DNA from: Spirochaetia bacterium
GTDB lineage: Bacteria > Spirochaetota > Spirochaetia > SZUA-6 > Bin103
Direction of reading: 5' to 3'
DNA length: 64,000 nucleotides
Assembly (NCBI GenBank): GCA_965203905.1
Contig: CBDBDQ010000005.1
Span: forward strand, 2,560,001-2,624,000
Position 1 is the first letter of the stretch. The number at the start of each line of letters is the position of its first letter. The position numbers and the translations under genes were made by a program. Of this stretch, positions 1 to 64,000 are shown one piece after another. The notes under the pieces were generated by a model. It made no database searches and was not told the DNA's origin. It was given only the letters and a program-made list of their open reading frames with translations.

Positions 1-1347
1 GAACACGCCTTCCACGTTGGTGGCGAACTTGCCGTAGGCGGCGGCGGCGTTGGAGCGGTCGTCACGCTCCAGGCGAAGCTGCTCCAGCACCCGGTCCTCC
101 GGGCCCAGGAATCCCATCGACAGCAGCACCAGTCCTGTCGATATCGCGCGTTCGCTGCCGGCTACCGGCTGCGGTCCGCCGCCGCTCCATTCCACGTCCA
201 CCAGGTGGGTGGCGCTCACCCGGCCGCCGGCGTCGCCGGAAAAGTGCTGCGCGGTAACGCTGTAGACCCGCGGGTCCCGGCCGAAGGCGGCGGCAACCTC
301 CTCCTGGCCGTAGTCGGGGAGCGAGGTGCGTCCGAACTGCGGCCACGGCAGGGCGGCCGGGAACTCGGGCACGATCTCGATCTGGGTCAGCGAGCGGCAT
401 CCCTGGCGCATGGCGGTGCCGACGCAGTCGGTACCGGTGTCGCCGCCGCCGATCACCAGCACGTCCTTGCCGGCGGCGTCGATCGTGGGGCGCCCGCCGG
501 CGCCGTCGAGCAGCCAACGGGTATTGACCGTGAGGTATTCCATCGCCTGGTGGATGCCGTCGAGCTCGCGTCCGGGGATCGGCAGGTCACGCGGCTTGGT
601 GGCGCCGCAGCACAGCACTACCGCATCGAACCGTTGCCGCAGCTCCGGGCCGGGAAGGTCGCGCCCGACCTCGACGCCGGCGACGAACTCCACGCCGGAG
701 TCGCGCATCAGCTGTACGCGCCGGTCGACCAGGTGCTTCTCCAGCTTCATGTTGGGGATGCCGTACATCAGCAGGCCGCCGATGCGGTCGGCGCGCTCGT
801 AGACCGTCACCAGGTGCCCCGCCTTGTTGAGCTGGTCGGCGCAGGCCAGCCCGGCGGGACCGGAGCCGACCACCGCAACCCGCTTGCCGGTGCGCACCGC
901 GGGCGGCGTGGCGCGCACCCACCCCTCGTCGAAGCCGCGCTCGATGATCGCCCACTCGGTGTTCTTGATGGTGACCGCGGGCTCGATGATTGCCAGCACG
1001 CAGGCCGACTCGCACGGTGCAGGGCACACCTTGCCGGTGAATTCCGGGAAGTTGTTGGTCTTGTGCAGCCGCTCCAGGGCGTCCTGCCACAGGCCGCGGT
1101 ACACCAGGTCGTTCCACTCGGGGATCAGGTTGTTGAGCGGACAGCCCACCGTCTGGCGGGTGTCGGCGCGTCCGGCGCCCGTGTGACAGAACGGTGTGCC
1201 GCAGTCCATGCAGCGCGACGCCTGCGCCTGCAACTGCCCCTCGGGGGCGTGGCCGTGGAAGTCCTGCCAGTCCGCGATCCGCTCCGCCGGCGCCCGGTCG
1301 GGCGGCAGACTGCGTTCTATCTCCTTGAATCCGGTCGGTTTACCCAT
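1..1347 (-). CDS. gltD: Glutamate synthase small subunit (3' end runs off the window)
   Basis: Not in the ORF track because it is edge-truncated. Read by hand from ATG at 1347: MGKPTGFKE..., a [10 protein letters not shown] Fe-S motif, GSGPAG and GGGDTGTDC; the frame stays open to position 1 (...[10 protein letters not shown]). Lies directly downstream of gltB. Confidence 0.95.
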
Positions 1348-1366
1348 GGCGGTTCGTGTCGTCTGC

Positions 1367-6064
<4,698 letters not shown>

Positions 6065-6388
6065 GCTATATTCCGCTCGTTTCGTCCTTCTTCGGGAGCG
6101 GTTACCACTATCCTCCGATTTGGTCAGTACAGGGAAAGACGGGTGCAGCCACGCCACGCGCTACTGCTGCGGCAGGTGCCGCGTCGTCTCGTGCGCCGCG
6201 TTCAACTCGCGCTGCGCGCGCCTCCGGCATACGCGCGACCGCGGTCGGCCACGCCGCCAGAGACGCTACCATACGTGAATTACCCGAATCTCGTCAATCT
6301 TTTTCCGGGAGACATCGGGAGACGGTGAGCACTCCGTAGCCGGGCGGGTTTGCAGCGCGGCGGCCGGTGGGGCGAGGGCCAGTCGGTT

Positions 6389-7153
6389 TCACGCGCCGGG
6401 GGAGTCAGCGCGGTGCCAGATGCCGGCCGCAACGAGCTCGGCGGTGGCGCGATCGGCCCAGCCGCGGTTGGCGGCGGGACTGGCCGGACTGGGATGCAGA
6501 ATCTGCACCCAGCACGGGCGTTCGGCGGGGGTGATCCGCTCGGCGACGCGTTGCGCGGCGTGCGTCGCGAAGGCACCGACGCCGACCAGCCAGCGCGGCC
6601 GCAGCTGGCGGACCAGGTGCTGCAGGTGGTCGTCGCACAGCGCCAGCAGCGGCTCACGTTCGGCCGCCGGCAGCTTTTCGGGGGTGCGGTTGCGCCCGGA
6701 CGCTTCGAGAAACATCAGGGGACAGTAGTTGACCACGTAGTGGTGGCGGAAGAAGCTCTCCGGCTGCCCGAAGCGGTCGCGGAACAGGCCCCACAGGCGG
6801 CTGCCGCTCACCTCCCGCCGGCGGCAGCGGAAGCCCTCGACCGGGCGCCGCGGATGGGAATTCTCCGGGGTGCGGACCTGGCAGTCGATCCCCAGCCACT
6901 CGCGTACCAGCCCCACGTCTCCGAACGGCACGCCGGTCTGCGCCATCCCGAACGGTCCCGGATTCATCCCCAGGAACAGGGTCCGGGCGTGGCGCGGTGC
7001 GTAGCGTTCGACATAGGCGCGGAATCCGCACCAGGCGTATTCCAGCGGCGCATACACGGTGTGGACCGGGGCGGCGAAGCGCAGTCGCGAGAGCGCGGTT
7101 GCCAACTCTCGCGCCGCATCCAGCAGTGGCGCCGCGGCGCCGCCGCCGGTCAC
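6389..7153 (-). CDS. SMUG1-family single-strand-selective uracil-DNA glycosylase
   Basis: GMNPGPFGMAQTGVPFG, EVSGSRLWG, NYCPL and LHPSPASPAAN motifs. Confidence 0.92.
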   Translation of the reverse strand: MTGGGAAAPLLDAARELATALSRLRFAAPVHTVYAPLEYAWCGFRAYVERYAPRHARTLFLGMNPGPFGMAQTGVPFGDVGLVREWLGIDCQVRTPENSHPRRPVEGFRCRRREVSGSRLWGLFRDRFGQPESFFRHHYVVNYCPLMFLEASGRNRTPEKLPAAEREPLLALCDDHLQHLVRQLRPRWLVGVGAFATHAAQRVAERITPAERPCWVQILHPSPASPAANRGWADRATAELVAAGIWHRADSPGA

Positions 7154-7437
7154 GGGTAGGGCTCCGCGCCGCGGACCTCCGCGGCGGTGCAGGAGCCGCG
7201 GGTGCGGTACTCCGGCTGAGCGGCGACGCTGCGGTGGCCGACCGGCTCACTGTAGGCGCTTGCAAACGGCGCGCGTGGCTGCGGTACGTTCATCGGGGCT
7301 GGGGCCGGATCCTCCTGGGGCGTGACCGTATCCTGCCCGTGCCCGCGCGACAACTCACGGTGCGCGCCGGTGCGCCGGTGGTGGCTTGCGGTTGCCGGCT
7401 TCCTCGGTAACACTGCTCCTCGACCGGCAACCCTACC

Positions 7438-8805
7438 ATGGCCATCAGCAACGACGTTCTGCCATTTCGGGCGCTGCACTACGACCCGCAGCGCGTCGAC
7501 GACATCGGACTGTGCCTGTCGCAGCCCTACGACGTGATCTCGCCGGAGATGCAGGCGGACTACTACCGGCAACATCCCTGCAACGTCGTGCGCCTCATCC
7601 TGGGGCGCCAGCACACCAGCGATACCGATACCGACAACCGCTACACGCGCGCGGCCGCCACCCTCGACGACTGGCTGCGCCGCGGCGTCCTGCGGCACAC
7701 GCGACGGCCGTCGTTCTGGGTGTATGAACAGCAGTTCGACCTGCCGCAGATCGGGAAGCGCCGGGTCACCGGATTCATCGGCCTGGTGCGCCTGCAGGAT
7801 TACGCCGCCGGCGCCATCCTCCCGCATGAAAAGGTAATGCGCGGCGTGGTAGAAGACCGCCTGCAACTGATGCGCGCGAGCAACGTCCAGATGGAGTACA
7901 TCTGGTCGATCTACCAGGATCGGGCCTACGCCATAGACGACGTGCTCGAAGGGGTGGAGCCGGAGCCGCCGGTCATCGATCACCGCGAACAGGTACAGGG
8001 GGTACGTCATCGCCTGTGGCGGCTCACTGACCGGCAGCGCTGCGCCACCATCTCGCGGATGATGCGCGAGCGCACCATCTTCATCGCCGACGGCCACCAC
8101 CGCTACCAGACCATGCTCAGCTTCCGCGACGAGATGCGCCGCCGTCACCCCAACGCCGGGCCCGACGCGCCGTGGGAGTTCATCCTCATGTTCCTGGTGA
8201 ACAGCGAGCATCAGGGCCTGACGATTCTGCCGACCCATCGCGTCCTGCACGATCTGGGCATTGCCGATCGACGTCCGCTGGAAGGGCCGATCATGGAGCA
8301 CTTTCGGGTCAGGAAGTACACCCACACCGAGGCGGGTCGCGGTGAGGCGACCCGGCGCTGGCTGCGCGACCTGGCGGACGCCGAGCCGGGGGAACACAAG
8401 ATCGGGGCCTACATCCGCAACAGCGGCTGCTACTACCTGGCGACGTTGAAGGACGCGGAGGCCTACGAGCAGCTCGTCGACCTGGATTTCTCGTCACGCT
8501 GGAAGCGGCTGGACGTGAACATCCTCAACGTGCTGGTGCTGCAGCAGATCCTCGGCATCACCGAGTCCGAGCTCGACGGCGGCGCCACGGTGAGCTACAC
8601 CAAGAGCATCGACGACGCGTTGGCCGCGGTGGACCGGCGCACCGCCGACGTGGCGCTGTTGATGAATCCCACCCGGCTGGACGACGTACTGGAGATTGCC
8701 CGCACCGGCGAGCGAATGCCGCGCAAGTCCACCTACTTCTATCCCAAGCCGGTGTCCGGGCTGGTGTTCTACCCCATGGGTGAGGTAACCAGGACCGCCA
8801 GGTGA
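7438..8805 (+). CDS. DUF1015 family protein
   Basis: PFRAL, PYDVIS, ILPHEK, IADGHHRY and MPRKSTYFYPK motifs. Confidence 0.92.
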   Translation: MAISNDVLPFRALHYDPQRVDDIGLCLSQPYDVISPEMQADYYRQHPCNVVRLILGRQHTSDTDTDNRYTRAAATLDDWLRRGVLRHTRRPSFWVYEQQFDLPQIGKRRVTGFIGLVRLQDYAAGAILPHEKVMRGVVEDRLQLMRASNVQMEYIWSIYQDRAYAIDDVLEGVEPEPPVIDHREQVQGVRHRLWRLTDRQRCATISRMMRERTIFIADGHHRYQTMLSFRDEMRRRHPNAGPDAPWEFILMFLVNSEHQGLTILPTHRVLHDLGIADRRPLEGPIMEHFRVRKYTHTEAGRGEATRRWLRDLADAEPGEHKIGAYIRNSGCYYLATLKDAEAYEQLVDLDFSSRWKRLDVNILNVLVLQQILGITESELDGGATVSYTKSIDDALAAVDRRTADVALLMNPTRLDDVLEIARTGERMPRKSTYFYPKPVSGLVFYPMGEVTRTAR

Positions 8806-11345
8806 GCCCGGGTAGGCGCGCGCCGGTGCCGGGGGCGCGGCGCCCACCGCGGGAGGCTGGAGTGGGCGGCGCCGTGGTGCGGGGCGCGGCGGCGTGGCTG
8901 GGGACGTTCTCGGCGCACGACGGGCCGGCGGCGCTGGCGCTGGCGGTGCTGGTGGTGGTGAGCTACTTCCCGGCCCTGCAGGGCGGCTTCGTGTGGGACG
9001 ACGTGATCTTCGCCGAGGAGCCGGTGATCCACTCCCCGGGCGCCCTGCGCAGCATCTGGTTCTCCCCCGCCGAGATCAAGAACGAAGGCCACTACTGGCC
9101 CCTGGTCTACACCAGCTTCTGGCTGGAGCACCGCCTGTGGGGCCTGCGGCCCGCCGGCTACCACGCCGTCAACCTCTTCCTGCACCTGCTCAACTGCCTG
9201 CTGCTGTGGCGCCTGCTGCGGCGCCTTGCGGTGCCCGGCGCGCTGCTGATCGCCGCGGTGTTCGCGGTGCACCCGCTGCACGTCGAGTCGGTGGCCTGGA
9301 TCATCGAGCGCAAGGACCTGCTGTCGGCGCTGTTCTACCTGGGCGCGGTGCTGGCCTGGCTGCGCCTGGTGGAGGTTGCGCGGGTGGGCCACTACCTGCT
9401 GCTGGTGCTGCTGTTCGCGGCGGGGCTGCTGAGCAAGTCGGTGGTGGTGACGCTGCCGCTGGCGCTGCTGCTGGTGCAGTGGTGGCGCCGTGGCCGGGTG
9501 ACGCGGCTGGATCTGCTGCGGGTGGCGCCGCTGGTGCTGCTCGGGGCGGTGATCACGGCGGCGGACCTGGCGTTCTACCGCGGGCGGGAGGTGCTGGAGC
9601 TGGGCTACACGCTGGCGGAGCGGATGCTGATCGCGGGGCGGGCGCTGTGGTTCTACGCCGGCAAGCTGGTGTGGCCGGTGGAGCTGGCGGTGATCTATCC
9701 GCTGTGGGAGATCGACGCGGGGTCGCTGGCGGGGTGGGCGTACGTGGCGGCGGCGGCCGGGTTGGCGCTGGCGCTGTGGCTCGGGCGGGAGCGGATCGGG
9801 CGCGGGCCGCTGGCGGGGGCGCTGTACTTCGCGCTGACGCTGGGGCCGGTGCTGGGGTTCGTGGACTACGGCTACATGCAGTTTTCGTTCGTGGCGGACC
9901 GCTTCCAGTACCTGGCGGGGATCGGGGTGCTGGCGGTGCTGCTGGGGGGCGCGGCGCACGGGGTGGGCAAGCTGGTGGCCGGGGAGCGCACGGGTACAAG
10001 TTTCGCGACGGGGCTGCGCCTCGGGGCGTGTGGGCTGGCAGCGGCGATCGTCGTGGTGGTGCTGGGCACGCTCACATGGCGCCAGGCGGGCATCTACCGC
10101 GACGAAGTAGCGCTGTTCAGCCACATCGTGGCACTCAATCCCGAGGCCCGCGACGCCCACCTCAACCTGGGCAATGCGTTGCTCGAAGCGGACCGCACCG
10201 AGGAAGGTCTTGCCGCCAGCCGCATCGCGGTGGAGCAGCGACCGGAGTCCGCCGACGCGCACTCCAACCTCGGTCTCGCGCTGTCGAATCTGGAGCGATT
10301 CACGGAGGCCGGAGAGTCGCTGCGCCGTGCCCTCGAGCTCGACCCGCGCCACAAGAGCGCACTGCAGAACACCGCGGAGCTGCTCAGGAAGCAGGAACAG
10401 TACGAGGCGGCGGTCGAGGCCTACCAGACCGTATTGGAGCGCGATCGCAGATACGCGCTGGCCTATGCCGGGATGGGAGATGCGCTGTTCAACCTGCAGC
10501 GCTACGAAGAGGCGCTGGCGTCGCTGACCCAGGCCCTCGTCCTGCAGCCGCGCCTGCCGATGGCCGGGGCCATGGAAGTGCTCATGGGTCGGGCATCTCG
10601 GGAGCTGGGACGGCTCGACGCGGCGGAGGGACACTTCCTGCGCGCCATGGAGCTCGATCCGGGCGACGCAACGCCGGTGCTGGACCTGGCCGGGCTGCGC
10701 GCCCAGCAGCAACGTCACGAGGAGGCCGACGAGCTGCTGCGCCGTGCCCGCGAGTTGCGGCCGCACGACCCGGCGACCCTGCAGAACGTGGCCGAGGCGC
10801 TGCGGAAACAGGAGCGCTACGAGGAAGCACTGCCGGCGTACCGCGCGGTGCTGGAACTCGACGCCGACTATGCGCTGGCCCATGCCGGCATGGGCGATGC
10901 GTTGTTTCGCCTCGGGCGTTACGAAGAGGCGCTGGAGGCACTGGCGCGGGCGGCGACCCTGCAGCCGGACCTGCCGATGGCGGGATCTCTGTACCGTCTC
11001 ATGGGCCGCGCGGCGCAGGAATTGGGTCGGCCCGACGCGGCCGACCACTTCGAGCGTGCCGTGCAGCTTGACCCGCGCGACGCGGAGGCGCTCGATCGCC
11101 TGGCGATGCTGCGTTTCGGGGAGCAGCATTACGAGACGGCGTTCGACCTGTACCGGAGCTTGCTCGAAGTCAATCCGGACAACGCGCAGACCCACTCCAA
11201 CCTCGGTGCCACGCTGTACTACCTGGGACGGCCGGAGGAGGCGTTGCAAAGCTTCGAACGCGCCCTCGCTCTGGCCCCGGAGTTGGAGACCGCGCGGACC
11301 GGCCGCGACCAGCTACGCCAGATAATGCGCCAGCAAGCGCCGTAA
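8802..11345 (+). CDS. TMTC-like multi-pass membrane protein with C-terminal TPR repeats (start may be further downstream)
   Basis: FVWDD, HPLHVESVAWIIERKDLL and ADRFQYL motifs in a hydrophobic N-half; many TPR repeats (e.g. AHSNLG, AYAGMGDAL) in the C-half. Confidence 0.88.
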   Translation: MSPGRRAPVPGARRPPREAGVGGAVVRGAAAWLGTFSAHDGPAALALAVLVVVSYFPALQGGFVWDDVIFAEEPVIHSPGALRSIWFSPAEIKNEGHYWPLVYTSFWLEHRLWGLRPAGYHAVNLFLHLLNCLLLWRLLRRLAVPGALLIAAVFAVHPLHVESVAWIIERKDLLSALFYLGAVLAWLRLVEVARVGHYLLLVLLFAAGLLSKSVVVTLPLALLLVQWWRRGRVTRLDLLRVAPLVLLGAVITAADLAFYRGREVLELGYTLAERMLIAGRALWFYAGKLVWPVELAVIYPLWEIDAGSLAGWAYVAAAAGLALALWLGRERIGRGPLAGALYFALTLGPVLGFVDYGYMQFSFVADRFQYLAGIGVLAVLLGGAAHGVGKLVAGERTGTSFATGLRLGACGLAAAIVVVVLGTLTWRQAGIYRDEVALFSHIVALNPEARDAHLNLGNALLEADRTEEGLAASRIAVEQRPESADAHSNLGLALSNLERFTEAGESLRRALELDPRHKSALQNTAELLRKQEQYEAAVEAYQTVLERDRRYALAYAGMGDALFNLQRYEEALASLTQALVLQPRLPMAGAMEVLMGRASRELGRLDAAEGHFLRAMELDPGDATPVLDLAGLRAQQQRHEEADELLRRARELRPHDPATLQNVAEALRKQERYEEALPAYRAVLELDADYALAHAGMGDALFRLGRYEEALEALARAATLQPDLPMAGSLYRLMGRAAQELGRPDAADHFERAVQLDPRDAEALDRLAMLRFGEQHYETAFDLYRSLLEVNPDNAQTHSNLGATLYYLGRPEEALQSFERALALAPELETARTGRDQLRQIMRQQAP

Positions 11346-11402
11346 TTACTTGTAAGAAAGCACATTCTGCCGTGCCTCCGGGGCCACGCAACGGGTCCTT
11401 GA

Positions 11403-12887
11403 TTGACAGTCGTGGCAGTGCGGCATAGCCTGGAATACAAGACACGCGTGCGTTTTTGCAGTTGGATCGCCTCCCCTTACGCCCGCACGAGAGCCCCGGC
11501 GCTGGTTTGTCTTGCGGCCGCTCTCTGCGGTTGCGCCGGCATCTCGGAGATTCGCGAGACCGAGTTGTTTCTCGGTGAGTACTTCGCCGGCGAGTACGAA
11601 CAGGCGAGCACGGTCCTCGGCGGCGACTCGGGCCTCGATTACGACGCCGAGCAGCTTCTGACCTCCCTGCACCTGGCCATGGCACTGCGCGCGGCGGGCA
11701 GATTCGCGGACTCGCAGACCGCTTTCGATCGCGCCGAGTCGCAGCTGCTGTGGAAATCGGACGAGATCACCAGCGTCGAGGACCTGCTGGCCGCGGGGTT
11801 CACCCTGGTGGGCAACGATCTGATGGTGTCCTACCAGGGGACGATCTACGACGGCGTTTTGGTCAATACCTTCAAGGCACTGAACGCCATGCATGGCGGT
11901 GACCTGGCGCGCGCCCGCGTGGAGGCGAACCGGGCCGACCAGCGACAGGAGAACGCCGTGCATCAGCTTGCCGCCAAGGTGGCGGCGCTGGGGGGTGGCG
12001 AGGAAGACGAGGAGCAATACCAGGAGCAGGTCAACCGCTCGATGCAGGAGGTGATGGACCCCGAGGGACCGGTGGCCGCGCGCTTGCAGGCGGTGGAGTC
12101 CCTGGGGCGCTACCGCGGGCTGCGTAACCCGTTCACCGACTGGCTGCACGGCGTGTTCCGGCTGGCGTCAGGCGAGGCGAACCGTGCTTCCAACCTGTTC
12201 CGCAATGCCGCAGTCCTCGAAGGCCGGCGCAACAGTCACGTGCTCGCCGATCTGGTGGAGGCCGAGCGGGTCGCGAGCGGCGGAGCACGAACCGATGGCC
12301 GGGTGTGGGTGATCCACGAGGATGGCACCGGACCCTACCTGGAGGCGTTCCGCTTCGACCTGCCCATATACACCGGCGACGGGGTGCTCGTGGTCTCCAC
12401 CGCGTTGCCGGAGTTTCGCCGCGGAGCGCCGGCGGCGGGTTCGCTGCAGATTCACGTAGCCGGACAGGAGTACCAAACCGAGTTGCTTCTGGACGTGGAC
12501 CGCTACGCCGCCACCGAATTCCGGGCCGGCTACGACTCGGTGGTGTTCAAGGCGGTGGCGGGGACGGTGATCCGGAGCCTGATCCAACTGGAGATCCAGC
12601 GCCAGTCGCGCGAGCACGGCGGCCTGGCATCGGTTCTGAATGTAGTAGCTCCCATCGCCAGCGCCGTGGTGACCCAGGCCGACATCCGCATCTGGCGGGC
12701 GCTGCCGCGGTCGATCGGGGTGGCGAGCCTGGTACGGCCGGATGACGGCCGGATGCGGATCAGCGCGGGGCCGGGGGCGGCGCGGGAGCTCATCCTGCCG
12801 CCGGGACGATTCGTCCTGGTTGTGGTAAAGACTATTCGTGCGGACGTGCCACCAGCCGTCCACGTCGCCGCGTTCGGCAATGAGTAA
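11403..12887 (+). CDS. COG3014-like lipoprotein (start uncertain)
   Basis: Lipobox-like LCGC; YQGTIYDGVLVNTFKALN, ARVEANRA and ADIRIWRALP motifs; upstream of an LpoB-like gene, as is typical. Confidence 0.75.
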   Translation: MTVVAVRHSLEYKTRVRFCSWIASPYARTRAPALVCLAAALCGCAGISEIRETELFLGEYFAGEYEQASTVLGGDSGLDYDAEQLLTSLHLAMALRAAGRFADSQTAFDRAESQLLWKSDEITSVEDLLAAGFTLVGNDLMVSYQGTIYDGVLVNTFKALNAMHGGDLARARVEANRADQRQENAVHQLAAKVAALGGGEEDEEQYQEQVNRSMQEVMDPEGPVAARLQAVESLGRYRGLRNPFTDWLHGVFRLASGEANRASNLFRNAAVLEGRRNSHVLADLVEAERVASGGARTDGRVWVIHEDGTGPYLEAFRFDLPIYTGDGVLVVSTALPEFRRGAPAAGSLQIHVAGQEYQTELLLDVDRYAATEFRAGYDSVVFKAVAGTVIRSLIQLEIQRQSREHGGLASVLNVVAPIASAVVTQADIRIWRALPRSIGVASLVRPDDGRMRISAGPGAARELILPPGRFVLVVVKTIRADVPPAVHVAAFGNE

Positions 12888-12926
12888 CTTAGGTGCAGGG
12901 AGCACCTCACCGAGGAGGAGGAATCA

Positions 12927-13622
12927 ATGAATCAGAACGGGCAGAGCCTCACGCCGACGACCGATGCTCGGGCAGCGTCGGGCGGCCGGTCGTCGCGGGC
13001 CCCATCATTCATCGGGCTGGCCATCGTCGCCGCCGTGGTAGTGCTGGCCGGTTGCCGAACCACGCCGGTCTATCTGGATACCGAAGGCCCGCCGCCGCAG
13101 CCCGGGGAGACGACCACGCTGGGCCTCGACTATCGCGACTTCGAGTTCGCCGCGGGGGAGGCGGTGGAGTCGTTCCTGAGCAGCCCGCTGTCGCGCAAGC
13201 CCGGCAGTACGGCGCCGTGGGTAATGGCGATCAGCCGCATGATCAACGATACCACGCTCAACATCGACACCGACCAGCTGGTCAAGAAGATCCGGGTCGA
13301 CCTGCTCAACAGCGGGCGCGTGATCGTGACCACCGCGGTGGGTCTGGAGGGACCGGAAGATCCCTTGAGCGCAAAGACCCGTGAGCTGCAGGACTCGGAA
13401 CTGTTCAACCAGGAGACCGTGGCCCAGGACGGCACCATGGTGGCACCGGAGCTGAGCCTCTCGGGCAAGATCATCCAGCGCAGCAACGTGATCGACGGCA
13501 AGCAACAGGTGGACTACTACTTCCAGCTTACCGCGACCAACATCGAGACCGGCCTGGCCTACTGGGAGTTCGAGCAGGTGATCGCCAAGCTCGGCGACAA
13601 CCAGCGGTTCTCGTGGGAATAA
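12927..13622 (+). CDS. LpoB/YcfM-like lipoprotein (penicillin-binding protein activator family)
   Basis: GAGGAG RBS; LAGC lipobox; NDTTLNIDTDQL, LSGKI and DYYFQLTATNIETGLAYW motifs. Confidence 0.82.
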   Translation: MNQNGQSLTPTTDARAASGGRSSRAPSFIGLAIVAAVVVLAGCRTTPVYLDTEGPPPQPGETTTLGLDYRDFEFAAGEAVESFLSSPLSRKPGSTAPWVMAISRMINDTTLNIDTDQLVKKIRVDLLNSGRVIVTTAVGLEGPEDPLSAKTRELQDSELFNQETVAQDGTMVAPELSLSGKIIQRSNVIDGKQQVDYYFQLTATNIETGLAYWEFEQVIAKLGDNQRFSWE

Positions 13623-13663
13623 TGGCGCGCTGACGGCACGGCGCGCGGCGCCGGGAGTGGTGC

Positions 13664-14587
13664 ATGGATAAGCGGAGGAAACGGTACCCAGCGCGCATGG
13701 CGCTGCTTGTTGGCGGCGGAGTGCTGTGGTGGTTCGTATTGGCGGGCGGCGGGTACGCGCTGACCGCGACGGGACCTGGCGCGGCGGTGGAACGGCAGCG
13801 GCTCGCGGTGCTCGATTTCGCACTGGACGAGGTCTACCTGCAAGGCGTCGGCGACAACCGCGAGCACCGCAGCGGCCGGAGCGTGCTGCGGGGTGGCGCG
13901 GCACTGGATTTCGAGCTGCGACGCGATCTGCGGGAGCGGTTGCGGACTCGGATCGAGGAATTTCTGCTCCCGGGGCAACGTCTCGCGGTGCTCGGTCGTC
14001 GCGCCGCCGAGTTCGGGTCAGTCGCCGTCGATTCCGAGGAGGCGGCGCGGCGTGGCCAGTCGGTGGGCGCCGACCAGGTGCTGTACGGGACCGTGGACCG
14101 CCTCGAGGTGCGGCAACGACGTAAGCGGATCCAGCTTACCGGAGAGATCGTTTCGCACCTGGTGGCTACGGCGCGCGTGCGCTTCTCGGTGCTGGCCGTC
14201 GCCACCCGACAGACAATCTGGTCATCCTCGTTGGAGTTGCAATGGGTCGTCGAGGACGAGCTTCGTCCCGAACGGGTTGCGGATGGACTGCTCGATGAAC
14301 TGGCCGTACGCATTGGGGACGCGGTGTCCGACCTCGGGCAGCCCGAGTCCACCGTGGGCGGCACCAGGATTACGCGCGTGAAACCGAGGCATAGCGTCGT
14401 GCACATGGTCACCGAGTTCGCGGGCGGCGCGGTTCACGGCGGACTGCAGCCGAACTATCGCCGCATCGACGGTGACCGGGACCGGGACGGCCTGCCGGAC
14501 TATCTGAACCGCGATGCACAGACCGGCGACGCCAACAACGACGGTCTCCCGGACTATCTGAACCGGGACAACCTTCGGCGCAGGTAG
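13664..14587 (+). CDS. CsgG/HfaB-like secreted protein with two C-terminal DxDxDGLPDYL acidic repeats
   Basis: Signal-like N-terminus; RLAVLDF and GADQVLYGTV segments typical of CsgG-like folds; duplicated DGLPDYLNRD. Confidence 0.55.
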   Translation: MDKRRKRYPARMALLVGGGVLWWFVLAGGGYALTATGPGAAVERQRLAVLDFALDEVYLQGVGDNREHRSGRSVLRGGAALDFELRRDLRERLRTRIEEFLLPGQRLAVLGRRAAEFGSVAVDSEEAARRGQSVGADQVLYGTVDRLEVRQRRKRIQLTGEIVSHLVATARVRFSVLAVATRQTIWSSSLELQWVVEDELRPERVADGLLDELAVRIGDAVSDLGQPESTVGGTRITRVKPRHSVVHMVTEFAGGAVHGGLQPNYRRIDGDRDRDGLPDYLNRDAQTGDANNDGLPDYLNRDNLRRR

Positions 14588-14743
14588 CAGAGCGAGGGTT
14601 GTCGGCGCCGGCGCCGTGGCCGAGCGGGCGGCCGGCGTTTCGTATCAGGTGATTCATGGACGGGTATTCCTGTATTATGGGTGCGGGTTCGCACCCCGTG
14701 ACATCGTGCGATTGGGGACTCCGCTACCGGTTACGGAGGAAGA

Positions 14744-16234
14744 TTGATGCATAGAAAGGGTGCAAGCACCTTGCTAATGGTTGTCGTAAGCGTAGTGGTT
14801 ACTCAGGTCGGCTGCGTCTTTGCGCCGACCCCAATGCCGGCAAGGGATCCCTCACCCGAGGAACGGATGGCGGACCTCGAAACGGAGCTCGGGGTTCTGG
14901 AAGGCGAGCTGGCAGCCGCACAGGCGGAGTTGGACCAATCCAGGGAGACGGTACGGGAGGCCGAGGAATCGGCCACCGAGGCGCAGGCGGAAACCGCACG
15001 TGCGAAGGACGCTGCTGAGGCCGCGGCGAGCGCGGCGCGCGAGGCCCAGGCGGAGACCGAACGGGCACAGGCCGAAGTTCGCGAGGCGCAGGTGGAATCC
15101 GAGCGGGCGCAGGCCGCGGCCAGCGCGGCGCGGGCGGAGAGCTCGGAGGCGCGCGCGGCTGCTGCTGCTGCCGAAGCCGCGCTCGCGAAGGCGATCCGCA
15201 CCCTGACCCAGCCCAATTACTCCGTGGTCGTGCAGGACCGTCAGGGGCGCAGAGTCGAGCTGCTTTCGGGGCTGGATCTGCGAATGCTGAATCTGGACTC
15301 TGCCCTGCTCTCCGTCGCCGGTCCTGACTCCATCTACCTCAAGGGAATCCGCTATGGCTCGGAGGAGTTCAGCGCACGCTTGCGCTACCCCGACCTCGGT
15401 ACGATTTCAGACCTGGACCTGACCACTCCGGCGCTGGATGTGGTGGCGCGTGACGCGCTGGTGGTATCCAACGTGGGTATCGGTGGTGCCGCCTACGCAA
15501 TTACCCTCCAATTCGGAGCCGACGGGACAGTTTCCATCACCCGCCAGGCACTGGGCCACAAGGTCAGGACGGCCGCGGAGCTGCTGCGCGACCAGTTGGT
15601 CGGCGCAGCCGTCGGCAATCGCATCGTGCGCGGCTTCGGCGGGGGCCAGGCGCTACCGGGCGAAGGCGCCTGGTCGCGCACCGCCCCCGGCAGGGTGAGT
15701 CAGACCGATCGGGAAGCCAGTCATGCCAAGTTCGCGATCGGTCCCAGGGCGCTGCCCAAGGCGACCACGTTGTACGGGGTAACCGCCAACGCCGACGGCA
15801 GCGTCAAGGCAGGGTTTGGCCTGCACTTCCTGGCATCCGAAGCGCCGGCCTCGGGCAATACCTGGAACTTCGGGCGTTCCTACCTGCTGTGGGCCACGCA
15901 GGAGCCGGCCTTCTTCGGGACCGACGATACGCAGATACAGCTCTACGAGTCGCAGGACGACAACCGCCTGGTGTGGCGGAAGAGCCGGAGCATCGCCCGG
16001 CCGTTGGCGTCGGGCGTCACTCTGGAAGCTCTCCACGACCCCGGCGACTGCATGGCGATGCCGGGTGACGCGCCGTGCCACGGGTCGATCACCGTGCTGG
16101 CTGACGGCGTGGAGCAGTTCACCGTCCCGGTCTCGGCGGAGGTCGCTCAGGGCGCCGCCGACACGATTGCGCTGCGGGCACTCGGCGGCCCGGCGGAATT
16201 TACCGAAGTGTACGTGATTTCACGCGACCGCTGA
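14744..16234 (+). CDS. Lipoprotein with Ala/Glu coiled coil, one beta module and a conserved C-terminal domain (short paralogue of 16377-20504)
   Basis: GGAGGA RBS; TQVGC lipobox-like site; C-terminus shares HAKFAI, GLHFLAS, SGNTWNFGRSYL and IALRALGGP with the downstream gene. Confidence 0.8.
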   Translation: MMHRKGASTLLMVVVSVVVTQVGCVFAPTPMPARDPSPEERMADLETELGVLEGELAAAQAELDQSRETVREAEESATEAQAETARAKDAAEAAASAAREAQAETERAQAEVREAQVESERAQAAASAARAESSEARAAAAAAEAALAKAIRTLTQPNYSVVVQDRQGRRVELLSGLDLRMLNLDSALLSVAGPDSIYLKGIRYGSEEFSARLRYPDLGTISDLDLTTPALDVVARDALVVSNVGIGGAAYAITLQFGADGTVSITRQALGHKVRTAAELLRDQLVGAAVGNRIVRGFGGGQALPGEGAWSRTAPGRVSQTDREASHAKFAIGPRALPKATTLYGVTANADGSVKAGFGLHFLASEAPASGNTWNFGRSYLLWATQEPAFFGTDDTQIQLYESQDDNRLVWRKSRSIARPLASGVTLEALHDPGDCMAMPGDAPCHGSITVLADGVEQFTVPVSAEVAQGAADTIALRALGGPAEFTEVYVISRDR

Positions 16235-16376
16235 CTCTGGCGGCACCGGCAACTCGCGTGCGCAACTGCGGCTGCGCAGACTACCGCACGGTTGCGTTCC
16301 GGGCCATGCTATGTTGATATGAACGTCCCGTCTGGACGGGATTCGGCTCAGCGTTGTGAGGAAGAGGAGAAGGGCA

Positions 16377-19300
16377 ATGCATAGAATAGGGATCGGCGCA
16401 GCTCTGCTTGTCGCTGCGATTTCATTGGTGAGTCAGACCGGCTGTGTGTCTCCGGCCGATGTAGAAGAGGAGGCCGAGGCTCCGGCACCGGTGGAACCGA
16501 AAGCGGCCGACCTGGACACCAAGGTGGCCGACCTGGAAGCGGAAGTCGCCGCGCTCACGGATCAGGTGGCGGCAGCGCAGGAAGACGCAGCTGCTGCGGA
16601 GGAAGACGCAGCTGCTGCGGAGGAAGAGGCAGCTGCTGCGCAGGCGGAAGCGGCGGCGGCAGAGGCGGATGCCGCGACCGCGCAGGCGGCGCTGAGCGAG
16701 GCCGAGGCGATGGCCTCTTCCGCCGAGGAAGCCGCCAGTCAGGCACGTGCGGTAAGCGAGCGTGCTCAGGCCGAGACCCGGCAAGCCCAAGCCGAGGTTG
16801 CGGCATTGCTGGCGGCAGCTCCCGCACCGGGAATCGAGGTCTCCCCTGACCAGATCGATATCAGCTTGCTGGATGTCGACTCGGCGCAGGTGTCGCTGGC
16901 GGGTCCTGACGCCATCTACGTGTCGTCGATCAGGTACGCCGGGCTGCCCTACTCCGCTCTGCTGAGATACCAGGGCGGGACCAGCGCCACGATAGCGCGC
17001 GTCTACGGTCCCAGTGGCGCGCTCATTCCCGATTCGGTCGATCTGTCGCAGACGGTGCTCTCGCTCGTGGCGCCGGACATTCTCGACGTCGCCAACGTGG
17101 GGGTGCACGGTCGCGGCTACTCGGGTCAGCTACGCTACACCGGCGGCAACCAGTTGCAGGTTGCCGGCATTCAGCGGGTCACGCTGCCGCCTACCGCAGC
17201 GCAGCAGATTGCCGGTTTGCAGCAGCAACTGGCCGCCGCGCAGGCAGAAAGCGCCCGCACCATGGACGCACTGGGCGCCGCGGAAGCCTCTGCGCGAGAA
17301 GCGCAGGATGCACTGGCCGTGGCGGAGGCGGCAGCCGCGGCGGCCCATGACGAGGCGGCGGCAGCACGTGGCGAAGTGGCGGCGGCCCGCGACGAGGCGG
17401 CGGCAGCCCGTGACGAAGTGGCGGCGGCGCAGTCCAAGGTGGACATGATGCTGGCGGACGCGTACCAGCCGTCGGCGGTGGCGGTGGCGGCGGACCGGCT
17501 CGACGGGAGTCTGTTGAGCCTGGCGGGCGCGCGCGCGTCGCTGGCGGGTCCGGACCGGGTGTACGTGACGGCGATCGAGTACGCCGGCGAGAGCTATTCG
17601 GCATTGCTGAGGTACCGAGGCGGTACCACGGCGACGGTGGAGCAGGTGTACGGGCCGAGCGGGAAGCTGATTCCGGACTCGGTGGGGTTGGCGCAGACGC
17701 GGCTGGCGTTCGTGGCGCCGGACGTGCTGGACATCGCTTACGTGGAAGTGGACGGCCAGGGATACTCCGGCCAGCTGCGCTACGCGGGTGACAACCGGCT
17801 GGAGGTTGCCGCGATACGGCGCGTGACGTTGCCGCCGACGGCCGCGGAGATGGCCGCGGAGGCGGCCGCAGAAGCGGTCGCGGAAGCGCAGTCGGCGGCC
17901 GACGCCGCGGTAGCGGCGGCGCAGGACAGCGCGGCCGCGGCAATGAGCGACGCGGAGGCGGCGGTGGCCGCGGCGGAAGCGGCCGCGGCGGCTGCCCGGG
18001 ACGAAGCGGCGGCTGCCCGTGACGAAGTGGCGGCGGCGCAGGCCAAGGTCGACATGATGCAGGCGGACGCGTACCAGCCGTCGGCGGTGGCGGTGTCCGC
18101 GGACCGGCTCGACGGGAGTCTGTTGAGCCTGGCGGGCGCGCGCGCGTCGCTGGCGGGTCCGGACCGGGTGTACGTGACGTCGATCGAGTACGCCGGCGAG
18201 GATTATTCGGCATTGCTGAGGTACCGAGGCGGTACGACGGCGACGGTGGAGCAGGTGTACGGGCCGAGCGGGAAGCTGATTCCGGACTCGGTGGGGTTGG
18301 CGCAGACGCGGCTGGCGTTCGTGGCGCCGGACGTGCTGGACATCGCTTACGTGGAAGTGGACGGCCAGGGATACTCCGGCCAGCTGCGCTACGCGGGTGA
18401 CAACCGCCTGGAGGTTGCCGGGATACGGCGCGTGACGCTGCCACCCACGGCGGCACAACAGGTGTCGGCGGCGGAAGCGGCGGCGGCCGAGGCGGTCGCG
18501 GCGGCGCAGTCGGCGGCCGACGCCGCGGTAACGGAGGCTCAGCAGAGCGCGGCCACCGCGGAGGCGGCAACCGCAGCGGCGGAAGCGGCAACTGCAGCGG
18601 CGGAGGCGGCAACCGAGGCTGCGCTGGCACAAGCCGCCGCGGCGCGCGGCGAAGCGGCGGCGGCGCAGGCCAAGGTCGACATGATGCAGGCGGATGCGTA
18701 TCAGCCATCCGCGATAACCGTGGCGGCGGGCCAGCTCGTTCCCGGCCGGTTGAGCTTCGACGCGGCACGCGCGTCGCTGGCCGGACCGGATACGATCTAC
18801 GTCTCGTCGATCATGTACGACGGCCAGAGCTACTCGGCGTTGCTCAAGTACCAGGGCGGCACCACCGCGACGGTGGAGCAGGTGTATGGGCCGCGTGGCA
18901 AGCTGATACCGGACTCGGTGGGTCTGGCCCAGACCCAGTTGGCATTCGCACCGCCGAACGCCTTGAACATCTCCTACGTCGAGGTGGGCGGGCAGGGTTA
19001 CGCCGGGCAATTGCGTTACAGCGGCGGCAATCGGCTGGAGGTAACGGGGATCCAGCGTGTGACCCTGCCGCCGACGGCGGCCCAGCAGGTGGCAGCCGCG
19101 GAAGCGGCGGCGGCCGTAGCGGTAGCCGACGCGGAGGCCACGGCGGCCACAGCGGTAGCCGACGCGGAGGCCACGGCCGCCGCAGCGGTAGCCGATGCGG
19201 AAGCTATGGCAGCAGCAACGATAGCCGACGCGCAAGCCACGGCGGCCGCGGCGGTAGCCGATGCGGAAGCCACGGCAGCAGCAACGATAGCCGACGCGGA

Positions 19301-20504
19301 AGCCACGGCGGCCGCGGCGATAGCCGATGCGGAAGCCACGGCTGCAGCGGCAGTGGCGGATGCGGAAGCCGCCGCCGCCGTCGCGATGAGCGACGCCGAA
19401 GCCGCGGCGTCCGCGGCCCGAATGGCGGCGGCTGACGCGGCCGAGGCGCGCGCCGAGCTCGCGGTCCTGATGCGGGATCTGGAAGGCCGCCGCGTGGTAC
19501 CGACCGCGGTGGATTTCAACCTCGTCGATCTGGATTCCGCGCGGGTATCGGTCGCCGGTCCGGACTCGATCTACGTTTCCGGGATCAGGTACGACGGGGG
19601 CGAGTTCGCCGCCCGCCTGCGCTACACCGGCGCCAGCCGCGGGGTGGTGGAGGCGCTGTTCGATACCAGCTCGGGCGGGCTTCCGGAGCTCGATCTGTCG
19701 GCACCTGAGATGGCGGTGCTCGGTGCCGAGACAATGGTGATCTCCAACGTCGGAATCGGCGGCGTAGCCTACTCCTTTACCCTGCGCATCAGCGGGGATG
19801 GAGGCATCGTGATCTCCCAGCAGTCGCAGGGTCATCCGGTGAGGACCGCCGCCGAGCTGCTCCGGGACGAGCTGCTGAGCTCCCCCGGCATCGCCCGCGT
19901 GGTGAGTGGGGCGGGCGGCGGCCGGGCGCTGCCGGACGAGGGGAGCTGGCTCGCTTCCAGCGCCGGTGTCGTGAGCCAGACCGACGTCGAAGCCAGTCAT
20001 GCGAAGTTCGCGATCCGCAACGTGCGGCAGCCCGCGGTGCCTACCCTGTATGGCGTGTCGGTGCGTACCCCCGGAGCCCAGAAGTTGGGATACGGGCTGC
20101 ACTTCCTGGCCTCGCGCACGCCGCAGTCCGGCAACACCTGGAACTTCGGCCGGTCGTACCTGGTATGGGCCACCCGCGAGCATGACTTCTACGACACGAA
20201 GGCGACGCAGGTGCAACTCTACGAGTCGTTCGACGGCAATCGATTGATGTGGCTGAACAGCCGCAACCTGTTGCAGGGGTTGACGCCCGGCTTGACGCTG
20301 GAGGCGCTCTACCACCCGGACGACTGTCCGGAGCCGATGGGCGGCGCGCCGTGCTACGGATCGATCACCGTATTCGTGGACGGCGTCGAGCAGTTCAAGG
20401 TGGCAGTGTCGGAGAACGTCGCCGGGCAGGCGGCGGATTCGATTGCGCTACGAGCCCTGGGCGGGCCGATCGAGTTTGCCGATCTGTACGTGCATTCGCG
20501 CTGA
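16377..20504 (+). CDS. Large repetitive lipoprotein with alternating Ala-rich coiled coils and ~120-aa beta modules
   Basis: GAGGAG RBS before ATG 16377; SQTGC lipobox-like site; four near-complete SLAGPD...IPDSV...RVTLPPTAA modules plus one divergent module. Confidence 0.85.
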   Translation: MHRIGIGAALLVAAISLVSQTGCVSPADVEEEAEAPAPVEPKAADLDTKVADLEAEVAALTDQVAAAQEDAAAAEEDAAAAEEEAAAAQAEAAAAEADAATAQAALSEAEAMASSAEEAASQARAVSERAQAETRQAQAEVAALLAAAPAPGIEVSPDQIDISLLDVDSAQVSLAGPDAIYVSSIRYAGLPYSALLRYQGGTSATIARVYGPSGALIPDSVDLSQTVLSLVAPDILDVANVGVHGRGYSGQLRYTGGNQLQVAGIQRVTLPPTAAQQIAGLQQQLAAAQAESARTMDALGAAEASAREAQDALAVAEAAAAAAHDEAAAARGEVAAARDEAAAARDEVAAAQSKVDMMLADAYQPSAVAVAADRLDGSLLSLAGARASLAGPDRVYVTAIEYAGESYSALLRYRGGTTATVEQVYGPSGKLIPDSVGLAQTRLAFVAPDVLDIAYVEVDGQGYSGQLRYAGDNRLEVAAIRRVTLPPTAAEMAAEAAAEAVAEAQSAADAAVAAAQDSAAAAMSDAEAAVAAAEAAAAAARDEAAAARDEVAAAQAKVDMMQADAYQPSAVAVSADRLDGSLLSLAGARASLAGPDRVYVTSIEYAGEDYSALLRYRGGTTATVEQVYGPSGKLIPDSVGLAQTRLAFVAPDVLDIAYVEVDGQGYSGQLRYAGDNRLEVAGIRRVTLPPTAAQQVSAAEAAAAEAVAAAQSAADAAVTEAQQSAATAEAATAAAEAATAAAEAATEAALAQAAAARGEAAAAQAKVDMMQADAYQPSAITVAAGQLVPGRLSFDAARASLAGPDTIYVSSIMYDGQSYSALLKYQGGTTATVEQVYGPRGKLIPDSVGLAQTQLAFAPPNALNISYVEVGGQGYAGQLRYSGGNRLEVTGIQRVTLPPTAAQQVAAAEAAAAVAVADAEATAATAVADAEATAAAAVADAEAMAAATIADAQATAAAAVADAEATAAATIADAEATAAAAIADAEATAAAAVADAEAAAAVAMSDAEAAASAARMAAADAAEARAELAVLMRDLEGRRVVPTAVDFNLVDLDSARVSVAGPDSIYVSGIRYDGGEFAARLRYTGASRGVVEALFDTSSGGLPELDLSAPEMAVLGAETMVISNVGIGGVAYSFTLRISGDGGIVISQQSQGHPVRTAAELLRDELLSSPGIARVVSGAGGGRALPDEGSWLASSAGVVSQTDVEASHAKFAIRNVRQPAVPTLYGVSVRTPGAQKLGYGLHFLASRTPQSGNTWNFGRSYLVWATREHDFYDTKATQVQLYESFDGNRLMWLNSRNLLQGLTPGLTLEALYHPDDCPEPMGGAPCYGSITVFVDGVEQFKVAVSENVAGQAADSIALRALGGPIEFADLYVHSR
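17385..18540 (+). repeat. Near-identical intragenic direct repeat, period 609 bp
   Basis: gacgaagtggcggcggcgcag occurs at 17412 and 18021; the downstream ~430 bp are almost identical. More diverged copies lie at ~16830-17210 and ~18650-19100. Confidence 0.9.
19119..19415 (+). repeat. 33-bp tandem repeat encoding about nine 11-aa (hendecad) units, AVADAEATAAA
   Basis: gcggtagccgacgcggaggccacggcggccaca-type units read directly from the sequence. Confidence 0.9.
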
Positions 20505-20526
20505 CCGGCGAAGGTAGGTTCCGGGC

Positions 20527-21867
20527 TCAGGTGCCGGCGGGGATAGCGGTCAGGACCCCGTCGGCCAGGGCCCGGGTGACGGTGACGCGGCGCAGCTCGC
20601 CGGCGGCCGGCCGCTTGGGGACGGGGAACCGGACCCGCAGATACGATTCGCCGTAGCCGGTGGCGATGCCGCCGGTGGTTTCCTCCACCAGCACCCGTTG
20701 CTGGCGGCCACACAGCCGCCGTGCCAGGCGCCGGCGTCCGGCGGCCGCCACTTCGCGTATCGCCGCGCTGCGCTGCGCCTTGACCGGTTCCGGCACGGCA
20801 TCCGCCATTCGCGCGGCCCGCGTCCCTGCCCGTGGCGAGTAGCGGAAGGTGTGGATGTGGCCGAAGTCGACGCTTTCGCAGAGCGCGAGAGTCCGCTCGA
20901 AGTCGGCGTCGGTCTCGCCGGGGAAGCCCACCAGCACGTCGGTGCTGAAGTGGGCGGGAACTCCGCGCCGGTCCCAGGTTGCGCGGATCCGGGTGATCAG
21001 GTCCACGTAGCGGTCCACGTCGTACTCGCGCCGCATGCGCAGCAGCACGCGGTCGGACCCACTCTGCAGGCACAGGTGCAGATGTGGACACAGCTTGTCG
21101 TGGGCGGTGAGATCGATGAAGCGCTCATCGAGCGGATCCGGCTCCAACGAGGAGATGCGGATCCGGTAGTCGCCCGGGAGTTCCAGCAACTCCTGCAGCA
21201 AACGGCTGAAGCTCCAGCCGCACCAGTCGTAGCGGCCGATGTTGACGCCGGTCAGCACCAGTTCGTGGTGGCCGTCCGCAAGCAGGCGGCGCGCCTCCTG
21301 CAGGATGGCGGGGGCGGCGCGGCTGCGGGCCCGGCCGCGCACCGCCGGGATGATGCAGAACGTGCAGTGGTTGTCGCATCCATCCTGGATCTTGATGGTG
21401 GCGCGCGTATGCAGCGGCTGCGGTCCGGGGCGGTAGCCGAACGGATCGGTCGGCAGCGCCGCCGGATCTGCCACCTCGCCGGCCAGATGGGCGGCGACCA
21501 GATCGAAGATCCGGCTCTTGCGGGCATTGTCGACCGCGTAGTCGACGCCCGGCAGGTCGCACGCCACCCCGCCCTGGGCGGTGACGTAGCAGCCGGTGGC
21601 CACCACCAGCGCACCGCCTGCCGCAGCGCCAGGTGCCGAGCGGTCGCTGGTTCCCGGCCCGGGCTGACGAATGGCGCGCCGCAGGGCATTGCGCGACTTG
21701 CGGTCGGCCTGGCCGGTCACCGTGCAGGTATTGACCACTACCACGTCGGGCGACTCGCCGGCACTTACGATGCGATAGCCGGCCGCCAGGAAGCGCGCCG
21801 CGAGGGCGTCGCTCTCGGCGATGTTGAGCCGGCAGCCGAGGTTGGTAAAGGCGATGGAAGGCGGCAT
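20527..21867 (-). CDS. mtaB: tRNA methylthiotransferase MtaB (radical SAM)
   Basis: LGCRLNIAES, VNTCTVT, KIQDGCDNHCTFCIIP and HTFRYSPRAGT motifs. Confidence 0.9.
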   Translation of the reverse strand: MPPSIAFTNLGCRLNIAESDALAARFLAAGYRIVSAGESPDVVVVNTCTVTGQADRKSRNALRRAIRQPGPGTSDRSAPGAAAGGALVVATGCYVTAQGGVACDLPGVDYAVDNARKSRIFDLVAAHLAGEVADPAALPTDPFGYRPGPQPLHTRATIKIQDGCDNHCTFCIIPAVRGRARSRAAPAILQEARRLLADGHHELVLTGVNIGRYDWCGWSFSRLLQELLELPGDYRIRISSLEPDPLDERFIDLTAHDKLCPHLHLCLQSGSDRVLLRMRREYDVDRYVDLITRIRATWDRRGVPAHFSTDVLVGFPGETDADFERTLALCESVDFGHIHTFRYSPRAGTRAARMADAVPEPVKAQRSAAIREVAAAGRRRLARRLCGRQQRVLVEETTGGIATGYGESYLRVRFPVPKRPAAGELRRVTVTRALADGVLTAIPAGT

Positions 21868-21890
21868 CGGCCGCGTAAGGCGGAGACGGC

Positions 21891-23138
21891 TCAGGCGCTG
21901 CGACCGGGCAACGCCGAGGCGCCGGATTCCTGTTGGTAGTGGCTGAAGAAACGATGCAGCCTCGCGGTCACCTCGGTGATCTGATCGACCCGAGGCAGAG
22001 ACACCACGCGGAAGTGATCCGGGCGAATCCAGCCGAAGGCGCTGCCCTGGACCAGCAGCACTTTCTCCTCCATCAGCAGATCCAGGATCAGCCGCTCATC
22101 GTCCAGAATCCCGAAGCGGTCGGTATCCACCTTGGGAAACAGGTAGAACGCGCCCTGCGGCTTGACGCAGCTGATTCCGGGAATGGAGGTCAGGGCGTCG
22201 TACAGCGCGTTGCGCTGCTGCGTCAGCCGTCCGCCCGGGGCGGTGAGCTGATTGATGCTCTGGAAGCCTCCCAGCGAGGTCTGGATGGCGAGTTGGCCGG
22301 GTACGTTGGCGCCCAGCCGCATGGCGGAAAGGATGCCGAGGCCCTCGATGAAATCGCGCGCCGCATGCTTGGCGCCGCTGAGGAGCATCCAGCCGGAACG
22401 GTAGCCGGGGATCCGATAGGTCTTGGAGAGACCGTTGAACGTGGCGATGAGGATGTCGTCGGCCAACAGCGCCAGGGGGGTATGCCGCACACCGTCGTAC
22501 ACGATCTTGTCGTAGATCTCGTCGGCGAACAGCACCAGCCGGTGCTCGCGCGCCAGCGCCACGATTCGCTCCAGGCACTCGCGCGGGTACACCGCACCCG
22601 TTGGGTTGTTGGGATTGATCACCACGATGGCACGGGTACGGGAGGTGATCCTGGAGGCGATGTCGGCGGTGTCCGGCGCCCAGCCCGACTCCTCGTCGCA
22701 CAGGTAGTGCACCGCACGTCCGCCGGCGAGGTTCACCGCCGCGGTCCACAGCGGATAGTCGGGGGCCGGTAACAGCACTTCGTCGCCATCGTTGAGCAAC
22801 CCCTGCAGCGCCATGGTGATCAGCTCGCTGACGCCGTTGCCGAGGAAGATGTCGTCGATCTGCACCCGCGGCACGCCGAGCGCCTGGTAGTGCTGCATCA
22901 CCGCCTTGCGGGCGGTGGACAACCCCTGCGACTCGCTGTAACCCTGCCCCTGGCTGAGATTCGCGATCACGTCGTGGACGATCTCCTCGGGTGCTTCGAA
23001 ACCCCACGGCGCGGGATCGCCGATGTTGAGCTTGGCTACCCGGAAGCCTTCCTCCTCCAGGCGCCGCGCAGCGGCCAGAATCGGACCACGAATGTCGTAG
23101 CGCACGTCCTTGAGCTTGTCCGATTTCATCAGTTGCAT
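21891..23138 (-). CDS. alaA: PLP-dependent class I aminotransferase, AlaA-like alanine transaminase
   Basis: YDIRGP, KLNIGDP, PDYPLWTAAV, INPNNPTGAVY and FNGLSKTYRIPGYRSGW motifs. Start taken at MQLMKSDKL. Confidence 0.88.
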   Translation of the reverse strand: MQLMKSDKLKDVRYDIRGPILAAARRLEEEGFRVAKLNIGDPAPWGFEAPEEIVHDVIANLSQGQGYSESQGLSTARKAVMQHYQALGVPRVQIDDIFLGNGVSELITMALQGLLNDGDEVLLPAPDYPLWTAAVNLAGGRAVHYLCDEESGWAPDTADIASRITSRTRAIVVINPNNPTGAVYPRECLERIVALAREHRLVLFADEIYDKIVYDGVRHTPLALLADDILIATFNGLSKTYRIPGYRSGWMLLSGAKHAARDFIEGLGILSAMRLGANVPGQLAIQTSLGGFQSINQLTAPGGRLTQQRNALYDALTSIPGISCVKPQGAFYLFPKVDTDRFGILDDERLILDLLMEEKVLLVQGSAFGWIRPDHFRVVSLPRVDQITEVTARLHRFFSHYQQESGASALPGRSA

Positions 23139-23333
23139 GGCGTAATCCCTCGTCTGGCACGCATCCGGCCGACGGCACCCCATGGCGGGCCGTGGCCGGC
23201 GGTACATCGCCGCCGGCTGATCCGGGGCGTTGGAAGAGCCAAATAATACCGCTTCCCGCGCCTGTCGGCTACCGACAAACAGCACTCACTTGCTCCGCTT
23301 GACCCGGTGGCGCCGAGCGGCGCTCATTGGGGC

Positions 23334-25112
23334 ATGCTGCTGGCCGAGCCGCTGCCGCGCCGGATCCTCGCGTGGCGACTGAAGGGTGCCGGGTTCGAGC
23401 ACCTGGGCGCCGACGGTGGTCCGGACGAGGTGCCGTTTCCCGCCTACGACGAGGGTGACGTCATCGGTCGCGTGGAGGCGGTCGGCATCTGCTACTCCGA
23501 CGCCAAGCTGGTGCACGCCGGCGGCTCCCACCCGCGCCTGCGCGGGCGCGACCTGGCGGCGGCGCCGGTGACTCCCGGGCACGAAGTGACGCTCACAATG
23601 GTGGGGGTGGGTGAGCGCCGCCGCGGCCAGGTGCGGCTCGGCGCCCGCTACATCCTGCAGCCGGACGTGTACTACCGGGGCCGCACCCTGGCGGTAGGCT
23701 ACCAGCTCCCCGGAGCGCTGGCGCAGTACGTGGTCCTGGGACGCGAGGTGCTGGACGGCGACGAAGGATGTTACCTGGTGCCCCTCCCGGAGCAGGTCGG
23801 CAGCGTGGAAGGTGCGCTGGTCGAGCCGTGGACCTGCGTGCTGGCGGCGTACCAGATCGCCGCCCGCACCCACCTGCGCAGCGGCGGCACGCTGCGCCTG
23901 TACGGGTTCGCCGGGCAGCCGGCACTCGACCTGGCCGGCAGCACCTTCGGTGCCGTACCGGAACGGCTGGGAGTACCGGTGCCGCCCGCCGACCCGGCCG
24001 CGCCGCCGCCCCGGCAGGTCATCGCCAGCGGGCTGAGCCGCGCCAACCGCGAGGCACTGGAGGCCTGGGCCGACGCGCGGGGCGTGCCGGTCGTGTGGCA
24101 GGACGGCGCGCCACCGCGCGGCGCCGACGACGTGGTGGTCGCCGGTATCCCTGCTCCCGCGGACTGGATGGCGCGGCTGTTCGCGGCGCTGCCGCGGCAC
24201 GCGGTCGTGAGCCTGCACCTGCAGCCCGGTTTCACCACCGCCACGACGCTGGCGTGCGACATCGGCCGCATCCATTACCAGGGGATCCGCCTGGTGGGGC
24301 GTTGCGACGGCAACGTGGCGGCCGCCTACGCCGCTGCCACGCGCCGGGAGTTGGCGCCGGGCGGCCGCGCCTGGTTCGTCGGCGGCGCCGGGCCCATGGG
24401 ACAGATGCACGTGCTCCACGCCCTGGCACGGCAGCGACCGCCGGCCACGGTGGTGGTCACCGATCGGTCGCCGGTGCGGTTGCAGGCGCTGGGCGAGCGG
24501 GCGGCGGCGCTGGGACTGCGGGCACCCGTTCTGCTGCCGGTGGGCGGGGCGCGGCCGCCGGTCGACGCCGAGTTGCGGCGGCTGGCACCGGACGGCTTCG
24601 ACGACGTGGTGCTGCTGGCGCCCTCCGCCGCGGCCGCGGAGCACGCGGCCCGGTTCCTGGGCGCGGCCGGCTACCTGAACGTGTTCGCCGGGGTGGCGGA
24701 GGGCAGCGTTGCGCACCTCCCGCTGTGCTCGATTGCCGCCGGGGCACGGGTCGCCGGGACCACCGGCTCGCCGCTGGCCGCCACCGTGCAGACCCTGGAC
24801 CTGGTGGCCGCGGGCGCACTGCGTCCCGGCATGGTCCTGGGCGCACTGGCCGACCTCGGGCACGGGCGCGCGGCGGTGGAAGCGGTGGCGGAGGGGCGCA
24901 TCGCGGGCAAGTTGGTGCTGCTGCCCTTCGCCCGCGAGCTGGGTCTGCAGACCCTCGATGCCCTGGCCGCCGGGAACCCCGCCTGGCGCCGTGCGCTGGC
25001 CGGCGGCCGTCACTGGTCGCGCGCCGCCGAGCGGTTGTGCGCGGCGGACCAGGGCTACCCGGCCGGCGGCACGGCCTCGCAGCCGGCGGCCGGACAGGCA
25101 CCGGCTTCGTAG
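23334..25112 (+). CDS. Long zinc-binding MDR alcohol dehydrogenase (sorbose-1-phosphate reductase-like)
   Basis: GICYSD and PGHE Zn ligands; LVEPWTCV and GGAGPMGQMH motifs. Confidence 0.8.
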   Translation: MLLAEPLPRRILAWRLKGAGFEHLGADGGPDEVPFPAYDEGDVIGRVEAVGICYSDAKLVHAGGSHPRLRGRDLAAAPVTPGHEVTLTMVGVGERRRGQVRLGARYILQPDVYYRGRTLAVGYQLPGALAQYVVLGREVLDGDEGCYLVPLPEQVGSVEGALVEPWTCVLAAYQIAARTHLRSGGTLRLYGFAGQPALDLAGSTFGAVPERLGVPVPPADPAAPPPRQVIASGLSRANREALEAWADARGVPVVWQDGAPPRGADDVVVAGIPAPADWMARLFAALPRHAVVSLHLQPGFTTATTLACDIGRIHYQGIRLVGRCDGNVAAAYAAATRRELAPGGRAWFVGGAGPMGQMHVLHALARQRPPATVVVTDRSPVRLQALGERAAALGLRAPVLLPVGGARPPVDAELRRLAPDGFDDVVLLAPSAAAAEHAARFLGAAGYLNVFAGVAEGSVAHLPLCSIAAGARVAGTTGSPLAATVQTLDLVAAGALRPGMVLGALADLGHGRAAVEAVAEGRIAGKLVLLPFARELGLQTLDALAAGNPAWRRALAGGRHWSRAAERLCAADQGYPAGGTASQPAAGQAPAS

Positions 25113-25477
25113 CGTGCGGTGGCCGCGGCGTCGAAGCCGAGCGTCACACCCGGCGGCAGGCGCCGGCCGCACCACCGGCAGTGCAGGGGAAACACCCGCA
25201 GCCGGCGGCGCAGGGCAAACGTGACCGCGGCGGCGCCCGCGAGGAGCGGTGCAGCAGTCCAGTCCGGGCTCCGCAGCCGCTCCAGCAACAGGACCGCGAC
25301 CCAGGTACCAAGGACCACCCCGGCCAGGAGCAGAGTAGCGACCCGTCGGGCGTCGCCGGGACTCGAGTGGGTGCCATCTGGCGCCGGCCGCGTCCTGGTG
25401 AGACCGCGTTGCAGCAGGTTGACGACCAGTACCGCAATCAGCAGGAACGGCAGTACGCGGGCAAGGATCTCCAGCAT
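25055..25477 (-). CDS. Small membrane protein, hypothetical
   Basis: Three hydrophobic segments and a CxxC (CRWC); sits directly downstream of the glycosyltransferase on the same strand. Confidence 0.6.
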   Translation of the reverse strand: MLEILARVLPFLLIAVLVVNLLQRGLTRTRPAPDGTHSSPGDARRVATLLLAGVVLGTWVAVLLLERLRSPDWTAAPLLAGAAAVTFALRRRLRVFPLHCRWCGRRLPPGVTLGFDAAATARYEAGACPAAGCEAVPPAG

Positions 25478-25492
25478 CGTGCGGGAGCCGAA

Positions 25493-27052
25493 TCAGCTCT
25501 CCATCAGCAGTCGCAGCGTGGCGGGGCCGGCGAAGAACCGGCGTACCGCCTCCGGCTGCACGGTCACATCGGGGGTGGCCGCTGGCGCGCCAGTCCGACC
25601 GACTCCTAGCGCGGCGGCGACCCGTCGGGCGAACGCGGCTTCTCCGAACAGCTCGTCGATCTGCCGGTCGCGGGCCGGGGGTTGTGCCGGTGCGGTCCGC
25701 AGTGCCGCCAGCAGCGGCGCGTTGGCCTGCTGCAGCTCGCGCAGCAGCCCGCGATCGCCGGCGCGGCGCAGCAGGTCCGCCTGCCCCGCCACCCCGAGGA
25801 ACGCGAAGTCGACGCGGTCCCGGCTCAGGACCCGTTCCATCTCGGCGCGCAACCGGTCTTCCCAACCGGCCGGAAGCAGGTGTGCGGCGCGCTCGATGCC
25901 GCGGCCGTACGCCTCGCGGAGCGCGCCGCGCGCAGCGGCCGGCAACGGACACTGCACCGCGTCGTAGATGGTTGCCGGATAGCCCTCCAGCAGCGTGGCA
26001 AGGTCGTCGAGCACCGGCAGGCGCCGCGCCAGCAACGGCCGCCGCCACTGCAGGGCGTTGACGAACTGAAACCCGAAACCCTCCTCGACGGACGGTGACA
26101 CGATGCGCTGTGCCGCCGTCAGCAGCGTCTCGAAGCTCAGCCCGCACGCCTCCAGCCGCTCGCCGACCCCGAACAGGCCCGGGATCGTCCCGTCGGCGAA
26201 CAGCTCCTCGACCTGGCGCGAGTAGGGTGTCTCGGCGGCGGAGGAGGCGGGCAGCGTAACGATCAGGTCGGCACCGGCCAGGCGCGCCAGCAGTCCCGCC
26301 TCCAGCACGTTCTTGCGCCGGCGCACGCGTACCGGGTACAGCCACAGCGGGCGGCGCGCAGCGTAGCTGCCGCTGCCGAGTGATTGCGCCGCGGCGGCGC
26401 GCGCCAGAGCGGCGCGGGCGGCCTGAGCCGGCGCCGTGTCTGGTGCCGGCAGCGGCGCTACCGGCCGCACCGGATTGGCCAACAGCACGACGCGTTCGGC
26501 AGCCAGCCCGGTGGCGGCCAGGGCCGCGTGGTCGCGGCTGTTCAACACCGCGAAGCGAACGTTGGCGGTGGCCGGGTAGGGCGAGGCTGGAACCTCGCGC
26601 AACAGGCGCTGCAGGTTGGCCGGGCGGGCGCACTCGGGGAAGTCGTGGATCTGCAGCAGCATCGGTTGGCCGGCCGCGGCTGCCGCCAGCACCGCTCCCG
26701 TGAAGCGGGTGTTCTTGGCCAGGTGGTGGTTGTGCACCCACCACACGCCGTCCCCGTAGCGCCGTCGCAGCAGGTCGGCGAGCTGCCGCTGCTCGAGCGC
26801 CGTGGCAGGGGCGGTGTCGTAGCCGACCGCCTCCAGTCGTTCGTGGTTGACCCGGGGAACGCCGGCGGCGCGCGTGTCCGGACCCGGCAGCACGCCGTCC
26901 GCCGGTCCCGCGGTGACCACCGTGATCCGGCGCAGGGCGGGAAACAACGCGGCATGCGCCAGCAGGGCGCGCAGTCCATCGCGGATTACCGTGGTCACGC
27001 CACCCGGAAGGAGGTGGTAATGGAAGATATACAGGTGCCGGAGCGGCTGCAC
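25493..27052 (-). CDS. GT-B glycosyltransferase (group 1-like), start uncertain
   Basis: HYHLLPGGVTTVI, HNHHLAKN, QIHDFPE, YPVRVRRRKNVLEA and SVEEGFG motifs. Confidence 0.8.
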   Translation of the reverse strand: MQPLRHLYIFHYHLLPGGVTTVIRDGLRALLAHAALFPALRRITVVTAGPADGVLPGPDTRAAGVPRVNHERLEAVGYDTAPATALEQRQLADLLRRRYGDGVWWVHNHHLAKNTRFTGAVLAAAAAGQPMLLQIHDFPECARPANLQRLLREVPASPYPATANVRFAVLNSRDHAALAATGLAAERVVLLANPVRPVAPLPAPDTAPAQAARAALARAAAAQSLGSGSYAARRPLWLYPVRVRRRKNVLEAGLLARLAGADLIVTLPASSAAETPYSRQVEELFADGTIPGLFGVGERLEACGLSFETLLTAAQRIVSPSVEEGFGFQFVNALQWRRPLLARRLPVLDDLATLLEGYPATIYDAVQCPLPAAARGALREAYGRGIERAAHLLPAGWEDRLRAEMERVLSRDRVDFAFLGVAGQADLLRRAGDRGLLRELQQANAPLLAALRTAPAQPPARDRQIDELFGEAAFARRVAAALGVGRTGAPAATPDVTVQPEAVRRFFAGPATLRLLMES

Positions 27053-27086
27053 GGCCAGAATATAAGCGCTGCTTGCCGCTCGCGCC

Positions 27087-28112
27087 ATGGAGTGGCTACA
27101 GTCCGGACACGGTGCGCGCCGCCGCCACCGGGAAGGACGGAGAGTCATCTCGCAACGTCGTATCGTCATTGTCGACAACCGTTTCGTGGCCTACGAGGAA
27201 GAACGCCGGGTGCTTGCGGGCCTCGGCGACATCGTCGTCGCGCGGCTGGAGGACGACGCCGAGATACCGGCCGCGGTGCGCGGCGCCGACGCCGTCATCA
27301 TCAACCTGCAACCCCTCGGTGCCGCCGCGATTGCGCAGATGCACGGCTGCCGGGTGATTTCCCGCTACGGCATCGGCTTCGACAACATCGACCTGCCCGC
27401 GGCGACCGCCGCCGGCATCTGGGTGAGCACCGTTCCCGACTACGGCTGGGAGGATGTCTCCGACCACGCGCTGGCACTGTTCCTGGCCTGCGTGCGCAAG
27501 CTCACCTTTGCCGATGCCGCCGTGCGTGGCGGGCGCTGGGGCGTGCCGCGCAACCGGAAGTCGTACCGCATCCGCGGCAAGGTGTTCGGCCTGGTGGGGT
27601 ACGGGGGCATCGGGCGGGCCCTGTTCCGCAAGCTCGGCGGCCTCGGCCTGGAACGTATCCTGGTGGCCGACCCCTACGTGCCCGACGCCGAAATCGAGGC
27701 GGCAGGCGGTGTACCGGCGGATCTCGACGCCCTCCTGCGCGAGTCCGATTTCGTGTCCCTGCACGTGCCGCTGAGCGCGGCAACCCATCACCTGATCGGG
27801 GCCGACCGGCTCCAGGCGATGCGTCCGAGCGCCATCCTGATCAACACCTCGCGCGGCAGTCTGGTGGATGAAGCCGCGCTGGCGGCGGCGTTGGCGGACG
27901 GCACCATCGCCTACGCGGGGCTCGACGTGTTCGAGGAGGAGCCGCTGCCGGCCACCAGCCCGCTGGTGCGGTTGGACAACGTCATTCTGAGCGACCACGC
28001 CGCCTACTACACGGAAGAGTCGCTGGTGGAACTGAAAACCAAGGCGGCGCGCAACGTGCGCGAGGTGTTCGAGGGGCGGCCGCCGCTGTACCCGGTCAAC
28101 CGGATTGAGTGA
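27087..28112 (+). CDS. D-isomer-specific 2-hydroxyacid dehydrogenase (CtBP/SerA-like)
   Basis: RYGIGFDNID, GYGGIG, INTSRG, LDVFEEEP and HAAYY motifs. Confidence 0.92.
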   Translation: MEWLQSGHGARRRHREGRRVISQRRIVIVDNRFVAYEEERRVLAGLGDIVVARLEDDAEIPAAVRGADAVIINLQPLGAAAIAQMHGCRVISRYGIGFDNIDLPAATAAGIWVSTVPDYGWEDVSDHALALFLACVRKLTFADAAVRGGRWGVPRNRKSYRIRGKVFGLVGYGGIGRALFRKLGGLGLERILVADPYVPDAEIEAAGGVPADLDALLRESDFVSLHVPLSAATHHLIGADRLQAMRPSAILINTSRGSLVDEAALAAALADGTIAYAGLDVFEEEPLPATSPLVRLDNVILSDHAAYYTEESLVELKTKAARNVREVFEGRPPLYPVNRIE

Positions 28113-28211
28113 CGGCAGCCCGGCGAACCGCGGCTAGTCCAAAACCATGTTCAGCAGATGACCAGTGCACCCGTTGCTACGGTCTCTGGCGCTACGGAGT
28201 GCCCGTGCGTA

Positions 28212-31100
28212 CTATTCGGTGGAGCCGGCGGCGGCCGCGTCCTCGGGCCGCAGCACCACGCGCACGTACCGGTCTCGGCGCAGGTAGCGCTGTGCCGCGG
28301 CCGTGATCTGCTCCAGTGTCAGCTCGTCGACGCGCTGTTCGAAGTGGGGGATGACACGGAATTCTTCGCCGCGCTCCACCACCCGCTTGATCTGCGCCAG
28401 CCAGAAGTTGTTCCTCCGCAACTGCTCCTCGCGGGTGGCGCGCAGCAGTTCCTTGGCCCGGTCCAGGTAGCTCTGGTCGACCCCGTCGTTCACCCAGTCC
28501 GCGGTGGCGAACACCTCTTCCAGCAGCTCCTCCGTACGTTCGGGATCGCTGCCGAAGTAGACGTACACCCGATACTCCGGGTCCGGCATCAGGTATGCCG
28601 CGGCGCCGACGCTGATGGAGTAGGTGCTGCCCATCTCCTCCTCGACCCGCTCGCGCACCCGGATCTGGAAGATCTCGCTCAGGGCCGCCAGCGCCATCGC
28701 CTCCGGACGGCTCCACTCCATCTCGCCGGCGTAGACCAGTTGCGTGATGCTGCGTGGCTCGATGCCCATGTGTACGGCACGATCCTCCACCCCCGCCGGT
28801 GGGTCGATTCCCAGGTCCAGCCACCGCTCCTGGCGGCCGGCCGCCGGCAGGGAGGCCAGGTAGGTGGCGGCCAGCGTGCGCAGCCGATCCCATTCGAACG
28901 CCCCGACGATCACGAAGGTGAAGTCGCCGAAGTCCTGGAACCGATCCGCGTAGACCGCGGCGGAGCGTTCCAGGCTCAGCTCTTCCAGCACCTCGAGGGT
29001 GAACGGCCGGGCCCGGAAGTGGTCCTGGCTCAGCGCGCTGCGCACCGTGTCGGCGAACACCGCGTCCGGCTGCGAGCGCCGGTTCTCTATCTGGCTGCGC
29101 AGGCGCGAGGAGTAGGAGGCGAAGAAGGTGGGGTCGAGCCGCGGCTCGATAGCGTACAGCGTGACGAGCTGAAACAGCGTCTCCAGGTCTTCCGGTGAGG
29201 CGTTCCCGGAGAATCCCTCGAACAGCCTGCCGATGTAGGGCTCGGCTTCGGCCGTGTTTCCGGCCAGCAGCTTCTCCAGGGCGACCTTGTCGTGGACGCC
29301 CGCGCCGCTTCCCGCGACGATCGTGGCGGCGGTGATGGCGGCGATGAAGTCGCTGTCCGCCACCAGCGACGTGCCGCCGGGACTGGTGGCCGTGAGCAGC
29401 ACCTCGTCGTTGCGGAAGTCGGTCTGCTTGGCAATCACCGTGACCCCATTGGAGAGGGTCCAGCGCACCGCGTCGATCGACTCCAGCGGTTGCTCGGAGG
29501 TGATGGATCCCGGCTCCGGCAGCTCCGCCAGGAGCGGGATGTCGCTCGCCAGATCCTCGTACGGGGCAACTTCCAGGTCGCCGGCGTTGATCAGCTTGGC
29601 CAGCATCGCCTGCTCGGCCTCCGGACCGGAGGCGACGGCTTCCGGCCCGCTCACCAGGGTCACCGTGCTCTCCAGCGTGCGCCACGGCTGCGCCAGTCGG
29701 TTCACTTCCGGCAGCGTGATCTCGGGCAACAGCCGCTGGTGCAGTTCGTACTCCGCGTCGATCCCGGGCACCGGCTCATGGTCCAGAAAGTGACGGATAT
29801 ACTCCTCGGCCAGCCGCACCGACGGCCGCTGGTCCCGTTCCAGCCAGGTGCTTTCGATGCTGCGCAGCAGGTTGGCCTTCTCGCGCTCCAGCTCGGTCGC
29901 CGTGAACCCGTAGCGCAGGATGCGCTGCATCTCCTCCAGCACGGTGTCCAGCCCGCGTCCGACGCCCTCCTCGTCCAGCCGCGCCGAGGCGTACAGGACC
30001 GAGGTGTTGGCCAGAAACAGCCCGCGTCCGAACCAGGCACCGAGGAACGGCGGGTCGGCCACCTGGGTGCGCTCGAACAGGCGCGCATTGGCCATCATCG
30101 AGAACAGCGACTCCGCCAGCAGTTGCCGGTAGGCGGCCAGGTTCTGGCCGGTCTCCGCGGGCATCTTGACGTAGATCCGCAGCGTGGTGACGCTCAGCTC
30201 CGGATCGGTGTCGATGCTGATCCGCGGCTCGGCATGCGGCGGGAGCGGATACTCGGGACGCACGGTGGGCGTCTGCGGGCGCGCCGCGCGTGCCTGGGTG
30301 GCCGCTCCTTCCGGCGGCGGCGCGAAGTGTTGGCGGATGGTCTCCACCATCTCCGGGCCGTCGAAGTCGCCTACGGCAATCACCGCCATCAGGGCGGGCC
30401 GGTACCAGCGCTCGTAGAAGCCGCGCAGGTCGTCCGGAGTGGCGGCCTCGATCACCTCCGGCAGGCCGATCGGCAGCCGTTCCGAGTAGCGGGAGTCGCC
30501 AAACAGCACCGGGTACTGCAGATCACTGATGCGCGCGGCGGCACCGCGGCGGGTGCGCCACTCCTCCAGCACCACTCCGCGTTCCTTCTCGACTTCCTCG
30601 GGATCGAGGGTCATGGCGTAGGCCCAGTCGCTGAGGATCTGGAACGCGGTCTCGGTCACCTCGGGATCGTCGGTGGGGATCTCGATCTTGTAGACGGTCT
30701 CGTCGAACGAGGTGTAGGCGTTCAGGTCGGGGCCGAACTTGGAGCCGATCGACTCCAGGTACTCCACGAGCTCGTTGCCCGAGAAGCGTTCGGTGCCGTT
30801 GAACGCCATGTGCTCCAGGTAGTGCGCGAGTCCGCGCTCGTGCTCCTCTTCCAGCACCGAGCCGGCGTGCACCGCCAGGCGCAGCTGGGCGCGGTTGCGT
30901 GGCTCGGAGTTCTCCTTGACGTAGTAGGTCAACCCGTTGCTGAGCGTGCCGGTGAGCGCCTCGGGGTCGAACGGCAGGTCGCTTTCCGGGGCCTGGGCCG
31001 AGGCGAGCGAAGCGCCGGCGACGAGTGCCGCGAGCGTGGTGACGAGTCCCGCCCACGGGCGGGCCCGAGCGTGACCGGAACGGGTCGGTTGCGGTTGCAT
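28212..31100 (-). CDS. M16 family zinc protease (PqqL-like), secreted
   Basis: Signal peptide; GLAHYLEHMAFNGT (HxxEH) and NAYTSFDETVY; two-lobed insulinase architecture. Confidence 0.93.
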   Translation of the reverse strand: MQPQPTRSGHARARPWAGLVTTLAALVAGASLASAQAPESDLPFDPEALTGTLSNGLTYYVKENSEPRNRAQLRLAVHAGSVLEEEHERGLAHYLEHMAFNGTERFSGNELVEYLESIGSKFGPDLNAYTSFDETVYKIEIPTDDPEVTETAFQILSDWAYAMTLDPEEVEKERGVVLEEWRTRRGAAARISDLQYPVLFGDSRYSERLPIGLPEVIEAATPDDLRGFYERWYRPALMAVIAVGDFDGPEMVETIRQHFAPPPEGAATQARAARPQTPTVRPEYPLPPHAEPRISIDTDPELSVTTLRIYVKMPAETGQNLAAYRQLLAESLFSMMANARLFERTQVADPPFLGAWFGRGLFLANTSVLYASARLDEEGVGRGLDTVLEEMQRILRYGFTATELEREKANLLRSIESTWLERDQRPSVRLAEEYIRHFLDHEPVPGIDAEYELHQRLLPEITLPEVNRLAQPWRTLESTVTLVSGPEAVASGPEAEQAMLAKLINAGDLEVAPYEDLASDIPLLAELPEPGSITSEQPLESIDAVRWTLSNGVTVIAKQTDFRNDEVLLTATSPGGTSLVADSDFIAAITAATIVAGSGAGVHDKVALEKLLAGNTAEAEPYIGRLFEGFSGNASPEDLETLFQLVTLYAIEPRLDPTFFASYSSRLRSQIENRRSQPDAVFADTVRSALSQDHFRARPFTLEVLEELSLERSAAVYADRFQDFGDFTFVIVGAFEWDRLRTLAATYLASLPAAGRQERWLDLGIDPPAGVEDRAVHMGIEPRSITQLVYAGEMEWSRPEAMALAALSEIFQIRVRERVEEEMGSTYSISVGAAAYLMPDPEYRVYVYFGSDPERTEELLEEVFATADWVNDGVDQSYLDRAKELLRATREEQLRRNNFWLAQIKRVVERGEEFRVIPHFEQRVDELTLEQITAAAQRYLRRDRYVRVVLRPEDAAAAGSTE

Positions 31101-31142
31101 GGAGGAAAAGATACCGGCCGCTTCATGCTATGGTCAGCAGTG

Positions 31143-32237
31143 ATGGCGGAATTTGCGGCTGAGACTGTCGCGGGTGAGCTGCCGGTGGTGGCGATCACGA
31201 TGGGTGATCCCGCCGGGGTAGGGCCGGAGGTGGCGGTCAAGGCGCTGCGCCACGACGTGGTCTGGGAGGCCTGCCGGCCGCTGCTGGTGGGCGATCCCGC
31301 GATCCTGGAGGCCGCGGCCCGCATCTGCGGCAGCCAATGCACGGTGGTGCCGGTGGCGGCTGCGCCGGGAGCCGAGGTGGCGGAGGCGTGGGACCGTGCG
31401 CGCATCAACGTCGTGGCCAGCGGCAGCCTGGATCCGGCCGAGCTGCGCCGCGGCGAGGTGTCGGCGGCGGCGGGCGACGCCGGCTACCGGGCGATCGCCG
31501 GTGCGGTGCGGCTGGCACAGCGGGGACAGGCCGCGGCCACCGTGACGGCGCCGATCCACAAGGAGGCGCTGAACCGCGCCGGTCATCACTTCGCCGGTCA
31601 GACCGAGATCTACGCCCACCTCACCGGCACCCGCGACTACGCGATGCTGCTGATGGCTGGGACCTTGCGCGTGGTGCACGTGTCCACCCACGTGTCGCTG
31701 CGCGAGGCGTGCGCGCGCGTCACCCGCGAACGGGTGGAGAGCGTGATTCGGCTGGCCCACGGTGCCGGGCAGATGCTCGGTTTGCCCCGGCCGCGCATCG
31801 GGGTGGCGGGACTCAACCCCCACGCCGGCGACGGCGGCCTGTTCGGCAGCGAGGAGGCGGACGAGATCATGCCCGCGATCGGCGCGGCGCAGGCCGCCGG
31901 CATCGCGGCGGAGGGACCGCTGCCGGCCGACACCCTGTTCCCGAAGGCCAACGGCGGCTTCTACGACCTGGTGGTGGCCATGTACCACGACCAGGGCCAC
32001 ATCCCGACCAAGGTCGTGGGCTTCACCTGGGACAACGGTGCCGGCGAGTGGAGCGCGGTCGACGGCGTCAACGTCACCCTCGGCATTCCGGTGATCCGGG
32101 TATCGGTAGACCATGGCACCGCCTTCGACGTGGCCGGCACCGGCCGCGCCTCGGAGGCCAGCATGGTGCAGGCGATCCGGTGCGCGGCGCAGATGGCCGC
32201 TCACCGCGCCCGACCGGGAGGTGACGGCACAGGTTAG
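31143..32237 (+). CDS. pdxA: 4-hydroxythreonine-4-phosphate dehydrogenase family (PdxA/PdxA2)
   Basis: ITMGDPAGVGPE, TAPIHKEAL, GLNPHAG, AMYHDQGHIP and RVSVDHGTAFD motifs. Confidence 0.93.
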   Translation: MAEFAAETVAGELPVVAITMGDPAGVGPEVAVKALRHDVVWEACRPLLVGDPAILEAAARICGSQCTVVPVAAAPGAEVAEAWDRARINVVASGSLDPAELRRGEVSAAAGDAGYRAIAGAVRLAQRGQAAATVTAPIHKEALNRAGHHFAGQTEIYAHLTGTRDYAMLLMAGTLRVVHVSTHVSLREACARVTRERVESVIRLAHGAGQMLGLPRPRIGVAGLNPHAGDGGLFGSEEADEIMPAIGAAQAAGIAAEGPLPADTLFPKANGGFYDLVVAMYHDQGHIPTKVVGFTWDNGAGEWSAVDGVNVTLGIPVIRVSVDHGTAFDVAGTGRASEASMVQAIRCAAQMAAHRARPGGDGTG

Positions 32238-32419
32238 AGCCGGTTGGCCCGCGACTCGATTTCCGCGCACCGCGTCATGATTGCCTCGAACGGCGCCTCA
32301 TCATCCAGCAGCATGCCGTCGGCGAGCATCTTGTTGTAGTCCTCGGCCAGCACTGCACGAGCCGGACCTTCAGGATCCAGTTGCAGTTCACCCGACACGG
32401 CGGCCTCGCCGGCCGCCAA
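32234..32419 (-). pseudogene. C-terminal remnant of an AbiEii/AbiGii-type nucleotidyltransferase toxin
   Basis: LQLDPEGPARAVLAEDYNKMLADGMLLDDEAPFEAIMTRCAEIESRAN resembles the C-terminus of this family; no N-terminal catalytic part is present. Confidence 0.6.
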
Positions 32420-32435
32420 GGAGCCGGCGCCGGTC

Positions 32436-33887
32436 TCAGTCTGCTTCGACCATGCGGACTTCGTTGATTTCGATGTTGAAGTAGCTGCCGAAGTCTTCGT
32501 CGTAGGAGACGACTTCGAGATAGAGCCACTCGCCGGTGAAGCTCTCGATAAGAGCCGACTTGTACTGGTTGCCGTTGATGTAGCCGGCCGACGCCAGCTT
32601 TCTGCCGTGGATGCCGTCGTCGTATACGTAGAAGTGAAACCGCCAGGTGCCGAGGACTTCCTCCTGGGTCGCCTTGATCAGGTACATCTTGCCGGGGAGC
32701 ACCGGAACCTTGTAGTAGCTGGTACCCTCGGCCTGTACCTGGCCCCGATAGCTGGCGCCGGCGAGCGGCAACGGATCGTCTTCCTCGCCTTCGTTGTCGA
32801 ACGTCTCCTCGATCACGTGCAGATCGTAGTTGGCTCCCGAGCCCTGGGTATGGCTGCCATCCACGGAGAAGAAGAAGCGGTCTCCACCTGCCGTAACCGA
32901 GAGCACTTCGTCTTCGCCCCGCAGGTTGTCGGAGATGTCCTGCACGACGGCGAAGTCGGAGGCTTCATCGCCGTGCGCATACAGGTCGACGTCCATGGTC
33001 GGCGCCAACAGCTTGATGGTGTAGTGACCGCCCGGCGTTGACGCGAAGAAGTAGAAACTGCGGTCGCCACCCACTTCCGCTGCCACTTCCTCACCCACCG
33101 GGATCTCCAGGGGCTCCGGCTCGGAACCCTGGTCGCGCAGCCGATCGTGCTCGGCCACGGTCAGCGTGAACGGCGTCCCCGATGAACGGTGGCGCCCGTG
33201 CACCTCCACATACAGCACGTCGGCCGGCGCCGTCACGGTCACGAACTCGTCCTCCGTGTAGCGCTTGCTCGACCGCGCCAGTTCCTCCCGGTACCGCGGG
33301 TCGGAGAAGACGAACAGATCGGCGTCCACCTGCATCCCCGCGATCGCTATTCGATAGGTGGATCCGACCGCCAGGCCGCCGACCTGGTAGAGGCTGGAGC
33401 GGGTTCCCACCTGTCCGGCATAGGAAACCTCCCCATCGAGGCGAATCGGAGCGAGCGAGCGCACTTCGTCCAGGTACGGCTTGCTCCGGGTCAGAAGAAT
33501 CCTGAAGGCCGATTCCTTGAAGTCGTAGTTGTGCAGCACGAAGTAGGCCGCGTCAGCCTTGGGCGTGAACTGGATCCGCTCGTCGTTGTCTTCGGCGTTC
33601 GTCGACCGGGCCAGGGAATCGCGCAGAAAGGTGGCGTCGGAGCCCTTGTAAAAGAGGTCCAGGTCGGCGGAGAGGCCGGTCAGGTCGAGGCGATACTCCA
33701 CGCCCGGCTCCACGTGCGCCATGAAGTACTTGCGCTCGCGGTCGGCCGCAGTGGAGCCGGCATACTCCTGGTCCACGGCCAGCACGATGGGATCGGTCTT
33801 GTCGTAGCCGGGATTCGCTTCCTGCGCCGGCATAGCGAACGGCACGAGCGCAACGGACACGAAAGCGAGAAGAGTACGGTGATGCAT
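32436..33887 (-). CDS. Secreted protein with about four tandem PPC-like beta domains and no catalytic domain
   Basis: Signal peptide; repeated Y-x-I-x-L...DxDLY/F...S.....DE pattern. Confidence 0.7.
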   Translation of the reverse strand: MHHRTLLAFVSVALVPFAMPAQEANPGYDKTDPIVLAVDQEYAGSTAADRERKYFMAHVEPGVEYRLDLTGLSADLDLFYKGSDATFLRDSLARSTNAEDNDERIQFTPKADAAYFVLHNYDFKESAFRILLTRSKPYLDEVRSLAPIRLDGEVSYAGQVGTRSSLYQVGGLAVGSTYRIAIAGMQVDADLFVFSDPRYREELARSSKRYTEDEFVTVTAPADVLYVEVHGRHRSSGTPFTLTVAEHDRLRDQGSEPEPLEIPVGEEVAAEVGGDRSFYFFASTPGGHYTIKLLAPTMDVDLYAHGDEASDFAVVQDISDNLRGEDEVLSVTAGGDRFFFSVDGSHTQGSGANYDLHVIEETFDNEGEEDDPLPLAGASYRGQVQAEGTSYYKVPVLPGKMYLIKATQEEVLGTWRFHFYVYDDGIHGRKLASAGYINGNQYKSALIESFTGEWLYLEVVSYDEDFGSYFNIEINEVRMVEAD

Positions 33888-33983
33888 GAAGCCTCCAGTG
33901 TTTATTTGAACAGGATATACCGGAACGACCGCTGGAAGTGAACGTGACTCGCACCAGCCGAAGCCGATGTCGTCCAGCGCTCG

Positions 33984-35036
33984 CTACAGCACCGCGTTCA
34001 GGTCGAGCGCGGCGTAGAACACGTCGACCCGGTCCTCGTAGAGGAGGTGCAGGGTGTGGCCGTCCGGATCGAGTTCGGCATCGGGATACATGCCCACCCC
34101 GGGATCGAGAATCACGATCCTCGAGAAGTCCTCTCCACCGCTGTAGGAAACATGCAGGGCGAGCGGGCTGCGCTGAGCCCGGCCCGGCAGCGACTCCATC
34201 ACGGCATTGGGATTGTTGAGGGCGATCACCACGCCGTCCGGCAGCGCGCGGACGTGGCAGCGGGAGGAGGGATTGGGCATGTTGGTGGGCTGCCACTCGC
34301 TCCAGCTCACGCCGCCGTCGGACGACTTCGCGCTGTGGATCAGGCCCCAGCTATTGCGGACGAAGAAGCGCAGCGTGCCGTCTTCGTTGGCGATCACGGC
34401 GGGTTCCCAGAGCGTGACGTCCGGCGGCCCGTAGCCGCTGCGGGTCATGTGCGGCGTGCGCCCGACGAGCTGCCAGCTCGCACCCCGATCGCGGGTGAGT
34501 AGCGCACCCGCCTGGGTGAACCCCTCGTGATAGGGGTTGAGCCGCCGCGGCCCGGTGCGGATGGCGATGGGGGCGAGATAAGAGCCGTCGGGCAGCGCGA
34601 TCGTCTTGTTGTTGAGCATGAAGTCGGGGCCGTCCGGCAGCACCCGCTCCGGTGCCGACCACTGCAGCCGGTCGGCGGCGAGGTCGGGGCAGGTCATGTG
34701 GAAGTAACTCCAGTCTCCGGTGGCCTGGAACTGGTCGTGGTGGCCGTAGGTGAGATGGGTGACGCCGCGGTCGTCGCGCCACGCCATCGGGTCTCCGGCG
34801 CGCAGGTCGCCGGGCGGATCGGAGACCACGGCGGGCGATTCCCAGGTGGCACCGCCGTCGAACGAGCGGCTGAGCACCACGTGGTTGTCCGGATGCGGCT
34901 CCTTGTACCCGCCGGTATACCAGGAGGCCAGGATGGTCGAACCGTCGGCGGTGATGGTGCCGCAGCCGTTCCAGGGCCGGTCGTGGTCGTGACGGAAGAT
35001 GGTGCGGCGATCCAGCAGGTGCGCTGCGCTACTCAT
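33984..35036 (-). CDS. BNR-repeat exo-alpha-sialidase-like protein
   Basis: Asp boxes SFDGGATW, TRDRGASW, SSDGGVSW and SYSGGEDF; MYP near the C-terminus. Confidence 0.85.
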   Translation of the reverse strand: MSSAAHLLDRRTIFRHDHDRPWNGCGTITADGSTILASWYTGGYKEPHPDNHVVLSRSFDGGATWESPAVVSDPPGDLRAGDPMAWRDDRGVTHLTYGHHDQFQATGDWSYFHMTCPDLAADRLQWSAPERVLPDGPDFMLNNKTIALPDGSYLAPIAIRTGPRRLNPYHEGFTQAGALLTRDRGASWQLVGRTPHMTRSGYGPPDVTLWEPAVIANEDGTLRFFVRNSWGLIHSAKSSDGGVSWSEWQPTNMPNPSSRCHVRALPDGVVIALNNPNAVMESLPGRAQRSPLALHVSYSGGEDFSRIVILDPGVGMYPDAELDPDGHTLHLLYEDRVDVFYAALDLNAVL

Positions 35037-35077
35037 GATCGCAGCCTATCACACTGAAAATACTGAGCGTGCAGGGG

Positions 35078-35112
35078 TTGACATCATTTCGATGTTTCGC
35101 GAAATATATAAA
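35078..35112 (+). promoter_or_regulatory. arsR promoter with overlapping inverted-repeat operator
   Basis: TTGACA at 35078-35083; palindrome ATTTCG-N8-CGAAAT at 35086-35105; AT-rich tract just before the ATG. Confidence 0.7.
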
Positions 35113-35113
35113 C

Positions 35114-35458
35114 ATGACGATGCACCCAGGCAGTACGCTGGCCGTGGAGGACGCCGCCTCCACCTTTGCGGCGCTCGGGTCGGAGCAGCGGCTCGCGGTG
35201 CTGAAGACCTTGGTGCGCGCGGGGCCGGAGGGCCTCCCGATCGGCACGCTGGGGGAACGCACCGGGGTCACCGGATCGACTCTGACTCATCACGTGCGCG
35301 TCCTGACGCAGGCCGGTCTGCTGCACCGGGTCAAGCGCGGGCGCTCGGTCATCTGCGCCGCCGTCGCCTATCCGCGGGTGCAGGCACTGTCCGCCTATCT
35401 GCTGTCGGAGTGCTGCACCGACAGCGCCCACCCGCACGCCGGAGTTCCCCATGAGTAG
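35114..35458 (+). CDS. ArsR/SmtB family regulator
   Basis: FAALGSEQRL and STLTHH...L.QAGL segments; C-terminal ECC metalloid site. Confidence 0.9.
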   Translation: MTMHPGSTLAVEDAASTFAALGSEQRLAVLKTLVRAGPEGLPIGTLGERTGVTGSTLTHHVRVLTQAGLLHRVKRGRSVICAAVAYPRVQALSAYLLSECCTDSAHPHAGVPHE

Positions 35459-36539
35459 TACGCGAGGCCACTCCGCGGGTGCACTTGGTTCGTCTGCTGG
35501 ACATGGTTTCCCGAACCTGCGCCGGCTGTGGCGGCGGACCGACAAGGCGTGGCTGGTGATCGGGCTGATCCCGCTGCTGCTGGCACTGCTGGATCCCGCG
35601 CAGGTGCTGCCCACCCTGCGTTTTGCCGGCGGCGCGATCCTGCACACCGGCGCGTTCATCGCCGGCGCGGTGCTGGCGGTGGCCTGGTTGCGGGCGACCG
35701 GCGCCGAGGCGCTGCTGAGCCGGGTGTTCACGGGACGCGAGTCGCGCATGATCCTGCTGGGCGCGCTGGTGGGCGGGCTGGCGCCGTTCTGTTCCTGCGA
35801 GGTGATCCCGTTCATCTCCGCGCTGCTGGCGGTCGGGGCGCCGCTGTCGGCGGTGATGGCGTTCTGGCTCGCCTCGCCGCTGATGGATCCGGCGATGTTC
35901 CTGATCACCGCGGGCACGCTGGGCACCGGGTTCGCGGTGGCGAAGACGGTGGCGGCGGTAGGGCTCGGCCTGGGCGGCGGCATGCTGGTGAAGGCGTTTG
36001 CCGGCAGCAGCATGTTTGCCGATCCGCTCAAGGCGCAGCCGGCGGCCGGCACCGGTGCGTCGGGTTGCGGGACGGGATGCGGTCCCGAGCCGTCCGCCGG
36101 CCGTCCGCAGTGGGCGTTCTGGCGTTCGCGCGAGCGCCTGCTGATGTTTCGCGACACCGCGGCGTGGAACGCGCTGTTTCTGCTGAAGTGGCTGCTGCTG
36201 GCCTACCTGGTGGAGGCGCTGATGCTGGAGTACGTGCCGGCGGAGGTGATCGCCACGGTGCTCGGCGGCGAGGGGCTGTGGCCAATCCTCCTGGGTGCGA
36301 TCGTCGGGGCACCGGCTTACCTCAACGGCTACGCCACGGTGCCGCTGGTCGACGCGCTGCTGGCGCAGGGGATGGCGAACGGGGCGGCGATGTCGTTCGT
36401 CATCGCCGGCGCCGTGAGCTGCATCCCGGCCGCGATCGCCGTCTGGGCACTGGTCAAGCGGCGTGTGTTTGCCGCTTACCTGGGTATCGGGTTCGTCGGC
36501 TCTATCCTCGCGGGTCTCGCCTGGAGCGTGATCGCCTGA
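35451..36539 (+). CDS. DUF318/ArsP-type permease
   Basis: PFCSCEVIP and FWLASPLMDP motifs; central Cys-rich loop; overlaps the arsR stop. Confidence 0.88.
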   Translation: MSSTRGHSAGALGSSAGHGFPNLRRLWRRTDKAWLVIGLIPLLLALLDPAQVLPTLRFAGGAILHTGAFIAGAVLAVAWLRATGAEALLSRVFTGRESRMILLGALVGGLAPFCSCEVIPFISALLAVGAPLSAVMAFWLASPLMDPAMFLITAGTLGTGFAVAKTVAAVGLGLGGGMLVKAFAGSSMFADPLKAQPAAGTGASGCGTGCGPEPSAGRPQWAFWRSRERLLMFRDTAAWNALFLLKWLLLAYLVEALMLEYVPAEVIATVLGGEGLWPILLGAIVGAPAYLNGYATVPLVDALLAQGMANGAAMSFVIAGAVSCIPAAIAVWALVKRRVFAAYLGIGFVGSILAGLAWSVIA

Positions 36540-36561
36540 CGCTACGCCGGCCGCCGCTGCC

Positions 36562-37602
36562 TCAGACCACCGCCGGCTCGATGATGGAGAGTTCGCGGCG
36601 CCCGGAGTCGATGCGCAGGCGCACGCCCAGCGGCAGCACCAGCATCGGGTCGGTGTGGCCGAAGTCCAGGTTGCTGACGATCGGCAGCTCGCGCAGTCCG
36701 TACTCCTCACGCGCCGTGCGGCACAGCGTGTCCGCGTAGGCGGGGAACAACGCCGGATCGATCTGTCCGCCGGGACGTCCGAGGAGGATTCCCGCCAGCG
36801 GCTCCAGACAGCCCATCGCTGCCAGCGAGCGAACGAACTGCCTCAGCATCTCCGGGGGATGTGCCTCTTCCGAGGTCTCCAGAAACAGAACTGCGCCGTC
36901 CAATGAGTCCGCGAGCGGGAACACCGGCGTTCCGCGGAGCCAGTCCAGCACCTCGACACAGCCCCCGAACAACCTGCCCTCGATCACGCCTTCCTGCTGA
37001 TGGAAGACCCAGCCGGTACACGCATTGCGCTTGCGTCGCACGGACTGGTTGGCGGGATCCGCCCAGTCCGCAAATTCGACCGTCCATCCGTCCTCATTCG
37101 GCAGTAGCGGACCACTTGGGCCGGCGTCGAACAGCGTCCTGCGCACCGAGTCCACCAGGTAGGGGAACATGCCCCCGTTCTCGGCGAACCCCGCCATGAA
37201 GGAGGGACCGTAGAAGGACACCAGGCCGGCCTTGCGGCACACGCAGTGCGTGACCGTGGTGTCCGAGTACCCCAGGAACACCTTGGGGTTGGCCCGTATC
37301 ACGTTCAGGTCGAGGTACGGCAGCAGGCGGATCGAGTCGCTGCCGCCGATGGTGGAGATGATGCCGTCGATGCCCGGGTCGGCGAAGGCCGCCATCAGGT
37401 CGTCCGCCCGCGCCCGCGGGTTGCGCGCCAGCCACTCCGGCTCGCGCAGGGCGTGCGCGGTCTCGGTCACCACCACGCCGAACTCCTCCTCGAGCTGCCG
37501 CTTGCCGGCGGCGTAGCGATGCGGAAACGCGCCCGGCCCGCCCCAGGACAGCGAGACCGCCGCCATGTGGCTGCCGCGCCGCAGTCGTCTCGGTTTCATC
37601 AT
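36562..37602 (-). CDS. S66 peptidase (LD-carboxypeptidase/MccF-like)
   Basis: TIGG, FLGYSDTT, LFLETSEE and DFGHTDP motifs. Confidence 0.9.
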   Translation of the reverse strand: MMKPRRLRRGSHMAAVSLSWGGPGAFPHRYAAGKRQLEEEFGVVVTETAHALREPEWLARNPRARADDLMAAFADPGIDGIISTIGGSDSIRLLPYLDLNVIRANPKVFLGYSDTTVTHCVCRKAGLVSFYGPSFMAGFAENGGMFPYLVDSVRRTLFDAGPSGPLLPNEDGWTVEFADWADPANQSVRRKRNACTGWVFHQQEGVIEGRLFGGCVEVLDWLRGTPVFPLADSLDGAVLFLETSEEAHPPEMLRQFVRSLAAMGCLEPLAGILLGRPGGQIDPALFPAYADTLCRTAREEYGLRELPIVSNLDFGHTDPMLVLPLGVRLRIDSGRRELSIIEPAVV

Positions 37603-37792
37603 CCGGCGCCTCGCCGGGGCCTCTCCTTCACGATGGCGGCACCTCCACCGTCAAGCTACGGCAACAGATTGGATGCGAGCAACTGTTCCCCATGTTTCCT
37701 CAGCACCGTTGCGCCCGGCTCCTGGTCCGCAGGGCAGTCTTGCCCGGCGGTCGGGCTGGTTCCCCGGAGTCAATTGCGCCTATGCTGGCGGC

Positions 37793-38788
37793 ATGAGTCC
37801 GGCTGACGATCCGGTCGAGAGTTACCTGCGGACGTTCGAGCGGCTGCGGGCGCGCAAGCGGTGGTCGGCGAACTCGGTAACGTTCCGGTTCGTCGCGCTG
37901 AGTCTGGGCGCGGCCGCGTCCAGCATCGGCTACGATCGCCTGGAGGAGGTGGCAACCGAGTTGCGCAAGCGGGCACGCTGGGCGAGCCCGTTGAAGTCCG
38001 AGGTCCGCTACGTGGCAGCGGCGATGATTCTGCGCCGGGACCAGGATCCGGCTGCGATCCACGCCCGCGTGTTCGAGACCCGCGACGCCTTCCGGGCGCA
38101 CCGAGTGCCGAGCCGCGGCACCGGCCCCACCCTGGCGGCGCTGCTGCTCGCGTTGCACCACGAGGCGCGTCCGGTTCCGCAATCGCAGTTCGAACGGTTG
38201 GCGAAGATCTATCGCCGCTGGCGTCGTGAGCATCGCTGGCTGACCAGCTCCAGCGACCTGCCGGCTGCGGCGCTGCATGCCGCCCGCGAAGTGCCGGTGG
38301 ACGCGGTCGCCGCGGAGGTGGAGCGCGCCTACACGTGGTTGCAGGACGCGGGCTTCCGGCGTGGCAACCAGCTGCAGCTCGTTTCGCACCTGCTGGCGGT
38401 CGATCCACGCGGCACCGATGCCGCCGTACGGCGGTTCCACGCCGTCGCCGAACGGCTTCGGCATGCCGACGAACGGGTCGGAGCGAGCCGCTACGACGAG
38501 ATCGCCCTGCTGGCGCTCACGCAGGGTGCGCCGGCCGAGGTGGTCGACCGCGTACTGGACCACCGCGACCGCCTGCGCGCCGTCAAGCCGCGTCCCGACA
38601 GGACGGTGGCGTTCACGCTGGCGGCGGGCATCGAGATGGCGGCCGATGCGGAGATCGCGGGAGAGCGCAACGCCGGCGACCTGGCTGCGCTGCAGTCGAT
38701 CCAGGCGATTCTCGATGCCCAGCAGGCGGCGATGATAGCCGCCGTCTCGGCGGGCGCCGCCGCCGGTGCAGCAGCGGCATCAAGCTGA
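37793..38788 (+). CDS. DUF4003-like protein
   Basis: H.WLTSSSDLP and GFRRGNQLQLVSHLL segments; C-terminal QQAAMIAA...AAASS tail. Confidence 0.7.
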   Translation: MSPADDPVESYLRTFERLRARKRWSANSVTFRFVALSLGAAASSIGYDRLEEVATELRKRARWASPLKSEVRYVAAAMILRRDQDPAAIHARVFETRDAFRAHRVPSRGTGPTLAALLLALHHEARPVPQSQFERLAKIYRRWRREHRWLTSSSDLPAAALHAAREVPVDAVAAEVERAYTWLQDAGFRRGNQLQLVSHLLAVDPRGTDAAVRRFHAVAERLRHADERVGASRYDEIALLALTQGAPAEVVDRVLDHRDRLRAVKPRPDRTVAFTLAAGIEMAADAEIAGERNAGDLAALQSIQAILDAQQAAMIAAVSAGAAAGAAAASS

Positions 38789-38862
38789 CCGTCCAGCAGC
38801 CGTGGCATCGTGCTTTGTCGGCGCGCTTCGTGAGCCATGACGTAGCGCGATAAGTCATCGCC

Positions 38863-40101
38863 TCATCGGCTGGCGGAGGCGCGCTCCAGCACGGCCTGCA
38901 GCAGCACGTTGGCGCCGGCGGCGCAGTCCTCGCGGGTGGCGTTCTCCTGCTCGCTGTGGCTGATGCCGTCCGCGCACGGAATGAAGATCATGGCGGTCGG
39001 TACCCGCGCCGCGAGGTGGCAGGCGTCGTGGCCGGCGCCGGACACCATCTCCCGCCACGCCAGCCCCTGGGCCGTCGCGGCGCCGCGCACCGCGGCGATG
39101 CAACCGGGATCGAAGCGCAGCGGCGGCTGGTGCGCGATCTCCGTCAGGTCCAGCTCCAGGTTGGCGGCGGCGCAGATCGCCGCCGCCTCCGCTTCCAGGG
39201 CGTCCTTCATTGCCGCCAGCCGCTCCGCGTCCCGGTGGCGCAGATCCACGCTGAACGCGACCCTCCCCGGAATCGTGTTGCGCGAGTTGGGATGCACGGC
39301 AAGCGAGCCGACCGTCGCACTCGCCCCGGGCAGGTGTGCATGGCCGATGCGGTTCACCGCCGTCACGATGTGCGCCGTGCCGAGCAGCGCATCGCGCCGC
39401 TCAGGCATCGGCGTCGGGCCGGTGTGGGCCTCGCGTCCCGTCACGACCAGGTCGAACCAACGCAGCCCATGGGCGCCGGTCACGACGCCGATCGCCGTTC
39501 GTTCCCGTTCCAGGACCGGTCCCTGCTCGATGTGCAACTCGAACCAGGCGGCGAGCTCCGATACCGCCACCCGGTCGCGGCCGCGGTAGCCGATCCGCTC
39601 CAGCTCCGCCCCGAAGGTGCGCCCCGCGGAGTCGGCGGTGGCCGCCATGCGCGCCGCGTCGAGGCGGCCGGTAAACACGCCCGATCCCATCATCGAGGGA
39701 GCGAAGCGGCAGCCCTCCTCGTTGGTCCACGAGACCACCTCCAGGGGCAGCTCGGTGACCACGCCGTGGTCGCCCAGCGTCCGCACCACCTCGAGCGCGG
39801 CCAGCACGCCCAGCGCGCCGTCGAACCTTCCGGCCGCAGGCTGCGTGTCCAGGTGGCTGCCAAGTGCCACCGCCGGCACCGCGCCGCGCCGCCCTGCCCG
39901 TCGCGCGAAGATGTTGCCGACCGAATCGACTCTGACGCTGCAGCCGGCCGCGCGGCACCAGGCAATGAACAGGTCACGCGCCGCGCGATCGCCGTCGGTC
40001 AGCGTCTGCCGGTTCACGCCGCCAGCCGGTGTGGCGCCGATCTCCCCCATCCGCGACAGGCTGTCCCACAGCCGGTCTCCGTCGATCCTCAGCTCCCGCA
40101 C
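38863..40101 (-). CDS. M20 Zn amidohydrolase, hydantoinase/carbamoylase family
   Basis: GSHLDTQP, WTNEEG.RF, ELHIEQGP, SGAGHDA and GISH motifs. Confidence 0.92.
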   Translation of the reverse strand: MRELRIDGDRLWDSLSRMGEIGATPAGGVNRQTLTDGDRAARDLFIAWCRAAGCSVRVDSVGNIFARRAGRRGAVPAVALGSHLDTQPAAGRFDGALGVLAALEVVRTLGDHGVVTELPLEVVSWTNEEGCRFAPSMMGSGVFTGRLDAARMAATADSAGRTFGAELERIGYRGRDRVAVSELAAWFELHIEQGPVLERERTAIGVVTGAHGLRWFDLVVTGREAHTGPTPMPERRDALLGTAHIVTAVNRIGHAHLPGASATVGSLAVHPNSRNTIPGRVAFSVDLRHRDAERLAAMKDALEAEAAAICAAANLELDLTEIAHQPPLRFDPGCIAAVRGAATAQGLAWREMVSGAGHDACHLAARVPTAMIFIPCADGISHSEQENATREDCAAGANVLLQAVLERASASR

Positions 40102-40171
40102 GGTCGCCAGTGTGCCACGTCGGCGCGCCGCCAGCTACCGGGCGTTGGGACCGCTGGGGAGTCGTGCCCGC

Positions 40172-41566
40172 CTATCCGCAAAAACCCACGCCGTCGCGGG
40201 TCAGGTCTGCGACCGTGGCGCGTATCGATGCATCGAGAATGGTGACGATCCGTTCGATCTGATCCCGGGTCAGGATCAGCGCCGGGGACAGGACCGAGAG
40301 GTTGCCGATCGGGCGCACGATCAATCCCCGCTCCTGCGCCGCACGCGCGATCCGGCGGCCGATGTCAACCTGCGCCGGAAACGGCGCCTTGCCGTGGCGG
40401 TCCTGCACCAGCTCCAGGCACAGCATGAAGTGGCTGCCGCGAACGTCGCCGACGATCGGGTGCTCCCGCAGTGTCTCCAGCCGTTCGAGAAACAGCGGAC
40501 CGAGGTCACGCACCCGTTCGCAGATCCGCTCCCGCTCCAGCAGCGCTATGTTGGCCAGCCCTACCGCGCAGGCGGCGGCGTGGCCGGAGTAGGTGAAACC
40601 ATGGGCGAGCAGGGCGCCGTCGGACCGCGTCCTCGCCAGCCCGTCGTACAGCCGGTCGGAGATGATCGTCGCCCCGAGCGGCAGATACCCCGAGGTGATT
40701 CCCTTGGCCGCGACGATCATGTCGGGCACCACGCCAAAGCACGCCGCGCTCGCGAACATCTGTCCGAGCCGGCCGAATCCGGTCACCACTTCGTCGGACA
40801 CGTAGAGAATGTCGTGAGTTTCGCACACCTCCTTCATGCGCCGGTGGTAGCCGCGCGGCGCGACCAGCACGCCGCCGGCGCCCATGATCGGCTCGGCGAA
40901 GAAGCAGGCCACCGTGTCCGCTCCCAACCGGGCGACGGTGCGCTCGAACTCGTCCACCAGGTAGTCGCAGTAGGCGGCCTCGTCGGCGACCCCCTCCGGC
41001 ATGCGGTAGCAGTTGGCCTCCGAGAGGTAGTGCACCAACCCGTCGGCAAACCGGAAACCGCGCTTGTCGGCCATCTTGCCGGACAAGGTCGCCGCCAGAA
41101 AGGTGCTGCCGTGGTAGGCGTTGCGGCGCGAGATGAGGTAGCGCTTGGACGGCTTGCCGATGCGGTCGAAATAGAAGTGGGCGATGCGGGCGGCGGTGTC
41201 GTTGGCGGTCGAGCCGCCGGTGCTGTAGAACACGTGGTTGAGGTCTCCCGGCGCCAGATCCGCCAGCTTCGACGCCAGCTCGGTTGCCGGCGGATTGGCC
41301 AGATTGGTGAAATACGAGTACTGCGGGAGGCGCGCGAGCTGCTCGGCGGCGGCGTCCACCAGTTCCCGGCGGCCGAAGCCGACGTTGGCGAACCACAGCC
41401 CTCCGATCCCGTCCAGGAAGCGCCGGCCGGCCGCATCCCACACGTAGGCGCCCTCACCGCGCACCATGGTGGTGGAGCCGGTACGGGTCCATTCGGCAAA
41501 GTCGGTCCAGGGGTGGATGCAGTGATCGAGGTCCGCCTGGTGCAGCCGCACGGCGTCAGTTTGCAT
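40172..41566 (-). CDS. Class III PLP aminotransferase (polyamine/omega-amine type)
   Basis: LDGIGGLW, AYHGST, AEPIMGAGG, DEVVTGFGRLG and AKGITSGYLPLG motifs. Confidence 0.92.
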   Translation of the reverse strand: MQTDAVRLHQADLDHCIHPWTDFAEWTRTGSTTMVRGEGAYVWDAAGRRFLDGIGGLWFANVGFGRRELVDAAAEQLARLPQYSYFTNLANPPATELASKLADLAPGDLNHVFYSTGGSTANDTAARIAHFYFDRIGKPSKRYLISRRNAYHGSTFLAATLSGKMADKRGFRFADGLVHYLSEANCYRMPEGVADEAAYCDYLVDEFERTVARLGADTVACFFAEPIMGAGGVLVAPRGYHRRMKEVCETHDILYVSDEVVTGFGRLGQMFASAACFGVVPDMIVAAKGITSGYLPLGATIISDRLYDGLARTRSDGALLAHGFTYSGHAAACAVGLANIALLERERICERVRDLGPLFLERLETLREHPIVGDVRGSHFMLCLELVQDRHGKAPFPAQVDIGRRIARAAQERGLIVRPIGNLSVLSPALILTRDQIERIVTILDASIRATVADLTRDGVGFCG

Positions 41567-41624
41567 GATGTTGCGTCATGAGCACCCTCGGCGTTCAGCG
41601 TGCCGTAGCGCGGTGGTGCCGTAT

Positions 41625-41642
41625 ATGTCCCCTTGGGGATAA
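41625..41642. promoter_or_regulatory. Palindromic operator copy 1 (ATGTCCCCTTGGGGATAA)
   Basis: 18-bp inverted repeat upstream of the aminotransferase; matches copies at 41684 and 47194. Confidence 0.7.
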
Positions 41643-41683
41643 TTTCTTGCCGCTCACCCCTCTCGCAAAACGGGCAGACAAAA

Positions 41684-41701
41684 ATGTCCCCAAAGGGACA
41701 T
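41684..41701. promoter_or_regulatory. Palindromic operator copy 2 (ATGTCCCCAAAGGGACAT)
   Basis: Perfect 7-4-7 inverted repeat upstream of potF. Confidence 0.72.
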
Positions 41702-41800
41702 TAACGGGCGCTTTCCGCGTCTGGTAGGTTGCCTTGACTGCTGTTGATTGTCGAACCGCATCACCAATCCGTGATGTCGTGTTCGGGGGAGGACACTACC

Positions 41801-42919
41801 ATGCTCGGAAAGAGTTGGCTGGGAGTTGCGGTAGCGCTGGTATTCGTGGCGGCGCACGCCATGGGGTCGCCGGCGGGAGAGGCGGAAGCGGCGGAAGAAC
41901 GCGTCCTCAACGTCTACAACTGGTCCGATTATATCGCGGAAGACACGATCGCCAATTTTGAGCAACGCACCGGCATCAAGGTCAACTACGACGTGTTCGA
42001 CTCCAATGAGGTGCTGGAGGCGAAGCTGATGGCCGGCAGCAGCGGCTACGACGTGGTGGTTCCGGCGGCAAGCTTCCTGGAACGCCAGATCGAGGCCGGC
42101 ATCTTCGCCAAGCTCGACAAGGACCGGTTCGAGAACTACGGCAACCTCGATGCCACGATTCTCGAACGCGTCGCGGCTCACGATCCCGGCAACGAGCATG
42201 CCGTCCCCTACATGTGGGGCACCACCGGCTTCGGCTACAATGTCGCCAGGGTCCGGGAGATCATGCCGGACGCCCCGACCGACAGTTGGCGCATGCTGTT
42301 CGATCCGGAGGTGGTCGCGAAGCTGGCGCCCTGCGGCGTCACCGTGCTCGACGCCCCGACCGAGGTGTTCGCCAACGTGATGGGTTATCTGGGACGCGAT
42401 CCCAACAGCGAGAACCCCGCCGACCTCGAGGTGTTTACCGAGCACCTGTTGCGGGTCCGGCCGCACGTCAGGTACTTCCACTCCTCCCAGAACATCAATG
42501 ACCTTGCCACCGGGGAGATCTGCGTGGCCATGGGGTGGAGCGGCGACATGCTGATCGCGCGCGACCGGGCGGCGGAAGCGGGACAGGGCGTCGAGGTAGC
42601 CTACACCATCCCCCGCGAGGGTGCGGTGATCTGGTTCGACAATCTCGCAATCCCGAGCGACGCCCCGCACCCGGACAACGCTCACCTGTTTCTGGACTAC
42701 ATGATGGAGCCGGAGGTGGCCGCGGCGATCTCGAACTACGTGTTCTACGCGAACGCCAACCGCGCTTCGCTGCCCTACGTGGACGACGAAGTGAAGACCG
42801 ATCCGGCGATCTATCCCGCGGCCGAAGTCAAGGAGAACCTGTTCGCAGACCTGGCGGACTCGGCCAGCTTCACGCGGCTCCTCACCCGGGCCTGGACTAC
42901 CGTGAAGACCGGGCGCTGA
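41801..42919 (+). CDS. potF: Polyamine ABC transporter substrate-binding protein
   Basis: GGAGGA RBS; signal peptide; LNVYNWSDYI, GYDVVVP, PYMWGTTG and GWSGD motifs. Confidence 0.9.
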   Translation: MLGKSWLGVAVALVFVAAHAMGSPAGEAEAAEERVLNVYNWSDYIAEDTIANFEQRTGIKVNYDVFDSNEVLEAKLMAGSSGYDVVVPAASFLERQIEAGIFAKLDKDRFENYGNLDATILERVAAHDPGNEHAVPYMWGTTGFGYNVARVREIMPDAPTDSWRMLFDPEVVAKLAPCGVTVLDAPTEVFANVMGYLGRDPNSENPADLEVFTEHLLRVRPHVRYFHSSQNINDLATGEICVAMGWSGDMLIARDRAAEAGQGVEVAYTIPREGAVIWFDNLAIPSDAPHPDNAHLFLDYMMEPEVAAAISNYVFYANANRASLPYVDDEVKTDPAIYPAAEVKENLFADLADSASFTRLLTRAWTTVKTGR

Positions 42920-42980
42920 CCGGCGCGCGCCGCGACCCGCCGTCCGATTCACGGGGATGGCGGCGCATGCGAGGGCAGGT

Positions 42981-44144
42981 ATGGTGGTGGCGGAGAACGC
43001 CACGATGAACGATCCGCGCCCCGAACCCGAAGCACGGACCGCGCCTGACGGAGCGGCACAGCCCTACGTGCGAATAGAGGGCGTGACCAGGAAGTTCGGC
43101 GAGTTCGCCGCGGTCGACGACGTATCGCTGGACATCTTCCGCGGCGAAGTGTTCTGCCTGCTCGGCGGCTCCGGCTGCGGCAAGACCACGCTGCTGCGGG
43201 TCCTGGCGGGTCTGGAGCCGGCGACCACCGGCAGCGTGCTGATCGACGGGGTGGACGTGACCGGCATCCCGCCCTACCGGCGCCCGGTCAACATGATGTT
43301 CCAGTCCTATGCGCTGTTCCCCCACATGACGGTACGCAACAACGTCGCCTTCGGACTGCGCCAGGAGGGCATCCGGTCCCCGCAGATCAAGCGGCGCGTC
43401 GACGCGATCCTCGACCTGGTCAAGCTGGGACCCTACGCGCGCCGCAAGCCGCAGCAGCTCTCCGGCGGCCAGCGCCAACGCGTGGCGCTGGCGCGAGCGC
43501 TGGTCAAGGAGCCAAAGCTGCTGCTGCTCGACGAGCCGCTCGGTGCGCTGGACCGGCAGCTTCGCGAGGAGATGCAGTTCGAGCTGATCAACATCCAGCA
43601 GGCGCTCGGCATCACCTTCGTCGTGGTTACCCACGATCAGGAGGAGGCGATGACGCTCTCCAGCCGGATCGGCGTGATGCACGCTGGCCGGATCGTCCAG
43701 ACCGGGACGCCGACGGAGATCTACGAGTGCCCTGGTTCGCGGTTCGTGGCCCGCTTCATCGGCTCGGTGAACCTGTTCGAGGGCCACGTCGTGGAGCGCA
43801 CCTCGGACCGCGTGCTGGTCGCCTCCGAGGAGGCCGGCTGTCCGCTTGCGGTCGAGCACGGCGCGCAGGTCGTGGCGGGCGCCCGGGTGGCGGTCGCGGT
43901 ACGCCCGGAGAAGCTGGTGATGGCGCGCGAGCCGCCCGCCCACGAGTACAACCGTATCGCCGCGGTGATCGACGAGATCGCTTACCGCGGAGGGCTCTCG
44001 ATCTTCAAGCTGCGCACCGTGACGGGGCGCACGCTGCGCCTCACCCAACCCAACCGCGACCGCGCCACGGCGCAGCGGCCGACGCTGCGCGAGCCGGTAT
44101 ACGTATCGTGGCACCCGGCGAGCGGGGTCGTGCTCCAGGCATGA
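42981..44144 (+). CDS. potG: Polyamine ABC transporter ATPase (start uncertain)
   Basis: GGSGCGKTT, FQSYALFPHM, LSGGQRQR and LLLDEP motifs; TOBE tail. Confidence 0.9.
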   Translation: MVVAENATMNDPRPEPEARTAPDGAAQPYVRIEGVTRKFGEFAAVDDVSLDIFRGEVFCLLGGSGCGKTTLLRVLAGLEPATTGSVLIDGVDVTGIPPYRRPVNMMFQSYALFPHMTVRNNVAFGLRQEGIRSPQIKRRVDAILDLVKLGPYARRKPQQLSGGQRQRVALARALVKEPKLLLLDEPLGALDRQLREEMQFELINIQQALGITFVVVTHDQEEAMTLSSRIGVMHAGRIVQTGTPTEIYECPGSRFVARFIGSVNLFEGHVVERTSDRVLVASEEAGCPLAVEHGAQVVAGARVAVAVRPEKLVMAREPPAHEYNRIAAVIDEIAYRGGLSIFKLRTVTGRTLRLTQPNRDRATAQRPTLREPVYVSWHPASGVVLQA

Positions 44145-45064
44145 GCCGCGGCCGCGCGGGTCTGTGGCGCCTCGGCCGCCGCACGGGGATAAGCGGGCGC
44201 ACGCTGGTGATCGCGTTTCCCTACCTGTGGCTGCTCCTGTTCTTCCTCGTGCCGCTTGCGATCGTGTTGAAGATCGCGCTCTCCGAGGCCCTGATCGCGC
44301 GTCCGCCCTACGCACCGCTGTTCACGTGGCGCGCGGACGGTGCCCTGACGATACAACTGCACTTCCAGAACTTCCTGTTTCTCGTGCGCGACGACCTCTA
44401 CTGGCGGGCGTACCTCAACTCCGGAAAGATCGCGCTGATCGCGACCGTACTCTGTCTCGCGCTCGGCTACCCGGTGGCCTACGGCATCGCACGCGCGGCG
44501 CCGGGGGTACGCGACGTGCTGTTGATGCTGGTCATACTGCCGTTCTGGACCTCGTTCCTGCTGCGCGTCTACGCCTGGATCGGAATCCTCAAGAACAACG
44601 GACTGATCAACAACCTGCTGCTGGCGCTCGGCGTCATCGACCGGCCGCTGGTGATGATGCAGACCGATTTCGCCGTCTACCTCGGCATCGTGTACTCCTA
44701 TCTGCCGTTCATGATCCTTCCGCTGTACGCGAAACTGCAGCGCCTGGACCACAGCCTGTGGGAAGCGGCCGCCGACCTCGGCTGCCGTCCCCGGAAGGCG
44801 TTCCTCACGATTACCCTGCCGCTATCGCTGCCCGGCGTGGTGGCCGGCTCGATGCTGGTGTTCATCCCGGCGGTGGGCGAATTCGTGATCCCGGCGCTGC
44901 TCGGCGGGCCGGACACCTTGATGATCGGCCGGGTGCTGTGGGATGAGTTCTTCGCCAACCGCGACTGGCCGGTGGCCTCGGCGGTGGCGATCGCGGTGCT
45001 GCTCCTGCTGGTGGTTCCAATCACCCTGCTGCAGTTCATCCACGCGCGCGAGGCGCGGCGATGA
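44141..45064 (+). CDS. potH: Polyamine ABC transporter permease
   Basis: LPFWTSFLLRVYAW and EAAADLG motifs; ATGA overlap with potG. Confidence 0.9.
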   Translation: MSRGRAGLWRLGRRTGISGRTLVIAFPYLWLLLFFLVPLAIVLKIALSEALIARPPYAPLFTWRADGALTIQLHFQNFLFLVRDDLYWRAYLNSGKIALIATVLCLALGYPVAYGIARAAPGVRDVLLMLVILPFWTSFLLRVYAWIGILKNNGLINNLLLALGVIDRPLVMMQTDFAVYLGIVYSYLPFMILPLYAKLQRLDHSLWEAAADLGCRPRKAFLTITLPLSLPGVVAGSMLVFIPAVGEFVIPALLGGPDTLMIGRVLWDEFFANRDWPVASAVAIAVLLLLVVPITLLQFIHAREARR

Positions 45065-45906
45065 GCACCGGCCGCTCCGGGTTCGTGATCATCGCGATGG
45101 CGCTCGGCTTCGCCTTCCTCTATCTGCCGATCGTCTCGCTCATCGTCTACTCGTTCAACGCCTCCAAGCTGGTTACGGTGTGGGGCGGATGGTCGACCCG
45201 GTGGTACGGCGAGTTGCTGCGCGACGACCAGATTCTGCGCGCGGCGTGGCTGAGCCTGCGCATTGCGGTGGCGACCGCGACCGTCGCCGTAGTGTTGGGC
45301 ACGCTGGCCGGCCTGGTGCTGGCGCGCATGGGGCGCTTTCGCGGGCGGCTCCTGTTCAGCGGCATGACCTCCGCGCCGCTGGTGATGCCGGAAGTGATCA
45401 CCGGCCTCTCCCTGCTGCTGCTGTTCGTGGCGCTGGAGGACGTGATCGGCTGGCCGCGGGGCCGCGGCGTCACTACCATCACCATCGCCCACGTCACCTT
45501 CTCGATGGCCTACGTGGCGGTGGTGATCCAGTCGCAGCTCGCGAACCTCGACCAGGCGCTGGAAGAGGCGGCGCTGGACCTGGGAGCGCGACCGGCCAAG
45601 GTGTTCTGCGTCATCACGCTGCCGCTCATCGCGCCGGCGCTGGTCTCCGGCTGGCTGCTCTCCTTCACCCTGTCGCTGGACGATCTGATCATCGCCAGCT
45701 TCGTCGCCGGTCCAGGTTCCAGCACTCTGCCGATGGTGGTCTTCTCCAAGGTGCGCCTCGGCGTGAGCCCCGAGATCAACGCCCTCGCGACCCTGTTCGT
45801 GCTGGTGGTAGCCGTCGGCGTCGCCGCCGCGGGGATCGTTACGAGCCGCGCGCAGCAACGGCGCGCCCTCCGTGCTCAGGGCGCGCTCGAGCGACCGCCG
45901 GGGTGA
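45061..45906 (+). CDS. potI: Polyamine ABC transporter permease
   Basis: YSFNAS, PLVMPEVITG, EEAALDLGA and FTLSLDD motifs. Confidence 0.9.
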   Translation: MSTGRSGFVIIAMALGFAFLYLPIVSLIVYSFNASKLVTVWGGWSTRWYGELLRDDQILRAAWLSLRIAVATATVAVVLGTLAGLVLARMGRFRGRLLFSGMTSAPLVMPEVITGLSLLLLFVALEDVIGWPRGRGVTTITIAHVTFSMAYVAVVIQSQLANLDQALEEAALDLGARPAKVFCVITLPLIAPALVSGWLLSFTLSLDDLIIASFVAGPGSSTLPMVVFSKVRLGVSPEINALATLFVLVVAVGVAAAGIVTSRAQQRRALRAQGALERPPG

Positions 45907-47159
45907 CGTGCCTCGCCGCACGGCTGCTCCTGGGTGCAGCAGTGAATGCCGCCACCCGCGAAGTTGATCGCGCTCGGGTCGATCTGCACCACGGTGCGCC
46001 CCGGGTAGGCCGCCTCCAGGGTGGCAGCCGCGGCGTCGTCCTTCTCGGCGTTGCCATACCTGGGGGCGATGACAAGCCCGTTGGTCACCAGGTAGTTGGC
46101 GTAGCTGGAAGCCTTCACCACGTGGATTGGCCTGCCATGCGGGAAGGGAGGCACGTCGGCCGGGTAGTCGAGCTCGGCCAGCCACTGGTACATGGGCTCG
46201 GTGGGCTGCAGCGCCAGGTATTCGACTTCCGGCACTGGAAGCTGCACCACCGAGAGTGGGCTGCCGCACTGATCGGTGGCCTGCGCCAGGGTGCGGGCGA
46301 TCGCGGTGCAGCACGCGTAATGCAGTGCCGCCAACGGATCGCGCGCTGCCTCATCCGGGGTCACCTGCGCCAGGACGATCTCACGCGGACCCGCGAATCT
46401 AACCAGTTCGTCCAGGTGACCGCCGGTGGTCTGTGGGCCGTACAGCAGGATCGTGTCGCCGGCGTGGTCCCGATAGGGGAGCGGGCCCCAACTCGAATGC
46501 GCGTCCACGCCCAGGCCACTGTCGAGCCGAATGACGTTGGTGACGCCGAGCGCGGTCCGGTAGCCGTGGTCCAGGGCGGATCGCGCGACGCCGGGATTGC
46601 GCGCGCCCTCTACGGTCCCGGATACCAGCATGGTGCCGTGTCCGTTGACGATTCTGTCTCCCCCTTCACTGACGAAGTCGACTGCCTCCACCCCTTCGAT
46701 GCCCAGATGACCCGCAACCAGGTCCGGTACGCGGGTCATCGCCGCCGACACCGGATCCGACGTGGTGGCGTATCCCCACTGACTCTGTCGGAACCGCGCC
46801 ATCCCCAACCGGTTCGCGGCATTGCGCGTAAAGGTCGGCCCGTAGTCCCGTACCCAGATGTCCACCTGGTCGATGTGCACGAACTTGACGTGGGAGTCGG
46901 CGGCGAATCCATTCGTGGCCAGCCAGCATCGCGCGTCACGCTCTCCCGATCGGTCGGTGCACATGAGTTGCACGTCGATGCCGTGAGCGGCGAGCGCGGC
47001 CATGATCCCGGCAAGCGGCGCTCGGGTGTCGAGCGCGGAATCCGCATACCACTGATCCTTGGGCCATCCCATCCAGATGGCCGCGTGCCGTTCGGTATCC
47101 GCCGGCATGACGAAGTTGTCGCTGCCAGCGGGGTGCGGTTGCGACCGTTTGCCGACCAT
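45876..47159 (-). CDS. aguA: Agmatine deiminase family protein
   Basis: WVRDYGP, EGG, GHLD, SYANY and GGGIHCCTQEQP motifs. Confidence 0.88.
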   Translation of the reverse strand: MVGKRSQPHPAGSDNFVMPADTERHAAIWMGWPKDQWYADSALDTRAPLAGIMAALAAHGIDVQLMCTDRSGERDARCWLATNGFAADSHVKFVHIDQVDIWVRDYGPTFTRNAANRLGMARFRQSQWGYATTSDPVSAAMTRVPDLVAGHLGIEGVEAVDFVSEGGDRIVNGHGTMLVSGTVEGARNPGVARSALDHGYRTALGVTNVIRLDSGLGVDAHSSWGPLPYRDHAGDTILLYGPQTTGGHLDELVRFAGPREIVLAQVTPDEAARDPLAALHYACCTAIARTLAQATDQCGSPLSVVQLPVPEVEYLALQPTEPMYQWLAELDYPADVPPFPHGRPIHVVKASSYANYLVTNGLVIAPRYGNAEKDDAAAATLEAAYPGRTVVQIDPSAINFAGGGIHCCTQEQPCGEARHPGGRSSAP

Positions 47160-47193
47160 GCTCGCAGGGTACCTCGGCGACGCGCTGCCGGAA

Positions 47194-47211
47194 ATGTCTC
47201 CTTGGGGATAC
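47194..47211. promoter_or_regulatory. Palindromic operator copy 3 (ATGTCTCCTTGGGGATAC)
   Basis: Matches copy 1 at 16 of 18 positions; lies 35 bp upstream of the aguA start. Confidence 0.68.
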
Positions 47212-48017
47212 TACCGGCCCGCTGACCGACCGGGGTCGGCAGCCGGCTCATGCCCGATGCCGCGCAGGAAGCGGGCGAACAGCGCCGCCTGCGAGGTAAT
47301 CGCCAGCTTGCGGTAGATGTTCTTGCGGTGGTTCTTGACCGTGCCCACCGCAATGCTGAGCTGTCCGGCGATCGACTTCGACGAGTGCCCCTTCAGGATC
47401 AGGGCGACGACGTCGCGCTCGCGCGCCGACAGTGCCGCGAACCCGCGCTGCCGCAGCGTGTCATCGAGGGTGACCGGGCCGGCGCCGGCAGCGGCGAACT
47501 GCTCGGCATCCCACTGGCGCACCAGCAACGCCTCGATCACCGGCAGCAGCGACTGCAGGCGCTGCACACCGCGGCTGGCGAACGGCGCGGTGCCGGCCGC
47601 GCGCCCAAGCGACGCGAAGATGTGCGACCCCGCCCGGCGCGCCACGAAGATGCCGACCTCGTCCACCAGCCGGGTGTCCGTATAGTAGGTGGAAAAGTAC
47701 TCCGACTTGCGGAAGTGATCGGGCTGGATCTCCTGCAACCTGACGACCGGGCGGTCGAGCCCTCTTACCACGAGGTCGTAGAACGGGTCGAGCAGGTAGG
47801 CTCCGCGCAGATACGCCCCGATCACCGCCTCGCGCCGCTCCGGCCTGATGTCGTCGTACAGAACCACGGGCCGCCGACCCGCCGCCAGCAGCGTGACCAG
47901 GCAGGAGGTGAACGGCAGCAATGCGTCCACGAAGGCGAGAATCGCTGCAGGTCCGGCCGCGGTCCCCGCGGTGCGCGTCGCCCGGGCGAGCAGTTCCACG
48001 GTCGAACGGTCCACCAC
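47211..48017 (-). CDS. LuxR-family transcriptional regulator
   Basis: YLLDPFY sensor segment; LSARERDV...GHSSKSIA..L.I..GTVKNHRKNIYRKL helix-turn-helix. Confidence 0.93.
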   Translation of the reverse strand: MVDRSTVELLARATRTAGTAAGPAAILAFVDALLPFTSCLVTLLAAGRRPVVLYDDIRPERREAVIGAYLRGAYLLDPFYDLVVRGLDRPVVRLQEIQPDHFRKSEYFSTYYTDTRLVDEVGIFVARRAGSHIFASLGRAAGTAPFASRGVQRLQSLLPVIEALLVRQWDAEQFAAAGAGPVTLDDTLRQRGFAALSARERDVVALILKGHSSKSIAGQLSIAVGTVKNHRKNIYRKLAITSQAALFARFLRGIGHEPAADPGRSAGR

Positions 48018-48106
48018 GTGTCACGTTACGCCGGGAGCCGGGCGGCCTGCTACGGGGTGTCCCGTTGCGTGTCCGGTGGACAGCGAGAGCCCCAGCTCGC
48101 TGCAGG

Positions 48107-49090
48107 TCACCGCTCGCCGCTCCTGCTGGCGTCCCGCCGATACACCCAGCGGCTCACCGTGGCCGGGTGCGATTCCGAGGAGGCCAGCCGGGTGGTGCGG
48201 CCCCCTGTTACGACGTGGCATGCCACGGTCGCGTGTCCGCGAATCGCTTCTACTACCCGCGTAGCGGTCGCCGCGTCACTGCACACCAGGTAGCAGGCAC
48301 CGCCGCAACCCGCGCCGCTGAGCTTGCCACCGCGGGCACCGGCGTCGCTGCCGGCCTGCAGCAGACGGTCCTGCTGCGGGTCGGCAAGGCCGAGTCGGCT
48401 GAGCATCCGGTGAGCGGCGTCAGCCAGCGTGCCGAGCGCCGCGGTCGGTATCCGCGGCTGCAGCAGGAGCGCGCGCGCCTCGCGGCTGCAGCGGCCGAGG
48501 CGTTGCAGCGCGTCGCGCGTGGCGCTGTCGCCCGCGCGGAGGCGCTGCGCCACCGCGGCCACCTGGGCTTTGGTGTCGCCGCGTCGCGGCACCGCGGCCA
48601 CGACCAGGTGCAGCTCGGAGGTGGGCAGTGACTCGTAGCGTGGCAGGCCGCCGTCCCCGCCGGGCCAGCTCAGGAAGCCCACGCCCGGATGCGCGGCGAG
48701 GCCGGTGTCGGCGCCGGAGGGTGCCCCGTGGAACACCTTCTCACGCTCGTGCGCACCGCGCCAGATGGCGCCGCCGTCCGCTTGCCCGGCGCTGGCGAGG
48801 GCGCGTTCGGCGGCGACGCAGAGCGCGGCGCTGGACCCGAACCCGAGGCCGATGGGGATGTGCGAGCGGATCTCGATCTGCGCCGCATACCGCGGCTGCG
48901 CGAGCATCGCGGCGAGTGCCGCCGGGAGTGGCGGCAGGTCACGGGAGGCATACTGCCCGGCGTTCAGCGGAGTGATCCGCAACTCGGCCGTCCACGGCAG
49001 ACTGATGCCGAGGGCAGGTTCGCCGTAGACGGCGGCATGCTCTCCGAACAGGAGCAGCTTGCCGCGGGCGCGCCCGATCAGGTCAGCCAT
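48107..49090 (-). CDS. mvk: Mevalonate kinase
   Basis: GKLLLFGEHAAVYG, PIGLGFGSSAA, HGAPSGAD and KLSGAGCGG motifs. Confidence 0.9.
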   Translation of the reverse strand: MADLIGRARGKLLLFGEHAAVYGEPALGISLPWTAELRITPLNAGQYASRDLPPLPAALAAMLAQPRYAAQIEIRSHIPIGLGFGSSAALCVAAERALASAGQADGGAIWRGAHEREKVFHGAPSGADTGLAAHPGVGFLSWPGGDGGLPRYESLPTSELHLVVAAVPRRGDTKAQVAAVAQRLRAGDSATRDALQRLGRCSREARALLLQPRIPTAALGTLADAAHRMLSRLGLADPQQDRLLQAGSDAGARGGKLSGAGCGGACYLVCSDAATATRVVEAIRGHATVACHVVTGGRTTRLASSESHPATVSRWVYRRDASRSGER

Positions 49091-50028
49091 CGCAGCCCAT
49101 CCGGAGCCAACTCCAGCGGCGCGACGTGTGGCGCGGTAGGAGGCTCCAGCCCGGCCGGCGCCGCGGCGATGCCCAGCTCGCCGCCGGCCCCGACCGGCTT
49201 GGCGGCCCATCCGCAGGCGCGCAGCCGCTCCAGGCGGGCGCGTAGCTCGGGCGGTTCCACCGACACCCCGATGCGATCTCCGAGCCAGCGGAGCAACTCG
49301 CCGCCGGTGCGGATGGCGGCGCAACACTGGGCTCCATCGGTGGCGGCGGCGAACTGCTCGACGGCATCGCGGGAGCGCCTGCGGAAGTCGTCGGCGAGCG
49401 CCGGCTCCCGCCGCCGCCACTCGACGTACCGGGCGATGGCGCAGGGTGTTGCCAGGGGTCGGGTTCCCACGACCAGACAGAGTGCCGGCAGCGCCGACGA
49501 GAGGTGCTGGCGTATAGCGGGCCGGTGCCCGCCGATGAAGTGCACGACTCCGCCTCGGACCGAAGCCGCCACGTCGTAGCCGCTGCCACGGCCGCCCTGG
49601 GCGCTGCGGTGTGCAGCCAGCGCCGCCCTGAAGACCTGGCGCCGGCCGGCCTCCAGATTCCCACCGTGCGGAGGATCACGGTGCAGCAACAGCGCCGCCA
49701 CCGCCGCGGCCACGGCCGCACTAGAACCGAGTCCCAGCTTGCCGTGCGGTGCACTGAAGGCGGTGGAGTCGACCTCGATGGCGCCCGCCGGCGTCCCGCA
49801 TTCCCGGACCAGCGCGGCGAGCAGCGGAGAATCGCATCCCGCCGGCGTCCAGGTGAAGCTCCGTGCACCCATGCGCCCCACGATCCGAGGCGGGCGGCCC
49901 TCCGCGAAGGTGGCACGCACCTCCGGCAGCACGGCGAGTGCGATGCCGGGTGCCTCCGGCTCGGTGACGGCGTACTCGCCGAGCAACAGGACATTGGCCG
50001 GCGCAGCCACGGTCACGCGGTCAGTCAA
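49078..50028 (-). CDS. Phosphomevalonate kinase
   Basis: APANVLLLGEYAV, KLGLGSSAA, QGGRGSGYDVAAS and GAGGE motifs. Confidence 0.85.
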   Translation of the reverse strand: MTDRVTVAAPANVLLLGEYAVTEPEAPGIALAVLPEVRATFAEGRPPRIVGRMGARSFTWTPAGCDSPLLAALVRECGTPAGAIEVDSTAFSAPHGKLGLGSSAAVAAAVAALLLHRDPPHGGNLEAGRRQVFRAALAAHRSAQGGRGSGYDVAASVRGGVVHFIGGHRPAIRQHLSSALPALCLVVGTRPLATPCAIARYVEWRRREPALADDFRRRSRDAVEQFAAATDGAQCCAAIRTGGELLRWLGDRIGVSVEPPELRARLERLRACGWAAKPVGAGGELGIAAAPAGLEPPTAPHVAPLELAPDGLRWLT

Positions 50029-50883
50029 TGATGCTGGGTCCGGGACCGGGCGCGGTTTCGATCAGGTCGTGGGTAGACGGGTCTGCCCCGGTCAGCAGAG
50101 CGGCACGGACTCGCTCCACGTCGTTCGCCAAGCACGCGTTCTTGACCTGCGGGCCGGCGTCCATGGTCTCCCAGGCACAGACCCCCGCCGCGCGCAGATC
50201 CTCCAGCACCCGCAGCGACTTCGGAAGCAGATGGTTGATGGGAGGATCGGCGGCGAACATGGAGCCGAACATGCGCAGGTAGCTCACGCGCATGTTCGGG
50301 CCGAGCCGCTGCAGGTCGCGCGTCCGTACCACCTCCAGCGCCGCCTGGAAGGTGGCTTCCGCGGTGGCTACCCACGTCGGGTAGTAGGGGGAGGTGGCGG
50401 CCACGTGCAGCATCGCGTCACGTGACGGTATCGGCTTGGGGCGGCGCGAAGTGACCGCCACCAGCAACCGCAGTTCGGGCCAATGATCTTCCGGGAACGC
50501 ATCACCGGCGCACTCGGCCCCCGCCTCGAGCGTGCTGAAGCCACCCCAAAGGGCACGTGCGGCCGATGCCGATCCGAGCCAGAGCCGTTCGCGAGAGATC
50601 TGCTTGCCGTCCAGCACGGCGCAGCCCAGCGCCAACGCCGCGAACAGCGACGCCGAGCTCGCCAGACCCGCGGCACCGGGAAGCTGTTGCTCGCGTCGGC
50701 GCGGTAGCGGGTGGCGACGCCGAGCGTGGCGCGCGCGGCGTCGAAGAACCGTGTGTACCGGGGTTCCGGCACCACCGTGCCGTCGACGCTCAGGTAGTCG
50801 CGGTCGGCATTCCCCTGCAACCGCACATCGGTGTGCAGACCGTTGACGGTCACGGCCAGAGCTAGCGACGGCGCCGCCCGCAC
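50021..50883 (-). pseudogene. Degenerate diphosphomevalonate decarboxylase copy
   Basis: Homologous to 52604-53569 but lacks the LVKYWGK...SS segment and is split over two frames (ORFs 50368-50883 and 50021-50635), with further small deletions. Confidence 0.85.
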
Positions 50884-50955
50884 CCGTTATCCAACCCTAT
50901 CCTCGCCCGTATACTCGCGTTAGATGGTCGCGCAGGGTGCGGCGTCCCGGCCCTA

Positions 50956-51171
50956 TCACGCTTCCGAGCGTCGTAGATGAACTTTATTGCGATTTCCCTT
51001 GGAGTCTATAATGAGTGCTCTCCGACGTTCATCGGGAGTTGCAAGGCCGTACGCAGATCTCTTCAATCCGCCTTTTCTGAGACGTCGCGAGAGTTCCTGG
51101 CCTTTCTGCAGTTCATCAGTGTCGACTTGCGGATTGTTCTTTACTACTTCTTGAATATCAACTTCCTGCAT
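50956..51171 (-). CDS. Small hypothetical protein in a low-GC island
   Basis: AGGAGG RBS; 71 aa; directly downstream of the SDH-like gene. Confidence 0.65.
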   Translation of the reverse strand: MQEVDIQEVVKNNPQVDTDELQKGQELSRRLRKGGLKRSAYGLATPDERRRALIIDSKGNRNKVHLRRSEA

Positions 51172-51194
51172 GAGTGCCCAGCCTCCTAAATCAG

Positions 51195-51689
51195 TTACCC
51201 AAACGGTCGATAGTTCCCAGCAGTATGAACTACACCTCTATGCCCCATCTTACTCCGATAGTCTTCCAAAAGCGTGTGATAGTCCCTAATTGGATCTATG
51301 GGACCGAGGCGGGAGTAGTAGTCCATGTGGATAGCATCTCCGGACATAACTAATACGGTTCCCGCCGAAAATGCACTATCTGGCACGACAAACTCGACAA
51401 CGTCGTAATGATTCCTCAAGGTATCGACAATGCGCTGTACGACCTCAATGTAACCTCCATTGGTAGTCAAGACAACGACCAGCCGATCAACGCCGTCTTG
51501 TTGCATACGTCTTTGCTCTACCGAGGCGCGCACAATGTCATCGACACCGCCGACAAGCGGGCCACGGAACGATAGTGCGTGACCGGAGAAGTGCTCCTCC
51601 AAAGCGCAAAGCCGCTCATCGAGTTGCTGCTCGATGAAGTCGTTCGCGCTCAAGGGCACCGAGGGATCTGTAATACTAGCCGTCGCCAA
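51195..51689 (-). pseudogene. SDH/DUF114 Clp-fold serine protease, probably internally deleted
   Basis: LTTNGG, AFSAGT..VMSGD.I.M and LGPIDP motifs, then an abrupt jump to a short C-terminal segment; lower GC than the flanks. Confidence 0.65.
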
Positions 51690-51849
51690 GTCGTATGCCT
51701 ACAGCCATCGAGTACGGCATTCTCGCACGTTCGACAGTCACCCGCAACTCGCCGTGCCAACCTCCTGTAGCGAGGCGGACCTCAGATACGGCAGGACTGC
51801 CCGCCAATCAGGGACCACCGCATGACCATGAAGCTGCTCGCTCCGCCAG

Positions 51850-52611
51850 TCACTGAGGATTGGCCCGCTTGCCACGTCGGAGCAGGCGGCGCGCGCAGGC
51901 CACGTCCATCTGGCCCGCTTCGGAGAGCGTGGTGGCGATCGCGGGCACCTCCGCGTCGCGGGCGCCCGCCTCGAACGCCAGACGCTCGGCGTGCAGTCGC
52001 ATGTGGCCATGCTGGATGCCCTCGGTCACCAGTGCCCGCAGCGCCAGTCGGCTCACCGGATGCAGGCCGCGACGCCGCCCACCGTAGCGAGTGGCAGCGG
52101 ACACTCCAGCCGGCAAAGCAGGACGCTGTCGGCGAACCGGTAGCTGGTGAGCGGGGCATAGGCGGCGCCGGAGGCGGCCCAGTCGTGGGGAGGCGGCCTC
52201 GATCGCGCGGGTGTCGTTGCCGGTGGCCTGGGTGAGCGCGGCGATGCCGTTCAGCACGCCCTTCTTGTGGGTGACGGCACGGTCATGGTCCGCGGCCGCG
52301 GCGCTGGAGCCCAGTGCCAGCTTGCCGTGCGGTCCACTGAAGGCGCTGGAGTCGACCTCGATGGTGCCCGACGGTGCCCGGCACTCTCGTAGCAGCGCGG
52401 AGAGCAAGGTGGAGTCGGATCCCGCGGGCGACCAAGTAAAGCTCTGCGCGCCCATACGCCCCACGATTCGCGGCGGACGGTCCGCATCGCAGGTGGCAAG
52501 CACCTCCGGCAGTACCCCGAGCGCAATGCCCGGTGCGTCCGGCTCGGTTACGGCGTATTCCCCGAGCAACAGCACGTTGTCCGGCGCCGCCACGAACCGG
52601 CCGTCAGTCAA
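51850..52611 (-). pseudogene. Chimeric remnant: PMK 5' part fused to a deleted HMG-CoA reductase 3' part
   Basis: 52611 to ~52295 matches PMK up to LGSSAA; ~52295 to 51850 matches HMGR (RAVTHKKG, GNDTRA, GIQHGHMRLHA) with gaps. Confidence 0.85.
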
Positions 52612-53569
52612 CGATGCAGGGTCCGGGACCGGGGGCGGTCTCGATCAGGTCGTGGGTAGCCAGGTCTGCCCCGGTCAGCAGAGCGGCACGGATTCGATCC
52701 ACGTCGTTCGCCAGGCAGGCGATCTTGACCTGCGGTCCGGCATCCATGGTCTCCCAGGCGCCGACCCCCGCCGCACGCAGCTCATCGAGCACTTCCAGCA
52801 CCCGCAGCGACTGTGGCAGCAGGTAGTTGATGGGAGGATCGGCGGCCAACATGGTGCCGAACATGCGCAGGTAGCTGGCTCGCATGTGCGGGCCGAGCCG
52901 CTCCAGGTCGCGGGCCCTTACCGCCTCCAGCGCCGCCTGGAAGGTGGTGGGGGAGGTCGCCACCCACGCCGGGTAGTAGGGGGAGGTGGCGGCGACGTGC
53001 AGCATCGCGTCGCGCGACGGCATCGGCTTGCGGCGGCGCGAAGTGACCGCCACCAGCAACCGCAGCGCCGGCCAATGATCCTCCGGGAATGCGCCACCGG
53101 CGCACTCGGACCCGGCTTCGAGCGTGCTGAAGCCGCCCCACAGGGCGCGCGCGGCCGACGCCGAGCCGACCCGGGCCAGAGCCGAAAGGCGTTCGCGAGA
53201 GAGTTCCCCGCCGGCCAGCGCGGCGCAGCCCAGCGCCAGCGCCGCGAACAGCGACGCCGAGCCGGCCAGGCCCGCGGCACCGGGAAAGTTGTTGCTTGCG
53301 TCGGCCCGGTAGCGGGTGGCGACGCCCAGCGTGGCCCGCGCAGCGTCGAAGAACGGCGCGTGCCGTGCTGCCGGCACCACCGTACCGTCGACACTCAGGC
53401 GGTCGCTGCCGGAACCCTCCTGCAGGCACACCTCGGTGTACAGGCCGGTGACGGTCACCGCCAGGCTGGAAGTAGCCGGCAGGTTGCGCTCGGCGTCGCT
53501 CTTTCCCCAGTACTTCACCAACGCCAGCGACGGCGCCGCCCGCACCAGGACGTTCCGCACGCCACCCAC
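52604..53569 (-). CDS. mvaD: Diphosphomevalonate decarboxylase
   Basis: SLALVKYWGK, NNFPGAAGLAGSAS, GSASAARA and TMDAGPQVK motifs. Confidence 0.92.
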   Translation of the reverse strand: MGGVRNVLVRAAPSLALVKYWGKSDAERNLPATSSLAVTVTGLYTEVCLQEGSGSDRLSVDGTVVPAARHAPFFDAARATLGVATRYRADASNNFPGAAGLAGSASLFAALALGCAALAGGELSRERLSALARVGSASAARALWGGFSTLEAGSECAGGAFPEDHWPALRLLVAVTSRRRKPMPSRDAMLHVAATSPYYPAWVATSPTTFQAALEAVRARDLERLGPHMRASYLRMFGTMLAADPPINYLLPQSLRVLEVLDELRAAGVGAWETMDAGPQVKIACLANDVDRIRAALLTGADLATHDLIETAPGPGPCIVD

Positions 53570-53718
53570 CGCTAAGCGCAGCCGCCAAGCGCGGATCTCT
53601 TGCTGGAATCCAACATGCGCGGCGTCATTCTGCCACTACTGAATTGCGCAATTCAAACGCAAGTTCAGGCGTCATCGCTTGCAGAGCGTCGTTGGTTCGG
53701 CAGGTTGCAGTATCATTA

Positions 53719-53796
53719 CACTTCGAGAGTGCGGCCAAGCGATTCGGGATACCCGTGCTCTCGCCCCAGCAGGCCCTGAGGAGGATATCCGATTGA
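53719..53796 (+). pseudogene. C-terminal remnant of a PIN-domain toxin
   Basis: HFESAAKRFGIPVLSPQQALRRISD*, with the stop overlapping the antitoxin start (TTGA). Confidence 0.55.
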
Positions 53797-54044
53797 AGAA
53801 GCAGATCAGTACCTTCCCGCTACGGCTGCCCGCATCGCTCAAGGCGACCGTCGCCGCAATCAGTCGCGAGGAAGGAACGAGCATCAACCAGTTCGTGGCG
53901 ATGGCGGTCGCCGAAAAGGTTTCGGCCATGAAGACGGCGGATTTCTTTGCCCAGCGTCGCGGCGACGCCGATATCGAAGCGGCGCGACGCCTGCTTCGAC
54001 GTACCGGAGGATCACCTCCGAGCCCCGAAGACCGTAAGCCGTAG
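53793..54044 (+). CDS. HicB-family ribbon-helix-helix antitoxin
   Basis: FPLRLPASLK....ISREEGTSINQFVAMAVAEKVSAM; GAGGAGG RBS before a TTG start. Confidence 0.85.
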   Translation: MKKQISTFPLRLPASLKATVAAISREEGTSINQFVAMAVAEKVSAMKTADFFAQRRGDADIEAARRLLRRTGGSPPSPEDRKP

Positions 54045-54048
54045 CGCC

Positions 54049-54720
54049 TCAGGCCGGCTGCGTGGCGCGCCGGCGTCGAATGCCAGACGCTCGGCGTGCA
54101 GGCGCATGTGGCCGTGCTGGACGCCCTGGTCACCAGTGCCCGCAGCGCCGCCAGGTTCTGCGCCAGCCTGACTGCGGCGCGCAATGGCTGCCAGCCTGCG
54201 GCTGTCCGGGTTGCCGAGCATGCGCAGTGCCAACCGGCTCACCGGGTGCAGGCCGACGGCGGCCCAGCCGTGGGCGGCCGCCTCCACAGCGCGGGTGTCG
54301 TTGCCGGTAGCCTGGGTGAGCGCGGCGATGCCGTTCAGCACGCCCTTGTTGTGGGTGACGGCGCGGTCATGGTCGGCGGCCGCGATCGCGGCAGCACGCA
54401 CGATGCGCTGGGCCACTTCGGCGCCGGAGTGGCCACCGCGCGCCAGGCGGCCGCAGCCAGCGGAGCAACTCGCCGCGGCGCGGATTGCGACGCAGCACCC
54501 GGTTGCATCGCTCGCGGCAACGAACTGCTCCACCGTGTCTCGCGAGCGCCTCCGGAAGTCGGCGGCCAGCACCGTTGCGCGCCGGCACCACTGTTCGTAC
54601 CGGGCGACGGCGCCCGGCGTCGCCAGGGGCCTGGTGATGGTGCCCGACGGTGCCCCGCACTCTCGTACCAGCGCGGAGAGCAAGGCGGAGGCGGATCCCT
54701 GCGGGCGACCAAGTAAAGCT
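54049..54720 (-). pseudogene. Second chimeric remnant: PMK fragments fused to an HMGR 3' part
   Basis: 54720 to ~54456 matches PMK segments; ~54456 to 54049 matches HMGR 56190-55590 with deletions. Confidence 0.85.
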
Positions 54721-54723
54721 CAT

Positions 54724-55545
54724 CGCTTGCGCGACAGCGAGTCGGACCTGCTGTTTGCCGTGCAGCGGAAGGCGGGAGGCGAGCCGGCGTGGCTGTACGT
54801 GCTGCTGGAGCACCAGTCGACGCCGGACCGGTGGCTGCGGCTGCGCCTGTTGAAGTACAGCATCCGGATCTGGGAACGGGATCGGAGGCAGCATCGGAAC
54901 GAGAAGCGACTGCGGCCGATCGTGCCGGTGGTGCTGTATCAGGGCGGGCGGCGCTGGCGATATGCGCGGGAATTCTCGGCGCTGTTTGGGGTGGAGGTGC
55001 GGGAGTGGTCGGGAGTGCCGCACTACGCGCACCTGCTGATCGACCAGACGAAGGCCGGGCAGGAAGAGTTGCGGGGCGAGTTGCACGGTCGCATCGCGCA
55101 ACTGGCGATGATGGCGGCGTACCGGGCGAGCTGGGCGCCGCTGCAGCGGCTGGTGCCGTTGCTGGAGGAGTTGGGGCAGGCGGGCAGGAACGACGACTTG
55201 GAGCAGATCGTGGTGTACATTGCGACGACGGTGCGGGAACCGGAGCGCTGGCGCAGATTCAGCGACGCCGTGAGTCGAGTGGTGCCGGGAGGAGCAGAAC
55301 TGATGAACAAGACCAAGGAGATGCTTGAGATCTACGGTGAGGTCGTGAAGGAGGAGGCTCTTCAGGCGGGGCGTCAGGAAGGTGTGCTGATCACGCAGGT
55401 TCGAACCATCGAGGGCCTGATGGGGCGAGACGTTCCCTGGTCCACCATCGAAGCGGCCACCGGAATCGATGAGACCGCGTTCCGCCGGCTCAAGCATCAG
55501 CTCGAGACCGGAGGCGACCGCACCAGCCACCCCGCTGCGACGTAG
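54724..55545 (+). mobile_element. Rpn/YhgA-like recombination-promoting nuclease (transposase_31), 5'-truncated
   Basis: SDLLF, YVLLEHQSTPD and PIVPVVLYQG motifs; the usual N-terminal region is replaced by an inverted PMK fragment. Confidence 0.85.
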
Positions 55546-55585
55546 CGGAGGATCACCTCCGCACCGCGAAGACCGTGTGCCGTAG
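55538..55585 (+). repeat. Degenerate copy of the HicB gene 3' end (53997-54044)
   Basis: cgacgtagcggaggatcacctccgcaccgcgaagaccgtgtgccgtag versus cgacgtaccggaggatcacctccgagccccgaagaccgtaagccgtag; both are followed by cgcctca (HMGR stop). Confidence 0.88.
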
Positions 55586-55589
55586 CGCC

Positions 55590-56870
55590 TCACGCCGGCT
55601 GCGTGGCGCGCCGGCTGCGCAGGAGTTGGCGGGCGGTGGCGACGTCCATGTGCTTTGCCTGCGCCAGCGCGGCGGCGATCTCGGCGATCTCGGCGCCGCG
55701 GGCGCCGGCATCGAATGCCAGACGCTCGGCGTGCAGGCGCATGTGGCCGTGCTGGATGCCCTCGGTCACCAGTGCCCGTAGCGCCGCCAGGTTCTGCGCC
55801 AGCCCGACTGCGGCCGCAATGGCTGCCAGCCGGCGGCTGTCCGGGTTGCCGAGCATGCGCAGTGCCAACCGGCTCACCGGGTGCAGGCCGACGGCGCCGC
55901 CCACGGTGCCGAGCGGCAGCGGGCACTCCAGGCGGCAGTGCAGGGCGTCGGCGGCGACGTGGTAACGGGTAAGGGGTGCGTAGCCGGCGCCGGCGGCCCA
56001 GCCGTGGGCGGCCGCCTCCACAGCGCGGGTGTCGTTGCCGGTGGCCTGGGCGAGCGCGGCGATGCCGTTCAGCACCCCCTTGTTGTGGGTGACGGCACGG
56101 TCGTGGTCGGCGGCGGCGATGGCGGCGGCGCGCACGATGCGTTGCGCCACTTCGGCGCCGGAGTAGCCGTCACGCGCCAGGCGGGCGCACGCCACCTGAC
56201 CGGTGGCGCGCACCAGAGCGCGACGGCTGGCATTGGTGACGATCGCCATCAGCAGGCGGCCGCCGGTGAGCCGTTCCAGCAGTGCCCGTGCCGCCTCGCC
56301 CGCGGTGTTGACCTTGTTCGCTCCCATGGCGTCGCGCACGTCGACGTCGATCTCCACCTTGAGCGTACCCCCGATCCGCTGCACCGCCAGCGCGCGAAAG
56401 CCGCCCCCGCGCCGCACCAGGGTGGCCACGGCGGCGTCCACCAGGGCCGCTATCTCGGCCTGGGCGCCGCGCACCGCGGTCTCCGCATCGTCCCGCGGCC
56501 GCTCGAGGAAGAGCTGGACGGTGGCGATCGGAGGGTCGGCCTCGGTGCGAATGCCGGCGCCGTCGTGGCCGTCAGCCAGCAGCCGCGCAGCGTAGCTGGC
56601 CGCCGCTACCACCGATGCCTCCTCGGTGGCGAGCGGGACTACCAGTTCCTGGCCGTCGACGCGGAAACCGGTGGCGAGCCCCAGCGGAATCGGGAATGCG
56701 CCCACCGCGTTCTCTACCAGGAGATCCGCCAGGGAGCTGGTTTCGGCATCGCCGGTGAGCCCCGGCGGGAGCTCGCTGCCCAGGGCGGCGGCAAGCGCGG
56801 CGCGTCGTTCCGCCAGCGGCAGGCGACGGAAACCGCGCGGCAGGACGATCGGAGACGTCGCCTCGTTCAC
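55590..56870 (-). CDS. mvaA: Class II HMG-CoA reductase
   Basis: ENAVG, ATEEASVVAAAS, DAMGAN, THNKG and GIQHGHMRLHA motifs. Confidence 0.93.
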   Translation of the reverse strand: MNEATSPIVLPRGFRRLPLAERRAALAAALGSELPPGLTGDAETSSLADLLVENAVGAFPIPLGLATGFRVDGQELVVPLATEEASVVAAASYAARLLADGHDGAGIRTEADPPIATVQLFLERPRDDAETAVRGAQAEIAALVDAAVATLVRRGGGFRALAVQRIGGTLKVEIDVDVRDAMGANKVNTAGEAARALLERLTGGRLLMAIVTNASRRALVRATGQVACARLARDGYSGAEVAQRIVRAAAIAAADHDRAVTHNKGVLNGIAALAQATGNDTRAVEAAAHGWAAGAGYAPLTRYHVAADALHCRLECPLPLGTVGGAVGLHPVSRLALRMLGNPDSRRLAAIAAAVGLAQNLAALRALVTEGIQHGHMRLHAERLAFDAGARGAEIAEIAAALAQAKHMDVATARQLLRSRRATQPA

Positions 56871-56986
56871 CGGATCAATTGGTCACACGAAGCCGAACGC
56901 GCCGTGGTGATCGCGGCGGGCGACGCGGCCCGGCTGGCAGTCGCCGTCGACGAAGTTGCCGTGGCCACGGAGCTGCAGCGGCAGAG

Positions 56987-58342
56987 TCAGGACGCGGCCA
57001 GCGCCGCCGCAACCGGCAAATCCCCTTCCAACGAAAGGGGTCGCGCGCGCGTTACTTCCACGGCAACGTGCGTGCCGACCAGGTCGGTCGGGCCGGCGAA
57101 GCGTACCGGAACCCGGCCCTCGGTGCGGCCGATGAGCAGCCCCGGCTTGCGGTCCTCAGCTTCCACCAGCACCTCCACCGTGCGTCCCTCCCAGCCCCGG
57201 TTGTGGCGCAGGGCGGTCTCCTGCAGCACCTCGGACAGTACCTGCAGCCGGCGCTTCTTCTCGGCCAGTGGGACGTCGTCCGGCCAGCGTGCCGCCGCCG
57301 CCCCCGGCCGCGGCGAATACATGGCGATGTAGGCCATGTCGAAGCCGAATTCCTCCATCGCCAGCCGGGTGCGCTCGAACTGTTCCTCGGTCTCACCGCA
57401 GAAGCCGACGATGATGTCCGTGAACAGGGTCGCCGCAGGCAGAATCGTGCGGATGTTTTCCACTACTGCCCGGTACTGGTCGAGACGGTGGTTGCGGTTC
57501 ATGCGGATCAGCACCTTGTCGTCGGCCGACTGCATCGGCAGGTGGATCTGCTTGGCCAGCGAGTCGTGCTCGGCAATGCGTTCCAGCACGGCCGGCGACA
57601 TGTCCGCCGGATGCGGCGAGGTGAAATACACCCACACCTTCTGCGCGGCGGCGTCGCACAGTCTCCCCACCTCCCCGAGCAGAGCGGCGAAGGTGGGTTC
57701 GGCCCCCGGCCGATCCCGTCCGTAGGAGTTCACGTTCTGGCCCAGCAGGGTGATGCTGCGGTAGCCGCGCGCGAGCAACGCCTCCACCTCGCGCAGCACG
57801 TCGGCGGCCGGCCGCGACACCTCGCGCCCGCGGGTATAGGGCACGGCGCAGAAGGTGCAGAACTTGTCGCAGCCGTTCTGGATCGGGACGTAGGCGGCGT
57901 GGTCCGACCGGTAACGCGGGGTAATCCCCCAGAACCGGTCGCCGTGGTTGAGCGTCACCGAGCGCCCCGGCTGCAGCGCGGAGTCGATCGCCGCGGGAGT
58001 GACCACTCCGGAGGTGCGGATCATCTCCGGGAGCTGCGGCAGGTCGTCGATGCGGAACACCAGGTCGAACAGGCGCAGGAACTTGGCCTCGTCTTCGGGC
58101 AGGATGCAACCGGACACGAAGGTGAGCAGCGGCCGTTGCGCCTTCCACCGGTTCCACTGGTGGATGCGGCCGTAGACGCGGTCAATTGCCTTCTGGCGCA
58201 CCGAGCATGCCACTACCCCGAGCAGGTCGGCCTGCGCCTCGGAAGGTGCCTCGGCGAAGCCGACACCCTCCAGCACCGACGCGATCCGCTCCGCGTCGGA
58301 GGTATTCATCTGGCAGCCCAGGGACAGCAGCCGGTAGGTCAT
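56987..58342 (-). CDS. miaB: tRNA-2-methylthio-N6-dimethylallyladenosine synthase
   Basis: GCQMNTSD, CSVRQKA, GCDKFCTFCAVPYTRGRE and YSPRPG motifs; TRAM domain. Confidence 0.93.
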   Translation of the reverse strand: MTYRLLSLGCQMNTSDAERIASVLEGVGFAEAPSEAQADLLGVVACSVRQKAIDRVYGRIHQWNRWKAQRPLLTFVSGCILPEDEAKFLRLFDLVFRIDDLPQLPEMIRTSGVVTPAAIDSALQPGRSVTLNHGDRFWGITPRYRSDHAAYVPIQNGCDKFCTFCAVPYTRGREVSRPAADVLREVEALLARGYRSITLLGQNVNSYGRDRPGAEPTFAALLGEVGRLCDAAAQKVWVYFTSPHPADMSPAVLERIAEHDSLAKQIHLPMQSADDKVLIRMNRNHRLDQYRAVVENIRTILPAATLFTDIIVGFCGETEEQFERTRLAMEEFGFDMAYIAMYSPRPGAAAARWPDDVPLAEKKRRLQVLSEVLQETALRHNRGWEGRTVEVLVEAEDRKPGLLIGRTEGRVPVRFAGPTDLVGTHVAVEVTRARPLSLEGDLPVAAALAAS

Positions 58343-58460
58343 CGCGACCGGTAATGTACTGCGCCGCCGCGGTTTTGGTAAGCCCGCACGGGTCGTGGCG
58401 AGCCTGGAACGAGGCCACGAATTCGGTATATTGCTGACTCGGGGCGAGGGACGAGGGACG

Positions 58461-59801
58461 ATGGCGAGCAACATCCTGGATTCGATAGACCGGCTCAAGC
58501 AGGAGCTCGACGAGTTGCGGCCGCTGCCGCCGGAGGTTACCGGCCGGGTGGAGCAGAAGCTGAGGATCGAGTCCAACTACCACTCCAATGCACTCGAGGG
58601 AAATACCCTTACGCTCGGCGAGACCCGCAGCCTGGTACTGCACGGCCTCACGGCGCGCGGCAAGCCGATGCGCGAGCACCTCGACATCGAAGGCTACGAC
58701 CGCGCGGTCAAGGAACTCTCACGGAGGGCGAGCGAAGACCAGCGGCTGAACGAGACGTTCATCCTCAATCTGCATCGGGTGCTGTTGAAGGAACCGTACG
58801 AAGTGGAAACATCCGCTCCAGACGGCAGAAACACGAGACGGCCCATCGCCATCGGCGCGTACAAGACCACGCCCAACAACATCGTGACCTCCACCGGGGA
58901 GACCTACTACTTCACGCCGCCCGAACAGGTGCCGCGGTCAATGAGCGCCCTGCTCGACTGGTACCATGCGCGAGAAGACGAGGGCGAGCATCCGATCATC
59001 ATCGCGGCAATCTTTCACTACCGCTTCGTCCGAATCCATCCGTTCGACGACGGCAACGGCCGCATGGCGCGCCTGCTGATGAACCGGATCCTGCTCGACC
59101 ACGGCTACCCCTTGGCGATCGTGCGGAGGGACGCCCGCGACCGCTACCTGCAGGAGCTGGAGCGGGCCGACCAGACCGAGGATCCCGGCCAGTTCATCGA
59201 CTACATCGCATCCTGCTGCGAATACCCGCTGAATCTCTACCTGCGCGCCGCCCGCGGCGAGTCGATCGAGGACAGCGATGAGATCGATCGCGACATAGCC
59301 CGGTTCCGGCAGGCGCTGGTGGCAGGGACGGGAGCGCACGATCAAGTGGACCTCCGGCACTACATGGCGGCGGTGGTGCTGCCGTTCCATGCCTACTGTC
59401 GTACGAAGTTTCGCGCCCTCACTGCGGACCTGTTCAGCCCGGGCGGGGATACGCCGCCACGGGTCACCGGCCGCAACGCCGACGGGCGCAACTTTCGCCT
59501 CGCTCGCGTCAGCGAAGCCGACAAGGTGCCGCAACGAGCTTCAGACGTAGCCATCGAATTCGGTTTCTCATCCGTGGATTTTCAAAATACCGATTGGACG
59601 ATCAGCACGGTCATCAAGAACACCGTGAGGAGAGGCGAGTACAACTGGGAGCTGATGATCTTCTATGTTGCGCCGGCCGCGGACGACTTCGCGATTCGGT
59701 TGGACAGCGATGATCCGGACGAGTTGAAGACGGCGTTCAACCGGCTGCTGCGAGACATGATGGGGACCATGAAGCTGTGGGATTCCCAGTCCAAGAACTG
59801 A
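58461..59801 (+). CDS. Fic family protein with a C-terminal extension
   Basis: HPFDDGNGRMAR catalytic motif; SNALEGN inhibitory motif. Confidence 0.93.
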   Translation: MASNILDSIDRLKQELDELRPLPPEVTGRVEQKLRIESNYHSNALEGNTLTLGETRSLVLHGLTARGKPMREHLDIEGYDRAVKELSRRASEDQRLNETFILNLHRVLLKEPYEVETSAPDGRNTRRPIAIGAYKTTPNNIVTSTGETYYFTPPEQVPRSMSALLDWYHAREDEGEHPIIIAAIFHYRFVRIHPFDDGNGRMARLLMNRILLDHGYPLAIVRRDARDRYLQELERADQTEDPGQFIDYIASCCEYPLNLYLRAARGESIEDSDEIDRDIARFRQALVAGTGAHDQVDLRHYMAAVVLPFHAYCRTKFRALTADLFSPGGDTPPRVTGRNADGRNFRLARVSEADKVPQRASDVAIEFGFSSVDFQNTDWTISTVIKNTVRRGEYNWELMIFYVAPAADDFAIRLDSDDPDELKTAFNRLLRDMMGTMKLWDSQSKN

Positions 59802-59842
59802 CCGCGCACCGTAATCGCAAGCCTCAGCCCGGCGGCCGAGCC

Positions 59843-61000
59843 TTACTGCGCCAGCGCCCCTTGACCGAGGCGCCGTACGAAGTCGGCGGCGGGGATTATG
59901 TCGATACCGTCCTCGGTGCGGCGGGCGCTTGGCTCCAGACAGACGACGATGCGCAGGCGTACACCGGGATGCTCCTCAAGCAGCGTGCGCAGCCCGCGCA
60001 GATGATCACGGGTGATGCGGGCACTAGCCTTTGCCTCCATAGCAACCTCCATGTCGCCGAGCACGAAGTCCACCTCGATGCCGCTCGGCAGTCGCCAGTA
60101 GGTGAGTTCGAGGTCCCACTCCTGGTACTCGATGCAGGCGGACAGCTCGTGAAAGACCCAGTTCTCGAACGCCTTCCCGTAGAGCTGCGCTCCCGGGGCC
60201 AACTCGCCGCGACGGCTCAGACGGTTCACCACCCCGACGTCGGCGAAGTAGAACTTCGGAGCACCGATCAGGCGGCGCTTGCGGCGCCGGCGGTACGCGC
60301 TCAGCCAGCGACCGAGCAAGCTGTCGACCAGGATTTCGAAGTAGGCCTTGGCGGTGGGGCTGGACACGCCGCACTCGCGTGCGATGTTGGAGAAGTTGAC
60401 CATCTCTCCATCGCTGAGCGCGGCAGCATCCAGGAACCCGGAGAACGCCGGCAGATTGCGCACCAGCCCCTCCGCCGCGACCTCTTCGCGCAGGTAATCG
60501 GCGACGTAGGCGTCGAGCAGGCGGCGCGGACGGGCGGCCTGGTAGATGCGCGGCAGGTAGCCGTGGTTCAGCATCCGATTCAGGTCGAAGGCCGTGCCCA
60601 ACTCGCCGGCGGTGAAGCCGCGCAGCTCGTAGCGCACGGCCCTTCCCCCGAGCAGATTGGCCGCGCCACGGCGCACCTTGCGGGCGCTTGAACCGCACAA
60701 TGCGAACTGAAATCCGCGATTCTCGATCAGCCAGTGCACCTCGTCGAGCAGCGCGGGCACCTTCTGAACCTCGTCGATGACGACCTGTCGTCCGGCAGGC
60801 GCGGTCGCCGATGCCAATTCCTGGCGCAGGTACTCGGGATGCTCGAGATAGCGCCGGAACACGTCGCTTTGCAGCAGATCGACCCAGTGCGCATCGGGGT
60901 AGCTCTGCCGGAGCAGCGTGCTCTTGCCAGCCTGCCGCGGCCCCCACAGAAAGAAGCTCTCGCTTCCAGCCGTCGGCAGCAGCAGGGATCTGTTGAACAT
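59843..61000 (-). CDS. AAA+ ATPase with DUF4143-type C-terminal domain
   Basis: GPRQAGKST, IDEVQK, GSSARK, KFYFAD and EVDFV motifs. Confidence 0.9.
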   Translation of the reverse strand: MFNRSLLLPTAGSESFFLWGPRQAGKSTLLRQSYPDAHWVDLLQSDVFRRYLEHPEYLRQELASATAPAGRQVVIDEVQKVPALLDEVHWLIENRGFQFALCGSSARKVRRGAANLLGGRAVRYELRGFTAGELGTAFDLNRMLNHGYLPRIYQAARPRRLLDAYVADYLREEVAAEGLVRNLPAFSGFLDAAALSDGEMVNFSNIARECGVSSPTAKAYFEILVDSLLGRWLSAYRRRRKRRLIGAPKFYFADVGVVNRLSRRGELAPGAQLYGKAFENWVFHELSACIEYQEWDLELTYWRLPSGIEVDFVLGDMEVAMEAKASARITRDHLRGLRTLLEEHPGVRLRIVVCLEPSARRTEDGIDIIPAADFVRRLGQGALAQ

Positions 61001-61053
61001 GAGATTTAATATATCATGATGATTTGAATGATTACATTAAACTCGACAGGACG

Positions 61054-61401
61054 CTACCTGATGTAGTAGCCGGACACCCGCCAGGCGTCGCGGTCCCACA
61101 TGGCGGTGACGGTCTCAACCGCCGCCTGCTTGTGGGCGTAGGCTGCGGCAAAAGCGAGCACCCAGTAGCGGCCGTCGGGAGCGCCGGGAAGGGTGTCGTG
61201 ATGCTCGGCGGCAGTCAGGGAGCGAGAGTCCAGTTCACCCATCGGACCGAGCGCGGCTCGGAGGGCCTGCGCAAGTTGATCTTCCGTCACGGCGCCGCGC
61301 ATCAGCTCGGCCGCGCTCGACCAACAAGCCGGGTAGTCGCCGGCATCGAGCAGCGCGAGCCACTCGCGTGCGGCTCCCAGCGCCTCGTCTCGCTCAGTCA
61401 T
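61054..61401 (-). CDS. DUF4019 domain protein
   Basis: WLALLDAGDY..W, LPGAPDGRY, ETVT and WRVSGYYIR motifs. Confidence 0.88.
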   Translation of the reverse strand: MTERDEALGAAREWLALLDAGDYPACWSSAAELMRGAVTEDQLAQALRAALGPMGELDSRSLTAAEHHDTLPGAPDGRYWVLAFAAAYAHKQAAVETVTAMWDRDAWRVSGYYIR

Positions 61402-61637
61402 TCGAGCCCCGGGGTCGGGCGCGCGCAGGTCATCCTCATCCCACAGCAGTGTACTCGATAACCCCGCTGTATCACGCAAGCAATGCCACGCGAGGACCCA
61501 GCGCAGATGCCGACGAAAATCTCGACTCTGGCGGTGGCCGCGGCGACCCGCGACGCATATATTGATCGTTCGTTCCAGACTGAGGGCTCCGCACGGGGCA
61601 ATCACGGACGGCCAACGCAACAGCAAGGAGCAGCCCG

Positions 61638-62174
61638 ATGCCGACTGAACAGAACAGGCTTTACCTCTACGAGGCACTCGAACTGCGTGCAGAGTACGAT
61701 GCGCGCATCAAGACCTTGCGCGACTGCCTGCCGGAGACGCGCAGGAACCGGGACCGGCTCGGCATGTACCGCAACGAGGAGCTGCAACTTCGCGCGGCCG
61801 ACGACTTCGACGTGGCCGCGGTTCAGGAGTCGTTGCGGGCGCTGGAGCACAAGCGGCGCAAGCTCAACAACGCCATCCAGCGCGCCAACTACGCGCATAC
61901 CGTGAACGCCACCGGTGAGTTGCTCGACCTGAGCGAAGCTCTGGAGGTGCGCAAGGGTATGTCCGACCGCATCGGTGAGCTGCACACCCAGAGCGTGCAA
62001 TCCGCCTACGTGCGCGTGATCTACAAGGAAGGCCGCGACATCGTGGAGCCCAACGACGCCACCTTCGCCGCCAGCATGGCGCAACTCGAGTCGGTACGGC
62101 GGGCGTTCCGTGACCTCAACCGCGCGTTGCGCGCGGCCAGCTTCACGGTCGTGGTCGACTTCACGGACGAGTAG
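61638..62174 (+). CDS. DIP1984/DUF6847 (septicolysin-like) coiled-coil protein
   Basis: AAGGAG RBS; twice-repeated L.EAL..R motif (LYEALELR, LSEALEVR); KLNNAIQRAN and LNRALRAASFT helices. Family recognised by eye. Confidence 0.72.
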   Translation: MPTEQNRLYLYEALELRAEYDARIKTLRDCLPETRRNRDRLGMYRNEELQLRAADDFDVAAVQESLRALEHKRRKLNNAIQRANYAHTVNATGELLDLSEALEVRKGMSDRIGELHTQSVQSAYVRVIYKEGRDIVEPNDATFAASMAQLESVRRAFRDLNRALRAASFTVVVDFTDE

Positions 62175-62180
62175 GACGCA

Positions 62181-62483
62181 GGGCCACTTGGTGGCGCCGG
62201 AGACCATGAAGACCGATGCAGCGGGTTCGCCTGCTGGACATGGTTTTCGGAGTAGCGGGAAGCCAGAAAAATCGAGCAGGAGACGGGGGAGTAGGTGCGA
62301 GTCTCCCGGCGACGGGAGCGTAGCCCAGTAGATTGGCGACTGCGACAGCGATGAACATAGGTTTGAAACGCCCTAGTTTCCGGTAAAGCCCGGCAGCCGG
62401 GCAGCACCTCAGCGTCACAGCGAGCACAGCCCGAAAGCGAAACAGCATCATGACTCCGAGTCTCCTGCTCTTTCTTCCTCGCG
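62181..62483 (+). ncRNA. Candidate structured ncRNA with an 8-nt periodic AGC array
   Basis: 12-bp stem 62197-62208/62239-62250 (two G-U pairs) enclosing a UUCG hairpin 62219-62236; perfect 11-bp long-range helix 62274-62284/62460-62470; GNRA hairpin 62303-62318; eight AGC units in 62382-62446. Confidence 0.65.
62382..62446 (+). repeat. Eight degenerate 8-nt units, N4-(C/A)-AGC
   Basis: ggtaaagc ccggcagc cgggcagc acctcagc gtcacagc gagcacagc ccgaaagc gaaacagc; AGC spacing 8,8,8,8,9,8,8. Confidence 0.8.
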
Positions 62484-62495
62484 CCGCGAACGGTC

Positions 62496-62978
62496 TCAAC
62501 ACGGAAGGCCGCGCGGGCTCCAGCCTTCGATCAGGGCGGTCACTTCTTCGATCGTGCGATAGCAGGCGGCACGGAACTCCGGAGTGAGGCCGAGTGCGGT
62601 CACCGTGTGCTCGAATTCGTCCTCGTCGAGGACGATCGGTCGTTCGCCGGTCCGACGGGCCACGTCCAGTTCGTAGTCGGTATAGTGCAACTCGCCGTCG
62701 ACAACTTGCGCCGGGCTGGCGATGTGGACGTAGATCTCCGAGAGGGCGCCGGCGTCGTCGTAGAGCTCCAGCAGGTTGTAGGGCCGATCGAACCAGTAGC
62801 AGGCCCGGATGTCGGCCTGTGAGGCCCAGCCGCCCTTGGGCCCGCCAACGGGGTTGCCACGCCGGGAGAACGTATGCACGCCGCGGCTGTCCACCGTTTC
62901 GACCGCGCTCGTCCACCATCGCCGACGGGTGCCATCCAGGTTGAACACGACCACGTTGACTGCATCGCCCGCTCGCAT
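62496..62978 (-). CDS. DUF402 domain protein
   Basis: YWFDRPYN, YVHIASP, YTDYELDV and VLDEDEF motifs. Confidence 0.85.
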   Translation of the reverse strand: MRAGDAVNVVVFNLDGTRRRWWTSAVETVDSRGVHTFSRRGNPVGGPKGGWASQADIRACYWFDRPYNLLELYDDAGALSEIYVHIASPAQVVDGELHYTDYELDVARRTGERPIVLDEDEFEHTVTALGLTPEFRAACYRTIEEVTALIEGWSPRGLPC

Positions 62979-63008
62979 CGCTTTGAGCCACGCTACCGCG
63001 TTGTGGTG

Positions 63009-64000
63009 TCAGGGGATCAGCCGCAGCAACCGGTCGCGCTCGGCCGGGCTGCAGAACGATGCACGGACCGCCGCGCAGGTGAACCCGCGCAACTCCGCCG
63101 GGGAGAACCCCAGCAGCGCCGCGATCGCGTACTCGCGCCCGATCGTGGTGCAGGCACGGACCGGATCGTCGGAACAGATGGCTACCGGAATGCCGTGCTC
63201 CACGAAGCGGCGAACGGGATGGCTCTCGTAACTCTCCACCGCGCCAAGCACGACGTTGCTGGAGAGCGCGCACTCGATGGTAACGCCACGGGCGGCGATC
63301 CGGTCGAGCAGACACGGGTCGGAAGCGCCGGCAAGGGCATGACCGATGCGGGTCAGTCCGGGAACTTCGAGCGCCTCCGCCAGGTGCAGCGCGTTGAACT
63401 CGCCGGCGTGCGCAGAGATGCCCAGCCCCGCGTCGCGCACACGTTCCGCCCAACGGTAGACCACGGACCAATCCGCCGGTTGATCATAGGACGCGGGCAG
63501 GATGTTCAGCCCCGCCAGGCCACGCCGGGCCGCCGCGAGGCAGCGCGGCAGCATGGTGGCGGCCCACTCCGCGGTGGTAGGAGCGACGAGCAGCGGCACC
63601 GCGTGAAACTGCGGGAAACGGCGGCGCACGGTGGCCAGGGATGCGGCGAACCGGTCCAGGAAGTCGTCGCGCAGGATGGTCCGAGCGCCGAACATCACCT
63701 CGACCAGCAACGCGCCGTCGGCCGCGGCTTCGACCAGCACCCGGCCGATCTGGGCCTCCAGGTACCCCGGGTTTTCATCTGCCATCTCGTCCACCCAGGA
63801 GCGGGGAAACGGAAAATCGGGGCCCCACGTCTCCAGGCGTGGCATGCCCGGCGGCAGGTCGCGCATCAGTTCGTGGGCCCTGCGTCGCCAGTCGGTGCTC
63901 CGCCGCCCGGTTCGTTCCTCCAACACCTGCTCAAGCCGCGCGCTCGATTCGGCGTGTACATGGATGTCCGCCTTGGGCAGCGCAGCGATCGCTGGCGCGA
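63009..64000 (-). CDS. Adenosine deaminase family protein (5' end off the window)
   Basis: LPKADIHVH, HAGE, RIGHA, SSNV and SDDP motifs. Confidence 0.88.
   Translation of the reverse strand, partial: APAIAALPKADIHVHAESSARLEQVLEERTGRRSTDWRRRAHELMRDLPPGMPRLETWGPDFPFPRSWVDEMADENPGYLEAQIGRVLVEAAADGALLVEVMFGARTILRDDFLDRFAASLATVRRRFPQFHAVPLLVAPTTAEWAATMLPRCLAAARRGLAGLNILPASYDQPADWSVVYRWAERVRDAGLGISAHAGEFNALHLAEALEVPGLTRIGHALAGASDPCLLDRIAARGVTIECALSSNVVLGAVESYESHPVRRFVEHGIPVAICSDDPVRACTTIGREYAIAALLGFSPAELRGFTCAAVRASFCSPAERDRLLRLIP

Follow-up and report, generated by a model that had tools for sequence, protein, structure and literature searches.

The trp leader RNA bound by TRAP in Bacillus presents identical trinucleotides at a fixed short spacing on a single strand, one triplet for each identical subunit; the protein is an 11-subunit beta-sheet ring, the triplets are GAG or UAG and lie 2–3 nt apart, and the RNA is a 5′ leader controlling attenuation. 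CsrB and RsmZ are sponge RNAs that hold several copies of CsrA or RsmA through many copies of a short motif, GGA, which hairpin loops display at uneven intervals; the genes for these RNAs are not neighbours of csrA, and the RNAs are not known to have a conserved head domain. In type III toxin-antitoxin systems such as ToxIN the protein and RNA genes are adjacent and repeats in the RNA bind the protein; the antitoxin RNAs known so far consist of tandem repeats, each about 36 nt long, and are encoded ahead of an endoribonuclease toxin that cleaves them. The omega RNAs of IscB and TnpB are structured RNAs of 150–250 nt, encoded at, or directly behind, the 3′ end of their own protein partner's gene.

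The locus described here, in a 64,000-nt stretch of a Spirochaetia bacterium genome (the window), consists of a gene for a 178-aa protein followed by a conserved structured RNA, and can be compared with each of these. It shares with TRAP targets an RNA in which one trinucleotide recurs at short, regular intervals, but the period is 8 (or 7) nt, the RNA is closed, pseudoknotted and 3′ of the protein's own gene, and the protein, probably helical, is unrelated. As with CsrB and RsmZ, a noncoding RNA repeats a short motif many times and could thereby accommodate several molecules of one protein; Rfam finds none of the Csr/Rsm sponge RNA families here. The two-part module of a protein gene and an adjacent RNA gene with repeats recalls ToxIN, but the RNA is one complex fold, lies downstream, and has motifs of 3–4 nt placed 7–8 nt apart; a repeat finder detects no tandem repeat units of the type III antitoxin kind in this region of the window, and Pfam, NCBIfam and PADLOC detect no known endoribonuclease toxin family (ToxN, AbiEii and the like). 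A structured RNA directly at the 3′ end of a protein gene is also the arrangement of IscB and TnpB, but here a nuclease domain, transposon ends and a guide segment are all lacking, the protein has only 178 aa, and each genome has a single copy. The closing inverted repeat of retrons is present, whereas a reverse transcriptase neighbour is absent and no third gene is conserved in 80 related loci. We know of no described RNA in which eight short motifs stand in strict register within a closed fold. Our preferred reading, to which we give a probability of roughly 0.6, is that 62274–62470 (+) belongs to a new and widespread family of structured noncoding RNAs and is the dedicated partner of the helical 178-aa protein encoded upstream.

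Layout of the locus and an inserted repeat

The 178-aa gene is separated from a convergent DUF402 gene by a spacer in which the first-pass annotation saw a structured noncoding RNA of about 300 nt. The features of the locus are:

61638–62174, + strand: 178-aa open reading frame
62175–62495: spacer of 321 nt between the 178-aa gene and the convergent DUF402 gene
62173–62258, no strand: one copy of a REP/MITE-like dispersed palindromic repeat (about 85 nt), an insertion between gene and RNA
62274–62470, + strand: conserved structured RNA, whole element of about 195 nt (core 62278–62465)
62496–62978, − strand: DUF402 gene, convergent

The spacer is thus a composite of the repeat followed by the conserved RNA. 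It is not a single RNA of about 300 nt, because 62173–62258, with the first of the hairpins described in it, is a copy of a dispersed repeat; the proposal of a structured noncoding RNA holds for the second domain, 62274–62470, and not for the size. The minimum-energy fold (−132.6 kcal/mol, z −2.48, with 1 of 100 shuffles equally good; z −2.24 for the reverse strand in the same test) contains all of the pairings that had been listed, and each is present in the sequence: 62197–62208 with 62239–62250 around a UUCG hairpin; 62274–62284 with 62460–62470, which is also called as an inverted-repeat pair; GGAGU (62288–62292) with ACUCC (62453–62457); and the hairpin CUCCCG-GCGA-CGGGAG at 62303–62318. 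The G-U pairs of the first hairpin had been taken as evidence of strand, an argument that fails because the repeat occurs on both strands. The spacer had also been said to hold no credible open reading frame, and among 72 homologous elements no frame that is anchored at the conserved ends is open for at least 55 codons in more than 12. A small open reading frame on the minus strand (start near 62451, preceded by AGGAG) was considered and dropped; it stops after 15 codons in a sister genus and is broken within the genus by a 1-nt insertion.

The repeat has 21 further copies in its own genome at E<1e-5, nine on the + strand and twelve on the −, and an alignment was made from nine copies. It is missing from the orthologous site in eight relatives; copies are also present in other genomes of the genus, with presence and absence varying between close relatives. 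The element at 62173–62258 thus has many copies, both orientations and insertion polymorphism, and like REP/MITE-type repeats it is short, imperfectly palindromic and intergenic, although it has no match to any named repeat family. It lies outside the conserved RNA and is unrelated to it, having been inserted at this site in this genome only. The lesson for annotation is one of caution, the first hairpin being a mobile repeat that landed by chance between a gene and its RNA.

Conservation, fold and linkage of the RNA

A covariance model of the RNA scores 140.2 bits at 62274–62470, its sole match in the genome, which has one copy of the gene and one of the RNA. The element is 75–92% identical in eight relatives and, folded alone, gives z −3.37 on the + strand (1 of 200 shuffles as good) and −2.35 on the − strand. 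In its fold two clamp helices, P1 and P2, surround a hairpin with a GNRA loop, two pseudoknots (one loop-to-junction, the other H-type) and a tail of some 63 nt. The parts, all on the + strand, are as follows:

62274–62284 with 62460–62470, +: P1, the closing clamp, 11 bp in this lineage
62288–62292 (GGAGU) with 62453–62457 (ACUCC), +: P2
62293–62301, +: purine-rich junction J2/3, nearly invariant, consensus AAGUGCGA in the 72-sequence alignment
62303–62318, +: P3 hairpin with the GNRA tetraloop GCGA at 62309–62312
62321–62328, +: junction J3/4, UAGCCCAG, nearly invariant
62326–62328 (CAG, in J3/4) with 62340–62342 (CUG, in the P4 loop), +: loop-to-junction pseudoknot
62333–62352, +: P4 hairpin, its loop conserved and containing CUG; weaker in this copy
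62359–62380, +: H-type pseudoknot, S1 62359–62361 with 62372–62374 and S2 62365–62369 with 62376–62380
62387–62452, +: tail, eight 8-nt slots each starting with AGC, plus an extra AGC at 62423
62453–62470, +: 3′ strands of P2 and P1, followed by a U-rich run

Homologues of the protein, which the first-pass annotation had suggested comparing for covarying structure downstream, do have it for the second domain. In a first set 88.8–92.2% of pair cells are paired, against 36.6–47.3% for slid partners; changes on both sides affect 26 of 32 and 27 of 35 pairs, and none of 500 shuffles matches the observed values. A second set, drawn from metagenomes, gives 91.7% against 27.6–45.3%. Changes on both sides are seen in 6 of the 8 counted pairs of P1 (94% of cells paired), 3 of 5 in P2 (100%), all 7 in P3 (96–99%), all 5 in P4 (79–82% after model alignment) and all 4 counted pairs of S2; the loop-to-junction pseudoknot is paired in 98.7% of cells, its middle pair changing from A-U to G-C in five sequences. 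S1 is the weakest helix, since only one of its three pairs changes on both sides and 84–85% of cells are paired; its coordinates in this copy were set by eye from the sequence, the counted alignment columns mapping here to 62360–62362 and 62370–62372, where standard pairs do not form. The strand is given by 161 G-U cells against 57 A-C cells, and the GNRA loop also reads on the + strand.

An alternative long-range pairing, between the GCCC of J3/4 and a G-run before the pseudoknot, is a candidate by eye. A conserved hairpin within the tail was sought and rejected; the folds there vary by lineage, and none is common to all.

The RNA and the gene are linked whichever of the two is used to find the other. 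A protein-based search of genome contigs gave 80 loci, and in 78 of these the RNA model matches on the gene's strand right after the stop codon (72 at full length with at least 115 bits, one at full length with 81 bits, three cut by contig ends and two degenerate); the remaining two have truncated genes. A search with a 21-nt motif of the RNA gave 64 metagenome loci with at least 620 nt upstream, and in 61 of them the gene ends 5–40 nt (median 12) upstream of the RNA. Among 92 genomes of the order the full-length RNA is present in 10, and the protein in 9 of the same 10. Loci with gene and RNA carry more than 10 phylum labels, mostly of uncultured lineages. No other neighbouring gene is conserved across the 80 loci, the neighbours in the window being DUF4019, DUF402, adenosine deaminase and AAA/DUF4143 protein genes; in a PVC clade an XRE-type regulator lies upstream, and a third gene (376 aa) belongs to no Pfam, NCBIfam or PADLOC family.

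There are also loci at which one part of the module is lost. In G056 the RNA is intact at 165.9 bits and the gene is down to about 8 codons; L197, L178 and L124 have the RNA without the gene; L081 has a second, internally deleted RNA copy; G021 has a tail-only remnant; and in L084 the head is lost and the tail kept. The loci with RNA and no gene suggest either that the RNA may act on its own or that they are recent deletions.

The first-pass annotation did not recognise the RNA as one of a known class, and Rfam 15 agrees: the window from 61400 to 62700, at E up to 10, gives only miRNA and CRISPR-repeat chance matches far below gathering scores, 10 homologous loci give no match at the gathering threshold, and the best-scoring RNA member gives none at E up to 10. 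A full-text literature search, covering text outside subscription journals and supplements, found no paper on the RNA itself or on what the protein does. The RNA motif has no match in viral contigs, a family member has no tblastn match in plasmid and phage collections, and no PADLOC defence model matches. On the protein tree the phylum label changes 19 times, compared with a minimum of 15 and a shuffled mean of 40; this tracking of the labels favours long vertical retention over a selfish module that moves about.

The tail array and the protein

The periodic AGC array that had been reported for this copy is a property of the family, with AGC in an 8-nt register. In the window it occurs at 62387, 62395, 62403, 62411, 62419, 62423, 62428, 62436 and 62444. 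In 72 family tails, of 58–65 nt, there are 395 AGC where 94 are expected; spacings peak at 8 (126 cases), 9 (29) and 15–17 nt (110), and the register is fixed relative to P2, with AGC lying 8, 16, 24, 33, 48 and 63–65 nt before it in 64, 48, 32, 53, 39 and 57 of the 72 tails, respectively. A repeat of the count in 54 other tails gave 295 against 62 expected. The slots are not all filled (median five AGC per tail), eight PVC-clade loci have AGC-poor tails, and in thermodynamic folding the mean unpaired probability of AGC bases is only 0.41.

A divergent subfamily of six loci, whose proteins are only 38–42% identical to the main class, keeps the RNA head and has a different tail, with UUAC 4–7 times where 0.4–0.6 are expected and AGC only 0–2 times; UUAC spacings are 7, 14 or 21 nt, with a few at 8 or 15. 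Motif and period thus change together with the protein subfamily, although this swap is seen in six loci, two of them almost identical, and joint divergence of a protein and an RNA is also what co-inheritance by itself produces. The proteins of the two classes are distinguished by 21 class-specific residue changes, among them those at positions 23, 74, 118, 129, 161 and 165. A low-G+C member, G135, has a tail with eight UUA at spacings of 4–8 nt, a count that carries no weight because composition alone predicts 5.4.

The 178-aa product is basic and probably all-helical. It has 546 homologues. A collection of 1.84 billion representatives contains 203 clusters of the family (50% identity); the best 150 of these span 39 aa, for fragments, to 244 aa, with full-length matches of about 170–185 aa and no fusion proteins. 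The label 'DIP1984/septicolysin-like', given to it in the first-pass annotation, proves marginal. Against Pfam DUF6847 (PF20935, cut-off 27 bits) it scores 26.1 as the translated ORF and 27.1 in a six-frame search of the genome, with a match to profile positions 62–138 of 141 only; against NCBIfam DIP1984_fam (NF038048) it scores 30.2 bits, below the 70-bit cut-off. Profile-profile comparison (hhalign) of the protein family with canonical DUF6847 members gives a probability of 10.2%, and PDB chain 3kdq is matched only at E 0.26; a precomputed PF20935 tag is carried by most of the homologues. The likeness to DUF6847/DIP1984 proteins ('septicolysin-like' in some annotations; PDB 3kdq) is confined to a helical segment, residues ~6–86, that aligns weakly with their C-terminal half, whereas the scores lie at or below the cut-offs. 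By sequence comparison the protein would form a compact family of its own, marginally related to DUF6847. The RNA is absent, at E up to 1, from 19 loci with canonical DUF6847 genes in 17 genomes of the bacterium's own phylum. No enzyme motif is seen in the protein, and PHROGs gives only one weak match, to a family of unknown function. A HEPN-like R-x4-H motif was considered and dropped, the arginine varying across homologues.

Interpretation of the gene–RNA module

It might be asked whether there is an RNA here at all, the region being instead a decayed coding sequence, the end of a mobile element or a palindrome acting at the DNA level; 27 of the 72 elements have a stop-free frame over their full length, and the reverse strand also beats its shuffles. 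This is scarcely tenable: any given anchored frame is open in at most 12 of the 72 elements, all three length classes modulo 3 are represented, the array repeats every 8 or 7 nt and not every 3, each helix shows compensatory changes, G-U cells are commoner than A-C cells, and each genome has one copy. A cis-acting 3′ untranslated element of the gene's mRNA (one that, for example, stabilises or terminates the transcript or marks it for processing, and has no dedicated protein partner) would agree with the position of the RNA 5–40 nt past the stop codon on the same strand, with the U-rich run after P1 in 26 of 72 members and with the lack of a promoter-like site between gene and RNA in the window, where a simple promoter and terminator scan of 61350–62650 gave no sites. 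We nevertheless think it improbable: two pseudoknots, invariant junctions and a length-constrained tail of 58–65 nt with its motif in fixed register are more than a stabiliser or terminator requires, 46 of the 72 members have no U-rich run, the RNA is intact where the gene is deleted, and here the 85-nt repeat is tolerated between the two. As to transcription itself, no contig from four RNA libraries joins gene and RNA in the window, stretches that have no coverage being uninformative; contigs of a tiny coral-reef metatranscriptome cover only 62284–62460, at 99% identity, a weak hint of a stable RNA given that DNA carry-over is possible.

The remaining alternatives accept the RNA and differ over its partner. 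A stand-alone RNA, its array binding a host protein or pairing with other RNAs while the neighbouring gene is only co-regulated or shares its promoter, finds some encouragement in the RNA-only loci, and a factor from another locus could read such short motifs just as well; but we put little weight on it in view of the linkage at 61 of 64 and 78 of 80 loci under more than 10 phylum labels with no other common neighbour, and of the change in motif and period along with the subfamily of the neighbouring protein. The RNA might otherwise be an antitoxin or restraint, the array soaking up a harmful protein that becomes active only when the RNA is degraded or outnumbered. The module is self-contained, in two parts and patchy (10 of 92 genomes of the order), and its decay is asymmetric, four loci keeping the RNA without the gene; among about 140 loci examined no intact gene has lost the tail array, L084 having lost the head and kept the tail. 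Some copies adjoin antitoxin-like, nucleotidyltransferase, HepT-like or IS66 genes, and the PVC-clade copies have the XRE-type regulator. Against this stand the lack of a match among PADLOC defence models, the absence from the phage, plasmid and viral collections searched, a protein tree that follows phylum labels fairly well, a single complex fold unlike the tandem repeats of known type III systems, and a protein with no sign of an enzyme motif, the R-x4-H spacing of this copy varying in the family; we regard an antitoxin as unlikely.

For the preferred reading, a dedicated RNA–protein partnership, we infer co-transcription, protein–RNA binding, a stoichiometry and a biological role as follows. 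Gene and RNA would be read as one unit from the gene's promoter, and the RNA would close on itself through P1 and P2, presenting a compact head of about 105 nt (the GNRA hairpin, the loop-to-junction pseudoknot and the H-type pseudoknot) and a track of about 63 nt with eight 8-nt slots, AGC first in each. Several copies of the protein probably bind the array; up to eight may do so, one per slot, with the head serving as a putative nucleation or capping site, and the outcome would be either a defined RNA–protein particle or an RNA that restrains the protein. The finding of an RNA of about 195 nt with eight spaced motifs behind the gene points to a new kind of RNA–protein particle. A more specific and tentative proposal is that the RNA is a molecular ruler, its eight-slot track setting the number and spacing of subunits in an RNA-templated assembly whose protein reads a simple, evolvable code (AGC with a period of 8 nt in one class, UUAC with a period of 7 nt in another), in a particle long kept in sediment-, sponge- and coral-associated lineages.

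Such RNAs, large, structured and with no assigned function, are to our knowledge rare in bacteria, and each has opened new biology. The present one is widespread, has very strong covariation support and comes with an obvious candidate partner protein; these features, together with a registered array that has a natural variant, make the hypothesis directly testable, with a built-in specificity swap. An orphan protein family also gains its first functional handle. If the ruler proposal is true, the family would represent both a new modular type of single-strand RNA-binding protein and a new bacterial ribonucleoprotein particle. Should the protein read short motifs that are evenly spaced, it could provide a programmable RNA-binding scaffold.

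A conserved RNA and an inserted repeat behind the gene

The spacer between the gene for a probably helical 178-aa protein (hereafter the gene) and the convergent DUF402 gene is a composite of a dispersed repeat and a conserved RNA, arranged as follows.

Features of the window locus
61638-62174, + strand: the gene, an open reading frame of 178 aa
62173-62258: dispersed palindromic repeat, REP/MITE-like, ~85 nt, boundaries from nine aligned copies
62274-62470, + strand: the conserved structured RNA
62496-62978: DUF402 gene, convergent, ending at 62496

Every one of the pairings listed in the first-pass annotation was recovered in the spacer (62175-62495) by folding and an inverted-repeat check, and the spacer folds somewhat better than shuffled sequences (z of -2.48 and -2.24 on its two strands). 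When the spacer was used as a query against the same genome, its first ~80 nt proved to have 21 additional copies at 76–91% identity, nine in one orientation and 12 in the opposite one; the remainder is unique there. Eight related genomes, from two genera, have the orthologous gene (82–88% identity); in all eight the repeat is absent from the orthologous site, and the counterpart of 62274-62476 starts ~20 nt past the gene, at 75–92% identity. Because of these many copies and the absence in relatives, the hairpin previously taken as the first element of the RNA is instead a dispersed REP/MITE-like repeat, inserted between gene and RNA. Its copies (G000:C5 in the window's own genome at 4146178, 3238394, 3785048, 3948197, 26322 and 16 more places) have short inverted repeats around TAG at their ends, and other genomes of the genus contain copies too. 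The TAG stop codon of the gene overlaps the first bases of the repeat in the window, and the same letters are found again where the repeat ends, a pattern resembling a target duplication.

The farther neighbors of the pair are DUF4019, AAA/DUF4143 and adenosine deaminase genes. The DUF402 gene lies downstream of the RNA in the window genome, G001 and G007 and is missing from G006 and G004, whose RNA has the adenosine deaminase gene directly behind it; the downstream neighbor thus varies even inside the genus.

Fold, strand and periodic tail of the RNA

A six-helix structure was counted on an alignment of 72 sequences (the window and 71 loci), in which standard pairs fill 88.8% of pair cells, compared with 37.1–47.3% when the 3′ partners are slid by 1–3 columns; 26 of 32 pairs change on both sides, and none of 500 shuffles attains the observed pairing values. 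Realignment with a covariance model built from these sequences, with a loop-to-junction pairing added, gives 92.2% (36.6–45.3% slid) and both-sided changes in 27 of 35 pairs, values that are biased towards the model. A second set of metagenome RNAs, picked solely for a 21-nt 5′-end motif, is 91.7% paired versus 27.6–45.3% slid, with both-sided changes in 19 of 29 pairs.

Elements of the RNA
P1: helix, 11 bp in the window and up to 13 bp elsewhere, outer pairs variable
P2: helix, 5 bp
J2/3: invariant purine-rich junction
P3: hairpin with GNRA loop, every pair covarying
J3/4: invariant UAGCCCAG; its CAG is the partner of a CUG in the P4 loop
H-type pseudoknot: stem S2 well supported, stem S1 weakly
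CCGG block: between the pseudoknot and the tail
Tail: 58–65 nt, median 63.5, running from the CCGG block to P2's 3′ strand

The pairing between J3/4 and the P4 loop is kept in 98.7%, with A-U replaced by G-C in five sequences. The RNA is on the + strand, since G-U cells outnumber A-C cells (161 versus 57), the tetraloop is GNRA when that strand is read, and all 80 matches have one and the same orientation to the gene. The element is not coding, because any given anchored reading frame stays open in at most 12 of the 72 elements and lengths are spread over all classes modulo 3.

The tail is 36% A, 30% C, 20% G and 14% U, and its most enriched trinucleotide is AGC, with 395 occurrences in 72 tails against 94 in shuffles; successive copies lie predominantly 8 (126 cases), 9 (29) or 15–17 (110) nucleotides apart. 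When counted back from P2, these offsets divide the tail into eight slots of 8 nt.

AGC register, as nucleotides before P2 (72 tails)
8: 64 tails
16: 48 tails
24: 32 tails
33: 53 tails
41: 11 tails
48–49: 49 tails
56–57: 16 tails
63–65: 57 tails

All eight slots are filled in the window (62387, 62395, 62403, 62411, 62419, 62428, 62436 and 62444), with one extra AGC at 62423. The offsets are unchanged in 54 further metagenome tails (295 AGC, 62 expected), and no hairpin common to different lineages was found inside the tail.

Rfam 15 yields no match for the window, ten homologous loci or the best-scoring member (E up to 10 for the window and best-scoring member), in agreement with the first-pass annotation, which did not recognize the RNA as a known class. 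Four RNA libraries were compared with the window: contigs in one very small library cover 62284-62460 alone at 99% identity, a second covers the end of the gene, and in a third, which comes from a relative, both the gene and the RNA's 3′ portion are covered; no contig in the four bridges gene and RNA. We take this as a hint, and no more, that the RNA is made and stable.

Linkage, distribution and a second class

Invariant Arg, Lys, Asn and Gln residues are abundant in the protein, and its labeling as DIP1984/septicolysin-like does not hold up well: the relation to DUF6847/DIP1984 is marginal (Pfam DUF6847, 26.1 or 27.1 bits with a cut-off of 27; NCBIfam DIP1984, 30.2 bits with a cut-off of 70; PDB chain 3kdq, E 0.26; profile-profile probability against canonical members, 10.2%), and none of 19 canonical DUF6847 loci, from 17 genomes of the window's phylum, is accompanied by this RNA (E up to 1). 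The family is compact, with 546 homologues in a large protein collection; a set of 1.84 billion representatives contains 203 clusters of it at 50% identity, and in the best 150 of these clusters full-length matches are ~170–185 aa and there are no fusions.

Scanning an alignment of 21 members against one genome per species gave 80 loci, which by record titles comprise 22 in Latescibacterota, 22 in Desulfobacterota-type 'delta' lineages, ten in Spirochaetota, eight in the PVC group, four in Gemmatimonadota and 14 in others, including Acidobacteriota, Nitrospinota, Rokubacteria, Binatia, Hydrogenedentota and two archaea-binned contigs. In nearly all of them a common sequence block starts 10–60 nt past the stop codon, and a pattern check of 75 found both element ends in 71, contig-end cuts in three and no 5′ block in one. 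A match to the covariance model lies behind the gene at 78 of the 80 loci, with the RNA full length at 72 (at least 115 bits) and at one more (81 bits), cut by contig ends in three and degenerate in two; both loci lacking a match have truncated genes. In the metagenome loci the gene ends 5–40 nt upstream of the RNA (median 12) in 61 of 64 with enough upstream sequence, and its 3′ part is present in 13 of 16 shorter RNA-found loci, although these samples and the protein-found ones draw on overlapping public data and are incompletely independent. The gene-linked structured RNA is new and real, with a length of ~195 nt and not the ~300 nt first proposed.

The window's genome contains exactly one gene and one RNA. 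Across the 92 genomes of the order, ten have a full-length RNA, and nine of these ten also have the full-length protein. G056 has an intact RNA (L116, G056:C105 2660-2888, 165.9 bits) behind a ribosome-binding site and the ~8 codons that are left of the deleted gene, and ribbon-helix-helix antitoxin-like, nucleotidyltransferase-like and IS66-type transposase genes flank this RNA. Both partners are truncated in G005, and a gene-less remnant in G021 (L117, 2179-2326) has lost the head, leaving the AGC array together with the 3′ strands of both P2 and P1. A similar tail-only RNA at L084 (4511-4608) lies directly behind an apparently intact gene. A weak, partial match in G027 (L118, G027:C12 1661-1807, minus strand, 34.3 bits, model positions 20–180) has a recognizable GNRA hairpin and CCGG-AAAGC block in a genome lacking the protein. 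One 17-kb contig (L081/L082) contains two identical pairs and a third, gene-less RNA (L081 365-531) with P3 and P4 deleted internally.

No third gene is common to the 80 loci, apart from a pattern in the PVC clade (L085-L088, L090, L096, L098 and L099), where an XRE-type helix-turn-helix regulator precedes the gene in all eight and a ~375-aa protein, matching no Pfam, NCBIfam or PADLOC family, follows the RNA in seven. This clade also has a palindromic operator-like site upstream of the gene, and its tails are AGC-poor, seemingly using A-Y-A-C at upstream slots.

The nearest relatives of the window's protein are MAGs labeled Spirochaetia (90%), and public runs containing the window stretch are mostly labeled sponge or coral metagenomes. 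The protein tree has 19 changes of phylum label (minimum 15, shuffled mean 40), to which mis-binned contigs may add noise, and Latescibacterota and Spirochaetota are each split. The tree tracks phylum labels fairly well, a pattern best fitted by long-term vertical inheritance accompanied by losses and a small number of transfers. No copy was found in the phage, plasmid and viral records searched. The pairs on contigs binned as Bathyarchaeota and Methanophagaceae (L050 and L101) are nearly identical to Desulfobacterales ones and could reflect mis-binning or recent transfer.

Six metagenome loci score just 58–65 bits with the RNA model; in five the protein is 38–42% identical to the main class, and in one the gene is lost. 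Their RNAs retain P1, P2, the junctions and the GNRA hairpin, with AGC merely 0–2 times in the tail and UUAC 4–7 times (0.4–0.6 expected), spaced by 7, 14 or 21 and in a few cases 8 or 15. A divergent pair of this type in the low-G+C genome G135 (L257, G135:C3 1018-1750, minus strand, 32.7 bits) has an RNA of 32% G+C, so the family tolerates extreme composition. Alignment of the proteins reveals 38 positions invariant in both classes and 21 fixed within each but different between them; motif and period thus change together with the neighboring protein, in a second class of few sequences, two nearly identical.

Possible roles of the gene-RNA pair

Of the indirect signs that the protein may read the tail array, the joint change of motif, period and protein is the strongest, although shared descent alone would also make protein and RNA diverge. 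The nearest analogies are TRAP with its triplet array, the CsrB-type sponge RNAs, type III toxin-antitoxin pairs and the omega-RNA modules, in which the RNA lies at the 3′ end of the gene for its protein; none of them is known to have sequence, fold or defining features in common with the pair. In the literature covered, which lies outside subscription journals and supplementary files, we found nothing on the RNA itself or on the function of the protein.

Antitoxin-like restraint by the RNA is unlikely. We give still less weight to a purely cis-acting 3′ element, with the RNA close behind the gene at most loci and intact behind a deleted one in G056, and equally little to an RNA serving another factor, with gene-less copies on one side and the near-constant neighboring gene on the other. 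That the element is not an RNA at all is very improbable given its covariation and G-U bias. The first-pass observation is confirmed, and its interpretation as a ribonucleoprotein system is partly supported. We consider a dedicated RNA-protein particle the best reading (probability roughly 0.6), in which several copies of the protein would occupy the eight-slot track of the RNA.

Follow-up and report, generated by a model that had tools for sequence, protein, structure and literature searches.

The 178-aa protein encoded at 61638..62174 (+ strand) of the window, as the whole analysed stretch of 64,000 nucleotides from a Spirochaetia bacterium is called here (GCA_965203905.1 CBDBDQ010000005.1:2560001-2624000), is accompanied on its downstream side by a structured non-coding RNA of about 190 nt (62278..62466, + strand) that displays eight short A-N-C motifs at regular intervals in an unpaired tract. 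The RNA is a previously uncatalogued structured RNA family. The best reading of this arrangement, and one towards which the evidence leans somewhat, is that the RNA serves as a dedicated platform offering eight sites to the protein of the neighbouring gene. This two-part reading is drawn from the linkage of gene and RNA, the fixed count of units, the unpaired and G-poor tract, the variable spacers, a motif that switches with the protein clade and the predicted self-association of the protein.

In the window, AGC starts at 62387, 62395, 62403, 62411, 62419, 62428, 62436 and 62444, all eight positions being those reported by the first-pass annotation, and re-listing the starts between 62300 and 62520 reproduced the spacing of 8,8,8,8,9,8,8 as well as the A or C that precedes each of the eight. 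A ninth AGC at 62423, out of register, had been overlooked. The same annotation had held that the pattern fits neither slippage nor coding sequence, and both points withstood inspection. Indeed, Tandem Repeats Finder gives nothing beyond a trace of 2.4 copies of an 8-nt unit (62387-62405, score 31), and since this trace is weak the tract is not a microsatellite, so that an origin by slippage was rejected. A coding origin was rejected likewise, as a period of 8 nt is no multiple of 3 and the overlapping ORFs are long spurious frames of the kind typical of GC-rich DNA. The frequency of AGC in the genome is 0.0204 per position per strand; a scan of the whole genome (7,986,778 bases, both strands) for AGC chains with steps of 8 or 9 found a single chain of 8, which is the present tract, besides one chain of 6 and four of 5. 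Each of the eight AGC positions falls on one of the eight unit columns conserved in the family alignment; what the window shows is therefore an all-AGC instance of an A-N-C track that runs through the family with its count fixed at eight.

Across the family, the track is carried by a single-stranded, A-rich tract (62384..62451, + strand, 68 nt; 42% A, 18% G) that the RNAalifold consensus leaves without pairing. In 66 of 67 sequences the tract measures 65-68 nt, and in the remaining one a hairpin is inserted. Among the 41 representatives, that is, sequences below 90% identity, the mean probability of being unpaired is 0.58 for the tract and 0.35 for the rest of the RNA, the tract having the higher value in all 41. 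In the GC-rich clade to which the window belongs, local hairpins are possible in parts of the tract, and these are unconserved elsewhere. Each of the eight units consists of a near-invariant A (33-41 of 41), then G, sometimes A or C, and finally a C two bases after the A that is conserved in 24-41 of the 41 representatives. The comparison of period, core motif and copy number downstream of homologues, which the first-pass annotation had named as the way to check its idea, gave a consistent answer: a periodic motif is present at the homologous loci of several phyla, in equal register at 8,8,8,8,9,8,8, with the core A-(G/A/C)-C and a copy number of eight. The spacer bases vary freely, as had been claimed from the window, most spacer columns over the 41 representatives being under 0.5 bit.

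The fold that holds this tract was obtained from an alignment of 67 distinct sequences (A2) by RNAalifold and pair counts, and a covariance model built for the family (R1) scores the copy of the window at 127.4 bits. Pairing is seen in 88.7% of the cells of the consensus fold and falls to 32-45% once the partners are shifted by 1-3 columns; both-side (compensatory) changes occur in 27 of 40 pairs, and the observed values were reached by none of 500 shuffles. All elements lie on the + strand. The closing helix comprises P1a, in which 62278-62284 pairs with 62460-62466 (96.8% of cells paired, two compensatory pairs), and P1b, in which 62288-62292 pairs with 62453-62457 (100% of cells paired, two compensatory pairs), and its 3' strands form the 3' end of the RNA (62453..62466). 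Since at least 4 T are present among the 7 bases after the closing helix in 32 of 67 sequences, this helix may double as a terminator. Inside it follows the hairpin P2 (62297..62324), with both-side changes in 7 of 10 pairs and 97.5% of cells paired, capped by a GNRA tetraloop (62309-62312) that reads GCGA, GUGA, GUAA or GCAA across the family. Two H-type pseudoknots come next. The first (62326..62352) is made of the stems 62326-62330/62339-62342 and 62333-62337/62348-62352, with 90.5% and 78.8% of cells paired and compensatory changes at all 5 pairs of the second stem. The second (62359..62380) is made of the stems 62359-62362/62370-62373 and 62365-62369/62376-62380, with 82.8% and 61.2% of cells paired in a region where the alignment is imperfect, and with compensatory changes at all 9 pairs. 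A CCGG junction (62380..62383) leads into the tract; its last three bases, CGG, are invariant (alignment columns 113-115), and the C of column 112 is present in 39 of 41 representatives.

No family of Rfam 15 matched the RNA when the region 60500-64000 was searched by cmscan on both strands at E<=1, and a known RNA family was rejected on this ground. The sole hit in that search was mir-221 on the opposite strand (62189-62263), a chance hit with 19.2 bits against a gathering score of 46.6. RNA-library contigs from four runs match the stretch and cover the RNA overall from 62284 to 62466; one small RNA-library run covers 62284-62466 only, while another covers gene and RNA. These contigs are compatible with transcription and define neither transcription, ends nor abundance. 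One RNA-library contig, of run X20, matches both flanks of 62349-62415 and has 66 different letters in place of the 65 of the window; a related strain is its probable source, the same RNA having diverged there in the second pseudoknot and the first four units.

The linkage between gene and RNA was followed in 86 loci, made up of 5 genome loci, the best 80 of 237 metagenome loci and the window. Both end motifs of the RNA were found just downstream of the gene in 79 of the 86, the window included, and the covariance model located the RNA in 6 further loci, 4 of them cut by a contig end. The RNA thus lies directly 3' of the gene in 85 of 85 loci with downstream sequence, the 86th ending without any. 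Genome searches added 19 of 19 loci, four of them repeating the 85: the RNA stands after each of 9 full-length genes in related genomes (four of which are the same records as loci L001-L004), after 5 of 5 genes of a second phylum and after all 5 divergent genes. The RNA was present in 0 of 27 loci of canonical DUF6847 genes, and the wider DUF6847 family was accordingly rejected as a carrier of the RNA. Throughout these searches no intact protein gene was seen to lack the RNA, and a single intact RNA was seen to lack the gene. This orphan (L095 2100-2690, G041:C105) is the top-scoring copy in the searched relatives, at 169 bits; its gene has been deleted down to the ribosome-binding site and the first few codons, which are fused to the 5' end of the RNA. 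Given that such a high-scoring RNA is found without the gene, the RNA might act or persist alone. Four other loci (L096, L097, L098 and L099, in G027, G021, G023 and G005) hold decayed, truncated RNAs with gene remnants or none. Large internal deletions are found in these RNAs, and the periodic tract and the closing helix are mostly kept; the gene is reduced to its last ~50 codons in G005, and in G027 to its first 19, which stand beside a partial RNA.

The distance between the two partners is short. In 63 of 68 distinct loci, the 5' motif of the RNA (GGAGAC...) starts 9-32 nt past the last sense codon. At the locus of the window, where the tract is placed in a 321-nt gap between two convergent genes, the downstream one being a DUF402 gene on the - strand, the motif starts about 105 nt past the stop codon, and a dispersed hairpin repeat of ~80 nt (62176..62262, + strand) has been inserted between stop codon and RNA. 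This repeat, which folds as a long hairpin, has 21 further copies in the genome at 76-91% identity and is regarded as lying outside the module. RNA-library contigs that match 62176-62262 run on into unrelated sequence, as expected of a repeat.

The partner protein appears to belong to a distant, distinct subfamily of DUF6847. Its match to the Pfam model DUF6847 (PF20935) spans part of the length and reaches 26.1 bits by hmmscan and 27.1 bits in a six-frame search of the genome with the same model, for a cut-off of 27; that to the NCBIfam model DIP1984_fam (NF038048), again of partial length, reaches 30.2 bits for a cut-off of 70. No other Pfam or NCBIfam family was matched, and no recognised RNA-binding domain was found in the protein. 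The AF2 model (pLDDT 87.9) has PDB 3kdq as its sole clear structural match (Foldseek E 4.4e-4, TM 0.67/0.78), and VIA-align to the same entry gives Z 13.0 and rmsd 2.8 over 152 of 152 aligned residues, the next best Z being 8.6; as modelled, the protein has the helical DIP1984 fold. The remaining fold leads were rejected as generic helical hairpins, their Z of about 8 being background for helical proteins according to the tool. The entry 3kdq is an uncharacterised Corynebacterium protein with four chains, deposited by structural genomics. Canonical DUF6847/DIP1984 proteins share this fold, have ~150 aa and a weak sequence match, and lack the RNA downstream; the family, likewise uncharacterised, gives no mechanism. 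Searches with the partner protein returned only DUF6847-like and unnamed clusters in ESM Atlas, and in PHROGs only weak hits to families of unknown or unrelated function. Its homologues number 546 at ~55-65% identity over several phyla, with source names that include Latescibacteria, Chloroflexi and a delta-proteobacterial MAG. The family is small: in a set of 1.84 billion representatives it amounts to 206 clusters at 50% identity, of which many are fragments.

The idea of an oligomeric partner, put forward in the first-pass annotation together with a call for modelling of the oligomer, finds support in a protein-only complex prediction. With four copies of the protein and a separately supplied alignment, a set-up outside the calibration of the tool, the self-association score was 0.65 (median of three runs), compared with 0.00 for the best of three controls. 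In a calibration that used two copies of each protein and its own alignments, the mark of 0.65 was reached by 20 of 30 proteins solved as one-chain pairs and by 1 of 23 solved as single chains. At least 47% of the contacts agree between the complex runs, with a partner pLDDT of at least 66. These values support a protein that, as predicted, associates with itself through a symmetric pairwise interface, the prediction containing no octamer; the remote solved relative 3kdq, with its four chains, could contribute to the score by memory.

A second clade shows that the unit motif changes together with the protein. Distant homologues from the phylum of the window score 73-154 bits, compared with 308 for the window's own gene. 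All 6 of 6 such loci with downstream sequence have the same scaffold (closing helices, junction bases and GNRA hairpin), and the middle domain of their RNA is different and longer. The five clade-2 tracts contain 0 AGC and 5-7 UUAC, in eight registered units with a period of 7-8, the units being UAC with occasional UAU at the same sites; the 67 clade-1 tracts have between 2 and 9 AGC (median 5) and no more than 1 UUAC. Thus, the divergent protein clade goes with UUAC and the first clade with AGC-type units. The comparison is one of 67 against 5 loci, with clade 2 coming from one phylum and order-level searches having added one locus. The proteins of the two clades share 32 conserved positions, of which eight are basic, and differ at 13 further positions that are fixed in each clade, among them 23, 74, 161, 165 and 169 of the protein of the window; none of the eight shared basic residues is among the named residues of the predicted interface. 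By eye, the two C-terminal signatures, LFNRF-like and Y..HH-like, both appear common among 53 full-length representatives at 50% identity. In the sixth distant locus (L105 1292-1492, in G103), that of the most divergent homologue (73 bits), the closing helices and the GNRA hairpin are retained, and the AT-rich tract has only a loose UUAU-like pattern at 12-14-nt spacing; it may represent a third type of motif or a copy in decay.

On the platform reading, a structured RNA would be made together with the 178-aa protein encoded just upstream, and a compact core consisting of the closing helix, the GNRA hairpin and the two pseudoknots would hold a single-stranded loop of ~66 nt. This loop would present the eight A-N-C motifs, AGC in the window, ~8 nt apart, with one protomer reading each motif, or one dimer each two adjacent motifs, and a single RNA would thereby organise a particle of fixed stoichiometry, with eight protomers or four dimers. 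Binding of the motifs by the protein, the stoichiometry and the geometry are what we infer from the comparative pattern; the conserved eight units, the unpaired tract, the motif switch and the self-association fit one unit per subunit. Such an assembly might be a ring or a filament, and it might serve for scaffolding, counting or autoregulation. A rough estimate of size would accommodate it: taking ~5.5 Å per nucleotide of extended RNA and a rise of ~1.5 Å per helical residue, 64 nt would extend over ~350 Å, a length into which the helices of the model, with ~28 residues each, would fit about eight times. A bolder form of the proposal is a new class of ribonucleoprotein, in which the RNA would be a counting template whose closed 66-nt loop recruits exactly eight DIP1984-fold protomers into a ring or short filament, with a code (A-N-C or UUAC) set by a few residues of the protein; this is possible, and we advance it tentatively.

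The module is rare, patchy and often decayed. It is carried by 10 of 61 related genomes, 7 of 301 genomes in the phylum, 4 of 122 in one order and 5 of 401 in another phylum. A tblastn search with the protein returned nothing from 72,556 plasmid and 50,697 phage records, and an origin from phages or plasmids was rejected on that result; a 16-nt pattern of the RNA matched 21 viral contigs, in which the covariance model gave no real copy (best 16.5 bits). Among 108 neighbouring ORFs of ~60 loci, IS200-like transposases, BrnT, AbiEii, PIN, HEPN, Phd and AAA ATPases are found. No third gene is constant there, although AAA ATPases and IS200-like genes recur, and the candidate of a conserved third gene was dropped. 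Y1 transposase genes of the IS200-like kind, some with a DnaA-type C-terminal domain, stand on either side of the module in 8 of the ~60 loci (L007, L011, L020, L022, L057-L059 and L064). Just upstream of the module in the window (58395-61000) lie a Fic-domain protein matching SoFic/PDC-S04 and an AAA/DUF4143 ATPase matching the PDC-S01 candidate defence model, so in this genome the module sits beside defence-type genes. The partner protein itself had no match in a PADLOC search. A DUF4019 gene (61054-61404, - strand) is the divergent upstream neighbour in the window and its closest relatives, L001 and L004, only, and the convergent DUF402 gene is found downstream in the window and in L004 and is not conserved in other lineages. 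Being rare, patchy and decayed, and lying among mobile, toxin-antitoxin and defence-type genes, the locus points to an accessory module, the RNA possibly restraining or arming the protein. A conflict-related or selfish role is plausible.

Several known systems share features with this module. Sponge RNAs such as CsrB and RsmZ carry GGA motifs in hairpin loops at irregular spacing and titrate a global regulator that is encoded elsewhere. They too are non-coding RNAs in which a short, many times repeated motif is offered to several molecules of one protein, whereas the spacing is strict here, the eight motifs are A-N-C in one unpaired loop instead of GGA in hairpins, and the presumed partner is encoded in cis. 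The TRAP protein is a beta-sandwich ring. As described in the passages cited, it has 11 subunits that read 11 GAG/UAG repeats, one triplet per subunit, the RNA wrapping the ring (PMC1474065); its sites are in mRNA leaders and serve attenuation, the period is 5 nt in the model RNAs (GAGUU)11 and (GAGAU)11, and a title cited within the same paper has TRAP repeats separated by two nucleotides (PMC1474065). A homo-oligomer reading spaced triplets with variable spacers on single-stranded RNA, as these passages portray it, would be the common element, which for the present module is a proposal. In contrast to TRAP, eight sites at 8 nt occupy here the closed loop of a free-standing folded RNA encoded with the protein, the protein is predicted to adopt the helical DIP1984 fold, and it has no known ligand or regulated gene. 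Where a TRAP RNA has ~11 (G/U)AG triplets 2-3 nt apart in an mRNA leader, eight A-N-C motifs at 8-9 nt are found, and the neighbour protein is no TRAP (MtrB) ring protein, being helical and outside any other Pfam or NCBIfam family.

HutP comes close to the motif size (3-4 nt) and the period (7-8 nt) of the present module. According to the part of the literature cited, this homo-hexamer reads XAG triplets with 4-nt spacers (a 7-nt period), three per face, with the RNA wrapping the protein, and it is a ligand-dependent antiterminator acting in cis on 3+3 sites joined by a linker of 12-17 nt (PMC2425495). It differs from the present module in that its target, which overlaps a terminator upstream of hut genes, has no structured scaffold RNA, the protein fold is another and an operon is regulated, whereas here the RNA is a dedicated gene; moreover, the eight units form one run without a linker, they read AGC or UUAC rather than XAG, and no hut genes are present. 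The mechanism may thus be like that of TRAP and HutP, while the module is a member of neither, as motif, period, count, RNA context and fold all differ. The repeats of type III toxin-antitoxin systems stand in tandem, are ~36 nt long and precede the toxin gene; the toxin, which is of the ToxN/AbiQ/CptN kind, excises them. In the sources as cited, an endoribonuclease toxin and multiple RNA repeats, each assembling with a toxin, are combined, and in ToxIN the likeness consists of one protein and a repetitive RNA, there in a closed complex of fixed stoichiometry (PMC8860590, PMC5086642). The setting among mobile and defence-type genes is similar as well. Here, by contrast, one folded RNA lies downstream of a protein that is helical in the model, with 8-nt units of 2-3 conserved bases each, no full repeats and no array by Tandem Repeats Finder; the layout that defines type III systems is lacking. 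A match of the ToxN/AbiQ/CptN kind was absent from the Pfam, NCBIfam, PADLOC and fold searches, an absence with which nuclease activity is compatible. A literature search on the protein family, the conserved RNA sequence, the 8-nt periodicity and the spaced motifs found nothing relevant, and supplementary files may hold unnamed candidates.

Other readings differ from the platform in what the eight sites would be for. The locus could be a type III-like toxin-antitoxin or defence module in which the eight sites sequester a protein that is harmful or active only when freed; this takes over the binding step of the best explanation and adds a specific biological role, which we consider rather unlikely. 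Such a role would suit the mobile, toxin-antitoxin and defence-type neighbours, with the SoFic-like and PDC-S01 candidates beside the locus of the window, and the patchy spread (10/61, 7/301 and 5/401 genomes) with its frequent decayed copies. It would also agree with a repeated RNA holding a protein toxin in a cyclic complex, as the cited type III sources present it (PMC8860590, PMC5086642). The pattern of survivors, with RNA lacking the protein and never protein lacking the RNA, goes in the same direction, although it amounts to one intact orphan RNA. However, the order of protein first and RNA second is the reverse of that in type III systems, and the model of the protein shows the helical DIP1984 fold and not an endoribonuclease fold of the ToxN/AbiQ type. 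Its identity of ~60% across phyla is unusually high for such a module, no PADLOC match was obtained, the plasmids and phages searched had none, and 8-nt units in one folded RNA stand in place of tandem full repeats.

A reader other than the neighbour protein is improbable. In this case the motifs would be recognised by a host factor or by tRNA anticodon loops, the neighbour protein acting as a chaperone or processing factor. The triplet size of the motifs invites the thought, AGC being a Ser codon and UAC and UAU being Tyr codons, of which UAU occurs occasionally at the UAC sites of clade 2, and one genome keeps an intact RNA without the protein gene. Yet the middle base of the clade-1 motif may be G, A or C, which is non-synonymous, the motif type tracks the protein clade, and the RNA is always found with the gene or a gene remnant. 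Isolated pairings of 3 nt are weak, and the scan of both strands of the genome found this locus only, with no complementary periodic partner. We see about as little reason to assign the periodic bases to RNA-RNA contacts, by docking of the loop onto the core or by self-assembly of the RNA. To be sure, if the RNA did no more than hold protein, its core, with two pseudoknots, a GNRA loop and numerous invariant junction bases, would be elaborate, and regularly spaced conserved As could make A-minor contacts. Nevertheless, the middle domain differs between the clades while the tract keeps its eight units and swaps A-N-C for UUAC, and docking onto a fixed RNA receptor is therefore hard to reconcile with the data; in addition, no covarying partner columns were found for the unit bases. 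Finally, hardly any credence can be given to a tract that is a template for repeat synthesis, an alternative left standing by the first-pass annotation that gained no support, or an artefact of chance, slippage or coding. Beyond the periodicity itself nothing speaks for it. The spacers are unconserved, so that no defined template product would result, and no tandem array and no period in multiples of 3 are seen. Furthermore, the chain is the only one of its kind in the genome, its register is conserved across phyla, and the earlier remark that no reverse transcriptase is nearby was extended from the locus of the window to the 108 neighbouring ORFs, which contain neither a reverse transcriptase nor a polymerase.

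Collectively, these data describe a pair in which neither partner has a known function, the RNA having no match in Rfam 15 and the sole structural relative of the protein being uncharacterised, and for which comparison between loci gives an unusually clean signal: an obligate linkage across phyla, a count of sites fixed at eight, and a motif that switches with the protein clade. A possible natural specificity code for protein-RNA recognition is thereby indicated, and the locus may be a new kind of accessory module in islands rich in defence and toxin-antitoxin genes. If the RNA were indeed a counting template, this would be the first function for the DIP1984 fold, and the module would provide a natural, re-programmable RNA-protein pair for particles of defined size.
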